Shown here: positions 1-59,210 of the stretch, piece after piece | Numbering within the stretch: the stretch's first letter is position 1 | Layout of the letters: the number at the start of each line of letters is the position of its first letter | Source: Fonticula alba ATCC 38817 | Lineage: Eukaryota; Protista; Nucleariida | Strand: one strand, 5' to 3' | DNA: 59,210 nt | Assembly (NCBI GenBank): GCA_000388065.2 | Contig: KB932203.1 | Position numbers and translations under genes: made by a program | The notes under the pieces: model-generated | The model's database searches: none | What the model saw: only the letters and a program-made list of their open reading frames with translations | Told to the model about the DNA's origin: nothing

Positions 1-626
1 CCCCCCCCGGGGAGACGGGTCAACACCCTTGCGGGGGCGGCCCAACAGAGGAGAGCAGTCACCCAGAATCAAGTACCGCCCAGGGGGAGGGCGGAGGGGC
101 GGAGGCGGGGCAGTCCGCGGGTCACATCCTCCTCTCCACCGGCTGATATGTCATCTGCCGACCCGGGGGGAGGGGGGCGCGCCGATCGCCCGGCCAGATC
201 CCGCCGGCGTTGCGGTGGATGGCGCTTTCGAGAATCGTCTATTTCTCCAGGCTCCTGCTCTTCTGCACTCGGCGCCCGGGACTGCTTCGTTGCTCAGCTG
301 GGTGTATGGGGGCGCGGGGCGCGGGGCGGGGGGGGGGGGCAGTGGTATGGGGAAACTCGCACGGGTATGGGGGGTGTCCGTGTTACGTCAGGCCTCGGTG
401 ACTTCGGTGGCGTCCCTCCGTCCGTCCCCCCCCCCCCCCACTCCCCTTCAAGGCAGAGAGGTCTGTGCAAGTGGCGCACATGCCCCGGGTGCCCGGGCGC
501 GTCTCCCTACTTTCCCAAAGGGGGCTCCCCCGCCGCCGCCGCCGCCGTCGATCCTGGCCCACAAAGGGGTAGGGCCGGTTGCTTATGAAGACGCGGGGGA
601 CGGGGGGGGGGGGGGGCATGGAACTA

Positions 627-890
627 CTATCGATTCTTGAGGTCTCCGAGGGCCATTCTTCCCCGGGGTGGCTCGTCTGGCCAGGCCCCCGGGCCCGCGA
701 CGGGGACAATAGACGCCGACAACCCGTTTGCGTGGGCCGCCGTGATCGGATCCCCCCCCCCCACCGGACCCCCCCCGGAGTTGGGGCCTGGTTGAAGGGG
801 CGGTAGGAGGCCCTGGCCTTCGTACCAAGGAGCGGGCCCCCCCCCCCCCGGTCCCCCCACGCCCCCCGGGACCGGGCCGAATTCGGACGC
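627..890 (-). CDS. Possible terminal exon of an unidentified gene, ending RMALGDLKNR
   Basis: CTGACAG acceptor followed by an open frame of 87 codons to the stop at 627; upstream (CA)n tract on the same strand. No homology recognised. Confidence 0.3.
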   Translation of the reverse strand, partial: ASEFGPVPGGVGGPGGGGPAPWYEGQGLLPPLQPGPNSGGGPVGGGDPITAAHANGLSASIVPVAGPGAWPDEPPRGRMALGDLKNR

Positions 891-1980
891 CTGTCAGTAC
901 GTGCCGGCGGAGTGGTGGGCCGCCGTGGCCGGCCCCCCCCCCCCCCCCCCGGCCCGCCCGGAGTGTGGGCTCGAGGATGTGTCCTTCAAATGGGTAGGGT
1001 AATCAGGTCCCGGTACCCACTCCGTCCCCCCCCCTCCCACCTGCCTTGGTCTATTCGTTGGCCTATTAATAGCAAGGAATGCCCTGGTGCCCTGTGTGTG
1101 TGTGTGTGTGCGTGTGTGCGTGTGCGTATGTGTGCGTGGGGGGGGGGGGGGGGGCTCCGCCTGGCCGTGGCCGGTCCAGCCGGGCCCGGGCGTAACACCG
1201 CGGTGTTACGCCCACGCCGTGTGCACCGGGAGGGCGGAGCAGGAATAAAAAATGTCCCCCAGCATCCTTGGTGCCCACGGGCCCGGATTACCTCATCCCC
1301 TCTTCTTCCCTCCCCCCTCCCCCTCATGCTCTTCGCCGCCACCCCCGAGCACCTGACTGCCCCCGTCCCTCCAGATCCAGCAGCTCCTTGCGTCTCGTCC
1401 ACTCTTTCCCGGTCTTCGACTTCCCCTAGTACGCGCTCACCGGAGTATCTTCNNNNNNNNNNNNNNNNNNNNNNNNNNNNNNNNNNNNNNNNNNNNNNNN
1501 NNNNNNNNNNNNNNNNNNNNNNNNNNNNNNNNNNNNNNNNNNNNNNNNNNNNNNNNNNNNNNNNNNNNNNNNNNNNNNNNNNNNNNNNNNNNNNNNNNNN
1601 NNNNNNNNNNNNNNNNNNNNNNNNNNNNNNNNNNNNNNNNNNNNNNNNNNNNNNNNNNNNNNNNNNNNNNNNNNNNNNNNNNNNNNNNNNNNNNNNNNNN
1701 NNNNNNNNNNNNNNNNNNNNNNNNNNNNNNNNNNNNNNNNNNNNNNNNNNNNNNNNNNNNNNNNNNNNNNNNNNNNNNNNNNNNNNNNNNNNNNNNNNNN
1801 NNNNNNNNNNNNNNNNNNNNNNNNNNNNNNNNNNNNNNNNNNNNNNNNNNNNNNNNNNNNNNNNNNNNNNNNNNNNNNNNNNNNNNNNNNNNNNNNNNNN
1901 NNNNNNNNNNNNNNNNNNNNNNNNNNNNNNNNNNNNNNNNNNNNCCCTCCTCGCTGCTGGCACACACAACCAGTCCTGTC

Positions 1981-2742
1981 ATGACCGCCGGATCTTCTTC
2001 GACTAGCACCCCCTCGGCCCGCCTGTGCCCGGGCGTTGGTGAGCCCTGTCGCTTCTATGCCGACCCAGTGCGTGGCTACTGCTCCTCTTGCTCGAGGCTT
2101 GTGGCCACTTCGGCGCCGGCTGCTGGCGATGCGCCGGCTGCCGTCCCGCCCGAGGTGGCTGTCGCCAGCTCCCCACTGGCCGCGGCCGAAACCCCGGACA
2201 GCCCCGCCATTGTCACGGCCACCGACGAGGCCCCTGTGGACGGCGGATCACCGGGTCCCTCCCCGCTCAGCGATGTGACTCCCTCATCGCCGGGCGATGC
2301 GGCCGCCCTGGCGACGCCCTCCTCTCCCGAGCCGTGTGAGCGGTCAACGTCGCCGGGTCCGGCTCAGCCGGTCCCCAGCTCCTCCTCCTCGCCGATGCTG
2401 ACCCCGGCCGGGAGCATCCCGGTCCCCGGGTCGGCGGCTGTTCCTTCACCGGTGCTCAGTGCCTCCCCTTCGCTCGAGGGGTCGGCCTCCTCGCCGGCCG
2501 TGGCGGGGGGCTCCTCCTCCCCGCCGAAGTCCGCGGCCTCCGGTTCCGGGCCATCGCGCTGTGCCGTTTGCCGCAAGCGCCTCGGTCTGCTGGGGTTCAC
2601 CTGCCGGTGTTTGCGCACCCTCTGCGGCAGCCACCGCGCGGCCGATGCCCACCAGTGTGAGATTGACTACCGGGCACGCGCGCGCGCGCACCTCCAGGCC
2701 GCCAACCCGGCCGTTGTGGCGACCAAGATCGACAAGATCTAG
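1981..2742 (+). CDS. A20/AN1 zinc-finger protein (ZFAND5/6, plant SAP-like)
   Basis: N-terminal A20-like finger LCPGVGEPCRFYADPVRGYCSSC, Ser/Pro/Ala-rich linker, C-terminal AN1 finger RCAVCRKRLGLLGFTCRCLRTLCGSHRAADAHQCEIDY ending ANPAVVATKIDKI (family-typical tail). Single exon; the frame is open upstream into the N-gap, so the start is uncertain. Confidence 0.92.
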   Translation: MTAGSSSTSTPSARLCPGVGEPCRFYADPVRGYCSSCSRLVATSAPAAGDAPAAVPPEVAVASSPLAAAETPDSPAIVTATDEAPVDGGSPGPSPLSDVTPSSPGDAAALATPSSPEPCERSTSPGPAQPVPSSSSSPMLTPAGSIPVPGSAAVPSPVLSASPSLEGSASSPAVAGGSSSPPKSAASGSGPSRCAVCRKRLGLLGFTCRCLRTLCGSHRAADAHQCEIDYRARARAHLQAANPAVVATKIDKI

Positions 2743-4285
2743 GTGATCCGCGCCCGATGCGCGCGCGGGTGTGCCTTCCTGGCACGCATCCTGGCTCCGC
2801 AATGATTGCTGGTGCTGGTGCTGGTGCTGTCTGCCCCCCCCCCCCCCCGACCCTACCCCTCACCCCCCTCTCCTCCTTCAAGAGGGGAGTGGAGGGCCGC
2901 CGGTTGGAGGAGCACACAGGCAAAGATGCCCCTGGGCTTGTTGAACTCACAAGAAGGAAAGAGAGAGAGAGAGACAGAGAGCGCGCGCGCATGCGCCCCC
3001 CCCCCCCCGAAAGCGGGAGTGCCTGTGAGAAATGAGGAACATGGGCATGATGCAGGATGACAACGGCGCACAAGGAGGAGGAGTGGTGGAAGGTGGGAGA
3101 TTAAGATTAACCGCGGGCCCAGTTCAACTGCACTCTCTCCCTCTCTCGGGCGTGCATGTTTGGCTGCCCTCTGCACACCCTTCCCGGTGTCTTTCCCCTT
3201 CTCTCCTCCTCCTCCTCCTCCTCCTCCTTCTTCTTCTTCTTTCGTGTGCCCCCCATCCTCTTGCCCATTTCTTCCATGCGTCCTCCTTCTCTCTCTCTCT
3301 CTCTCTCCATCTCTCTCTCCTTTCCCTTCTCCCCATGCAGCTCTGCCTTCCTCCTGTGTTCCTCCCCCCTTCCGGTTTTCACACCTTGTCCTTGGAACCC
3401 ACTCTCCGGGTCTCCCCGCTTGCCGGTGTCATGCGCCTCCTCCTCCCTATCCAATGGGGGAGAGCGCGTGCGCCGCAGGGTGGGCGCGTATGACCTGCCG
3501 TCACGAGAGGCAGTGAGCGAGCGAGCGAGCTAGAGAGAGCGAGAGAAACAGCCAGCAAGAGATCCACCACCATGTCAAGACTCGGTGGTCTTCTTCTCGC
3601 TTTCTCTCGCTTTTCCTCCTCCCCCCGCCCTCCCCCTTCCCCTTCCCCTTCAGTCACACGCGCCTTCCCCCCTTTTTCGCTCGGCGTGCTCCCCCCTCGC
3701 CCCCTCCCCGAGCTTTGTATTTTAATATCCTCCCATCTCTCCTCTTCCATCGTTCCTCCCCTCCCCCCCTCTCCCCTGAGGCACTCGCGTATGCTGCACT
3801 TGCTGTGTGTGTGTGTGTGTCTGCGTGCACGTGCCTACTGTGTTGACCTCCTCAGAGCACGCGCCTTCTTTCCCTCGCCTCCAGCACTTGTGAGAGGTGG
3901 AGCCTATACATGCAACCATGCCTTCCCTCCCCCCTTCCCCTCTGTCTCTCTTTTTGTTTAAACCCACACAATGCCCGATGGGGCAAATGTTGTCCAGGCT
4001 AATACATTAAGAATCCCTCCTTGCCGTGGCCGCTGTTTTCTCCCTTCACCGTTTGCCTCTCCTACCTCCCCTGAAAAGTATTCCGCCGAAGAGAGGGGCG
4101 GGAGCGGGGGCGGCGGAGGCGCAAGCACAAGCGCTGGGATGTGGTGAAGACACACAGGGGTGCATGCATTTCAGGGTATTTGATTATTGCTGGTGCCTTC
4201 GGGGCCAGGCGAGGCAGATAGAAAGTGGAGAGCACCCGCCAGGGGGGAGTTCATCGGCGCTGTTCCCCTCCCTCCTTCCCTCCCT

Positions 4286-4328
<43 letters not shown>

Positions 4329-4372
4329 GCGCCTTTTCGCCTGTGGTCTACAGATGTAAGTGAGGTCCATGT

Positions 4373-6315
4373 CTACGATGCGAATGCTCGCTCGCGAGCT
4401 TGTTGAGGCCGGGGCCGCGCCGGTGCTGGTTGTTGTTGTTGTTGCTGCGGCTGTTGCTGCTGCGGCTGCTGCCGTTGTTGTTGATGATGTTGAGGCTGCT
4501 GCCGTTGTTGTTGATGATGTTGAGGCTGCTGCGGCCGTTGTTGCATGGGCGACGAGCCAGGCTGGAGAGTGGGAGCAGGCATAGAGCCGGGAATCAAGCG
4601 GGCATGGCCCGAAGTGGACGTGAGTGCCGCCGGTACACGCGCGGAAGATGCGACCACCCGCGAGCCTGAGCCGCGCGCCGGTGCGGCAGGGGCGCGCACA
4701 GATGGCGCGGCCGGACCGTGCACAGATGCGACGGGCGCCTGCCCAGCATGGACTGACACCTTGGCAGGCGGAGACGGCGTGCGAACGGGTCCGCCAGCCG
4801 GGGCACGAGTGCTTGTCGGCATGGGCCCCTCGAGGGCATCGAAAAAGTCCTCCTCCTCCTCCGACTCGAGGAGGGCCGCCAGCTCGGCTTCCAAATCAGC
4901 CGCCAGCTCGTCATCTGGCCAGGCATCCCCCGGGAGGGCCAACGATTGGGCTGCCTCCTCCCCTCGGAGGGAGAGATCCTGCAGTTGATCGACCAGGTCG
5001 TCGGCAGCGGAAAGAGCTCGATCTGCGCCCCCGGGGCCGAGCACCGAGCGAAGGACGGCCGAACTGTCCCGCAGGGCGGCAAAGCTGCTGCCCAAGTCCA
5101 CAGCTCCCAGGAGTTGCTGCCGGGAATTCAGTACATTCAGCCCGAGAGATCGGCACGCCTCGGCCCGCGAGAGGGCAGCCTGGCGCTGGCGCAGGGCCAT
5201 ACGCGCGGGTTGAAGCTGGCGCGCGCGCGAGCCTGGCCCGGCCAGGGCCCGGCGGGCCTCCTGCTCGAAGCAAGTGGCCAGGGCTTCGTGCACGCTGGCA
5301 CGCAGGGTCAGCCCGGCGTCCAGATCCTCCAAAATGGCCGCCGCCGTTTGGCTGCTCTGGTGCCGGAGGCGCTCGCGAGTCTCGGCGGTCGGCTGGTGGA
5401 GCACCGGCCCGGCATCCGGCGCATCGGGGCTGGCAAGGAAGGTCACCACCACGGCAGTTGTGGTGGGTGTATTGCGAGTGGTGGCGGCGGCCAATTCCAG
5501 GGTGACCAAGCCATCCCAGGCCAGCTGCAGCAAGCCCAAATCAAAGTCGAGCCGACGTCCGACGCAGCCCAGCGCCTTGGCGAGGCAGGGGAAAGAGCGA
5601 GAAGGAGGAGAAGCAGGCAGGGGGGAGGGGGATCAGTAAATGCGGATGGGGGCCCCTGGCCATCCTTCCCCGGCCCCCAGGGTGCCGGAGGAGGGAGGAC
5701 GATGAAGGGTGCCTGCCTCTTGCTGGGAGAGGGTGTCTTCATGGACGTACTCGGGCATATCGACAGTATGCCAGTCGCGCGGTCATGGTATGGCCGTCAG
5801 CTGCGAGGGCCGCCGGTAGTTGGGATGGATCAATGCCAAAAGCCGGGCGCCCGGCCTGCGACCGGGAAAGCACGGCCCTGGCAGCGGCCATGTCCCCCTG
5901 CCCCACATGGTAGGCATACCAATGTGCCTGGCAGATGGCATGGCCAAGGGCTCGGGCCGCCGAACGGCTGACGAGCATTGATCGAACGGGGGCCTTGTGG
6001 CCGGTGGTCCGGCCGGCAGCGGCCCGGCCGGCAGCGGCCTTCACGGCATCGTGAGCGCCAATCGGGCTCGACTGGTGGCCGAGCAGCCGGGCGAGAAGGG
6101 CCCCGGGCCATTGGAGCAGGGGACTCGACCCCCCGCCTTTGGCATGCTTGTGGTGATGGTCCGCGTCGCGCAGCAGGAAATCGGAGCTGGCCTGCGCCAC
6201 CTGGAGCAAGTATTCCGGCGGGATGAGCGATCCTTCGGCAACCAGTTCATCCTGGATGCCATCAATGGTCAGTGGACAGGTGCAGCGGGGAGACCATCCC
6301 TCCCGCCAGGTGGCC

Positions 6316-6362
<47 letters not shown>

Positions 6363-7158
6363 AAAAGGCAGCGAGCGCATATCACGAACCAGGACAACAG
6401 CCATGCCTAATGGCCGGGCTCCGGCATCGAGAAAGTATGCGGCCAAGGAGTCCGGTGCACCGGGGACCAAAAGTCGGCTGCCGAGGCTCGGAGGAGGGAG
6501 CCACAGGCCTCCGGCCGCTGAAAGGCCACCGGGGCCCGGGGCATGTGCCGAGGCCACGCCCCCGGGGCCAGTGGCTTCCGGCTCGCCAGGTGCCACGGCC
6601 GATGGCCATAGCCCCGGATCGAGGTCCGCATCGCTGCGAGCCAAGAGCTCGGTGGCCACCTGGGCACATGCGGCCTGGGCGTCCTCACCAAGGGCGCCCT
6701 CGAAGCCGGCCTGCAAGAGATCCGGCCGAGTGAGGGAGACCGCACGCCAGAAAGCCGCTCGACGTCCGGGGGCGGGGGTGGACTTGGTTGGGGGCACAGC
6801 CGGCCGGAGCAGGCCGTCTGCCGGAGGCGCCTCGGAAAAGACCCCAGCCAGGGCCAGGTGCTGGATGGCGCCCCGCCAAAAGGCCAAGCGACTGTCCCAG
6901 CCCTGAATCGGTTGTGTGTGTGTGTGTGTGTGTGTGTGAGCAAAGTGGGTCGCACGAGGGGGAGCCCTTTCGAGGTCATGGGCCAGCACGTACGGTGGGG
7001 TTGATGGACCGATCGGCCGGGAACTTGGAATACAGGCCACGCAGACGCTCACGGTCGGTCACATCCCGGGGGTAGACCTCCTTCAGGAGTTGCAAGGCGG
7101 TGATGCGTGGCTCCCGTGCTGGGGTCCGGGATGCCGGGCCGCCCAGATCGTCGGGCAT
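4373..7158 (-). CDS. CHMP7: CHMP7/Chm7 (ESCRT-II/III hybrid; winged-helix region plus Snf7 domain)
   Basis: Exons 7158-6994, 6902-6389, 6251-5751, 5575-4373 join in frame over GT-AG introns. DRERLRGLYSKFPADRSINPT|GWDSRLAFWRGAI matches the CHMP7 N-terminus (EERMSFLFSAF..REVNSTDWDSKMGFW); GARPLGMAVVL|DELVAEGSLIP matches VPLGLATVL. Helical Snf7 domain in the last exon, then a Pro/Ala and Gln/His tail. Confidence 0.85.
6317..6360. repeat. (GT)22 microsatellite in CHMP7 intron 2
   Basis: Read directly. Confidence 0.95.
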
Positions 7159-7783
7159 CCTCGGATGTGAGCAGTGCCACAGGGGGCGCAGGTGGAGGAC
7201 AGAGCGCTTGGACGAGGGGAGGCGAAGGACAGGCGGGGCGCAGAAAAAAAAATCGGTGTCGGGGCAAAGGAAAGGGGCTACGGGGGAGGAGAAGAGGAGG
7301 GAGGAGGTGGATGCCTACCTGCGCGGCTGTCTGGCTACCCCGGACAAGGGCTCTTCCAGAGCGTCGCCCAATAAACAGAGGCACACCCGCGAGGATGCGG
7401 AGCGATCGGCGCACGCCCCCGGCGGTCGTGGGTGTTCCCCCGCCTTCCAGCCCGTGCTGGAAAGTCGATCTTTGCCCCCTGCGGGCAGGCCACGCACGTT
7501 GGCGCGCAGGCCTTGTCAGGGTCTTTCGGCCCACCCCGACCCGGCGCCCATCATCCCACATGAGCCCCTCTACGCAGAGGGGCTTGTGTTGTGCGTGTGC
7601 CCGTTGCCTGCCCCCCCCCCCCTGGCTTCGGCAGGATGACTACACAAGCGCTTTGGACGATGTCCCTCCTCTCGGTCTCGCAACACGGCCGCGGCACCCC
7701 GCGCGCCGTCTCTCTGCCCGCACACCGCTTCCCTGCCCATCCCCCCCCCCCTGCACCCGACTGCCAGCTTCATTGTGGGGGGC

Positions 7784-7788
7784 AAAAA
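7784..7788 (-). terminator. Pol III T-run terminator of the tRNA-Val gene
   Basis: TTTTT on the minus strand about 10 nt after the discriminator base. Confidence 0.7.
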
Positions 7789-7797
7789 GGAAATGAC

Positions 7798-7871
7798 TGT
7801 CCGAACCAGGACTCGAACCTGGGACATTCTGTGTGTTAGACAGATATGATAACCATCTACATCATTCGGAC
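7798..7871 (-). tRNA. tRNA-Val(AAC), intronless
   Basis: Reverse complement GTCCGAA TG ATGTAGATGGTTATCAT A TCTGT CTAACAC ACAGA ATGTC CCAGG TTCGAGT CCTGG TTCGGAC A: 7-bp acceptor stem, 5-bp anticodon stem with AAC, T-loop TTCGAGT. Confidence 0.97.
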
Positions 7872-8848
7872 TGGTAATATGATCGCCTGGCGTGATATAT
7901 GATCACCCTCACGTGCATGCCTCCGGGCCTCGTCCCACCGGGCCGTGCCAGACGCGGGGCCGGTTTTTTCTCTTCTCCCTCCTGCCTGTTCCCCCTCCTC
8001 CGCGGTGGCTGCCTGGTTCATCGTTGCCCCTGGCATGCGAGTGTGTTGACCGACCGGCAGCAAAGCCCCAGACACCGCGGCAAGTCCCGGCGGCTGGGCC
8101 AAAGGGCGAGATGGACACCGGAGGCGGCAGCATTCTATTCAAAGGGGTCAAAAGGGAGGAAGGGCAAGGGGGAGCCACCATGTGGCCAGTGCCCGGTCCC
8201 AGGGGGTGCGAAGCTCCTGTTCACCGCAAAAGCAGCGGGGGCTGGTCGACTGGTGGACCACAGAGGCCTCTAGGCTTGGCAAGCAGCCAAAGTGGAAGAT
8301 GTGAAGAGGAGAAGAGGGGGGGGGGGGAGAGAGAGAGGCCGGGGAGACAGCCAAACGGCCCGAGTCCGCGGCGCGGGCGAGGGCCGGCTCGGACGCANNN
8401 NNNNNNNNNNNNNNNNNNNNNNNNNNNNNNNNNNNNNNNNNNNNNNNNNNNNNNNNNNNNNNNNNNNNNNNNNNNNNNNNNNNNNNNNNNNNNNNNNNNN
8501 NNNNNNNNNNNNNNNNNNNNNNNNNNNNNNNNNNNNNNNNNNNNNNNNNNNNNNNNNNNNNNNNNNNNNNNNNNNNNNNNNNNNNNNNNNNNNNNNNNNN
8601 NNNNNNNNNNNNNNNNNNNNNNNNNNNNNNNNNNNNNNNNNNNNNNNNNNNNNNNNNNNNNNNNNNNNNNNNNNNNNNNNNNNNNNNNNNNNNNNNNNNN
8701 NNNNNNNNNNNNNNNNNNNNNNNNNNNNNNNNNNNNNNNNNGGGGGGGACGGAGCCAGCGGCCCCGGGCGGGGTGAGGGAGTTCCCGAGGGATGCAACGG
8801 GCGAGCGCGAGGGAGGAAAATGCACACAGAGGGGAGTCCTGCTCGTAC

Positions 8849-10296
8849 ATGGTTGCGGTCTTGGCGCTCAAACGGCGGGGTCCCAATCAGAAACTCATAG
8901 ACCAGCACGCCGAGGGACCATTCATCGACGCTGGCGTCGTAGGACTTGCGCTCGGCCATCTCCGGCGGCAGGTAGTCCAGTGTCCCGCAGAAGGTGTCGC
9001 GCCGGCCGCTGGCGGTCCCACCGGCCTGGGAAGTCCCAGTAGCCCCGGGCGCCGGAGGCGAGTGCACGCTCCAGCCGAAGTCCGCCAGCTTGACATCCCC
9101 TCGAACATCGACCAGGATGTTTTCCGGCTTCAAGTCCCGGTGAATAACATGGCACGAGCGAAGATACGCCAGGGCCGAGGCAATCTGGTAGATGTAGAGG
9201 GCAGCCTGCGGCTCGGCAAAGCGCCCGGCCGCCCGAAGGAGCTGGAACATCTGCCCCTGGGAGGCATATTCCAGGATCAGGTACACGCGCCGGCTGTCAA
9301 AGAAGTTCCCATACAGGCGCAGGACATGCCGGTGACGGATGTTCGATTGGATTTCAATCTCTCGGCACAGCTGCTGCTCCATGTTGTACTGGCGGATCTC
9401 CGACTTGTACAGGACCTTGATGGCCACCACATAGCGCGTGGACTTCTCCAGGGCCAGGAAGACCACGCCATAGCGCCCGGCCCCGAGGCGCTGGCCGAAG
9501 AAGAAGTCGTCCTTGGTCCAGACGCGTGGTGCCGCGGCCAGCGGGTTGGCCCCGGCGGAGGGCAGGGCATCGGCTGGCAGGGGCGGCCGCGAGGCCGGCG
9601 TCACGCCTGTCGTACTTGTGCCACTGGCCGTGGACGTAGAGCCGGCGGCGGAGCCGGTGGCGGCCGCGGTGCTGGTGGCGGCCGCGGTGCTGGTGGCAGC
9701 CGCAGCAGGCCCGGCGGCGGGGGCACTGATGGCAGTGGCAGGAACAGGGCCAGAGGCAGCGGCGGCATGGGCGGCCGGGCGCGCGGCGGTGGCCGGCTCG
9801 GTGGAAAGAGTGCGCGCGGTGGCGGAAAGAGCGGCAGTGGGCATGGCGGCCGCTGGGCGAGTGGTCTGCGCAACCGAGGCCTTGGCTGCGACAGGGCCTG
9901 GGGTTGCCTGGGAGCCAGATCGGCGGGGGGNNNNNNNNNNGGCCTGGGGTTGCCTGGGAGCCAGATCGGCGGGGGGCCACCCTGCCGGCCGAGGCCACCG
10001 TCGAGGCGGTCAGTGTGGAGGAAGGGGTGTTGACAAACAGACCGGACGGAGGGGAAGAAGAGGACGGAAGGGGAAAAAGCCAGGAAAAGCAAGGAGGACG
10101 GGGAGGACGTGACCGTGGTCGGAGGGGCATTTTCATCGGCAGCCGGGGCCGACGCGGCGGCATTGGCCGCAGGCGTGGCGGCCTTTGGCGTGCTTCGTGA
10201 GGAAAGAAAAGCCGGCTTGGTGAAGAATCGACGTGGGGTCCGAAAAACCGAGGAGCTCTTCGGTGTCCCGGCCGAGTCGGGGACCGAGCTGGACAT
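8849..10296 (-). CDS. AURK: Aurora-family Ser/Thr kinase (C-terminal end lost in gap 8398-8741)
   Basis: WTKDDFFFGQRLGAGRYGVVFLA, VAIKVL, QLCREIEIQSNIRH, IHRDLKPENIL, LADFGWSVH and RRDTFCGTLDYLPPEM are Aurora hallmarks. Probable ATG at 10296 (MSSSVPDS); the N-terminal region is split by an intron and a 10-N gap; donor GTACGA at 8848. Confidence 0.93.
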
Positions 10297-11449
10297 GTCA
10301 AGCACGAGAGGGACGGGGGGGGGGAGAGGGCAGGAGGGGGGGGGGAGGGGACACGGAAAAAAGCGATAGAAGGGGGACTTGCCCGTGTGGATGTGGAGGA
10401 GCACCGGGCGGTGAACTGCGTGGTGGCAGTGGGCAGAAAGAAGCAGGGAGGAGAGGTGACGGGCTGGCGCGTCCTGTGGATGCCAGTCAGCCCACTCTAG
10501 TTGCCCTTGAATGCCTGGACCCGTGGTGTTTATGGGAATGCGGGCGCCGAGCATGGGTACGAGCATGGGTACCTGTATGTGCGTGTGGGACAGAGAGAGA
10601 GAGAGAGTCTTGTGTGAGTCTTGGCTGGCAATGCCTCAGTCCCTGTGAAAGAACACACCCTTGCAGCTGAGGTCGCTGGCGCCCACGGACGCGTGCGCTA
10701 CCTCGGGCAAAGGCAGCCGGCCACGGGTTACGAGGGGATGTGCCGAAGAAGGACAACGCATCACGGTCCAGATGCCCCCTCGAGAGCCCCTTCCCGGAAG
10801 GGCTGACGCTTGTCCATGCCCAGGGCACTGGCTGCCGATCGATCTCCTGGCCAAATGCGCGGCCGGGGGAACCTCGTTGTGTGGTGCTTCCCGGCGATGC
10901 CCAGGCCCCCGGGGGAGGAAGGAAGTAACCGCTCCTTCGGCCAGGGTGCCTGCGCACCCGCCCTGTGGGGCCCCCTTGCTTTTGGGTCTGGCTGTTGCCC
11001 CGCCCCCGGTCCCTGCTCCGGATTCCGACCCCAAGGCCCCGCATGCCACCCAATACAATGGCCACACCCGCACACACCTTCACATAATGGCAAGGCCGAG
11101 GGACACCCCCACCTTCACGCTCATGCCAAGACCCAACGGGTCGCGGGGGGAGAGGGGTGTCNNNNNNNNNNGCCAAGACCCAACGGGTCGCGGGGGGAGA
11201 GGGGTGTCGACCAGCGCCCCCCCCCCCCCCCCCCTCCCCCCGGGGCCCGTCGTGCGTGTTGCTGGCGGAAGGGAACAAGTTCACAGGAGCAAGTTCACCG
11301 CCCGACGTGGAAAGGATGCACACGCACACACACACGCGCGCGCATGCCGTGGAAGGATCGGGGCATAGTGGTTCTCGGAGGACGAGTTTAAAAATAACGG
11401 CTGCGTCACATGATACAATTCATGGCGGAGATTTCCCCGCGTGATGGGT

Positions 11450-12251
11450 CTATTGGCGGCTCTTCTTCGGCGGCGGCGGCCCGCTGGGCCCCCCTCCTCC
11501 CGGAGGCCCGGCATGGAAAGGGGGAGCGGCGAAGTGCCCACCGGCCGGGGGAGGCAGCCCGCCACGGTCTCGGCCGCCAGGCGGCGGTGCCCCATGGTGC
11601 GGAGGGAAGTGGTGTGGCGGCGGCGGCGGCGGCGGTGGTGGACCATGGTGCAAGTGGTGCGGATGGTGCGGATGGTGGTGCGGATGGTGGTGGTGGTGGG
11701 AGGGCGGCCCGCCGGGAGGAGCGGCAAGATGGTGCGGCGCCGAGTGATGGTGGGGGTGGTGGAAGGGCGGGCCGCCAGGGCCGGGGCCAGGGCCGGGCGC
11801 GGGTGGAGGCGGCAGGTGGTGCGTGTGGTGGAAGGAGGAGCCCCCAGGCGGAGGGGGCAGTTGTTCGAGGGAAATCCCCCCAGGAGCCAGAGCCAACGAG
11901 TGGCGCCCGGCGCCGGGGGGCGGCAGGAAGGACCCCGGAGCGGGGGGTGCCCCGGCGTTGCCGGAACCCGGCGCCGGTGCATGGCCACCAGCAAGTGCGA
12001 AGCCCATCCCCGATCCCGGGGCTGTGAGGCCGATCCCGGGGACCGAGCTGGAGGGGGGAATCGACAGGCCGATCCCCGGTACAGACCCCGGGGGGCCATC
12101 CGACGGGGCTGACACTGCCAGGAGATCATGCGCCGGCAGCGGCGGCAGACCGAGGACTTGTGTCCGGTGCCGCTCGAGCCGTTCGCGCGACATGTGGTCC
12201 AGCTGGAGAAAGGAGGCGCGGTCAGTGTGGGGGGTGTGCGTGTGTGTGCGT

Positions 12252-12283
<32 letters not shown>

Positions 12284-13399
12284 TGGGTTGTTGGGGATGC
12301 GCGCGTGCGCATGCGTGCGAGGGTGAATGCCAGGAGGGCGAGGCGGGTGCGTACGGATTCGTCATTCAGCCACTGCAATTGTGAGGTCATGTCAAATTGC
12401 TCGTTGAAAACCATCTGGTATCTGAGCCAAAGGGCCGTGTTGGCAGGGAGAGGAGAGAAGAGGCAGAGAGACAGAGAGAGGGAGGGAGAGGGGAAAGTGC
12501 GGGCGGGAGGCAGACGGAAAGGCCAGAGTCAACCACCAGTTGTGGGTATGAGGGGCAGGGGGGGGGGGGGCGGAAGGATGTTCGTGTGGGGAAGAAGCAC
12601 GAGAAACATACTGTCCAACGCAGCTGAAGCCGCCATTTCGCCCAAAAGAGAGGCACAGACAGCGGCCCTCGCGTCGTGTAAAGAGAGTGGTGATCCTAAT
12701 CCCCAGGGGCACATCGGGCAGGAGGCAGGGTCAGTGGCCGAGAGGAGAGCAAAGAAGACCACGCGGGGCTTCCGGACACAGGTGGACAGCGGTGGTGGCA
12801 GGGCTCATGGCCGGCTTACCCGTCGGTGATGGACAAGATGTCTCCGGGGCGGATTTGCAGCCCGAGCGGACTATAAACACGAGCCTCAATGCGAGAAGTG
12901 CGGTCGGCGATGGTCATGATGAAGTACTTCCGGTGCTCGGGGAAATTTTGCTGGCTTCGGCCCGGGTCTGACAGGGGAGGAGGCACATGGCGGGCTATCA
13001 GACAACATGGCCGGCGGGGCGAGCACCGGCAAGGCCGGGAGGGGACGGATGGCCGACCGGCGGCAGAAGCACATGGCCATCTTGGAGCGCACCTGTGTGG
13101 ACGATTTTCAGGACAATCACCTTGCACCGGATGTCGCGCATTTTCGGACGCAGATCTACCAGGGGAGTGATTTCCGGGCCGCCGACCACGCCAGAAGCCG
13201 AGGGGGAGGCGACCGCCGGGGCGCCGCCGGGGGCGGGCACCGGCCCGGGACCCGGAGGAGCTCCTCCGGCATCTGGAGGTCCGCGCTGCCCGGGACCAGG
13301 GTGGTGGTGGGGATGGTGGTGGTGGTGAAACCCATGCGGCGGGTGCCCGTGAGGGCGTTGCTGCTGGGGATGCCCGTGAGGGTGATGGCCCTGCGACAT
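11450..13399 (-). CDS. NABP2: Single-stranded DNA-binding protein SSB1/SOSS-B (NABP family OB fold) with His/Pro-rich termini
   Basis: Spliced exons give ITPLVDLRPKMRDIRCKVIVLKIVHT|DPGR..MTIADRTSRIEARVYSPLGLQIRPGDILSITDG|ITTLFTRREGRCLCLSFGRNGGFSCVGQ|YQMVFNE, colinear with hSSB1 (VKDIKPG..VADKTGSI..IQPGDIIRLTKG..GEFCMVYSE). The start codon is uncertain and an upstream exon near 13510-13625 is possible. Confidence 0.85.
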
Positions 13400-13950
13400 C
13401 GGGCGCCAGAGACGAAAGCCAGGAGGGCGAGGAGGGGGGGTGTGGGGTTAGGCAAGGCGCCGAGGCAACCCCGGGACAGCGGTGATGGTGCCAGGGCCCG
13501 AGGCGCACCGGTATTTGTGGTTGCTGCCGACCCAGGTGATGGGATCGTCCTCGACGGACATGATGGTGGATGCAGAGACGACGAGGGGGCCGGAAGTGCG
13601 AGCGTAGATCCGTAGCAAGAGACACAGGGGGGGGGGGGGGGGACGGGGGCGGGGGGGAGGGGAGGGGAGGAGGACAAAGCGGACAAAGTCACGAAGGGGA
13701 CAAAGGGGAGAGAGGGCGAGAGTAGGAGAGGAGGGCGGTGGGGCAGCTCGTAGTTTGCGCGTATCCCGGCGCCAGACTCTGTATGATGGCAGCTGCGAGA
13801 GCGGTGAGGGGGCGAGTAAGCGGCCTGGAGTGGCCCGCTTTCAGGCAGGCGGTCTAGGAGATCGCGCCCCCCCCCCAGCAATCGTCTGTCTGCACTTTGG
13901 CGGAAGCCCTGCGGCTAGGCCTGAGGTTTTGGCCACGGATGCTTGTCTGA

Positions 13951-14005
13951 GTGTGTGTGTGTGTGTGTATGTGTGTGTGTGTGTGTGGGCGCGCGCGCGC
14001 GCGCG
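13951..14005. repeat. (GT)n followed by (GC)n alternating tract between divergent SSB1 and DCC1
   Basis: Read directly. Confidence 0.9.
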
Positions 14006-14463
14006 TTGTGCCTCCTCTGTGGGTGCGTGTGCAGGCCTCGCCGCGTCCAGGGCGCCAGCATCTCCCCAAACAACGCCGCCGGGGCAAAGTCCCAGGCTCC
14101 GAGGGTCATGCCTGCGGGCGAGGTCAATCACATGAATGCAAGCACCCAACGGACTGCTCGATCATGGCACTCAACTTTTCACCCAGATCGCGTTCCTTCG
14201 CTCCATTTTCCAATGCTCTGCCTGTGTTTGGGGGCAAGGGGCATCAGTGCCTGGGTATTGGAGGGAGGGAGGCGAGAGCCGATAGGGCACCGGAAGCAAA
14301 AACAGCCTCCCCCCCTCTCTCCTTCCCTCTCCCTCTCGCGCTCTGCCGTTCTCTCTTCCTCCTCCGCCGCCGCCCCCCCCTCTCTCTCTCTCGCCCATTC
14401 CCGGTCCTTTGTCAGGACATACACGCGTGCTCCTACACGCGTTCCATCTTTCATTATTGCGAC

Positions 14464-16963
14464 ATGGCGGAGCAGGGTCCCGCACCTTCCAAAGCCCCCC
14501 ATCCTCTTCTGTCTGCGCGTGACCTGGCTGATGTCATGTATGTTACCAGATTCCAGTGACCTTCCCCACGCCAGCCGAAGCAAGAGCCTCTCATTCGTCT
14601 CCTCCGCCCTTCTGTCTCTCCCTCCCACCCTCTCTCTCTCTCTCTCGCCCGCTTTGGACTTTGGCTTGTGCGCAGTGCTGATGGCTCGGAGTTGTGGTAC
14701 CCGCCGGTGCGTGACATTGGCGGGACCATCCTCCTTGAATTTGACAGCATCGAAGAGATCGAGCAGTCTCTCCAACCTGGCTCGACGGTCTTCCTCCGGG
14801 GGCCTGTCCGAGGCGGCATCGCCGTGGGGGCTGGCCCGTCGGAGGCTACTCCTCCGGGATTGGGTCTCCTTGAGGAGGACTTGAGCATGCACGAACGGCA
14901 GGCCCAACTGGAGGAGCGCCTCATCACACATGAGCATGCCGACGGTCTTGATGAATTTGGTCCGCACGTGGAGGCCGGCGATGAGGACCCCCAGCATGGC
15001 GCCCCGGCCGACGCCGATGAGGATCTGGTTCTTTGCACCGATAACATCAGCTTTCAAGTCCGCCGGGCCATCACCTCCAACTCCCTGCTCCTGGTTACTC
15101 CGACTCCCGAGGCCAAGGCCTCGCCCGGTGGCGGTGCCACGCCCGCCACGCCCGCCACCATTCCCGGTGCCACCGACACGGAGCACAGCTCCGCCGGGCG
15201 GCGTCTGCTAATCCAGTCGACATTGGGAGCGGTTCACGAGTGCCGGCGGCTGCCCGAAGGTACCCGCTCGCGCGTCGCCTGCCGGCTCATCCAGCGGGCA
15301 TTGGCCCCGCGCCCGTCACCCGAAGCCGGACCCTTCCGCGGCCGGGACACCCCCTTCACGGTGCGCCGAATCCTCCCCCCCCCCCCCTGTCTTGCCTTTC
15401 CCGTCGCTGACTTGTGCACCATCCCATGGCGATGGGTTCTTCGGCCGGACTCCGCCACTTGGCCCTCGGTCGCCGGGTCTTCTTCCTCCCCTCGGTCTGC
15501 CCCTTGGGCAATCTCCCCAGCACCTGTCCTTTGGGCAGCTCCTGAGCTCGGTGGCCCTGTGCAGCCAGGGCGAGCTGGCCCTGGGGCTGGCCCTGGCCGG
15601 TGTCCTGGCCCTCCCACCGGGCGAATGGCAAACCGCCGCCACCGTTCATCCTCCGGCTGCGGTTGACACCCTGGCCGACGTGCGCTTTTGCCTGCTAGAC
15701 CGAGCCTACCTGGTTCGCTGTTTGGTTGCCATCTTGGAGACTCTTCCCTTTCATGAGGCTCTCCGACAGCGCTCCGCGACCGGGGAGATCCTGGCCCCTT
15801 CGGCTGAGTGCGTGCTGGCATCTTCCCCCTTCCTGCCCTCCTTCTCCCGGCATTGCCCAGCTTGGGGCTCTCCTTGCACCCGGCTCCTGTCACTCACCCG
15901 CATGCCGTCGCTCGTGTGTCGGCGCGCTGGTTGTCGCCCAGAATGCTGGTGTCTTGTGACCCCGGGCGCTTCGCCGCCTTCCCGGACTTTGCCCTGCGCC
16001 ATGTGCTTCAGCTGCTGTCGGAGCCATGTGGCGGGGCCGCGATCGCACAGGCACCAAAGCCCGGGGTCCGGGTCGAGTCCTTCGCCGATCTCGACCTCTG
16101 GGGGGATTCGCCCCTCACGGATCCGGTGGCCAGCGCATCGGACCAAGCCCCGGCACTCCGGGCATACTGGCTTGCGATCATCCGGCATGCCGGACTCTCG
16201 GATGCTCTGCTGGCACCGCTCGGCCTGGTGACCGGCGCCCCCCCGGCCTCTGGCCAGCGGTGCCTCTCGCGCCGGCGGATATGCCGACTGCTGGGGGAGC
16301 ACATTTTCCTGTGTGTCGAGCCGATGCTGGCTCCAGCAGGCCCCGGGGCCACGAAGCGCCCGCGCAATCCCGCCGCCGGTTTGCGTGTCATTCGCAGCGA
16401 CCACTTCCTTCGCCACTGGACGCGTCTGTGTGGAGCCCTCTTCCGACCGGTTGCCACGGATTTGGATGTGCGTTCCTCTTGCTCCCCCCCCCCCCTCCTC
16501 CCCCCCACCGCCTGCTGGTGACCTTCCACTGACGGTGTCTTTGCTGGCCATCTGTCCCACTGGATAGGGCATTGCCATTGTTGAGCCCGCGCATGGAACC
16601 CCGGCGGCTGGGGCTTCTGCCGGGGCCCCCGGCGCGCGGTCAGCCGCACCAGGCCCTGATATGCCCACCCTGGAAGCTGTGTACTCGGCCTTTTTGGCTG
16701 GATCGGCCGGCCCGCCGACTGAGGGGGCTCTCAGTCCGGCGTCCTTCCGGCTTCGCTATTTGCCGGCCCGTCGTCTGCCACTCAGCAACATGCCTCTGCG
16801 CATGCTGATGCTCTTTGATGCGCGGCCCCGTTGGCGCGAGGCCGAGATGGATGTTTTCCTTCGGGCCACTGGCAACCGTGCAGCCAAGGCGTCAGTGTTG
16901 GCACGCAACGCCCGGACCTCGCGCGATGCCCGTGGCGGCGTCCTGTACACCAGCCGCTTCTGA
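14464..16963 (+). CDS. DSCC1: Sister chromatid cohesion protein DCC1 (Ctf18-RFC subunit)
   Basis: ILLEFDSIEEIEQSLQPGSTVFLRG..EDLVLCTDNISFQVRRAITSNSLLLV matches the DCC1 N-terminal barrel. The C-terminus LMLFDARPRWREAEMDVFL..ARNARTS..VLYTSRF matches the last winged helix. First intron GTATGT..GCAG joins in frame; internal exons were not fully resolved. Confidence 0.85.
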
Positions 16964-17896
16964 AATATCCCGAGCATTGCGGTTCGCCACCAGGCGGTGG
17001 CCAGCAGCCTAATAGAGACGAGAAAAAAAAAGGACAACATGGCTGGCAGGGAGGAGCCGTCGCCACCCGACGGTGGGGGTTCGGGGGGGGGGCAAGCTTT
17101 TTTCATTTATTTTCTAAACAAGATACAGTGTCAAGAGCAGGGAGGGGAAGATGCCAGGTAGAGGAAAAGGAGCAGATATCTCCGCGTATGGGTGTCATTT
17201 ACAGAGTTGGCGAAGTGGCATTGGCTGTGAGGGGAAGCGGGGAAGGGATGTTAGATTACCGGGAAGAGAAGGAGGAGGGAGGGTAGGAGGGGAGAGGGGG
17301 AGGGTCGGAGGGAGAGAGAGATAGAGAGAGGGAGCGAGCGAGAACTCGTGTCATGCGCCCGAGGGAAGGGAGGAGGAGACAGGTGAAAAAACTAGGAGAG
17401 GGACACAGAGCAAATCCCCCCCCCCCCCCCCCCTCCCCTCGCCTGCTCCAGGCACCTGTCCAGCTCCCCGCCTCGGTTTCTTCCCTATGCATGTTTCGCC
17501 CGGTTGCCCTTTGTCAACTGCCTGGCTCGGTCCTGATGATGCCCGGTTGTCTGGCCACGTGCCCTGGGACCGGAACACAGATCCTTGCACGGCACATCAT
17601 CGTCGCTCTCTGTCCTGCTGGGAAGATAAAACCCTCGGGCCGCAATCCTCGGTAGAGGAGAACAATAGCCGATGTCAAGAGGAGGGCAAACTGGCCATGA
17701 CAATTTGACAATACCATCAAGAAGGTGGATGGGTGGCGGGAGGAGGAGGAGGAGGAGGAGGAGGAGAAGGGGGAGGAAGACAGTCGTTGAGGGCGAGCAA
17801 AGCAAGGAGAGAAGCTGAGGGGGAGGAGGGGGGGGGGGGGGGGAGGACAGCGGCGAGGCAGGCGGAATGGACAAGCTGCAACTGACCATCCAAGCG

Positions 17897-19457
17897 TCAG
17901 CTGTTCGACCGGAAGGGACTCTTCAAGTTGTAGGACAGCCACGACACAAACATGGGTGATTGGTCGGGAGTTGGCTGCGGCAGCGGGACAAAGGGAGAAG
18001 TCGAGGTGCCGGGATCTGGGGGGAGCCCGGCGTTGCTGCCGCCACCGCGGACCCGCCCGACCCGCGGGGGGGTGTGCGGCAGCGGTGCAAGCAACACGGG
18101 GCCCCCGCCAGCGCATGGCGGATCGGGCGGCGATGGAGCAACAGACGAGGGGTCAAAGAGTGCACCTTTGTTGGAATCGCCCAGGCAGCCAGTGGCCGAG
18201 TCGAGATCCTGAGGTGGCAGCAGCAACGAGGAACTGCGCCCCCGGGCGCCGGCAGGCTGGCACGAGGAGGAGGACCGGGCGAGAGCCACCTCGGCGGCGG
18301 CCACTTCAGGCGGTGCATATCGGAAGACCGGCGGCGTGAGGGGCCGGCCATCGACCGAGTCGCCCTCGGTCCGGGAGGCCAGGTGAGCCAGGTATGCCGT
18401 CCCACAGGCCCCGGTCCCGGCATACATGGAATGCGGCCGGACGCTGGAAGCACGTCCAGGACCGAGCGTCGTGCGTCGCTGTGTCGAGGATGTGGCCGCG
18501 GCCGGGAACAGCTCCAGCCCGCCGGTGTCGAGGGTGTCATGACTGCCGAGCGGAGTTCGTTGCTGCGGAAACAGGCGAACGAGTGAGTGGGCGATTTTGG
18601 GGGCCGGGGGGGGGGGCGGCGCGGGGGTGGGCACAAGCGACAGTCGGGCGAGGAGCCAGCATGGGCAGAAGACCACTGGATTGTGGTCGCACGAGGACGC
18701 ACCTTGGCCGAGGGACGCGAGAGGTATGGCGAGGCCGGGGTCGCGGGTTTGACTGGCGTCATGGTCGAAAAGGACAGGTCCTCCTCCGAAGAGGAAACAG
18801 ACACGCAGGTCACAATGGGCGAGCCTGGGGGGGGAGGGCTGCCGGGCCCGCCGCCGGCCTCGGCCGGTGCATGCTCCGACCCGCCAGGCGAGGGGAGGAG
18901 CTCCGGTGGGGAGTACCGCGCCTCGGTCGGGGACATCTCCGAGATGACCGGCGAAGCGGCTGGCGCCGGGAAGAGCGGGGACCCGAGCAGCGGCCGGTCC
19001 AGGCCCCCGGAGGAGAGTGGCGATCGAAGCCCGGGCCCGGACCGGCGGGTGGGGTACTTTTGCTCGGCCGACAGCCGCGCCGGACTGCCTGGCGGATCGA
19101 GGAAGAAAACCGTCTGGCCATTGGGACTGAGGATGACATTTTCCTGCACAGCCGAAGAGGCAGGCGCCTCGGTACCGAGGCCTGGCCAGACGGCCGCCCC
19201 GGTGGCGGTCACCTTTGTGGCGGCCGCCGTCGGGGGGGACCCCGGTCCCGGGGGAGCACGGCTCGGCGATGGGGAAAAGGGCGTCGGCCAGGATCCGGCC
19301 GCCGGGAAGGCAACCGGCTGAGCGGCATCCAAGCTGGAGCACGCCTCCAGGCGTCGCTCTAGCTCAAGGATCCGCGCTTCCGCCAACCGGCGCTTGGCCA
19401 CCTCCCTCCGGAGACTTCGGCCGGAGGGGTCGGGGGGGGGGGGGGATGCGCACATGG
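17897..19457 (-). CDS. Hypothetical protein, 3' part (coiled coil followed by Ser/Pro-rich disordered region)
   Basis: Frame RRSLRREVAKRRLAEARILELERRLEA..SRPSAK, then intron 18702-18563 (GTGCGT..CAG), then QRTPLGSHD..KSPFRSNS-stop. The 5' end runs into gap 19458-19952. No family recognised. Confidence 0.55.
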
Positions 19458-20757
19458 NNNNNNNNNNNNNNNNNNNNNNNNNNNNNNNNNNNNNNNNNNN
19501 NNNNNNNNNNNNNNNNNNNNNNNNNNNNNNNNNNNNNNNNNNNNNNNNNNNNNNNNNNNNNNNNNNNNNNNNNNNNNNNNNNNNNNNNNNNNNNNNNNNN
19601 NNNNNNNNNNNNNNNNNNNNNNNNNNNNNNNNNNNNNNNNNNNNNNNNNNNNNNNNNNNNNNNNNNNNNNNNNNNNNNNNNNNNNNNNNNNNNNNNNNNN
19701 NNNNNNNNNNNNNNNNNNNNNNNNNNNNNNNNNNNNNNNNNNNNNNNNNNNNNNNNNNNNNNNNNNNNNNNNNNNNNNNNNNNNNNNNNNNNNNNNNNNN
19801 NNNNNNNNNNNNNNNNNNNNNNNNNNNNNNNNNNNNNNNNNNNNNNNNNNNNNNNNNNNNNNNNNNNNNNNNNNNNNNNNNNNNNNNNNNNNNNNNNNNN
19901 NNNNNNNNNNNNNNNNNNNNNNNNNNNNNNNNNNNNNNNNNNNNNNNNNNNNCCCCCCCCGGGACCTGCACTCGCCTTCGGGACGGGTCCCTTGCCAACA
20001 GGCACAGAGGTGAAAAACCGCGCCACCCCGGCTGGCGAACCGTCCCTCGTACTGCAAGGCGGGGAGAGGCGTTTGTACATACACAGACACTGGTGCGGTC
20101 CAGTGAACAAGCGTGTGTGTGTGTGTGGGGGGGGGCTTGGGCCGGGAAACCACAGGCAGGCCCCCGCCATCTATCCGCCCGCTCCCGCCCCAGGGGGGGG
20201 GGGCTTCTTTTCCCTCGGTTGAATCGGAGGGAGCCGGGGGGGGGGGGGGGGACGCCCCCCACTCCAGGGGACATCCTGACCTGGGTACCCGAACTCATGC
20301 GCACATCCGTCCGCTGGGGGCTGGCCGTGGTGGCGGGAAGTCGTGCAGCGGAAGATGGACCGTAGGGCGAGAGAGAGCGAGAGAGACAGAGAAAGAGGGC
20401 ATCCTCAGTCCACGGACCCGGGAGACAAGACCAGGGGGGAGCCCCCTCGGATTGGGGAATGTGTCTATTAGGGAATGTGTGGGCGTGACCAGTGATCGGC
20501 TGATCTGTCCCGGGCCAATGCGCCGGCACCTGGCCGGGCCGAGGGGAGGGGGGATATACAAGAAGGCAAGGTGTCCCTCTCGGTGGCAGATCCGACGGCA
20601 GGGGGGGGAGGGAGGGAGGGAGGGAGGGAGGGAGGGAGCACACGGCAAGGTGGGAACTCAAGAAGGAAGGGGACATGGATGGTGGAAGGGGGAAGTGGCG
20701 ATGGAGAGGGGGAAGGAGGGAGGGGGAGGAGGGGGAGCATCACGCATGGCGAGATGT

Positions 20758-21079
20758 TCACTCGGTCACGGTGGTCAGGCCGCAGGAGTCGAGGAAGAGC
20801 CGAGCGGTGGCCATCTCCCGCTTGGTGCGCTCCTCCGACCAGCCGAGCTCGGCCTGCATGATGGCCGCCACCGTGGGGATGACCTTGGCCGCGGCATAAA
20901 CATCGACGAAGGCCAACCGAGTGCGGCGAGCAATGACGTCCTGGGTTCGGCAGACAAGGAAGGAGGGAGGGAGAGAGGGGAAGGGGCAAAGAGGGTGAGA
21001 TGTCAGGGCGGCAGATCGCAGGGCGGGCACGTGTGAGCCCCGGACGAACAACAAAGACCGGCGGGTCTCCAGGGGAGAA

Positions 21080-21117
<38 letters not shown>

Positions 21118-24100
21118 GGGGGCGGGGGCGAGAAGAGAGGAAGAGCCGGGGATGGGACGTACAACCAGCGTGCAGGCATACTCATGACGAACCGCATAGC
21201 GCACCTCGCCATCGAGGTAGGGATGGTCCGGCGCAAGGCGGAAGCCACGGGGACCGGAGACACGCGGGGGGACGGTGGTGCCAGCTGCAGCGGCATCGGC
21301 CTCCTCCAGCGGCCGGGTGGTCAGCACGGAGCTGAGAGTGCCATCCGGCAGGACAACAGACGTCCACTCGGTGGGAGCACAGAGGGCCGCCACCTGGGTG
21401 GCGCGATCGCCGTAGCTCCGAAGCAGGTGGTTGGCAACCTTCAACGGGGAGTCAGGGGATGGGGGAAGCAGCCACATCGTTAGCGCTGGCAGCCCGGTCA
21501 CAGGAGGGCAAGAGGCAATGGCAACCAGGATGAAGGCAGCGGCCACGGCAGTGCCGCGTGAAGACGGTACCTCGGCATCAAAGCCATACTCGGTGGTCAG
21601 CGACGAGAGGATGGCCGCCTCGTTGTACTTCTCCGCGCCGAAGAGCTTGATCTTGTCGGTGATGGCCTCCGGGGTATCAGGGGTGAGCTGGGTGTCGGAG
21701 GGGGAGGGGGGNNNNNNNNNNNNNNNNNNNNNNNNNNNNNNNNNNNNNNNNNNNNNNNNNNNNNNNNNNNNNNNNNNNNNNNNNNNNNNNNNNNNNNNNN
21801 NNNNNNNNNNNNNNNNNNNNNNNNNNNNNNNNNNNNNNNNNNNNNNNNNNNNNNNNNNNNNNNNNNNNNNNNNNNNNNNNNNNNNNNNNNNNNNNNNNNN
21901 NNNNNNNNNNNNNNNNNNNNNNNNNNNNNNNNNNNNNNNNNNNNNNNNNNNNNNNNNNNNNNNNNNNNNNNNNNNNNNNNNNNNNNNNNNNNNNNNNNNN
22001 NNNNNNNNNNNNNNNNNNNNNNNNNNNNNNNNNNNNNNNNNNNNNNNNNNNNNGGGGGGGAAAGGAGAGGGAGAGAATACGGCAGGTCAGTTAGGGAGAA
22101 GCACACATGCCCATGCCGCCAAGGGAGTGGTGCATGGCAAGAGCGGAGGAGGGGATAAAGACGCACCCCGAACACGCGGATGGCGCTGTCAAGAGCATCC
22201 TTGGCCATGATGCGGAAGGTGGTCAGCTTGCCGCCGGACACGGTGATCAGGCTGCTGGGGCTGACATGGACCACATGGGTCCGGGCAATGGTCGAGGTGT
22301 TGGTGCCAGACTGCTCGTCGGCCGTCTGACTGTAGAAGGCCGGGTTGTTGGGGTCGCGCACGAGCGGCCGCACGCCGGCCCAGATGGACCGAACGTCACT
22401 GCGGCTGACCTGGAGGTCCTTGCGCAGGTAGGGCCGCACGGCGTTCAGCACCCACTCGACGTCGGCCTCGCGGGCGATCAGGCCGCCGCTCGGGAGGGGG
22501 CCGGCCTCGGAGCCGGCGGCCGCCAGGTCAGCCGGGCCGACGGGCTCCACCACATTGCCGGAGTTTTCGGCCGCCGCACGCGGCAGCGGGGTGTCGGTGG
22601 TCCCGCACAGAACCGACCCGGCCCACGGGAGGACGAAGACCACGCGGTTGTCGCTGGTGGCCGGGTCCAGCAGACCGAAGGTCGAGTGCTCGAACAAGTG
22701 CGCCGGCAGGACCACATGGATCCCCTGGCTGGGGACCAAGATCGGGCGAGAGGCCGGATCATCCAGCCGACGAATGGTATCGGAAAAGGGCCCAGTGGCA
22801 TTGATGACCCCCTTGGCCTGGACGGTGAAGGTCTGCCCGGTGAGGCGATCGCGCACCTCGACACCGGTGGTGCGCATGCGCGGGGCGGCGGTGTCGGCGG
22901 CCGCACTGGCCGCCGCATCGCCGGACCCCTGGATAACCAGGGACCCGGCATCCGAGTGCCGGGTCGAGTCGGCGGCCGCCGGGTCAGTGGTCCCGGCAGC
23001 GGCGCCCTCCGGCACCTGGACCAGACCCACCACCTCGGTGTGGTTGACCACCGTGGCGCCGTAGCTGGCGGCCGTGAGAACCGTGCTGGTGGTCAGCCGG
23101 GCGTCATCATTGACGCCATCATGGTACACGATGCCGGCGCGCAGGCCCTCGGCCGAGAGGCTGGGGAAGGCCTCCAGGGTGCGCGTCGGCGAGAGGATGC
23201 GCGTGAAGGGCATCCGATCGCCGGAGGTCAGCCGGGCCAGGAGGTTGTAGCACACGGCCCCGGCATAGTAGTAGACGGCATCGAAGAAGCTGTACACCGG
23301 CAGGAGGATGGCCTGGGGGTGGACAATGTGCGGGGCGATCTCCAGCAGGGTCTTCCGCTCGGCCAGCGCCTCGCGAACCAGGTTGTACTGCTTGGAGTCC
23401 AGGTCGAAGACCGCCCGCTCCAGGTACCGGACCCCGCCGTGGATGAGCTTCGTCGACCGGGAGGAGGTGCCGGCTGCGAAGTCGTCCCGCTCGATGAGGG
23501 CCACCTTCAAGCCGCGCGACGCCGCGTCCAGGGCGATCCCGCTGCCGGTGATGCCGGCGCCGATGACGATCAAGTCATACTCCTCGTCGGCCCTGTGAGT
23601 GGGCGTGGAGCCGGAGTGGGGAGTTGGGGAGGAGGGGGAGCAAAACGATGAGCCAGGGCCCAGTGTGTGTGTGTGTGTGTGAGGGAGAGAGTGAGTGGGT
23701 ACTGGTGTGGGAGGTGGGCACAGGAAAGAGGAGGGCAAAATACTGAGGCCAGGACGCGTGTGTGTGTGTGTGTGTGTGCGTGTGTGTGTGCATGTAAAAG
23801 GGTGGGATGAGAAGCAGTGGGGGGGGGGGGGAGGCGTACCGCAGGCGCTCCATGTGCTCGGCGCGAGTGGGCAACGTCTTGAGCCGGGCGGGGCCAATGC
23901 GGCGACGTTCCTCCATGCGCTCAAGGCGCTCCTGCGAACGCTTCTCGCGTCGGGCCTGGCGCTCCTCCGGGGTGGATCGGATGCGACGGAACTCCTCCGG
24001 GGCGTCGGCCTCCGAAGTGGGGACGGAAGTCGGAGCAGGAGCCGCATCACAGTGAGCAGCCGTCAGGAAGGACGGACGGGTGAAGCTGCCCTCCGACGAG

Positions 24101-24306
24101 GTGGCCAGGTAGGCCAGACCACCCGCGGCACCGAGCCCAGCAAGGGCGATGGCCGCGCGGCGGAAGTTGCCCGAGGGGCCGCCGGGGCCGGCGCTCGAGG
24201 AGAAGGCCCGAGCCGCGCGCGGGATGCCAGCGGCCTGCGCCCGAGGGGAATGGGCCAGCCCCGCCCGACCGGCGGAGGCCAGAACGCGGCCAAGGTGCGA
24301 GTACAT
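20758..24306 (-). CDS. GPD2: Mitochondrial FAD-dependent glycerol-3-phosphate dehydrogenase (Gut2/GPD2)
   Basis: Presequence plus TM segment (AAIALAGLGAAGGLAYLA), an AHC-D site resembling IMP cleavage sites, YDLIVIGAGITGSGIALDAASRG, GTSSRSTKLIHGGVRYLE, VINATGPFSD, WAGVRPLV, GGKLTTFR, ARRTRLAF. Introns 23839-23593 and from 22166; part of the gene lies in gap 21712-22053. No EF-hand tail is visible (fungal-type). Confidence 0.95.
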
Positions 24307-25715
24307 GGCAAACGAGGGGAAGAGAAAGACAAAGACACGGAGAGGGGGAAGAGAGAGAGAGAGAGGGGGGGGGGGGAGGGGCGGGGAGGGGGAAGGGAGG
24401 ACAAGAGGGAGGGAGGCCGTGAGGAGGGCCCAAGCGAGAGCACCGGCAGGGTGGCCGGCTTTCGATCCGTCCAGGGGGAGGGGGAAGGGCAACCGGTCGC
24501 GGTGGGCGAGAAGCCGAGGGCCAAATCCCACGAAGGACACCCGCCGGGAGGCGCCCAGCACACGGCCAAAGAGTTAAGCCCGCCTCTGCTGGGTATTCCC
24601 CGGACTTGGCACATGCTGCCCGAGAGTCGGTGGCTGTGTTCAATACAGGAGAAAGAAGGCCCGGGTGGCGGGGCCCCACGCATGTGCGTTCCGGCTACCG
24701 GGCCACTGTGCCGGCCCTTGGGGGCGTGTGTGGGGATGTGGGAGCGAACCACGGTTGCAGCAGGGGAGGGGAGACCGCTGGTTGCGGCAACGCGCGGGGC
24801 GCGGGCGATCGTGGAGCATCGACGATGGATAGCTGGGTGCTTCACGGACCCGAGCGCGCGGGCCTTCGCGAGCGAGTGCCCCTCCGCACGCGCGTGTCCG
24901 TGTGACAAGCCACTAAGCAAGCGCGGGGGGCCGGCAACGCGAAGGGGAGCCGCGCGCCCGCGGCTGTGTTCCCCCGCTCCCCGCCCCCCCTCGGACCCCC
25001 AAACCAGGGGATTCACACGTGTGACCCCCTCCTGGGGCCCTCCCCGCCAGGCGGGACGACGAGTCAGAAAGTACACGCGTGGACCCGACCGCTCGGCAGG
25101 CCTGCTGCCTCCTGGACGCCGGCGGGATGCCCTCTCGCCCGAATGTGCTTCCGTCCACCTCGTTTTTCCCTCTCCCCCCGGCCTGCTATCTCGACTCCGG
25201 GCGGAAGCGTCCAGGGTCGTCGGGCCGGGCCCCCGCCACCAGTCCGAGGCACAAGCTAGGCCCCAGAGGGACGCCGCACGGGTGCAAGCGGCGGCCGGCC
25301 GGGGGGGGGGGGGGGGGCCCCAGCGGGGGGGGGGCGGAGTGCGCTTCCGGGGGGGGCGCATGTTGGGGGGCGGCAAAGCCCGAATTCGTGGGCACATGTC
25401 CGCCGCCGATTGGGGCGCTGCGCCGGCAGCTGCTCCGCGCGCCGGCTTTCACACCGGGGGTATGCTGCGCGCGCATGTGTGGTGTGTGTGTGTCTGTGTG
25501 CATGGGCTGCCTGTTGTTGACGGGGGGGACGCCGGCCGGGGGGGGGGGGGGGGGGGGCCCATGCGCGGCGGCGACACCCTGCCAGCAGGTCGGTCCCCAG
25601 TACCGGAGGGCCCGCGTGAAACCGCCCAGGCCCATTTCCCCGCCCTGCTTGAGCCCGGTCCAGCACCATGGCTCTGCCATAGCACCGATCAACAACTGTC
25701 GATCTCTTCGGGCTG

Positions 25716-25738
25716 GCGCGCGCGCGCGCGCGCGCGCG
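25716..25738. repeat. (GC)11 tract
   Basis: Read directly. Confidence 0.9.
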
Positions 25739-27450
25739 AACGCGCGAACGCGCATTCGCCTGGAGCTCCAGGCGCACCGGACCCGGCATTGGCTCCTCGT
25801 GTGCCCGAGGGGGCGCGGGGGAGGGCCGTCGGCCGATCGGCATCCAAAATGGAGCATCCAGGACGTCATGACTTGGATCTCCACTACGAGCACCATCAGA
25901 ACCTGCTACCTGCCCAGGCACCAGGCGAGCGCAGCGGGCGTGGGGACACGCAGCCTCCGCCCTTTGCCTCGTGCCACCCCTCCCCCCCCCCCCCTGCCTG
26001 GCTCGAGGGCCGGGGCCCACTTGGACGGGCGCGCGCTGAGGCGGATGGTGCTCGGGGAGAGTGGACATGCCAACGCATGCGTCTTCGTAGCTGAACTATG
26101 CTCCCCGGCCAGACAGCCCGCCCCGCAGGCGGGGACCGGACGGCGGGGGGGGGGGGGGGGGGGGGCCACTCGGGGCAGGCCTCCGAGGCAACATCACCCC
26201 AGTGGCCTCGCCTGTAGCCCCCCTCCCCCCGCCCGCCCCGCCCCGCCCCGGGGGGACCCCCACCGAGGCCCTGAGCGCATGGGCGCTTAGCGCACATCGC
26301 AGGGAGAGGGACCGCATATCGCAGAGAGGGGGAAGATGGAAGGAGGGAGAGGAACAGGCCTCGGACGCGCGCACAGGTGACGTGTATTGCATTTCTCCCG
26401 AGTCGAGGCCCTTGCCGGGGATCCGCCCGGACGGGGTAGCTCGGCAGAGGGGGCAAAGAAGGACCGGGAGAGAGGGGGCACCATTTCGAACGCCACAGCC
26501 CGAGAACCGGGAAGCACCGCCGCCAGCAGGGCGGTGGAGGGGCCCGGGCGGGGAGGGACATGCCCCTAAGGCCCGGTGCGCTTGCCTGGGCTTCCCCCCC
26601 CCCGTTGGTGGGGGGGGGGGGGGGGCGTGGAATATGAACCGCTGGCCTGTCCCGCGGGGAGCGGATGAGGCTCGCATGCCCGGGGCGGGCGGAGGGGCGT
26701 GTCACCCTCCCTTGGGCCCCCCGACAAACAGAGGCACAAGGGCGGGCTTGAGCGCGGTCCGATCCGCCGCGGCTGCCGGCAACCAGGAACCAAACAAGCG
26801 CGGCGGGTCCCGCGGCAGGAGAAGGACGCAAGCCGAGGCGCGGGGGACTCTTGCTGGCTGGCTGAGACTATGGCTGCGGCGGCGGGGGGGGGGGGGGGGG
26901 CGGGGGGGGGGGGGGGGGGGCCATCCGGGTGTCATGCATGGCTGCAGAGGGGCGCCACCCGGTGCTGTGCCCCCCCACGGACCTATCTCCCGCCTCCTCC
27001 CCGCCACCGGGGCCCCTCACTCCCCGTGCGCTTGGCCTGCGCATGCTTCGCCGGCCAATGCGTATGCTTGCGCAACTTGCTGGCCGCCCGGGACGCGGGG
27101 GTAGAAGGGGGCACCGGAGGCCGGGGCCTCGGCAGGAGGAGAGGGTACCGAGCGGGCAGGCTGACACGGCCAGGGACACCTGCTGCTCGGTGACATACAG
27201 GTCGACATGTTTGCCGGAAAACTCGCCCCATTTCCCAGGGCCCATGCGAAGGGATGCCCGGGCACTCGGGTGGGCCGGCTGGCTCCTTGGCCGGCCTTGA
27301 CCGCGGAGCAGGGCGATCAAGGCGAGTGCGCCGATCGCGCGGATATTATCGCGTCTTGCGTCACTTCCTTGCCGCGGCCGGCTCCGCCGGGGCGCAACAT
27401 GCGAAAAGCAGGCCCGAGGGAGGGGGGCTGAGAAAGGGTGCATGGGTGGG

Positions 27451-27481
<31 letters not shown>

Positions 27482-28428
27482 CTGTGAGCGGCACAGGGCG
27501 AGACAGGGGCAGAGCGAGCGAAAGGGAAGCAGGCTCAGGGCCGGCACATCCACATGGAATTGCGGCCACACGACTTCTATCAGGGGTCTGCCCTCTCGCC
27601 TGCCGGTCGGTTTTCCCGGGGCTGGGCCCAGGCCTCCATGCTCTGCCTGAAGGGGGGGGCCGACGGCGCGCGGCAGAGGGAGCGGCGAAAAGAAATGACG
27701 CATCCGATCCGGTGGTAACACGTTCTCAGCGATCTGCGGGTCCTTCATGGTCGGATCGCGCCCCGGGCTCTTGGGAAGGCTGGGCGGGAACCACATGCGC
27801 CCTTTCGACGGGAGGGCAGATCCCCCCCAGGCCCCCCCCCCCCCCCCCGGGGAGGGCGGGAATACCTTTTTACACGCAGGTTCGCGGGCCCTCAGCTCCG
27901 TGAGCAAGAGTGCCGCTCCGGCGGCCGCCCCGGCTCTTCGCCGCCCGGTCCGCCCCCCCCCCTCCCCCCCGGGTGGTACTTCGTCCTGCCCGGGGTCCAA
28001 CCCATTCAGCCGCCACGGTTTAAATCCCACCGAGCTGGAAGGCATCAGCCTCCGACCTTTCCGGCATCCCCCTCCAAAACACACGCGCCCCTCCCTCCTG
28101 CCCTCCCCCCCCCCCGCCCGCTCGCTTCTCCCGCCCCTCCCTCCCAAACACTCCCTCAGTACGCTCGAACCGCGCCTGCCCCTCGGCATTGATCTTTCTC
28201 CTGCTCCTTCTCCTCCTCCCCCTCGTGCTCACCCCCCCCTCTCTCTGTCTCTCTCTCTTTCGCACACACCTTCCACCAGTGAGCGCGCTGGCTTGTCAGA
28301 TCGACAGCCGACCTCGCCCATCCTCGTCCGCCACTCCGAGCAACTCCTCCGAGGATGACTGTGGCTGTCCACGGGGCGAGCCCGGCCGACCGGCCGTCCC
28401 TCGACCCGAGACCGATCCCCTGGATGTG

Positions 28429-29800
28429 ATGTACGTCCGGCGCTCCTCACGCCTGGGCCCCTGCAAATGCCCCGGCCACCCCTCACCTCCTCCCCATCTC
28501 CCGCCCCTCCCTCCGACCATGCTCTCGCTCCCTTCCAGCATGGAGTCCATGGCCTCCTCGTGCAAGGACATCGCCGAGCATGTCAGCATCGAATGGCTGC
28601 ACACCGGGACATGGCTCAAGTCCGGCCTGGTGCACTGGCGCGTCCACGGCGAGCCCAACACCTGGGAAATGATCGCCCGGACGACTCGCATCCGGCCCGA
28701 TGATGTGGGCTTCGACAACGACGCTCCCGCCTGCCCGGCGCCCTCGGCCGCCAGCCCGTCCGTCGATGCGGTGGACATCCTCGGTTCGTGTATACCCGCC
28801 TCTCGGCCAGCCCGCCTCCCCTGGCCCGCCGGTCGCCCCCTTTTTTTTTCCCCCCCTCCCCCACGGCTGGCTAACCGATCTGCCTGCCCTTCACTCTCGG
28901 CCCTGGAACATCCTTCTCCGGACGAACCCCCTCCCCTCGGGCCCCATCCGCCCTGCCCGCAGCGCTGGTGAAGGACTCCACCGCCGATACCACGGCCAAG
29001 TGCCCGGGGATCGTGGTGGAGCTGATTTACCGGCCCCCGACTGCTCGGTGGTGTCTGGAACTGCCCTCCGGCCTGGTGGATCCCGGTGAGACGCTGCAGA
29101 CGACAGCCCTGCGCGAGCTTGCCGAGGAAACCGGCTGGCATGGCGATCCGACCTCGGCTCGACTTCTGCCAGCCACCTTCCAGTACTCGAGTGGTGTGGC
29201 CGATGAAACCGGACGCATGGTCATCTTGGATGCCTACTCAGGTGCGTGCCTGTGTCCCGATGGCCTCCCTGCGGCGCGTCCGGCACACCCGCCATCACGC
29301 GTGCCTGTGTATGGCCCGGCGCTGCATGTGCCTGCCCTGGCGCTTGAGGGCCCGGTCCTCGTGTCTCTAACATCCAGCCTCTCCTTGCCCCTCCCCCCCC
29401 CCCTCCCCCTCCGCCGGTAGATGATCCTCGGAATCAGGTTCTCCGGCCAAATCTCGAACCCAACGAACTCATCTTTTCCATCACCTTCCCTCTGCATGGA
29501 CTACAGTCGCGCCTGGAGCGATATGCCCGAATGTACGACTTCCACCTCGATCCGCGGCTCTATTCGCTGTCGGTGGGCCTCAGCCTGGCAGCAATGTATC
29601 CCCACTGCACCGGGCTACTGGGCGCCGGTGGCAGCTCCCCGGCCGTGGTGTGCCCTCTCGACGCCTCGACAGCGGCCGCCTCCAGCGAGGAGGATGACAG
29701 CATGGCTGCCCCTTGCCGGGTGTCCTGGCCACCGGCGCCCACCAGCCGGCAATCCTCCTCCAGGTGTGCCACCGCTGAATGTTCCTCCCCCTCAAGATGA
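28429..29800 (+). CDS. NUDT5: Nudix hydrolase, ADP-ribose pyrophosphatase type (NUDT5/Ysa1-like)
   Basis: Perfect Nudix box GLVDPGETLQTTALRELAEETG preceded by YRPP..CLELPSG; WEMIARTTR and the final exon DDPRNQVLRPNLEPNELI..HLDPRLYSLSVGL align with NUDT5. Introns 28784-28962 and ~29242-29420. The 5' end is uncertain; an extra exon ~28300-28430 is likely. Confidence 0.88.
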
Positions 29801-30850
29801 AGGGGCGCACACACACACACACCCTCCTCTCAGACCTTCCGCGCGCCCCTCCCCCTCCCTCCTGTGCCGTCTCTCATCGCGCACGTTGGTGTGGCGCATT
29901 CAATGTACACAAATCCAGAAAACAACGCTCGTCGGCATGCTCCCCCCACCACACCCACAGGGCCAGACGCGCCCCCTCCTCCTGCATGCTCTTTTTCGCC
30001 CTGTTAAGGGGGGGGGAGGGGGCGCGCACGCACACGGTCCCCCCCCCTCTCGCAATCGCCGGACCCTCACACCTCGTGGCGGCCGGGGGGGCAGAAAAAG
30101 GAAAGGGATGAGGTGACCAAGGGACAGAGAAGGAACAGCACAAGAAGGGATACTATTTTGGGGATTTTTATTTGGGTGGTTGTTTCTTTTTTTTTATCTT
30201 CCATCCCCCGCACCTGGGCGGACCACACACACTCCCCTGCCCCTCTCACCGCACGCCATGTGGGCGCGCGGCGCTGGGGGAAGGAGAGGGAGGCGTTTTG
30301 GTTTATCTTTTTTTTTGCTTTTTTTGTTTCCAACTGCCGTAAAGGTCAGGAGAGAGAGGAGCAGAGGGTGACACACTGGCTCGGAGAGCAATAGCCCGCT
30401 CCTCTGATGAGCCCCGGAGAAGGAAGCACGGAAAGCCCCCCCAGGGCATGCGCACACGCGCACACCAAGGAGAAACCTGCCGAGTGCGCCCCAGACCGAG
30501 GTCCACCAGGAGAAGGAGGCAAGTCAGAATGCCACCAGAGAGAGAAAAAGATGCCAAGGTGCGCGTCACACAGCCCATGAATGGGGGAATGCCTAAGAAA
30601 GAGAGGGGAGAAGGAGTAAGTAAAGGAAGAGGAGGGGAAGACGGGGGAGTTGCAGAAGAAGAGGAGGGGAGAATGTGGCAGACCCATCCTTAAGGTGATA
30701 CCCATTGGAAGGATACACCGAAGACAAGGAATGCATTGATCTCGGAGCTACTAGCACTCATAAACCACTGAAGAGGCCAACAAGTGACTCTGTAGGTCCT
30801 GCATGGGGAGGAGAGAAGGGATACACGCGAGTGTGTGCGAACATCGGAGG

Positions 30851-30958
30851 GGGAGGAGGAAGGGAGCAGGGGGAGGAGGAAGGGAGCAGGGGGAGGAGGA
30901 AGGGAGCAGGGGGAGGAGGAAGGGAGCAGGGGGAGGAGGAAGGGAGCAGGGGGAGGAG
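30851..30958. repeat. 20-bp polypurine minisatellite (GGGAGGAGGAAGGGAGCAGG) x5.4
   Basis: Five perfect copies plus a partial sixth, read directly. Confidence 0.95.
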
Positions 30959-31144
30959 AAAGGAGGATAGGGAGGAAGAGGAGGAGGCGCGTACCATGCA
31001 ACCGAGGGCCGGGAACGCGCGCATGCGCCCAAGCCCAACAGCAGGCCTCTCCCCTTGGGAAGGGAGAAACAGCTGAAGCACTCGACGCGCATACACACGG
31101 CCCGATGAGGGGGATTGTCAACCATCCGGCCAGCCACGTCCCCC

Positions 31145-31152
31145 CTTTTATA
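31145..31152 (-). promoter_or_regulatory. Candidate TATA box (TATAAAAG)
   Basis: Canonical TATAAAAG in GC-rich flanks, upstream of a canonical minus-strand intron at 30994-30799. Confidence 0.35.
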
Positions 31153-32293
31153 GTCTCCACACAGGGCCCCGCACGGCCCGCAACTTTCCGCGCCCATCCT
31201 CGCCACCGACTGGGCCAACCACCATAGACTGGCATGTCCAGGCACATGGTCCCCCCCCCCCCCCCCCCCCCGGCGCCCCACGGGAACCGGTGAGATTGTG
31301 GACCGGGGGGGAAGATAACCAGCCTCCAGAGGGACCGCCCTGATCCCGACCCCCGGCCCCGATTCCGATGTCAAGTACACTCGCACACCCAGCATGGGCC
31401 GCCCCACGGCCGCCCCACGGCCGGCACCGGAAGTTCAACACCCCGCCCTGGCACGAGGGTCCGACAGATTGTCCACCCACCCTGCCCTCCGGGGCTTGCG
31501 GTCCCCTCTATAACCAGCCCTCCTCACCCTGGTGGGCAGCCCGCGACAACCAGGCGGCGGGAGCGCCAGAGCCAGAATATTTAAGGTCTCGTTCTCCTTT
31601 AGGTATTGGTAATGGCATTCCCTTTCACGACGGTTTGATACATCAGATCTCGCTCTTCTCGTGTTGCATCTGACTTTCGAGATTCAGGCTGGTGCGTGGG
31701 TGGGGACCTCACCAAGCCGGAGCGCAGCGGACCCGATGTCCCCCTCCCGGCCCCGGGCGCATGAACCCTAAAAGGCTGGGAGGAGCGAATGCGGGCTGTG
31801 CGGTAAAGACGGGGAAGATACACTTGCGAAAGCGGCGTCTTTGGCCACTCCACTTTTCTGGACAGACTGAACTGACAAGGTCGCCCCGGGCGGGGAGGGT
31901 CTTGGTCGGGGGGGGGGGGAGGGGGTCGGGCGCACGCCACAATCCGATGCTGGCCTCCAGTTCGGATCAGAACACCCCTCTCACCACCGCCCCCCGGCTG
32001 TCCTTCCAGGCATCCCACGACCACGGGTCTCTGGCTCTCATTCGGCCGAGCCCACGACCCGGCAGATGTGGCTTGGTCGGGGAATACCACGGATAGTCCT
32101 GTGGTCCCCCCCCCCACCACTCCTCTTGACGCGAGACACTACCCGATGAAAAAGCGCTCACCTGGCACGGCCTGGCCTCGCCGACGCTCGCCATCCGCCT
32201 CCGAACTTCCGTGAAACTCCTTTGCTCCCCTCTTTGTTGTATGCCCCTGCCCCCTTTCATCCGCGCTGCCTCCCTCCCCCTCCCTCGCTCTTT

Positions 32294-32341
<48 letters not shown>

Positions 32342-32747
32342 CCCGTCCTTCCTCCCTCCTTCTTCTTTTTTGGCCTATCGTTATCCGCAGTAGCGCCCAT
32401 GTGCATATGCACCCTGCGCCGGCTGTCCACGGAGCCCGGGTGTTTCGCTGCTGCTCTCGCCTCTTGCGCTGCGGGCAACGCCGGCACCGCCTTCGCCAGC
32501 GCGCGCCGCTCCCAGCCCCCCCTCCCCCCGCCCTCCGCGAGAGAGCGAGACACACACGCCTTGTCGCCGACACCGGGCGCCTCTCCCCACATTCGGGCAC
32601 ACGCCTGCCGGCCATTTCCTGACACCCTCGTCCTCTCCCTGCTTCCCTCCTCCTCCTCCTCCTCCTCTTCCCCGCTGCTTCTCGCCGCCACCGCCTCCCC
32701 CTCCCTCGCAATCAGTCATTCTCGGGGTTCCGCTCGAACAGCCCAAC

Positions 32748-35336
32748 ATGCTTTCTCTCAGGGGCTCTCTCTCCTCGGGGGCGTGCCTGCAGGCGGTGCG
32801 CCAGGCGACAGCCGTCTCCACCACCGGCAGCGCTACCGCCACTGCCACTGTTCGCTTTTAGTACGCGCGCACACACGCACTATTCCTCCTCATGTTGCCG
32901 CGCTCCATGTTTCCTTTGCCCTCCAATTCACCGGGCCGGGCTCCCGAGCAGACGCCCCTCACTCGCTCACCCGCTTGCCCGCCCTCATCCTCAGCGCCAC
33001 CAAGAAGAAGTACACCCCCTCGCTGCAGTTCGGTGGCCGGCCCCTGGCCATGGCCGATAACACCGTCTCCACGGTCAGCTCCATCGGCGCCACCGTCTTC
33101 AAGGTGGTCGACGGCACCGAAACCAGCCGCTTTGCCGGGCCTCTGAAGCACACCGACCCGGACCATGCCCGCCTGACGGCCGAGGCTGCGGCCAAGGGTG
33201 CCCAGGCGGCCGGCACCGGGCGCACCCGCGCCCAGGTCCGGCGCGCGCTCAGCATCGGCCGTGAGGATTTCGCCCTCCAGCGCCTGCACAGCGAACAGGC
33301 GGCCGGTCTCTTTGAGAACCCGCCAGCTCCCATGAGCCAGCAGACCTCCAACCGCCAGATGGCCGAGCTCAACAACCTGGCCACCCAGCCGCCGGCCGTG
33401 CGCGACCAGGCCAACCCCCCGCCGCGCATTGTTTCCTCCGCCGAGAAGCCCACCTTCTCCAAGATCCGCCGCGCCCAGATCAACCTCTCCGGCTATCACC
33501 ACGAGCTGGTGGACACCTTTGCCGTGTTCATCCGCCAGACGGCCATGATCATGAAGATCCCCGTGTCCGGGCTCATCCGCATGCCCACCCAGCGCAAGCT
33601 CTTCTCCGTCATCCGGAGCCCCTTCAAGTACAATCGCTCGCACGCGCAGTTCGGCATGACCACCCACAAGCGGTACGTTTTGCCCTCCTGCCGCCCGATA
33701 TCGGGGCCCAGCCACCTTTCCTGCTGCCACCGACCAGGGCGGGGCAACGCAAACATGATGGTGTGCCCTGCTGGCGGCGGGACAAGAGTCTGATCTGGCG
33801 GGGCGGGTAGCACTCCTGGTCTTCTCTCTCTCTCTCCCTCTCTCCCTCTCCGGGTTCTGACTTTCCGCCGCGCCCTGCCTCTCACAATGGGACTCCCCCT
33901 CCCGCCATAGCCTCATCCAGGTGCACAACTGCACTGACGAGGTCCTGAACCACTTCCTCCGGTATCTGTACGTCCGCCTGCCGGCCGGTATCGGTATGCG
34001 CATGCGCACCTTCGACTATGAGCCCCTGCCGGCCGAGACCTACAAGCTGTTGAAGGCCCAGCCGACCTTCGTCAAGCCCCTGTCGGCCGATGCCCTGCAG
34101 AAGCTGTCGGCCGAGGTGTATCACCTGCCGCTGGAGCGTCGCCCGGAGGGCTCCGGGCTGGATGCTGACGAGCTGGCCGAGATGATGGCCTCCATGCCGA
34201 GCCCCGCCAGCCGCCGGCCGGACCACTCCCTGCATCGCCTGCATCCCTTCCTCAACAACTACGTCGGCCGGTCCGACCGCATGCACGCCATGGAGCAGCT
34301 GGACGCCGCCCTGGCCGAGACCGAGTACACCCGGGCGGACTTCATTCGCGATCCCGCCCCCGCTCGCCATGACTCGACCCACCGGATGCCCGCGCACCAG
34401 GCTGCCCCCGGAGCCGCCGGGCCCCGTGCCAGCATGAAGCGCACCACCGATGTGACTGGGGCCGCCTCCTCGGTGACCCCGGCCTCGGTCGGCCGCCTGG
34501 CCCCGCTGTCGGTGCATCAGCAGAAGCTGCGCGCCGCCGCGGCGGACGCCCGGCCCGGGCGCACGCGCGCCGGTCTCACCGATGCCCTGGACCGCAGCCA
34601 GCTGACCGAGCCCAATGCCGCGCTGGACTTCCTTCGGAGCAACCCGCCCGACCCCCGGGCCATGGCCGCCGCCGCGGCGGTCCTGCCCCCCACCTTCGCC
34701 CCGGCTGCCCCGGTGCACCACAAGTACACCCTGCCGCGCCTGCCCCCTGGCGCCGGGCCAATCATCGAGCGTGGGAAGGTCCTCGCCGAGATGGAGGTCC
34801 TCCGGACGGACACTCCCCAGCGTGTGAGCCCGGTCCTGCGTCTCCTGACGAAGGATTTCGTCGGGTTCATGGACTTTGTGGATGATGCCCTGAACCTGGA
34901 CCCGGAGGCGGCCAAGACCGTCAGCGGCACCATTGCCCATGTCGATGGGCATATCTATGCCGATACCCCCTTCACGCCGCCCGGGCAGCGGACCAAGTAC
35001 CGCTTCTCCGTGGCCGATTACACCAAGAAGACTGGCCGCGGTCGGGCCAGTGCCGACGGCGCGTCGGACGAGCAGGACGCCCATGCCGCCCTTCTCCAGA
35101 TCACTCTCGCGGCCAGCAGCCAGAAGGACGCCACTCCCCGCACCGAGGAGGACATTCAGCGCGACATGGCCAACATGGCCATCAGCATCGACGATGTGGA
35201 TGCCCTGCTCAGCGGCGGTGGCAAGGCCCTGGCCCAGCGCTCCATCTCGGCCTCCATCAAGGCCGACGCCATGCCCACCTACTCGGATATCCAGCCGAAC
35301 AAGGAGAACCCGCCGCACAGCTTCTACAAGTGGTAA
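32748..35336 (+). CDS. MRPS10: Mitochondrial ribosomal protein uS10m with long N- and C-terminal extensions (~738 aa)
   Basis: Exons 32748-32860, 32995-33672, 33911-35336 join in frame. Presequence-like MLSLRGSLSSGACLQAVRQ..VRFYAT; S10 core QINLSGYHHELVD..MPTQRKLFSVIRSPF..QFGMTTHKR|LIQV. Confidence 0.85.
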
Positions 35337-36308
35337 GTGCGTCTCCTCCTCGTGGCTGGGGCCCTCCCTTCCCCTGTTTCCCCCCCGCCCCCCTCCCTGG
35401 CAGTCGGCTGGCCCCATGCGCGCGCTGTGCATCCTCTCCTCCTGTGCTTTGAGGATGGGCGGAGAAGAAGGGGGGCGGACGGGCGGCGGTGCCCCTTTCT
35501 TATGCGGCTAGCTTCCCCTGTTTCCGGTGTTTCCCCCCCCCCCCTCCGGTGGGCGGAGTGGTGAAACAACGCACGCATGACCTCGCCCCCTTTTTCGGGT
35601 GCCTCGGTGTGCACACCCACCCGCGAGGATGGCACAACCCTCCTTTGTTGCATCTCTTCTCCCCCTCGTCCCCCCTTCTCTTTCCCTTTTTTTTCAAGAA
35701 TAATATATCCGTTAGACTACACCTTTGTGTGTGTGTGTGTGTGTGTGTGGGTTCTCTCAGGCAAGGTGGCACACATTCGGCAGCACAATGTGCTCTGGCT
35801 GCAGTGTATTCCTTTTTCCCTCTTTTCTGCTCCCCTGTGCCACTCAGGCGGGGAAAGCAACACCGATCCCACGGATGGGACATTCGTCTCATGTGATGTC
35901 GAAAGACATACTTATGGGTGTGGGTCACATGGGTGGCGCCGGCCCGAGTGCCGACGAATGGACGCGTTCACTCTTTTGGTCTGCCCCAATCCATCTTGTT
36001 CGGCGATCCGCATCACGCCCGCCAACGAACCCACGCAACAAGCCGGCCTGGAGGGGGGAGGGGGGGCCGGGACGCAAAGTCCAAGATCGCACGATCAACG
36101 ATCTGATGCCCCGGGCCTGCAGGGGGGATGCCTATCCCCTCTTCGCTCCTCGGGTCCGCTTTCCCATCGGGCGGGGAGGGAGGAGGGGCGACGCGCGTTT
36201 TTAGGCTTGTAGTTGGCCCTCCTTTCGGGCCGGGCCGAAGCGCCACAGAAGACTTGTGCACCCTTTCGCGTTCTCGTGCTCCCTTTCCTCCCCCCCTTGC
36301 CGCATACC

Positions 36309-36336
36309 CACGCACACACGCACGCACACACGCACG

Positions 36337-36400
<64 letters not shown>
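36309..36400. repeat. (CA)n/(CACG)n microsatellite directly upstream of the RECQ1 ATG
   Basis: About 90 nt of alternating purine-pyrimidine sequence, ending just before CATCCAG. Confidence 0.95.
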
Positions 36401-36401
<1 letters not shown>

Positions 36402-36413
36402 CCAGGCAGCCCC

Positions 36414-38462
36414 ATGCTCAAGTCCGAGCCGCCACTCGGGCGCGCTGAAAATGAGCATCCACCAATCGATCTCACCCTGAGCGGCCCCACGGCCGAGCTG
36501 GAGCCCCGGCACCCTGCGCCCCGATCGCGCAGCACTCGTGTCCAGGCCGCCATCGACCAGCTTCTGGCCACTGATAGGAAAGCCTTCTCATCGGTTCGTC
36601 ATCGCCCAGTCCGCCGGTACTCCGGCTCTGACTCCGCTAACTCCATGTGCGCATGTGCCGGCACGCCAGCTCGACCCGAGTACCGATCGTGAAACGCAGG
36701 AGAAGCTCCTCGCTTCGTTGGAGCGGCAACTGGCCTCCCTCCAGCGTCGCCTTGATGCAGTAACACAGTGCGTGCTGGCATGCCTCCTTCCTGCCACCTT
36801 TCCTCGGCGCCCCCGAGAATGGCCTTGGCTCACCCGGATGCGCGCACAAAAAAAACAGGCTTGGCGAACTCATCTTGGAGGATGAGACTCTGCGCCGGAA
36901 TACGGTCGTTCCACACCAGGATATGGACTGGTCCGCAGATACCTTTCCCTGGAGTGAGGAGGCCCTGAAGGTGCGCTTCTCCACCCCCCACCCCCAGCCC
37001 TGGCACCTGGCTCCCGGCTTCGCCTGTCCAGGGTGACGGTACTGACCCGAGGGCGTAGGTGCTGCGTGAGGTGTTTGGCTTCTCGGCCTTCCGCCCCAAG
37101 CAGAAGGAGATCATCAATGCCACGATGTACGGATGCCACACATTTGCTGTTCTGCCCACGGCCGCCGGCAAGAGCCTTTGCTTTCAACTCCCCTCCCTGG
37201 TGCGTGCGCTTCCCCTTGTTGCTCTTTTGTTTGCCCTCGCGTTTGCTCACTCTCCGCCCGGCCTCGCCCGCCACCCACCCCCGCCATCCTACGCGCATGG
37301 CTCTGGCCCGCTGGCTTGACGAATAGCTTCGCCCTGGCTTCACGCTGGTCGTGTCGCCGCTCATCTCGCTGATGGAAGATCAGGCAGCCAGTCTGAATAG
37401 CCGCCGCATTCCGGCGGCCGTCCTGTCGGCCGATGTCAAAGGCGCCGACGCACGGGCCATGTACGCCAGCATGGCGGCCGGGCACTTCCGCCTGGTGTAT
37501 GCCACCCCCGAGGGGATTACCAAGCGCAAGCAATTCCTCTCTGCCTTGGAGAAGGCCCACCGTGGCGGGCTGATCGGGGGAATTGCCGTGGATGAGGCCC
37601 ACTGCTGCTCGCAATGGGGACACAACTTCCGCCCGGACTACCTGACGGCGCTGGCCTTGCTCCGAACGCAGCTGCCGGATGTGCCGGTCCTGGCGCTGAC
37701 TGCGACGGCCGACTCTCGGGTTCGAACCGATGTGGAGGAGCTTCTGCGCCTGGACCCGCAATCGGTCCAGCGTTTCCATACATCCTTCCGCCGGCGTGGA
37801 CTCGTGTATCGGGTCATCGACAAAGCCCCGAAGGGGGACTTTGCCAGTGGCATGGCCACGATCGCCGAGATCGCCCTGTCCCCGGGCCTGCAGGGGAAGT
37901 CCGGCATCGTGTACTGCCTTTCCCGGCGCGATGTGGAACTTGTGGCCGCTGCCTTGGCGGAACGCGGTACGTATATGGCCACCGGCGCGGTGTTGGCCCT
38001 CGGCGCTTGGCAAACAAGCCGCCCAGCACTGACTGTGACTCCTGGCTGGTCCGCGATTTCGGGCCCTCCCCCTCCCCCATGCCGGGCCTGGTAGGTGTCG
38101 TTTGCGCCCCCTATCACGCGCACATCGAGGCGGCCGAGCGGTCGCGCGTGCACACCCAGTGGCTGGCAAACCGCATCCAAGTGATCGTTGCCACGGTGGC
38201 CTTCGGCCTTGGGATCGACAAGCCGGATGTCCGATTTGTCATCCACCACTCCATGTCCAAGTCCCTGGAGCACTATTACCAGGAAAGCGGCCGCGCGGGG
38301 CGCGATGGGCGTGGTGGCCAGTGCATCCTGATGTATCATCCGCTCGATGTGTTCAAACCCTCAACCATGGTCTTCTCCGAGAAGAGTGGCCTTTCGAAGC
38401 TCTATGAGATGGCGCGCTATTGCGAGGACCGAACGTGCGCCGATGTATGCGGTCGCCGCTGA
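36414..38462 (+). CDS. RECQL: RecQ helicase, RECQ1-like
   Basis: N-terminal coiled coil, [127 protein letters not shown] (RECQ1-type). Five introns resolved; the 3' end is uncertain. Confidence 0.93.
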
Positions 38463-38660
38463 CCCTCCCCCCCCCCGCGTCCATCGCCCCCGTACCTTCG
38501 TGAGCGCGTGTAGTGCCCCTCAGAAGCGCCTGCGCACTCACGCGCACCAGCCGGAGCACGACGGGACGGGGTGGACTGACCCTCCCCCCCCCCCCAGCAT
38601 CCCAGCAACTCGCCGTCGGGCTCAGGACCGGTTGGTGCCCGCGCATCCCTCATCACCAAA

Positions 38661-38693
<33 letters not shown>

Positions 38694-39200
38694 AACTTCG
38701 GGAGATGAAGGGGGAGGGAGGGAGGGGGGGGGGGGAATGCGCCCGCCCCTGTGGAGTCCGGGGCAAGGGGCACTCGCCTGGGAGGCACGGGCCGGCCTCC
38801 TTCCGGGGGCAGACACCGGGCCCGGGACCACCCGCGGGCCCTGCCAATATCCTCCGGGGGCGGGCGGCGAGCGAAGATATCCGACATGCCGGCCCCAGGC
38901 CACCCGGAACAGGAAGAGGGCGACCGGCCCCCCCCCCCGGCGAGGCGATCTCTTTCGGCCAGGTACCTCTCCGCCTGCCTACCCGCGCATGGGCAGATCT
39001 CGAGAAGTTCCTCCCCCTCCCCCTCTTCGCCCTTCCTTTTTGCTTCTCCCCCGAGATGTACCTCCCGCCTCTTGTTTGCCTGCGCCCTGCTCGCTGTCGT
39101 TTCCTCGCCCCCTCCCCCTCCCCCTCCCCCCGCCTGCAGTGGCTCCGGCACAGCACTAATTCCCCGTCCTTCCGCCCGTCCGTCAGACCCGCGCCGCGCA

Positions 39201-40225
39201 ATGTCCGAATACGACATTGACAGCATCATTTTCAAGCTCCTTTCGGGTGCGTTCTCCTCTCTCCTCTTTGCCACCGCTGCCAAGCTGTGCACACGCACAC
39301 GCAGCCCATTGCCTTGCCGCCTTGCACGCGCTCACACACGCTTCCTTTCATCAGTCCGGGGCAACCGCCCGGGCATGGATGTCCCCATGACCGAGGGCGA
39401 AATCCGCTGGCTGTGTGCCAAGGCCCGTGACATCTTCATCAGCCAGCCTTCGCTCCTGGAGCTTGAGGCTCCGGTCAAGGTCTGCGGTGCGCCGTTTCGT
39501 CATTCTCTGCCCCACCCGGCGCCCCCCTCCGCCGCACGCAACCTGATTTTGACCTCCGAACATCCCGCACGCCATGTGTCCGATACTGGTGCACGCATGC
39601 GCGTACGCTCCTTTCACCCCCCACCCCGCCAGGCGACATTCACGGCCAGTACTACGATCTGCTGCGGCTGTTCGAGTACGGCGGCTTCCCGCCCGAGGCC
39701 AACTACCTCTTCCTCGGGGACTACGTCGACCGTGGTCGCCAGTCCATGGAGACCATCTGCCTGCTGTTGGCCTTCAAGATCCGCTACCCGGAGAACTTCT
39801 TCCTCTTGCGCGGGAACCACGAGTGTGCCAGCATCAACCGTATCTACGGTTTCTACGACGAATGTGCGTGGCACATTGCTCCCTCCTCGTGTGGCACTTG
39901 TCCCTTTATCCAACTCATGTACATTCGATCGCACTGCTTGCTCACTCTCTCTCTCTCTCTCTCTCTCCCCTCCCCCCCCCCCACACACACACGCAAATAT
40001 TTATCCATCCATCCATCGATGTGCGTGTGGATGCGCACGCGCACAGGCAAGCGTCGGTACAGCACCAAGCTCTGGAAGATTTTCACCGACTGCTTCAACT
40101 GCTTGCCGATTGCGGCCGTCATTGAGGAGAAGATCTTGGCCATGCATGGCGGCCTGTCACCGGACCTCCAGTCCATGGAGCAAATCCGCAACATCAACCG
40201 CCCGACTGATGTCCCGGACAGTGGT
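39201..40225 (+). CDS. PPP1C: Protein phosphatase 1 catalytic subunit (C-terminal third missing at the 10-N gap)
   Basis: [15 protein letters not shown]|[64 protein letters not shown]|[28 protein letters not shown] are near-identical to PP1. Confidence 0.95.
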
Positions 40226-40359
40226 GCGCTTGCCTTCCGGCTACACGCCCCCCTTGCCATCTTCGCTGCCTCTTCGCCCGCTCCTTCCCCGCCCTTCGGG
40301 GTCTCGGCGTCCTGCGCACTCTTGCCACTTCCCCCTGGTCCCCCTTCGAAACCTCCCCC

Positions 40360-40369
40360 NNNNNNNNNN
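40360..40369. other. 10-N assembly gap hiding the PP1 3' exons
   Basis: PP1 homology stops at RPTDVPDSG and does not resume after the gap. Confidence 0.8.
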
Positions 40370-40490
40370 CCCCTCCCTCCCATATAGAACCCCATGCCCA
40401 GCGAGGGTGCAAGGGACAACCATCGGTGGGGAATGAACCAACCTCATAAATATGTATGTATGTGAGAGGGGCTGGGGAGTGTATATTTAC

Positions 40491-40512
40491 ATATATATAT
40501 ATATATATATAT
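40491..40512. repeat. (AT)11 microsatellite between convergent PP1 and SND1 3' ends
   Basis: Read directly. Confidence 0.9.
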
Positions 40513-40662
40513 ACATATGTGGACACCCTCCGGAGGGAGGAAGGGTAGAGAAGGCGGGAGAGCCGAAAGGGGCTCGATGCACATCGGATATGTGGTTGAG
40601 CGCCACCAGGGCGCGATCATGTCATGAGGGGAGAAAAAAACAACAAACGACATGATGGACCT

Positions 40663-43600
40663 TTAGCGACGCAGGCGGAGACCGGTCATGCCGAAGCTGG
40701 TGTCATCGTCCGGGGTGAGATCACCGAACTCCCACATGCCGACCTAAATGTGTTTGTGCGTGCGTGCGTGCGTGCGTGCGAGAGATAATGGGGATACAGC
40801 CGGTGAGAGGGAGGGCGGGCGGGCAGGCGGACAGGCGGACACAAGCGACCAGTAAGGGCAAGGACAATGGGCAAATACATGCAGAGGGGAGAGCAACGAA
40901 AGGCGGAGGAAAGAGACGGTCACACGCACGCGATTGGCCTTGGCCTTCTTCTCGGCGGCCAGCACAGCAGCCAGCCAGATGGGCACCGACGCACCGGCAG
41001 CCGGGGGCTGGGACTCGGCAAAGGCGAAGCCCATGTCCACCAGCTTGGCGTTGATGGAGTCGGTCATGATCACCTCGCCCTCCTTGAGGAAGGCCAGAAC
41101 CGGCTGGGCACCGGTGGTGGGATCACGCAGACCGATGGTGTACACGCGCAGGGTGGCATTGGACACCAACCCGGCCAGGGCATTGATGGCGTCATTGTAG
41201 TAGCTGTCGCCATCGCCAAGGGCCGCATCAATGGCCGTCTGAATGTCATGCCCGGCCAGGGCGCGCTTGATGGCATCGCGAGCGGTGGCAGACGGCTCCG
41301 CAAGACGCAGCCCGGCCAGGGTATACTCGGCGGCCAGCGGCGGACGCGCCGCCAGGCTGGACGACAGGGCCCGGACAGCCGAAACCGGCAGACCAGTCTC
41401 CACCCAACCATAGTCCACGAGAATGGCATCCACCGTGGACCCGGCCACCCGGGCAATGCGCCCGCGGAACCAGCCGCCCTCGGACTCGAGGTAAATGGCA
41501 AAGAGAGCACCACGCGCGCGCAGAGCCGCCACCTCCGGCGGACTGGCGATGGCCTCGGCCTCGGCCTGGAGGAGGGTCGAAAGCTGGGCCAGCTCGCCGG
41601 AGGTGTGCACCGACTCCAGCTGCGCCATGAAGGTGCCCGTGTGCGGGCGGACATCAGTCACATAAATGACACGCTGCTCGGTCTTGGCCGCGGCCGCGGC
41701 CTCGGCCTCCTTGCGCTCGGCCTCCCGGCGGAGCTCCTCCTCCCGGCGAATCCAAATACCAAGCTTCTGCTGACGGGCCGCCTCCTCCGCGCGCTTCAGC
41801 TCCGCGGCATTGGGGGTATACTCCAGCGAGTAGGCATGGGTGTTGGCCAGGCCGCGCTCCAGCAGGCTGACCGCCAGGTCGGCCTGAGTCTTGTCATCAC
41901 CGGCCTCATAGTCCTGGAAGGAGAGGCTACCGGTGAAGGTGCCCGTGCGATCGACCCCGCTGATGCTCACCTCGACCGAGCGATTTTGCACCTGGGCCGC
42001 GGTGAAAGCGAGCGCCTCGGCGCCGAAGGGCTCCTCCTTGCTCGGATCGCCGGAGCCAGCCCCGCCGGCCGGGGCACGAGGGCATTGGACCCCCTGCAGG
42101 GAGAAGGTCAGCAGGACCGAGTCCCCTGGGAGGATGATCTTCATCCGGCTGCCGGAGACAACGTGCTCAACAATGCCACGATGACGGGCACCAGGCGCCC
42201 GAGTCAGGAAGGGCAGGAACTGCTTGGCCTTGTTGACCGAGGCGCTGATGTCATTCAGGCCGCCCGCGGCCGGCGGCTTGCCCGAGTGAATGCCCACCTT
42301 CTTGTTCTTGGCCTGAATCTCGGCCGCGATCAGGGCATCATAGTTCAGAGGGCGGGGCATGTCATGGCGGATCTTCTGCACGGTGGCCATGCCGGACTCG
42401 ATGAGCTTGACGGCAAGGTCACTGTGGTATAGATGAGACACAGAGAGAGGGAGAGAGGGGGGAGAGNNNNNNNNNNNNNNNNNNNNNNNNNNNNNNNNNN
42501 NNNNNNNNNNNNNNNNNNNNNNGAGAGAGAGAGAGAGAGGAAGGGAGGGAGAGAGAGACAGAGAGAGAGGGAGAGATAAGTGAGTCAGAAATCTTGGAAC
42601 GGAGGAGGGGGGAGATGCCCTTGGCGGCCACCAAGGTCCGAGGTACGTACAGGTTGCCAATTCGAATGGACACACACGGGCGCTCATCGAAGTCGTCCAC
42701 GCCGGGGCGGCTGTACTCGTGGGTGACGGTCACTGGCTTCTTGGTGTCCATCAGGAGCTCACGAGTGAACTCGCGCGAGCGAGCCACCCACGGGGCCTCG
42801 GCCTCGTTCTTCAGGTTCGGGGCAAAGACACCGGCCAGCTGGATGCGGGTCTCGCGCTCGAAGCCGGTCTCAGCCGAGTACATGGCATACATGCCGGCGC
42901 TGACGACACGGCACACGCGAGCCGCAGTGTAGGCCTTGCCCTGAGTGGGGCCGCTGGCAGCGGCTGAGGAGGACGTCGCACCAGCACCACCCACCACCTT
43001 GGCGGCGGTCGCCGCGGGCGGAACATAATCCCGGAACACGCGCAGGCGCTTGCTACGCGCCTGGTTGAAGGCACCAAGCAGGGGAGTCACCCCGCCGGCG
43101 GCCGCCGACACGGAGGCCATGGTATGATCATTGGGCAGGACGTAGCCGCCCTGGGCCAGGGCCACGGCAAAGGAAGCCCCAGCACGATTAGTAAGGGACC
43201 CGGTAAACCAGAGGCTCTGAGGGTTGAGATCCTCCAGGATGACGGTGACATTCTGCTGGAGGAGACGCGACTCGGCGAAGCTGTGAGCCTCGGCGGCCAC
43301 AGGATCATCGGACTCGGCGCGAGAGGACCCGGCCCGCACGCCGGCCAGCTGAAGGTTGATCGCCTGACGCGAGGGGAGCAGAGTGACCAGGTAGGAGGAG
43401 CCGTTGCGCACACGCTCGACGACAGCTGCCAAGGAGGGAAGCTGGTGTGAGTGGATTGGCAAAGGTGGGGCAAAGACACAGGGACAGTGCGATCGGAAAC
43501 ATGGGCATGCCCGTACCCTCCAGGGTCTTGCCCTTGTTCTTGGCTAGGAAGGCCTCGGCGGGCTTGGCATCGGTGAACAGCGGCGGGTTGGGCGAGAGAG

Positions 43601-44425
43601 GCTACCAGAGAGAAGGGGAAGATAGAGGGAGAGAGGGAGGGGGAGAGGGAGAGGGAGAGAGAGTTAGCGAGGCCCAGAGATAGGGAGCATTACATGCAGC
43701 AGGTCGCACCTTGGTAGAAGACCAAGCGCCAACGGCATTCTCTTTGGCAGACTCCTCGGCCGCGAGCAGGGCCGCGAGATGAGCGGGCTGATCGCTACAG
43801 ATCACAGCAGCGGGAGGAGAGAGGGGGGGGGTGGAGAGGAAGAACGAAAGGGGCCTGGGTCAGAGGGGGAAAAGACGGAGAATCATGCCAAGGAGGGAGA
43901 TAACTCGGAGGGACATACTGCTTGGTGTTCTGCTGGCGGACCTTGACGAAGCCGGTCTCGACATACTGGGCGTTGAGGTTGTCGGTGTCGGGGTTGGGGC
44001 CAACGAAGATGGTGCAGAACTCCCGGCCGTTGGGCAAAGAGTACTCCACGCGGATGGCCGCAGGCCGACCGACACACAACTTGCGCAGCGCCTCGCGCGC
44101 CTCCCAGGCAAAGGGCTGCCATTGGCAATAGAGATGAAGAGCATGAGATATATATATATACATACATAAGTAAACGAGCAGCCAGCCAACCGGGTGAGTG
44201 ACCCAAGGGAGAAGACGGCGCATGCACGTGTGCGGGTAGGTATGGGCGTACCTCGGAGGGAGTGGCGGCATCCTTGCCCATCTGAGGGGCAACAATACCA
44301 GCGAGGGAGACCACCTTCTCGGGTGGGGGGTTGCCAGAGGGGGCCCGGATGACGATGGTGTTGCCGTTGAGCACGGACTTGATCACACACCGAGGCAGAC
44401 TGCTGAGATCGGCAGGGGACGTCAT
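40663..44425 (-). CDS. SND1: Tudor-SN (staphylococcal nuclease domain protein 1): four SN domains plus Tudor-SN5
   Basis: VIKSVLNGNTIVIR..EKVVSLAGIVAP..PFAWEAREALRKLCVG (SN1), VVERVRNGS (SN2), SN3, GIVEHVVSGSRM..EPFGAEALAF (SN4), Tudor WFRGRI..VDYG, last exon GMWEFGDLTPDDDTSFG matching the SND1 C-terminus. Confidence 0.94.
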
Positions 44426-44760
44426 GGCTTCAGGACAGACGTGTGCAGGGTGCACGCAACAGGACAAGAAGCAAGGGAGGGGGGAGGGAGAGAGAGAGGG
44501 GGGGGAGGGAGAGGAAGAGAGAATGGATCAGGGGTTGAGGAGGCCGCCCGGATCCGTGTGCGAAGGCTTCGACGGGGCCCAAGTGGGAACAGCGCCTGAA
44601 GAAGGCTTCGGCGGCTGGACCACCCCACAACGCCCTGCCCACCCCTTCTCTGCAGAGCACCCTCATCCACAAGACTCGACGGAGCCAACAGGGCCCCCAC
44701 CCCAAGAGGGGAAGCTAGATGGTTCTTCAAGTCGCGACAGGAAGAGGTCCCCTCACCCTC

Positions 44761-44761
44761 C

Positions 44762-44810
<49 letters not shown>
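44761..44810. repeat. (GA)n microsatellite upstream of SND1
   Basis: Read directly. Confidence 0.85.
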
Positions 44811-44817
<7 letters not shown>

Positions 44818-45462
44818 AGGACTTGTGAGCCGTCCGCCTAGAGGGCCAGTTGCTCGATACCGATGTGTCCAGCTTTCGCAGGACCCCTCCATCTTCGAGT
44901 CCTGCTCCGCCTCCCTGCGCTACCCCGTTCCGGGGCGCATCTCGGGAGGATGTTTCTCCAGCCTCACTCACCTGGCGAAGGGCCAGGACGCGGAGACAGC
45001 GCGAGCTAGGACACCTAGAGAGAAAGGGAGCGGCCAGGAAGTACTGAGCGCTGGGAGCTGTCCCAACCAAATAAATACACGTGATGCGTGCGTGACACTG
45101 AAACCATGAGGCCCAAACCATGGCGTCTGCGTTGGGCCGCCCGGACCTTGTGGGCAGGCGGGGATTGAACCGCAAACGCCAGGGGCGGAAGGAGCGTGAC
45201 GCGGGGAGAGCCCGCGCAAAGGGAACCGGCGTGTGCGTCAGATCGCGCCTCGGCCGCAGGTCATCTCTGGCTTGACTCCCNNNNNNNNNNNNNNNNNNNN
45301 NNNNNNNNNNNNNNNNNNNNNNNNNNNNNNNNNNNNNNNNNNNNNNNNNNNNNNNNNNNNNNNNNNNNNNNNNNNNNNNNNNNNNNNNNNNNNNNNNNNN
45401 NNNNNNNNNNNNNNNNNNNNNNNNNNNNNNNNNNNNNNNCCCCCCCCTTATCGGCCAGCACC

Positions 45463-47025
45463 ATGTCCGCCCCCCCTAAACCTGAGTTCGATGCCTCTGC
45501 GACGACAACTTCGCTGGCCGCGTCCGTCGGCCTGGCCAAGTCGCTCGTATCCTCCTGGTTCTCGGATGTCGACCAGGCCAAGCCCACTTCGGCGTCCGAT
45601 GGCAAGGGCGCCTCGGCTGGCTCGAAACCCACCAAGCAGACCCGGTACGCCTGTCGGCTCGCCAATGCCACCGGATAAGGCGTGGCGGCCTGCCACACCT
45701 GCATACACTCCCATGTGCACAGATACATATATATATATATGCATATTTGCACATTCACGTGCAGATAGCCCAAGGCGCATATGTTACTGACACACATGTT
45801 GACGTCCACTGAAGCTCTGGTATCGGCGCCACTACCAGCGCCACCCTGCAGAAGGCTGTGGCCGATTACGCTTCCAATGCCTCACAGCGCCGCCTGGCTC
45901 GAGACCTGGCCCTGATTGACAAGGCCCATGTACAGGGGCCTGGCACCGAGGATGGCGAGGATGTCGGCGTGTCGGCACCGTCCAAGCGCCGGCGCCCGGC
46001 TGACGATGATGACGGCGACCAGAGCGATGACTTCGACGAGGAAGACAGCCGCTCGCGTGTGGTGGCCAAGATGCGGATAGCTGCCGAGGCGCAGCTCCAG
46101 CAGAAGCAGCTTGGCGAGGCACCCGGCTCCAAGCAGAAGATCCTGCCCGATGGCACGGTTCTGTCGGTGGCCAAGCGCCGGCGTCTCCGGAAGAAGGCTG
46201 CCAAGGAGGGCCGCGCCTCCACCGATGGCGGGGCCGCCCCCAGCGAGGTGGCTCCTGTGCCGACCGCCTCCACTGAGAAGCCTGTCGCCGAGGAGGAGCC
46301 CACCGCCACGCAGCCCGCCGCCACGCAGCCCGCTCCCGTGGCTGCCAATGATGCCACCGCGGAGAACACCGATCCGTGGGCCACGAACTGGAGCGATGCC
46401 TCCGGCGCTGAGAGCGACTCTGACGAGGAGTCCTCCCCGGCTGCTCCCACTGGCAACAGCCGCATCCGCGTTCAGCCTCTGGATCTATCGCGCACACGTC
46501 TTCCGCGTGAGCTTCGCCCGAACCTCCACGCTGGCGATGATCGCCCGGAGAAGGATGTGCGTCTCGGCAGCGATGCCAGAATGCCTTTCATGTTGGTCAG
46601 AAGCACCATCCATCCACTTCCGTACTTACCAGCCTATCTGTGGCATTTTATCCCCCTTGCACACATGGGCACGCCCCCGCCTCACACACACACATTTGCT
46701 CTCCGGCAGAAGAACGCCAAGCCAGCCAAGTCTAAGCGGCGCAGCCGGCAGAAGAACCTCAAGAAGGATACCCGGCCCGATCATCAGGTATGCAACACCA
46801 GGGCGACGCATCTTCCTCCTTGTAGACATCGCCTTCTCAGCTCTGACTCTCTCTCTCTCCCTCTCGGCACTTCTCCGCGCCCTTCCCCATCCGCCTTCCG
46901 AGCAGAAGCCCACCTATCTTACCCCGGGAGCGGCTGACTACCGGCCCATCCTTGGCCCGAAGAAGCGCGCTGACAAGGCGTCCGGGCCCAAGGACAAGAA
47001 GGACAACCTCAAGGTCTTCGACTGA
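45463..47025 (+). CDS. Hypothetical acidic/basic protein, possibly nucleolar (DUF3245-like N-terminus)
   Basis: Exon 1 AASVGLAKSLVSSWF then spliced RSGIGA resembles the DUF3245 pattern as I remember it. Basic C-terminus KSKRRSRQKNLKKDTRPDHQ|KPTYLTPG. Four exons inferred. Family call is tentative. Confidence 0.55.
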
Positions 47026-47318
47026 GGATGGCATCTTGCTGCTGTTGCTGCTGCATTGGCCTTCCGACTCTGCCATATCCCATTTCCCTGTGCCATAAAG
47101 AAATAGACACAAGACCACGTTGCCTAGGCGTGTGCACATTCGTACGCATAGGCACAAGGTGTGGCCATCAACGGGGAGAGGCGGGAGGACAGGGGGGGGG
47201 AGGAGGAAGAGTGTATTTGGGGCGAGGGGCGGGGGAATCCAGAAAAATGGGCGCTGGAAGCAAGCAAACAACAGGACACAGAGCGTGTCCCACACCCACG
47301 CACGCAGCCATATACCCG

Positions 47319-50094
47319 TCACTGGATGAGGAACGATGAGGACTTGACGGTGACGTCTCCGGAGAAATCGACCGGGGCGCCCTGCGCCGAGGTGATCGAG
47401 GCCACAGCGATACCGGACAGCGGGGCCACCAGCTGCCCCTGCGAGGTGTGCTCGAGTGGCGTGACACAGTTGAAGTCGATCTTGACGGGGAAGATGTTGT
47501 CCGGGTTGGATCCGCAGTGGCCAATGACGAGGCTCTGTGGCGAATGCAAATGAGTGATGCCCATTTCCGATCGCGTGCCAGGAGGGGAGGGAATGTAAGC
47601 TGAGAGACCGCGTAATCGGTGCATGTGGGGGGGGGGGGGGGGGGNNNNNNNNNNNNNNNNNNNNNNNNNNNNNNNNNNNNNNNNNNNCCAAGTCGATGGC
47701 CAGACAAAGTGGCATGTCGCCACGCACCAGGCTCGCCGAGCCGGATTCCAGATCCGGCGACCAAACAAGGGACTTGGACGAGTCGTAGTACTCGGTGCTC
47801 CCGTCGACCTCCAGGACGTGGGGGTTGGCCGGCGCGGGGATGTGGAAAAAGACCGTCGTCGGGACGCTGGGATTGGCACGGAACCAATCGGCCACCGCCT
47901 CAATCTGGAAGACGATCGACACGCAACCAGGCTCGGAAATGTGGCTGGCCGAAGACCCGGTCTCCGTCCAGCAGGTCAGCGTGAAGGGCAGGACGTCCAT
48001 ACGAGAGGCGGCCACATTGCGAGTCCACCGGGCCAGGGTGGTCGGCCGCTCCGGGCGAATAGGCGACTCGCCGCCGGTGAAGCAAATCACCCGGCCGCTG
48101 TTGAAGGCGCTCTTGTCAGCCTGAGGATGAGACTGTGTGTTTGTGCGTTTGTGTGTTGGTGTGTTTGTTGGGCGGGGAGCGGGGGAGGGGGGGGGGAGGG
48201 GAGAGCATGGACAACGGGGTCAGCGGACGGGGTTCGACTCTCGGGCGGAGGAAATGGACAGCGAGGTGGAAAGAGAGAAATGCGGCAAGGGAAGGAGGCA
48301 GGAGCGGAAGAGGGGCCCCAAAAGACCTACCATCGTGCGGCCCTGGGAGGGGGGAACATCCGCGCCGGAAAGGGCCAGGCGAATCCCGCCAAAGGAGTTG
48401 TCCTGCACAGCGACAGACACCTGGCCGTGGATCTTCATGGCATCGAGGATGGCCCCGTCGCGGTCGATGTCCACCGTGACAAACTCCTCCATGATGACAT
48501 TCAGGCTGGGGGAGGGATCAATAAGGGCAAGGCAAAAGCACGAGAAAAAAAAGGCAACAGGACCAACCGGCAACCCAAGAGAGAAGGCGAGATGAAAGCT
48601 GAACCAGCGCCATGGGAAACGCACGCCTTCCGCTGGGACTGATACTCCGCCAGGCGGGCCTGGAACTGGTTGAGGATCGAGGTGACGGGACCAACATCCT
48701 GACGAGGTGGCTGGTCAGCCGGGCGACCGCCAGGACCACCGGCAGTTGGCCGATGCGTGGCCACCTCGGCCGCGGCAGCCTCCAGCAGAGAGGAGGCGCT
48801 GGACTTCGGGCCGCCGGAGGCGATACCGGCGAAGGGGCTGGAGCCGGCACCGGGCCCGGCGCCGCCGAGCTTCATGCTCCGGCCTGGAGCAGCGCCCTGG
48901 GCGGCCATCGCCGGCGAGGTGACACGCGCCTGCTGCGGCTGCTGCTGCTGCTGCTGCTGCTGCTGATAGTGCTGCGGCGCAGCCGGCTGGCCACCATAGC
49001 CGGCGGATGGGGGCGAGCCATAGCCGCCGCCCTGGCCACCGCCATAACCGCCACCCTGGCCGCCACCATAACCACCGCCCTGGCCACCGCCGTAGCCGCC
49101 GCCCTGGCCACCGCCGTAGCCGCTGCCATAGCCACCACCCTGGCGCTGATCGCGGGCGTCGCGGCGCTGCTGCTCGAGCATACGCGCCCGGCGCTTGGCC
49201 TCCTCTTTGGCGTCGTGCTCCTTGTTACGCTCAAGCATCAGGAAGACTTCCTCCTCGTGGGACTTGGCCGTGGTACAGGCACTGACGTAGGCCGGGGAGA
49301 CACGCTCACCATGACCACCGCCACCGGCGCCGGGGGCTGTGGTGGAGGAAATCACCTCATCCAGGGCAAAGGCCAGCTCGAACACCGCAGCCTGCACATC
49401 CTCCACCTCGGGACGGCAGTACTCGGGGATCTGGAGGGAAGGGCACAGGTCGAGGGCAAGGGGGAACACGGGTGAGAAAGGCCCACATTAGCAGGCATGT
49501 GTGATGGCGAATGTTGCGTGAGCACATACCACCCGGGTCAGCAGGCTCAGCGTCTCCAGGTCATCCAAAATGTTGGATGTCTTGGTGGTGACGAGGACAA
49601 TGAGCAGGCTCTCATACGGACGGTACACATAGCGAACATGATCTGTCTCGACGAAAGTGTGCTGGCGCGTAACGCTGGAAGACCCCTCAACGAGGGAGGT
49701 GTTGGAGGCCAAGAGCTTCGGCAGGGCGGCCAGCAGGCCCTCGATGCGGGCGCGCGGCATTTCCACAAACTGCCGGGCAAGGAGAACTGAACAAGGGAGG
49801 AGCGAGGGGGGGAGGGGGGGAAGGGGGGAAGGGAGAAGGGGGGGGCGAGACAGAGTAAGGATCGAGAGTGACGCGAAGGGACAGAAGTGAGCAGAGCAGC
49901 AGGAGGAAAGGAGTGCGTACCCTTCCCTGCGGACTTGGTCAGGATGGCAGCAGAGAGCACCACCTGCGCGTCGGCACGCGTATGTCAGGTTAGCGGCGGT
50001 GACAGTGGTGATGGTGATGGTGATGAAGTAATGGTGGCGGTGGTGATGGTGGTAGCCGTTGCAAACGGGAAGGAAGAGGGAGGAAACGCACCAT
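47319..50094 (-). CDS. ARCN1: Coatomer subunit delta (delta-COP)
   Basis: M|VVLSAAILTKSAGK|VLLARQFVEMPRARIEGLLAALPKL..QHTFVETDHVRYVYRPYESL..SNILDDLETL..|IPEYC..FALDEVI..SHEEEV, then a low-complexity linker and mu-homology domain (EEFVTVDIDRDG, LARW, LPFTLTCW, FPVKIDF). Confidence 0.95.
49020..49143 (-). repeat. Coding 24-bp repeat (YGGGQGGG x4) in the delta-COP linker
   Basis: Translation GYGSGYGGGQGGGYGGGQGGGYGGGQGGGYGGGQGGGYGS. Confidence 0.9.
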
Positions 50095-52138
50095 GTTGAA
50101 GGGCTGAGTATGGGGACGGAGGGGGAGGGGACCGTCGAGTGGGGGGAATCGCTGGAGAGTCGGGCAAGAACGAGGGAGATCGNNNNNNNNNNNNNNNNNN
50201 NNNNNNNNNNGGGCGGCGAGGAGCCGAGTCAACGTCGACGTGGCGGCGGTCCTGGACGGGAGAGGGGAAAACAAGAACAGAAAGGGAAAGGAGGAGCGGG
50301 CGGGGGAGGGGGGGGGGAGGAGCAAGGTGCAGGCGGGCAGTACGTGAAAGGAAAGGCGAGAGAGGGGGGTCACCAGAAGGGGGATGGAGCCCGGGCCCAC
50401 GGCGCCTGGGCGATCCGGGAAGAGGCATTTTCACTGGGACCCGAGGACAGGGGGAGAGTCCCAGACCTCGGCGCGTCCCGTTGGTCACTAAGGCTCGAGG
50501 CACGTCGGGGAGATAGAACCCACGGTCGGTGTCCAGGCGGGACCGTTGTTTCTTCCACCGGAAGGCGCAGCCACACGCTCGTCGCCTGTGTGACTCTCGA
50601 CCCCCGCCCCCCTCTCTCGCCTGCGCCCTTTTCCCCCAAACACGAAATGTCGCCCGCCGCACGGGGGAGAGACCCCAACGCAGGGGGCAGGGGACATGTC
50701 GCGCTGAACCGCCCCCCCCCCCCCCCGAAGGCCATCGGCCCTAGGGTGCGATCGTCGACGCCCCGAGAAGAAGAAGCGTCTTTTGGGCAGGGGCGCGGGG
50801 AAATAGACTGAGCTTCGGTGAGAGTGCTGGTTGTCAGCCTGCTGAAGGGCACGCCGAAGGTGGGACCGCCTTGCTGGGACTTTAAATGGACAAGAAATAA
50901 CATTAATTGTCGATGTCAGGACTGGGCATGTGCCATCGGGGGCCGGGTGACCGGACCAGCTGATCGGACGGTCGGGCGCCCGCGGCCCTGGGGGCGGCCG
51001 TCCGGCGGCCGGACCACCCAGCCCAGGGCCCGGAAACGCGTGTCCCCCGGTGTCGGGGATCCTTCATATCCTCCGCCGTGCAAAGCTCCGGCGTCCAGCC
51101 GGGCCTTCCTGGGCACTTGTCAGAGGGGTCGTAGGACTGTGAGGGGGGCGAATTGCGCGCTGGCCTTGTGGCCCCAGCCTGGGGCCCTCCGATCGTCGGG
51201 AGTTATCGTCCCCAGCCAGGCGCCCCCCTGCGAGTCGGCGGGGGGGGGGGGGGGGGGGGGCGAAGACTCCCGGGCTCCCTCCCCCCTCCCTTCTGTGAGG
51301 TGCCAGGAAACAAAGATCTACCCAAGGGGCACCGCACTCGGGGCTCGAGCACGATCCGTTGACAAAACAGGCCCGGCCCCCTCCTCCATCCCCTTTTCTC
51401 GCCCTCCCCCCTCCCTGTCCTGATTCCGTCGCCTCCTCTCCTCTGTATGCCCATCCAACATGTCCACCAGCCCTCTCTCTCCCCCTCTCCCTCTCTCCCT
51501 CCCTCCCACACACACACACACACACACACCCTGGCTTCGCGCGCCATCTGACCAGGCCCCATGCTTCTCCTACCGACTGGCCACCAACGGCGATCGCTCT
51601 CCCATGTGGAATAGCTCGCGATCCGCACCCGGACCCCCTGGAATTATCCCCGAGAATCCCCCCCCCCCCTCCTCCTCCCCATCGCCTCCTATCTGTGTCT
51701 GTGCTTGCACGTGTATGAGCGCATAACTTGCCCCTGCCCCACCTCGTGTCCCACCTTTTATGTCTGGTATCCTCTGTCCCCCACCCCCCTTCCCCCTTTC
51801 ATCGCAAACGCACACATTAACCGCCCTTTCGCTCTTTTGTTCCACCTGACCCCATGATACCTTCCCCCTGCTTGCCCCCCTCTCCACCGGCTCATCCTCC
51901 TCGGCCTCATCGCCCCCCTTGTCGGATGAGAGCGAACCCGGCCGGGGGCATGACTTCGATGCATTTGACTTCCTGGAAGCCGACGGCCCGGCCGAGCTGC
52001 TGGACATCGGCGAGGAGGTCCCCCGCGTGTGTCCCCGCCCACCCCCCCCCCCCCCCCGTTCCCCCCCCCCCCCCCCCCCCCCCCTCCTCCTCTCCCTCTC
52101 GACTCCGTCCGACTGTCGTCGGCACAGAATCTAGTGCC

Positions 52139-53429
52139 ATGGACAATTCGATCAAGCTCTTCGCCGGCAACTCCCATCCGGAGCTGGCCAAGCAGGTGGC
52201 CCGCCGCCTGGGCATCGCCCTGAGCCAGGTGAAGGTCTGCAAGCTGCCGAACCAGGAGACCTCGGTTACGCTGGAGGAGTCCGTGCGTGATGAGGACGTG
52301 TTCATCCTGCAGTCCGGCTGCGGGGAGATCAACGACCACCTGATGGAGCTGCTCATCTTGATCAACGCCTGCAAGACGGCCTCCGCCCGGCGTGTGACCG
52401 CCGTGGTCCCCTGCTTCCCGTATGCTCGCCAGGACAAGAAGGACAAGAGTCGCGCGCCGATCACCGCCAAGCTGGTGGCCAACATGCTGATTGTGGCTGG
52501 TGCCGACCATGTCATCACCATGGACTTGCATGCGTCCCAGATTCAGGGCTTCTTCGACATCCCGGTGGACAATCTGTACGCCGAGCCGGCGGCCATTCGT
52601 TGGATTCGCTCCAACCTGGATGTGGCCAACTGTGTCATTGTCTCGCCTGATGCTGGTGGTGCAAAGCGGTGCGCATTCGGCCGGGCTGCTTGGCGTCCCC
52701 CCTCCCCCCAGGGAAGAGCTGCATTCTTTTCTGTTTCCTTCCTTCTTTCTTTCTTTTTTCTGCCCCCCCCCCGCATTGGCACATACCCGCAAGCTGACTT
52801 TGCATTTTCCGCCTCTTCCCCCGGGCCTTTTCCCTCACATAGCGCTACCTCCATCGCCGACAAGCTTGACGTTGAGTTTGCCCTCATTCACAAGGAGCGC
52901 AAGAAGGCCAATGAGGTCAGCAAGATGGTCCTGGTCGGTAATGTCAGCGGCAAGATCGGTGCGTGCCACCTTCTCTCTCCCCCTCTCTCCCCTTCCCACC
53001 TACACCTCCCTGTGCCGACATGCACACCTCCCTGCACAGCCCACATGCACGCTGACCACACTCCATCGCCCGCCACAATCAGCCGTCCTTGTGGACGACA
53101 TGGCCGACACCTGTGGGACCCTGATCATGGCCGCGGACACCCTGCTGGAGAGTGGTGCTCGAAAGGTGTATGCTCTGGTGACCCATGGCATCTTCAGTGG
53201 CAATGCCGTGGAGAAGCTGGCCAAGTCCCGCCTCGAGGCGGTGGTCGCCTCCAACACCATCCCCCATTCGGAGAAGCAGCTTGAGTGCTTCCCCGATGCC
53301 ACCGAGGACAACCCCCACCCGGAGAGTAAGATCCGCACGATCGACGTCAGCTCCGTCCTGGCCGAGGCCATCCGGCGAACCCACAACGGCGAGAGCGTCA
53401 GCTTCCTCTTTGCCAACGACGTCAGCTAA
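52139..53429 (+). CDS. PRPS1: Ribose-phosphate pyrophosphokinase (class I PRPP synthetase)
   Basis: [87 protein letters not shown]. Two introns (~52669-52841 and ~52960-53081). Confidence 0.97.
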
Positions 53430-55201
53430 TGGCGGGGCGGGGGGCCAATGCGGGGGTGAGGGCGGGCGCCTTCTTTTTGTTTCCGTCACCGCTGGCCATT
53501 TGCTGGTATGTGCTGGCGCCTGGTCCGCGGATGCCTTGTGTGCCTCTCCAACTCCACCCCCTCCCCCTCCCTCTCCCTCTCCCTTGTATCCTCCCTGTAA
53601 GTGTGCTACTTGGCGCTTGAGGGAGAGAGATCGAGAGAAAAAATGTGAAAGGCAACCTCAAAATATACTTTTCTGTCCTCTTCCTCCTCCTGGACCTGCC
53701 TCAGATCGTGCGCCCTTTTCGAGCAAGCGGCGGGGTATCATCAGTAAAGAGTGTGTCTTAGTATGCGCATGATAGTGGGGAATGGCATTTCGTGGTATTC
53801 AGTCGGGCAAATCTCTCCCATTGGAACATTGGGCCGGGGCGTGCATCACAGAGAGGACTCTCTTATTTCTTCTCTGCCGCCCATCTCCGGGGGGAACAAG
53901 CGAGCACGCACGCGCGGACAAGGTTGAAGCCGCCGAGGAGCAGGAGGAGACGAAAGCGGCCAGCTTGCCGATGTCGCGGAAGCCGGAGAATCGACCGACC
54001 CAGTGGGGGGGAGGGGGGGGGAGCAAGCCATTTCGGGTTCCCCCGGGCCTTCCGGGGCTGCCGCGACCCAGCCCCATATAACGGCGAACGGCACCAGCGC
54101 TGGATTGCCCGATATGCGCCCGTGTGCATACATGCACGCGAGGGGCCCGGCGCGAGGAGAGATGGGCCGGAAAACCCGGGGAGGGGGGGGGGGGAAGACG
54201 AGAGAAGGGCAGGACGCGGTCGCCGGGCCCGCGGGCCGCCCCCAACGCCCGAAAATGGGCCTGGCAAATGTGGGTGGCGACGGACTTGAGGGCATCCTCC
54301 CCGGCGGCAAGGGCCGCGGGGCTCTCAGCCCTCCGGAGCGAAGACATTCCAATGTTATGAAATATGCTCAGGTGAAATCCCCCCTCGAAACCAGCGAGGC
54401 TGCAAAAGAGTGCGGCCGTGGAATAAAAAAAGGCCCAATATATTGAAGCCACAGACATGCGAGCCTCTCTCGGTGGGTCTGGCGGAACCTGGCGATAGCA
54501 CCTACATGCGCCCGCCCCCGGGCCCCAGCTTTGGAGTTGTCGGTGCCCTGCCCGCGGCTTCCCTGGGGCTGGGCTCCCGGCGGGCAAGGGTTGCCCCGTA
54601 ACAGGAACAACACTCGGGGTGCATTCCCCCCCCCCCCGCCCGCCCCCGCCCCCTCGCCCTGCTGCCTCTCGCCGCCTTCAGCCTTGTTACGGGGCGCGGA
54701 GAGGCCGCTGCCTGTGGCCTCGGCTCCCCTCTCTTAGGAAGCCGGCAACAATCGGCAACTCTCGAGGGAGGGCAGCGAGCGACGACACCCTCTCGAGCTC
54801 GGTCGGGGGGGACACCTTTTTGTTAGACCGAGAGCCGGGGCGGAGGGTGAGGGGCGACCTGCTGTGGCGCGCCCGACCAAGCTCCCCCCAGCGCTGCTCT
54901 GCCCATACCTGAACTGGGCTTCGCATTCAGACATATCCCCACACACGCTCCCTCGCACGGGGCAAACTGGTCACCCCTACCCCAGCCGCAGGGCGGAAGG
55001 ACAGGCCAGACGAAGAGAATGAGGGGCAGGCCCCCGGCCCCGCCCCCGTTGTCCTCCCGGCCGGCGTTTGGGGGCGGTTTTTCGGCCGGCCAAAACAACA
55101 TCACCCCCTGGTCTCTGGCACACACACAAAGTCAGCTCCCTAGCCGTCTTCGTTTTCTTTCTCTCTCTCTCCCCCCCCCCTTTCGCGGACACCTCGCCAT
55201 C

Positions 55202-55431
55202 ATGCCCGTACGCCGTGTCTCCCCCTCGGCGTCGCTTCCCCCCTGCCTCCCCTCGCCCCCTCCCTTCGCCCCCGATGCCCCCTATTCCTGCCTCGTCTGC
55301 TGGCGCCAATGGGCCATATGCCTGCTGTGAAGCCCCCTCCCAGAGGCCCTTGCCTCCCTCAACATCTCCCCCCGTCCCCGCCAGACACGACACGCGCATG
55401 AAGACGCCTGTCGCCCTTTGCTTGCCACCGC

Positions 55432-55464
<33 letters not shown>

Positions 55465-56472
55465 CCGCCACCACCATCAAGCTGACCCTCCCCCCCCCCC
55501 CTTCGCGCCCCCTCTGATGCACCTGCACAGGCCTACCACTCCTCCTTCAACGCTGTTTCGACCGAGGCCCACTGCCAGGTCGTCGGCAACTTCCCCCTGC
55601 TCCCTCTGACCACCTCTTCCCGTGGCCCGGCCCCCTCGAACCCCGGTGCGCTACCTCTCCTGCCCCGCCTGCTCGAGCTCACCTCCAGGGCCAGTGATCG
55701 CCCGGTTGCAGAGACTGACCTCCCTCTCGCCCTTCCCTCCTCCCCATTGCCCCGCGGCGGGGCGGGTCATCCAAATCAGCCGGCCAGATGGACATCGTTG
55801 ACGAGGCCATCTCCATCTTCCGCGCCAACGTTTTCTACCGTAACTTCGAGTTCCAGGGCAACGCTGACCGCGCCCTTTGCTGGATCATTCTCTACATCTC
55901 CGACTGCCTGAACGTACGCCGCCACCGGCACACACTCGCAGCTCCTCCTCCTCCTCCTCCTCCTCCCGCCCCTCTTTCTCCCCGCCGAATGCATCTTCAC
56001 CCACTGACGCCCCCCCCCCCGCCCCCCTTTACCTGCTCCCCTCGCCGCCAACAGATCATTCAGAAGTCCTCTTCCAAGATCGATGCCAACAAGCGCCTGC
56101 TCACCGCCGCGGCTGACGCCAACTTCGCCATCCCCGGCGACGGCAACTTCGTCTTTGGTGCCCTCTACCAGAAGCCGGCCTCTCCCTCCGATGCCAACCT
56201 CCTCCGCCAGTACATGTCCCAGCTTCGCCACGAGGTCGGCACTCGCCTGGTTTCCATCGTCTATGGCGATGCCGATGTCCCGAGCAAGGTGCGCACACAT
56301 CCGTCCCCGGTGGCCGGCTGCCCGGAGCATGCCAATCCCCTTCCATCCCCCGCCTGTATACCCCGCTGGTGCTGACCTTCCGCTTTCTATCCCTCTCTCT
56401 CCCCCCCCCCTCGTTCTCACACAGTGGTGGATGTGCTTCACCCGCCGCAAGTTCATGAACAAGAGCCTGTAA
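55202..56472 (+). CDS. ARPC3: Arp2/3 complex subunit p21-Arc
   Basis: Exons 55202-55207, 55531-55645, 55780-55913, 56055-56288, 56425-56472: MP|AYHSSF..GNFPLLPL..RGPAP|..DIVDEAISIFRANVFYRNFE..ADRALCWIILYISDCL|..FAIPGDGNF..QLRHEVGTRL|WWMCFTRRKFMNKSL. Confidence 0.97.
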
Positions 56473-57032
56473 GAAGGTTTGCACAACGGCGCGCGCTTAT
56501 GCAGGCGCATCACACCATTCCCCCTCATTCCCGCGCATACACACGCACACCCTCGCCTTTGAACCGTTGTACTGTGGCTGGCCGTAGCTACTTCCGCATC
56601 AAATACCCACCCCAGAGAGAGGAAGCCTTCCGACATGTTTCCGTGCAACACACATTCCTCCACAACCACACACACACGCACGCACACACACACAACGCAC
56701 ATGCGTCCATATGACCGGGTGATCGCGCACGCAGGGGCCTCTCGGGCGGCACCTCACACTAGTTCTCACGCGCGAGCAGTCCCCTGTGGAGGGGCCCCCT
56801 CCACGCCGCGCGCGTCCTCCCCCCTCTCCTCGCCAATTCTCGCTCCTTTTCAAAAATAAAGCCCCCACGCACACAAGCGCACACGTCTCCCCCGGCTCCC
56901 CCCCCCCCCGGAGCATCCGAAGGCACATTGGAAACTGTGGTCTAAGATTTTATTTGGATTGCTTTTTTTTTCTTGGCATTCTCAAGATCCATGCATTTTG
57001 CGCACAGACGCCCTTCGGCGCCGGCACAAACA

Positions 57033-58019
57033 CTACATCACCTTGCAGTTGGCCTGTCCGGGAGGGCCGGTCGCGGAGGTGGGGGCTCCCCTTCCACGGC
57101 TGGCCTGAGGCCCACCGAGGGCCATTTGTGACCGGCAATCGCGCCCCGTGCCGGGGGCTGGTCCCCGGGAGGCGGATTGTCCAGCGCGCCGTGACGTGCC
57201 AGCCGCCAGGCAAGTGTGTACCTCGGGAAGTCTGAGGAATGGTCAGAACAGAGGGCGATATGTCAGGGGGGAGGGGGGGACGGATGCAAGGGGGCGGAAG
57301 TATGCCCAGCGACGGGCCAGTGGGAGGGGCACGCACCGATGGCTGACACAGAAGGACTTGCGGCACTGCCGACACTCAAACTGGGGGGATTTGCCGCGGC
57401 AGGCGGGGAACGGGCAGACCGTGGTGCCCGGGCGTCGGGTGGGGGTGTCCGCTAGTGTGGGCATGGCTGGGCGGGAGCGGCCCTCACGACGGAGACGAGC
57501 CTTGTCGGAGGTGCATCGATGTGCGTCGTAGGAGAAATGCACGGAGCTAGGGGGGGGGAGTCAGGGGAGAGCGGGGNNNNNNNNNNNNNNNNNNNNNNNN
57601 NNNNNNNNNNNNNNNNNNNNNNNNNNNNNNNNNNNNNNNNNNNNNNNNNNNNNNNNNNNNNNNNNNNNNNNNNNNNNNNNNNNNNNNNNNNNNNNNNNNN
57701 NNNNNNNNNNNNNNNNNNNNNNNNNNNNNNNNNNNNNNNNNNNNNNNNNNNNNNNNNNNNNNNNNNNNNNNNNNNNNNNNNNNNNNNNNNNNNNNNNNNN
57801 NNNNNNNNNNNNNNNNNNNNNNNNNNNNNNNNNNNNNNNNNNNNNNNNNNNNNNNNNNNNNNNNNNNNNNNNNNNNNNNNNNNNNNNNNNNNNNNNNNNN
57901 NNNNNNNNNNNNNNNNNNNNNNNNNNNNNNNNNNNNNNNNNNNNNNNNNNNNNNNNNNNNNNNNNNNNNNNNNNNNNNNNNNNNNNNNNNNNNNNNNNNN
58001 NNNNNNNNNNNNGATCCAT
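57033..58019 (-). CDS. Tandem AN1 zinc-finger protein (ZFAND1/ZFAND2-AIRAP-like) ending in a CaaX box
   Basis: SVHFSYDAHRC (cf. ZFAND2 CKDHFPYAAHKC), CPFPAC..FECRQCRKSFCVSHR|LPEVHTC across intron 57336-57232, ending ANCKVM-stop. Probable ATG at 58019 (ACCATGG context) just before gap 57577-58012. Confidence 0.8.
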
Positions 58020-59210
58020 GGTCGGGGGGGGGGGGATTAAGATGCCCAGGGGAGGGGGGGCAGGAAAGCAGGAGTATCGGGGAGAGGAGGTAGGGGAGAG
58101 GGGGGGGAGTATCCCAAGGAGGTGCGGGAGGGAAGAGGAGGGAGAGTAGTGGGGTGTGAAACAGCGGCAGCCAGGTGACCTCCACCGGGGGGCCCTTTTG
58201 GCGAGCAAGTGAGGAGATCGGTAGGCTGATCGGGACTGGGCGAGGGGGGGAAAGAGAGAGAGAGAGAGAGAGAGGGAGGGAGGGAGGGAAGTCAACACCA
58301 GGGGTGTGTAGGCCGAGAGCGATCGGCGGCCAAGCAGGTGCGCAGGACCCCCCGCCCGGCCGGGACAGATTGCGCCAGCTCGGGCCGATGGTTGCCCGGA
58401 GTCCCAAGCGCCACCACGCCAGGCCCGCCCCGAGGGGGTGGGGGGGAGGTGATCGAACAAAGCGCCCCCCTGGGGACCTGCGAGTCCCCCTCCCCCCCCC
58501 CGCTCCGGGGCATGGAAGAAGACAGAAGCCGAAACCAGAGCCGGCACGGGGATTCTGGAAGATGAGACGCCCTGCCTCCTGCTTGCGAAAGGCGCACACG
58601 CCGGGGACCAGCCTGGACGGAGGGCGATCATCTGCGGTCACCCGCCGGGGAGAGCCGTCAGGCCGGGAGGACAATGCGGGGAGACGGCGGCCCGGAGTCA
58701 AGGCCCCTTCAATGCCCAACGGGAGCCCGGGGATATTCCCTTACACCAATGTGACCGCCGCAAGGGCTGACAAAGAGGGAGGCCCGTTCTGACTAAAGCC
58801 GATCGTTCTGGAAGGCACCTCCCCGGAAAGGAAGGAGTTCTGCTTGCTGATCGCCCCCGGACGAGTCGGCCCGAGGGGGCGCCGATGGGAGAGCACGGCG
58901 ACGAGCAGGGCGCTGGCAGTGGGGGGGGGGGTGAGGCGCCCCCGCCGACGCAGTCTGGATCGACCTCGGCACGGCAGCTGGAATATTCTGTTGAGCTTGG
59001 AAATCCACACTGAGAGATGATCCCCACCCAGGCCCAGGGCTGGGAGCTAATCTCAAGATGGAATGTGTTCCGGTGATCCGTCGGAGAGACGCCAAACACC
59101 ACCTGAGTCGGATGAGGCCCAGCGAGCCGATGAATTGTAGTGGAATCCCCATGTAAACGATAGATGAAGCAACACGTGAGTGAATTGCCACACGTGTTAC
59201 ATCGTGGGAA

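What the first reader, a model, noticed from the sequence alone, without database searches (positions are those of the whole stretch)
4829..4867. CHMP7 carries a near-perfect FFAT (VAP-binding) motif
Seen: right after the ESCRT-III helical core the protein reads LLESEEEEDFFDALEG. Known: FFAT motifs (EFFDAxE with an upstream acidic tract) bind the MSP domain of ER VAP/Scs2 proteins. I know of no FFAT motif in human CHMP7 or yeast Chm7, which are recruited by LEM2/Heh1 and lipid binding. Inference: this lineage may tether its nuclear-envelope ESCRT-III initiator to the ER/NE through VAP, which would be a distinct recruitment route.
Basis: partly seen in the sequence, partly recalled or inferred. 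Interest (0 to 1): 0.7.

Follow-up and report, generated by a model that had tools for sequence, protein, structure and literature searches.

The report
Perfect FFAT motif in Fonticula CHMP7
A very divergent CHMP7-like nuclear-envelope ESCRT-III protein of the amoeba Fonticula alba carries a textbook-perfect FFAT peptide, the kind that docks proteins onto the ER protein VAP, just after its helical core. This link is unreported and easy to test, but here it rests on one sequence with no relatives to compare.

Summary
Window 4829..4867 (minus strand) encodes ESEEEE-DFFDALE, residues 630-642 of Fonticula alba hypothetical protein H696_02347 (XP_009494523.1). By the published FFAT scoring table it has 0 suboptimal elements, the best possible score. 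Nothing else in the six frames of the window scores 2.5 or better, and no shuffle reaches 2.

The contig is not human. My four-exon gene model and the deposited model agree through residue 666, so both keep the motif.

CHMP7 identity is probable but not proven here:
- A precomputed Pfam hit to WHD_CHMP7_1st is on record, but my own hmmscan did not reproduce it.
- The Snf7 match is far below threshold.
- A low-confidence fold shows an ESCRT-III-like helix order.

The protein has no detectable homologue in 1.84 billion representative proteins. The decisive test, conservation in nucleariid relatives, could therefore not be run. VAP binding is inferred, not shown.

No searchable paper links CHMP7 with FFAT.

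The best reading is a real VAP-docking motif that anchors this soluble CHMP7 on the ER and outer nuclear membrane. That would add to LEM2-type activation rather than replace it. The rivals are a lineage-specific accident, a helix-6-like regulatory segment, and an overlapping Atg8-binding (LIR) motif.

The parts
4829..4849 (-). FFAT core DFFDALE (P0001 residues 636-642)
   Evidence: Direct reading. All six scored positions are optimal by the published table.
4850..4867 (-). Acidic flank ESEEEE (residues 630-635). EEEE is encoded by (GAG)4, and Ser631 sits in an S-x-x-E context.
   Evidence: Flank charge is 5.5, above the 4 needed for no penalty. It aligns with the acidic end of the Snf7 profile, positions about 150-157 of 171.
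4868..4912 (-). Predicted helix 5 of the ESCRT-III-like domain (about residues 615-629, DDELAADLEAELAAL)
   Evidence: AF2 single-sequence model, helix 186-200 of P0001:430-680, low confidence. Covered by the weak Snf7 and Vps60 alignments.
4868..5386 (-). ESCRT-III-like helical core, about residues 457-629: predicted helices 457-503, 507-551, 554-572, 574-605 and 615-629
   Evidence: pLDDT 52. Snf7 PF03357 at 10.8-11.9 bits, below threshold. The best Foldseek hit is the Asgard ESCRT-IIIB filament at E=1.4, not significant.
4376..5575 (-). Exon 4 (400 codons if unspliced; stop at 4375..4373): end of the N-terminal module, ESCRT-III-like core, FFAT, then a Pro/Ser/Ala-rich and Gln-rich tail
   Evidence: The deposited model removes a further intron (donor at 4757) and ends at about 4348; both models keep the motif.
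5751..6251 (-). Exon 3 (167 codons)
   Evidence: Identical to the deposited protein.
6390..6902 (-). Exon 2 (171 codons), starting GWDSRLAFWRGAI
6994..7158 (-). Exon 1 (55 codons, ATG at 7158). With exon 2 it holds the region credited to PF25880 WHD_CHMP7_1st in the precomputed table.

Best explanation
The gene is the highly divergent CHMP7/Chm7 orthologue of Fonticula alba. It has an ESCRT-II-like N-terminal module fused to an ESCRT-III core. Residues 630-642 are a functional, conventional FFAT motif. The proposed mechanism follows.

1. The protein has no transmembrane or strongly hydrophobic segment, so it is soluble or peripheral.
2. The acidic tract makes the first electrostatic contact with the basic face of the MSP domain of the ER tail-anchored protein VAP/Scs2. 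The core DFFDALE then lies extended across the MSP binding groove.
3. [quoted passage not shown] There it is concentrated in two dimensions and poised to meet an inner-membrane LEM2/Heh1-type activator at nuclear-envelope holes.
4. The motif abuts helix 5, part of the autoinhibitory C-terminal region of ESCRT-III proteins. VAP binding and the closed/open switch may therefore influence each other.

Shown: sequence, frame, optimal score and position after the helical core. Inferred: CHMP7 orthology, cytosolic exposure, disorder of the segment, existence of a Fonticula VAP, binding, and every functional consequence.
For: The motif scores 0 suboptimal elements by the published table. In human only 4 motifs score 0, and 12 of the 15 motifs with 1 or fewer were already known FFAT motifs. 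E1 to D is listed as a natural conservative substitution. Chance expectation is about 1e-5 per protein, and none appeared in shuffles. The motif is followed by Gly-Pro and a Pro/Ser/Thr-rich tail, and AF2 confidence is below 50 on both sides. There is no hydrophobic segment; the maximum Kyte-Doolittle mean over 15 aa is 1.49. VAPs and their 11 FFAT-contact residues are reported as conserved in all eukaryotes (PMC3261905). Human CHMP7 is described as ER-localised (PMC8324300). VAPB already has a nuclear-envelope-reassembly client through FFAT motifs, ELYS (PMC11094025). CHMP7 identity rests on the precomputed unmarked PF25880 hit, the sub-threshold Snf7 and Vps60 matches at the right place and the helix order.
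Against: No binding data exist. Conservation among orthologues is one of the four published criteria for a likely VAP interactor, and it could not be tested because no homologue was retrievable. The AF2 model puts residues 633-641 in a short helix; a helical motif cannot extend across the VAP site, although that prediction has pLDDT about 45. The acidic tract is inherited ESCRT-III helix-5 acidity and a (GAG)4 run, so only FFDA.E is new. The protein evolves so fast that lineage-specific accidents are plausible. CHMP7 membership was not reproduced with the local Pfam scan. No VAP gene of Fonticula was examined.
Confidence: 0.42

Rival explanations
1. Lineage-specific accident. The ancestral acidic end of helix 5, lengthened by a (GAG)n run, happened to acquire FFDA.E in a very fast-evolving protein. 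The peptide may bind VAP in a test tube but has no selected role.
For: The protein is so divergent that phmmer against 1.84 billion representatives finds only itself. The acidic tract aligns to the acidic end of the Snf7 profile and EEEE is a perfect (GAG)4 in a microsatellite-rich locus. There is no evidence of conservation.
Against: Composition-based expectation is about 1e-5 per protein. The two Phe are the only adjacent pair among 14 Phe. A score of 0 is rare even in a whole human proteome. GAG is 78% of Glu codons, so (GAG)4 alone is unremarkable.
Confidence: 0.27
2. Helix-6-like regulatory segment. The short amphipathic stretch EEEDFFDAL is the counterpart of CHMP7 helix 6, the C-terminal regulatory, NES and MIM1-like element. 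It packs its two Phe and Leu against the core, or binds exportin or an MIT domain, and is not a VAP ligand.
For: AF2 places a separate short helix at 633-641, just after helix 5. In other species helices 5 and 6 of CHMP7 carry NESs, and deleting helix 6 opens the protein (PMC8324300). I saw no other helix-6-like element in the tail of either gene model (sequence reading).
Against: The helix prediction has pLDDT about 45 from a single sequence. The segment has only three hydrophobic residues and fits neither the type-1 NES nor the MIM1 spacing as I read it (inference, not computed). No alignment to helix 6 of other CHMP7 proteins could be made.
Confidence: 0.13
3. Atg8-interacting (LIR/AIM) or related acidic-aromatic motif. 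F638-D-A-L641 fits [W/F/Y]xx[L/I/V] with an acidic run upstream, so the segment could recruit Atg8 instead of, or as well as, VAP.
For: A pattern scan of P0001 finds FDAL at 638 preceded by EEDF. It is the most acidic of the four [WFY]xx[LIV] sites in the protein.
Against: The LIR core is short and very common. Every FFAT-specific position (F2, D4, A5, E7) is also optimal, which an LIR does not require. No evidence for Atg8 binding by CHMP7 was gathered here.
Confidence: 0.08
4. The host protein is not a CHMP7 orthologue but an unrelated coiled-coil protein, so the nuclear-envelope context of the reading is wrong. The motif could still be an FFAT.
For: Local hmmscan finds no CHMP7 winged-helix family even at E of 10 or less. 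Snf7 is far below threshold. Foldseek is not significant. The N-terminal model is uninformative, with pLDDT 38. There are no homologues.
Against: The precomputed table lists PF25880 WHD_CHMP7_1st unmarked, meaning E of 1e-5 or less; about 98 in 100 such hits pass Pfam's threshold. The only weak profile and PDB matches are ESCRT-III (Snf7, Vps60) and sit in the C-terminal third, as in CHMP7. The helix order hairpin-a3-a4-a5 fits, and the top two Foldseek rows are ESCRT-III.
Confidence: 0.1

Closest known systems
Canonical FFAT motifs (EFFDA-E in an acidic tract) of OSBP/ORPs, CERT, Nir/rdgB, Opi1, Rab3GAP1, rabphilin-11
   Same: Same seven elements: acidic flank plus D/E-F-F-D-A-x-E. It scores 0 suboptimal elements by the authors' own table. 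It lies next to a structured domain in an apparently flexible, acidic region of a cytoplasmic multidomain protein.
   Different: The host is an ESCRT-III-type protein rather than a lipid-transfer or lipid-sensing protein. Position 1 is D rather than E, a listed conservative variant. In the part of the paper's Table S1 that I saw, the DFFDA-E row appeared empty. There are no binding or conservation data.
Human CHMP7 / yeast Chm7 / fission-yeast Cmp7 (ESCRT-II/III hybrid that starts nuclear-envelope ESCRT-III assembly)
   Same: An N-terminal module credited to WHD_CHMP7_1st followed by a C-terminal ESCRT-III-like helical core with an acidic helix 5. Human CHMP7 is ER-localised and is activated by the LEM2 winged helix.
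   Different: It is about 740-790 aa with long low-complexity insertions and tail. It is so divergent that no relative is detectable by sequence. It carries an optimal FFAT where other species have a linker and helix 6 (NES2/MIM1-like). No paper in the library holds both 'CHMP7' and 'FFAT'; the one 'Chm7'+'FFAT' paper was not read.
ELYS-VAPB (VAPB bound to phosphorylated ELYS at decondensing chromosomes in mitosis; PMC11094025)
   Same: A VAP client acting in post-mitotic nuclear-envelope and pore reassembly, which shows VAP can take part in that process.
   Different: ELYS is a nucleoporin and its binding depends on mitotic phosphorylation. The motif here is conventional and needs no phosphorylation.
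CDIP1 (binds ESCRT-I and VAPA/B; PMC7865452) and protrudin-type ER-endosome contact proteins
   Same: Precedents for physical links between the ESCRT pathway and VAP.
   Different: In those cases an adaptor carries the VAP-binding element. Here it would sit on an ESCRT-III-type subunit itself.
LIR/AIM motifs ([W/F/Y]xx[L/I/V] after acidic residues)
   Same: FDAL preceded by EEED fits the core pattern.
   Different: All FFAT-specific positions are also optimal. The LIR reading is pattern-level only.

Membership tests
FFAT motif (VAP/Scs2 MSP-domain ligand) | Core positions 1-5 and 7 match [DE]-F-[FY]-[DE]-[AC]-x-[DE] | tested here: met
   DFFDALE has no penalty at any position by Table S2A of PMC3261905.
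FFAT motif (VAP/Scs2 MSP-domain ligand) | Acidic upstream flank (charge value of 4 or more over six residues) | tested here: met
   ESEEEE gives 5.5. The 'local +/-' over 6+2 residues is -5.
FFAT motif (VAP/Scs2 MSP-domain ligand) | Not in a helix or folded domain, so the motif can extend across the MSP site | tested here: inconclusive
   The single-sequence AF2 model draws a short helix at 633-641 with pLDDT about 45, with sub-50 segments on both sides and Gly-Pro straight after. That is too weak to decide.
FFAT motif (VAP/Scs2 MSP-domain ligand) | Host protein is cytoplasmic | not testable with these tools
   Inferred from CHMP7 biology (PMC8324300) and the absence of any hydrophobic segment or signal-like N-terminus.
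FFAT motif (VAP/Scs2 MSP-domain ligand) | Critical residues conserved among orthologues more than their neighbours | not testable with these tools
   No orthologue was retrievable. phmmer over 1.84e9 representatives, three word-indexed searches and a metagenome scan returned only the protein itself or nothing.
FFAT motif (VAP/Scs2 MSP-domain ligand) | Binds the VAP MSP domain, with binding lost on FF-to-AA | not testable with these tools
   This needs an experiment. No Fonticula VAP sequence was available for co-folding.
CHMP7/Chm7 | N-terminal CHMP7-type winged-helix domain (Pfam PF25880 WHD_CHMP7_1st) | tested here: inconclusive
   The precomputed unmarked hit is on record. Local hmmscan of the whole protein and six N-terminal pieces gave no hit at E of 10 or less. 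The AF2 N-terminal model is useless, with pLDDT 38.
CHMP7/Chm7 | C-terminal Snf7/ESCRT-III domain (Pfam PF03357 above gathering score) | tested here: not met
   The best score is 11.9 bits against a cut-off of 27.3, and only profile positions 105-157 match. Weaker support comes from the Vps60 helix 4-5 match at E=2, an ESCRT-III-like helix order and a top Foldseek hit to ESCRT-IIIB at E=1.4. The curated threshold fails, but the resemblance is in the right place.
CHMP7/Chm7 | Binds and is activated by the LEM2/Heh1 winged-helix (MSC) domain, and acts at the nuclear envelope | not testable with these tools
   Known for human and yeast proteins (PMC11123513). Nothing can be said for Fonticula here.
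CHMP7/Chm7 | NES-bearing helices 5 and 6 in the C-terminal regulatory region | not tested
   A Leu-rich acidic helix 5 is present at 615-629. I saw no clear helix 6 in either tail model (sequence reading only).

The most novel reading that the evidence does not exclude
In Fonticula, and perhaps in nucleariids generally, VAP is the membrane receptor of the nuclear-envelope ESCRT-III initiator. The FFAT next to helix 5 replaces the membrane-anchoring function of the N-terminal domain seen in animals. Because it abuts the autoinhibitory C-terminal region, VAP binding would be coupled directly to opening or closing of CHMP7. VAP would then be a regulator of nuclear-envelope sealing rather than a passive tether.
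Probability: 0.12. Interest if true: 0.65.

Novelty: new member of a known kind. Interest (0 to 1): 0.4.

Why it matters
How CHMP7 is kept on the ER yet prevented from polymerising until it meets LEM2 is an active question in nuclear-envelope repair. It also bears on CHMP7 mislocalisation in neurodegeneration. A natural CHMP7 with an optimal VAP-docking peptide would show that evolution can solve the ER-anchoring step with an off-the-shelf short linear motif. It would add an ESCRT-III-type subunit to the list of VAP clients. It would also give a simple handle, FF-to-AA, for separating membrane anchoring from activation. The value is limited for now: there is one sequence from one little-studied organism, no conservation or binding data, and the prediction follows directly from a well-known motif definition.

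Tried and rejected
**Homologue searches**
- The word-indexed search with the whole last exon found nothing; the Gln-rich tail probably took the words.
- Repeats on residues 1-660 and 15-135 found only the protein itself.
- A full phmmer of residues 394-657 against 1.84 billion representatives found only itself.
- A JGI metagenome scan with six peptide patterns, including EEEEDFFD, gave 570 pattern matches, none a relative.
- Orthologue alignment, the key test, was therefore impossible.

**Family and structure tests**
- Pfam on single exons and on pieces gave only sub-threshold Snf7.
- PDB sequence searches gave Vps60 at E=2 for the C-terminal part and nothing for the N-terminal part.
- AF2 without an alignment gave pLDDT 52 for the C-terminal part, used only for helix order, and pLDDT 38 for the N-terminal part, which I discarded.
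- Foldseek against the PDB was not significant.

**Artefact and splicing checks**
- A wrong-frame artefact in a GC-rich genome is rejected. Long ORFs do exist on the opposite strand, but codon-position GC and the deposited model support the frame used.
- Splicing-out of the motif is unlikely. The only donor-like sites resembling this gene's introns are at 5064, which would delete helices 4-5, and at 4786 and 4757, both downstream of the motif. RNA-seq was not available.

**Other readings**
- I considered clathrin-box, FxDxF and MIM1 readings of the segment by eye and rejected them as not fitting. These are inferences, not computed.
- In the one Chm7+Scs2 paper I opened, the top-ranked of 14, Scs2 is used only as a topology reporter.

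Full report
**Source of the window**

The window is a GC-rich (about 65%) eukaryotic contig with (CA)n and (CT)n microsatellites. Exact look-up of the encoded protein identifies it as Fonticula alba, assembly GCA_000388065.2, scaffold KB932203.1. The gene is H696_02347, protein XP_009494523.1 / KCV71400.1, annotated 'hypothetical protein'. It is not a human contig, so the operators' restriction on human sequence does not apply. No toxin, effector or virus gene is involved.

**The observation**

On the minus strand, 4867..4829 reads GAG TCG GAG GAG GAG GAG GAC TTT TTC GAT GCC CTC GAG, which is ESEEEE-DFFDALE. The context is ...DDELAADLEAELAALLESEEEEDFFDALEGPMPTSTR.... The finding's coordinates span exactly the 13 residues that the published FFAT scoring scheme evaluates.

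**Gene model**

I derived a four-exon model from the sequence:
- Exons are 7158..6994, 6902..6390, 6251..5751 and 5575..4376, all phase 0.
- Donors are GTACGT, GTTCGT and GTACGT; acceptors are CAG, CAG and AAG.

The model is identical to the deposited 736-aa protein (P0001) through residue 666. The deposited model then removes one more intron (donor GTCAGT at 4757) and reads the tail in another frame. Both models keep the motif, at residues 630-642. Codon-position GC (0.78/0.53/0.76 for the structured part of exon 4) supports the frame. That matters because long chance ORFs exist on the opposite strand of this GC-rich DNA. Donor-like sites resembling this gene's introns do not offer a plausible way to splice out the motif alone. 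RNA-seq was not available.

**Is it more than chance?**

I used Table S2A of Mikitova & Levine 2012 (PMC3261905, supplement read).
- The flank charge value is 5.5, where 4 or more is optimal.
- D1, F2, F3, D4, A5 and E7 are all in the no-penalty class, so the score is 0 suboptimal elements.
- The same paper counts only 4 human motifs at score 0 and 15 at 1 or fewer, 12 of which were already known FFAT motifs. It lists E1 to D among natural conservative substitutions.
- In all six frames of the 59 kb window no other 13-mer scores 2.5 or better, and none of 100 shuffles reached 2.
- The strict pattern never occurred in 200 shuffles.
- From the protein's own composition (F 1.9%) the expectation is about 1e-5 per protein.
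- The two Phe are the only adjacent pair in the protein.

One caveat applies. The acidic tract is not independent evidence. It aligns with the acidic end of helix 5 of the Snf7 profile, and its EEEE is a (GAG)4 run (GAG is 78% of Glu codons). The real novelty is therefore FFDA.E.

**Is the host CHMP7?**

For:
- The collection's precomputed Pfam table lists PF25880 WHD_CHMP7_1st for this protein without a 'weak' or 'faint' mark.
- The only profile and PDB similarities, though sub-threshold, are ESCRT-III and sit in the C-terminal third. Snf7 PF03357 scores 10.8-11.9 bits against a 27.3 cut-off, matching profile positions 105-157 to residues 583-636. Vps60 helices 4-5 match at E=2.
- A single-sequence AF2 model of residues 430-680 (pLDDT 52) gives a long hairpin (457-503, 507-551), then helices at 554-572, 574-605 and 615-629. 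That is the ESCRT-III order.
- The top two Foldseek rows are an Asgard ESCRT-IIIB filament, but at E of 1.4 or more, so not significant.

Against or unresolved:
- My own hmmscan of the whole protein and of N-terminal pieces gave no CHMP7 winged-helix hit at E of 10 or less.
- The N-terminal AF2 model is uninformative, with pLDDT 38.
- No homologue of any kind was found.

I take CHMP7 orthology as probable, about 0.85-0.9. By my reading and memory of CHMP7 sequences, local strings such as GWDSRLAFW, LLQLAWDGLVTLE...VVVTF and DDLVDQLQDL resemble CHMP7 landmarks. That is a lead, not a test.

**What the motif most likely does**

The protein has no transmembrane or strongly hydrophobic segment. Human CHMP7 is described as an ER-localised ESCRT-II/III hybrid that is activated by the inner-membrane protein LEM2 and kept out of the nucleus by NESs in helices 5 and 6 (PMC8324300; PMC11123513). 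VAPs and their FFAT-contact residues are reported as conserved in all eukaryotes.

The most economical reading is that residues 630-642 dock the protein onto the MSP domain of the Fonticula VAP. [quoted passage not shown] It would supply or reinforce the ER-anchoring step upstream of LEM2-type activation, rather than a route that bypasses LEM2.

VAPB already has a nuclear-envelope-reassembly client, ELYS (PMC11094025), and ESCRT-VAP links through adaptors exist (CDIP1, PMC7865452). Because the motif abuts helix 5, VAP binding could also interact with the closed/open switch. That last point is speculation.

**Rivals**

- (a) A lineage-specific accident in a very fast-evolving, microsatellite-rich gene.
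- (b) A helix-6-like regulatory or NES segment. AF2 draws a short, low-confidence helix over 633-641, and a helical motif cannot bind VAP.
- (c) An overlapping LIR, FDAL after EEED.
- (d) The host is not CHMP7.

Of the four published criteria for a likely VAP interactor, only the score criterion was tested and met. Cytoplasmic location is inferred, non-helicity is inconclusive, and orthologue conservation is untestable here.

**Novelty and verdict**

- No paper in the searchable library contains both 'CHMP7' and 'FFAT'.
- 'Chm7'+'FFAT' gives one paper, which I did not open. Each term occurs once in it, and its title and abstract concern SUMOylation at the inner nuclear membrane.
- 'Fonticula'+'CHMP7' gives none.
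- The supplements of the 2012 FFAT survey contain no CHMP, Snf7 or ESCRT entry.

The combination therefore appears unreported. It is a new candidate member of a well-known motif class in a known protein family. It is hypothesis-generating and cheaply testable, but it rests on one sequence. Interest is 0.4.

Noticed in passing
window 4376..7158 (-), protein P0001: The CHMP7-like protein is extraordinarily divergent. phmmer of residues 394-657 against 1.84 billion representative proteins returns only itself, not even other Snf7-family proteins at E of 0.001 or less. It carries long Ala/Gly/Pro-rich insertions, roughly residues 140-225 and 270-330.
   Followed up: partly
window 4348..4760 (-): The two tail models disagree. 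The deposited model removes a 196-nt intron (donor GTCAGT at 4757) and reads an Asn/Ser-rich frame ending HGPHLHL. Unspliced reading gives a Pro/Ala-rich then Gln/His-rich tail ending at 4373. Codon-position GC of the tail (0.82/0.60/0.58 unspliced) fits neither model cleanly. A 30-nt tandem repeat (2.7 copies, 4464..4543) lies inside it.
   Followed up: partly
P0001 residues 1-260 (window about 6380..7158 -): The precomputed Pfam table credits PF25880 WHD_CHMP7_1st at an unmarked level, but local hmmscan gives no hit even at E of 10 or less for the whole protein or six sub-pieces. A difference in model version (PF25880.2) or in filters is likely but unresolved.
   Followed up: partly
window 6913..6938 and 6317..6361: The first two introns of the gene each consist largely of a perfect (CA)n/(TG)n microsatellite, 13 and 22.5 copies. 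(CT)n and (CCCT)n arrays lie just downstream of the gene at 4266..4323 and 3203..3321.
   Followed up: no
window 7798..7871 (-): tRNA-Val (anticodon AAC) lies about 640 bp upstream of the CHMP7-like start codon, on the same strand.
   Followed up: no
window 1981..2742 (+): The neighbouring gene has a C-terminal AN1-type zinc finger (PF01428, E=1.9e-6) after a long Ser/Pro/Ala-rich region. It converges on the CHMP7-like gene.
   Followed up: no
window 40744..42687 (-), 21597..24050 (-), 8270..9844 (-), 38751..40436 (+), 32222..33793 (+): Other recognisable genes in the window are SNase+Tudor (Tudor-SN-like), an FAD-dependent oxidoreductase (DAO), a protein kinase, a PP1-type phosphatase N-terminal domain and a ribosomal protein S10/S20e fragment. 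These were ORF-level Pfam hits only; exon structures were not worked out.
   Followed up: no
window 4624..5505 (+) and 4946..5971 (+): Long open frames (293 and 341 aa) run antisense to the CHMP7-like exon 4. They are by-products of the 65% GC content, not genes, and a reminder that ORF length alone means little in this genome.
   Followed up: yes
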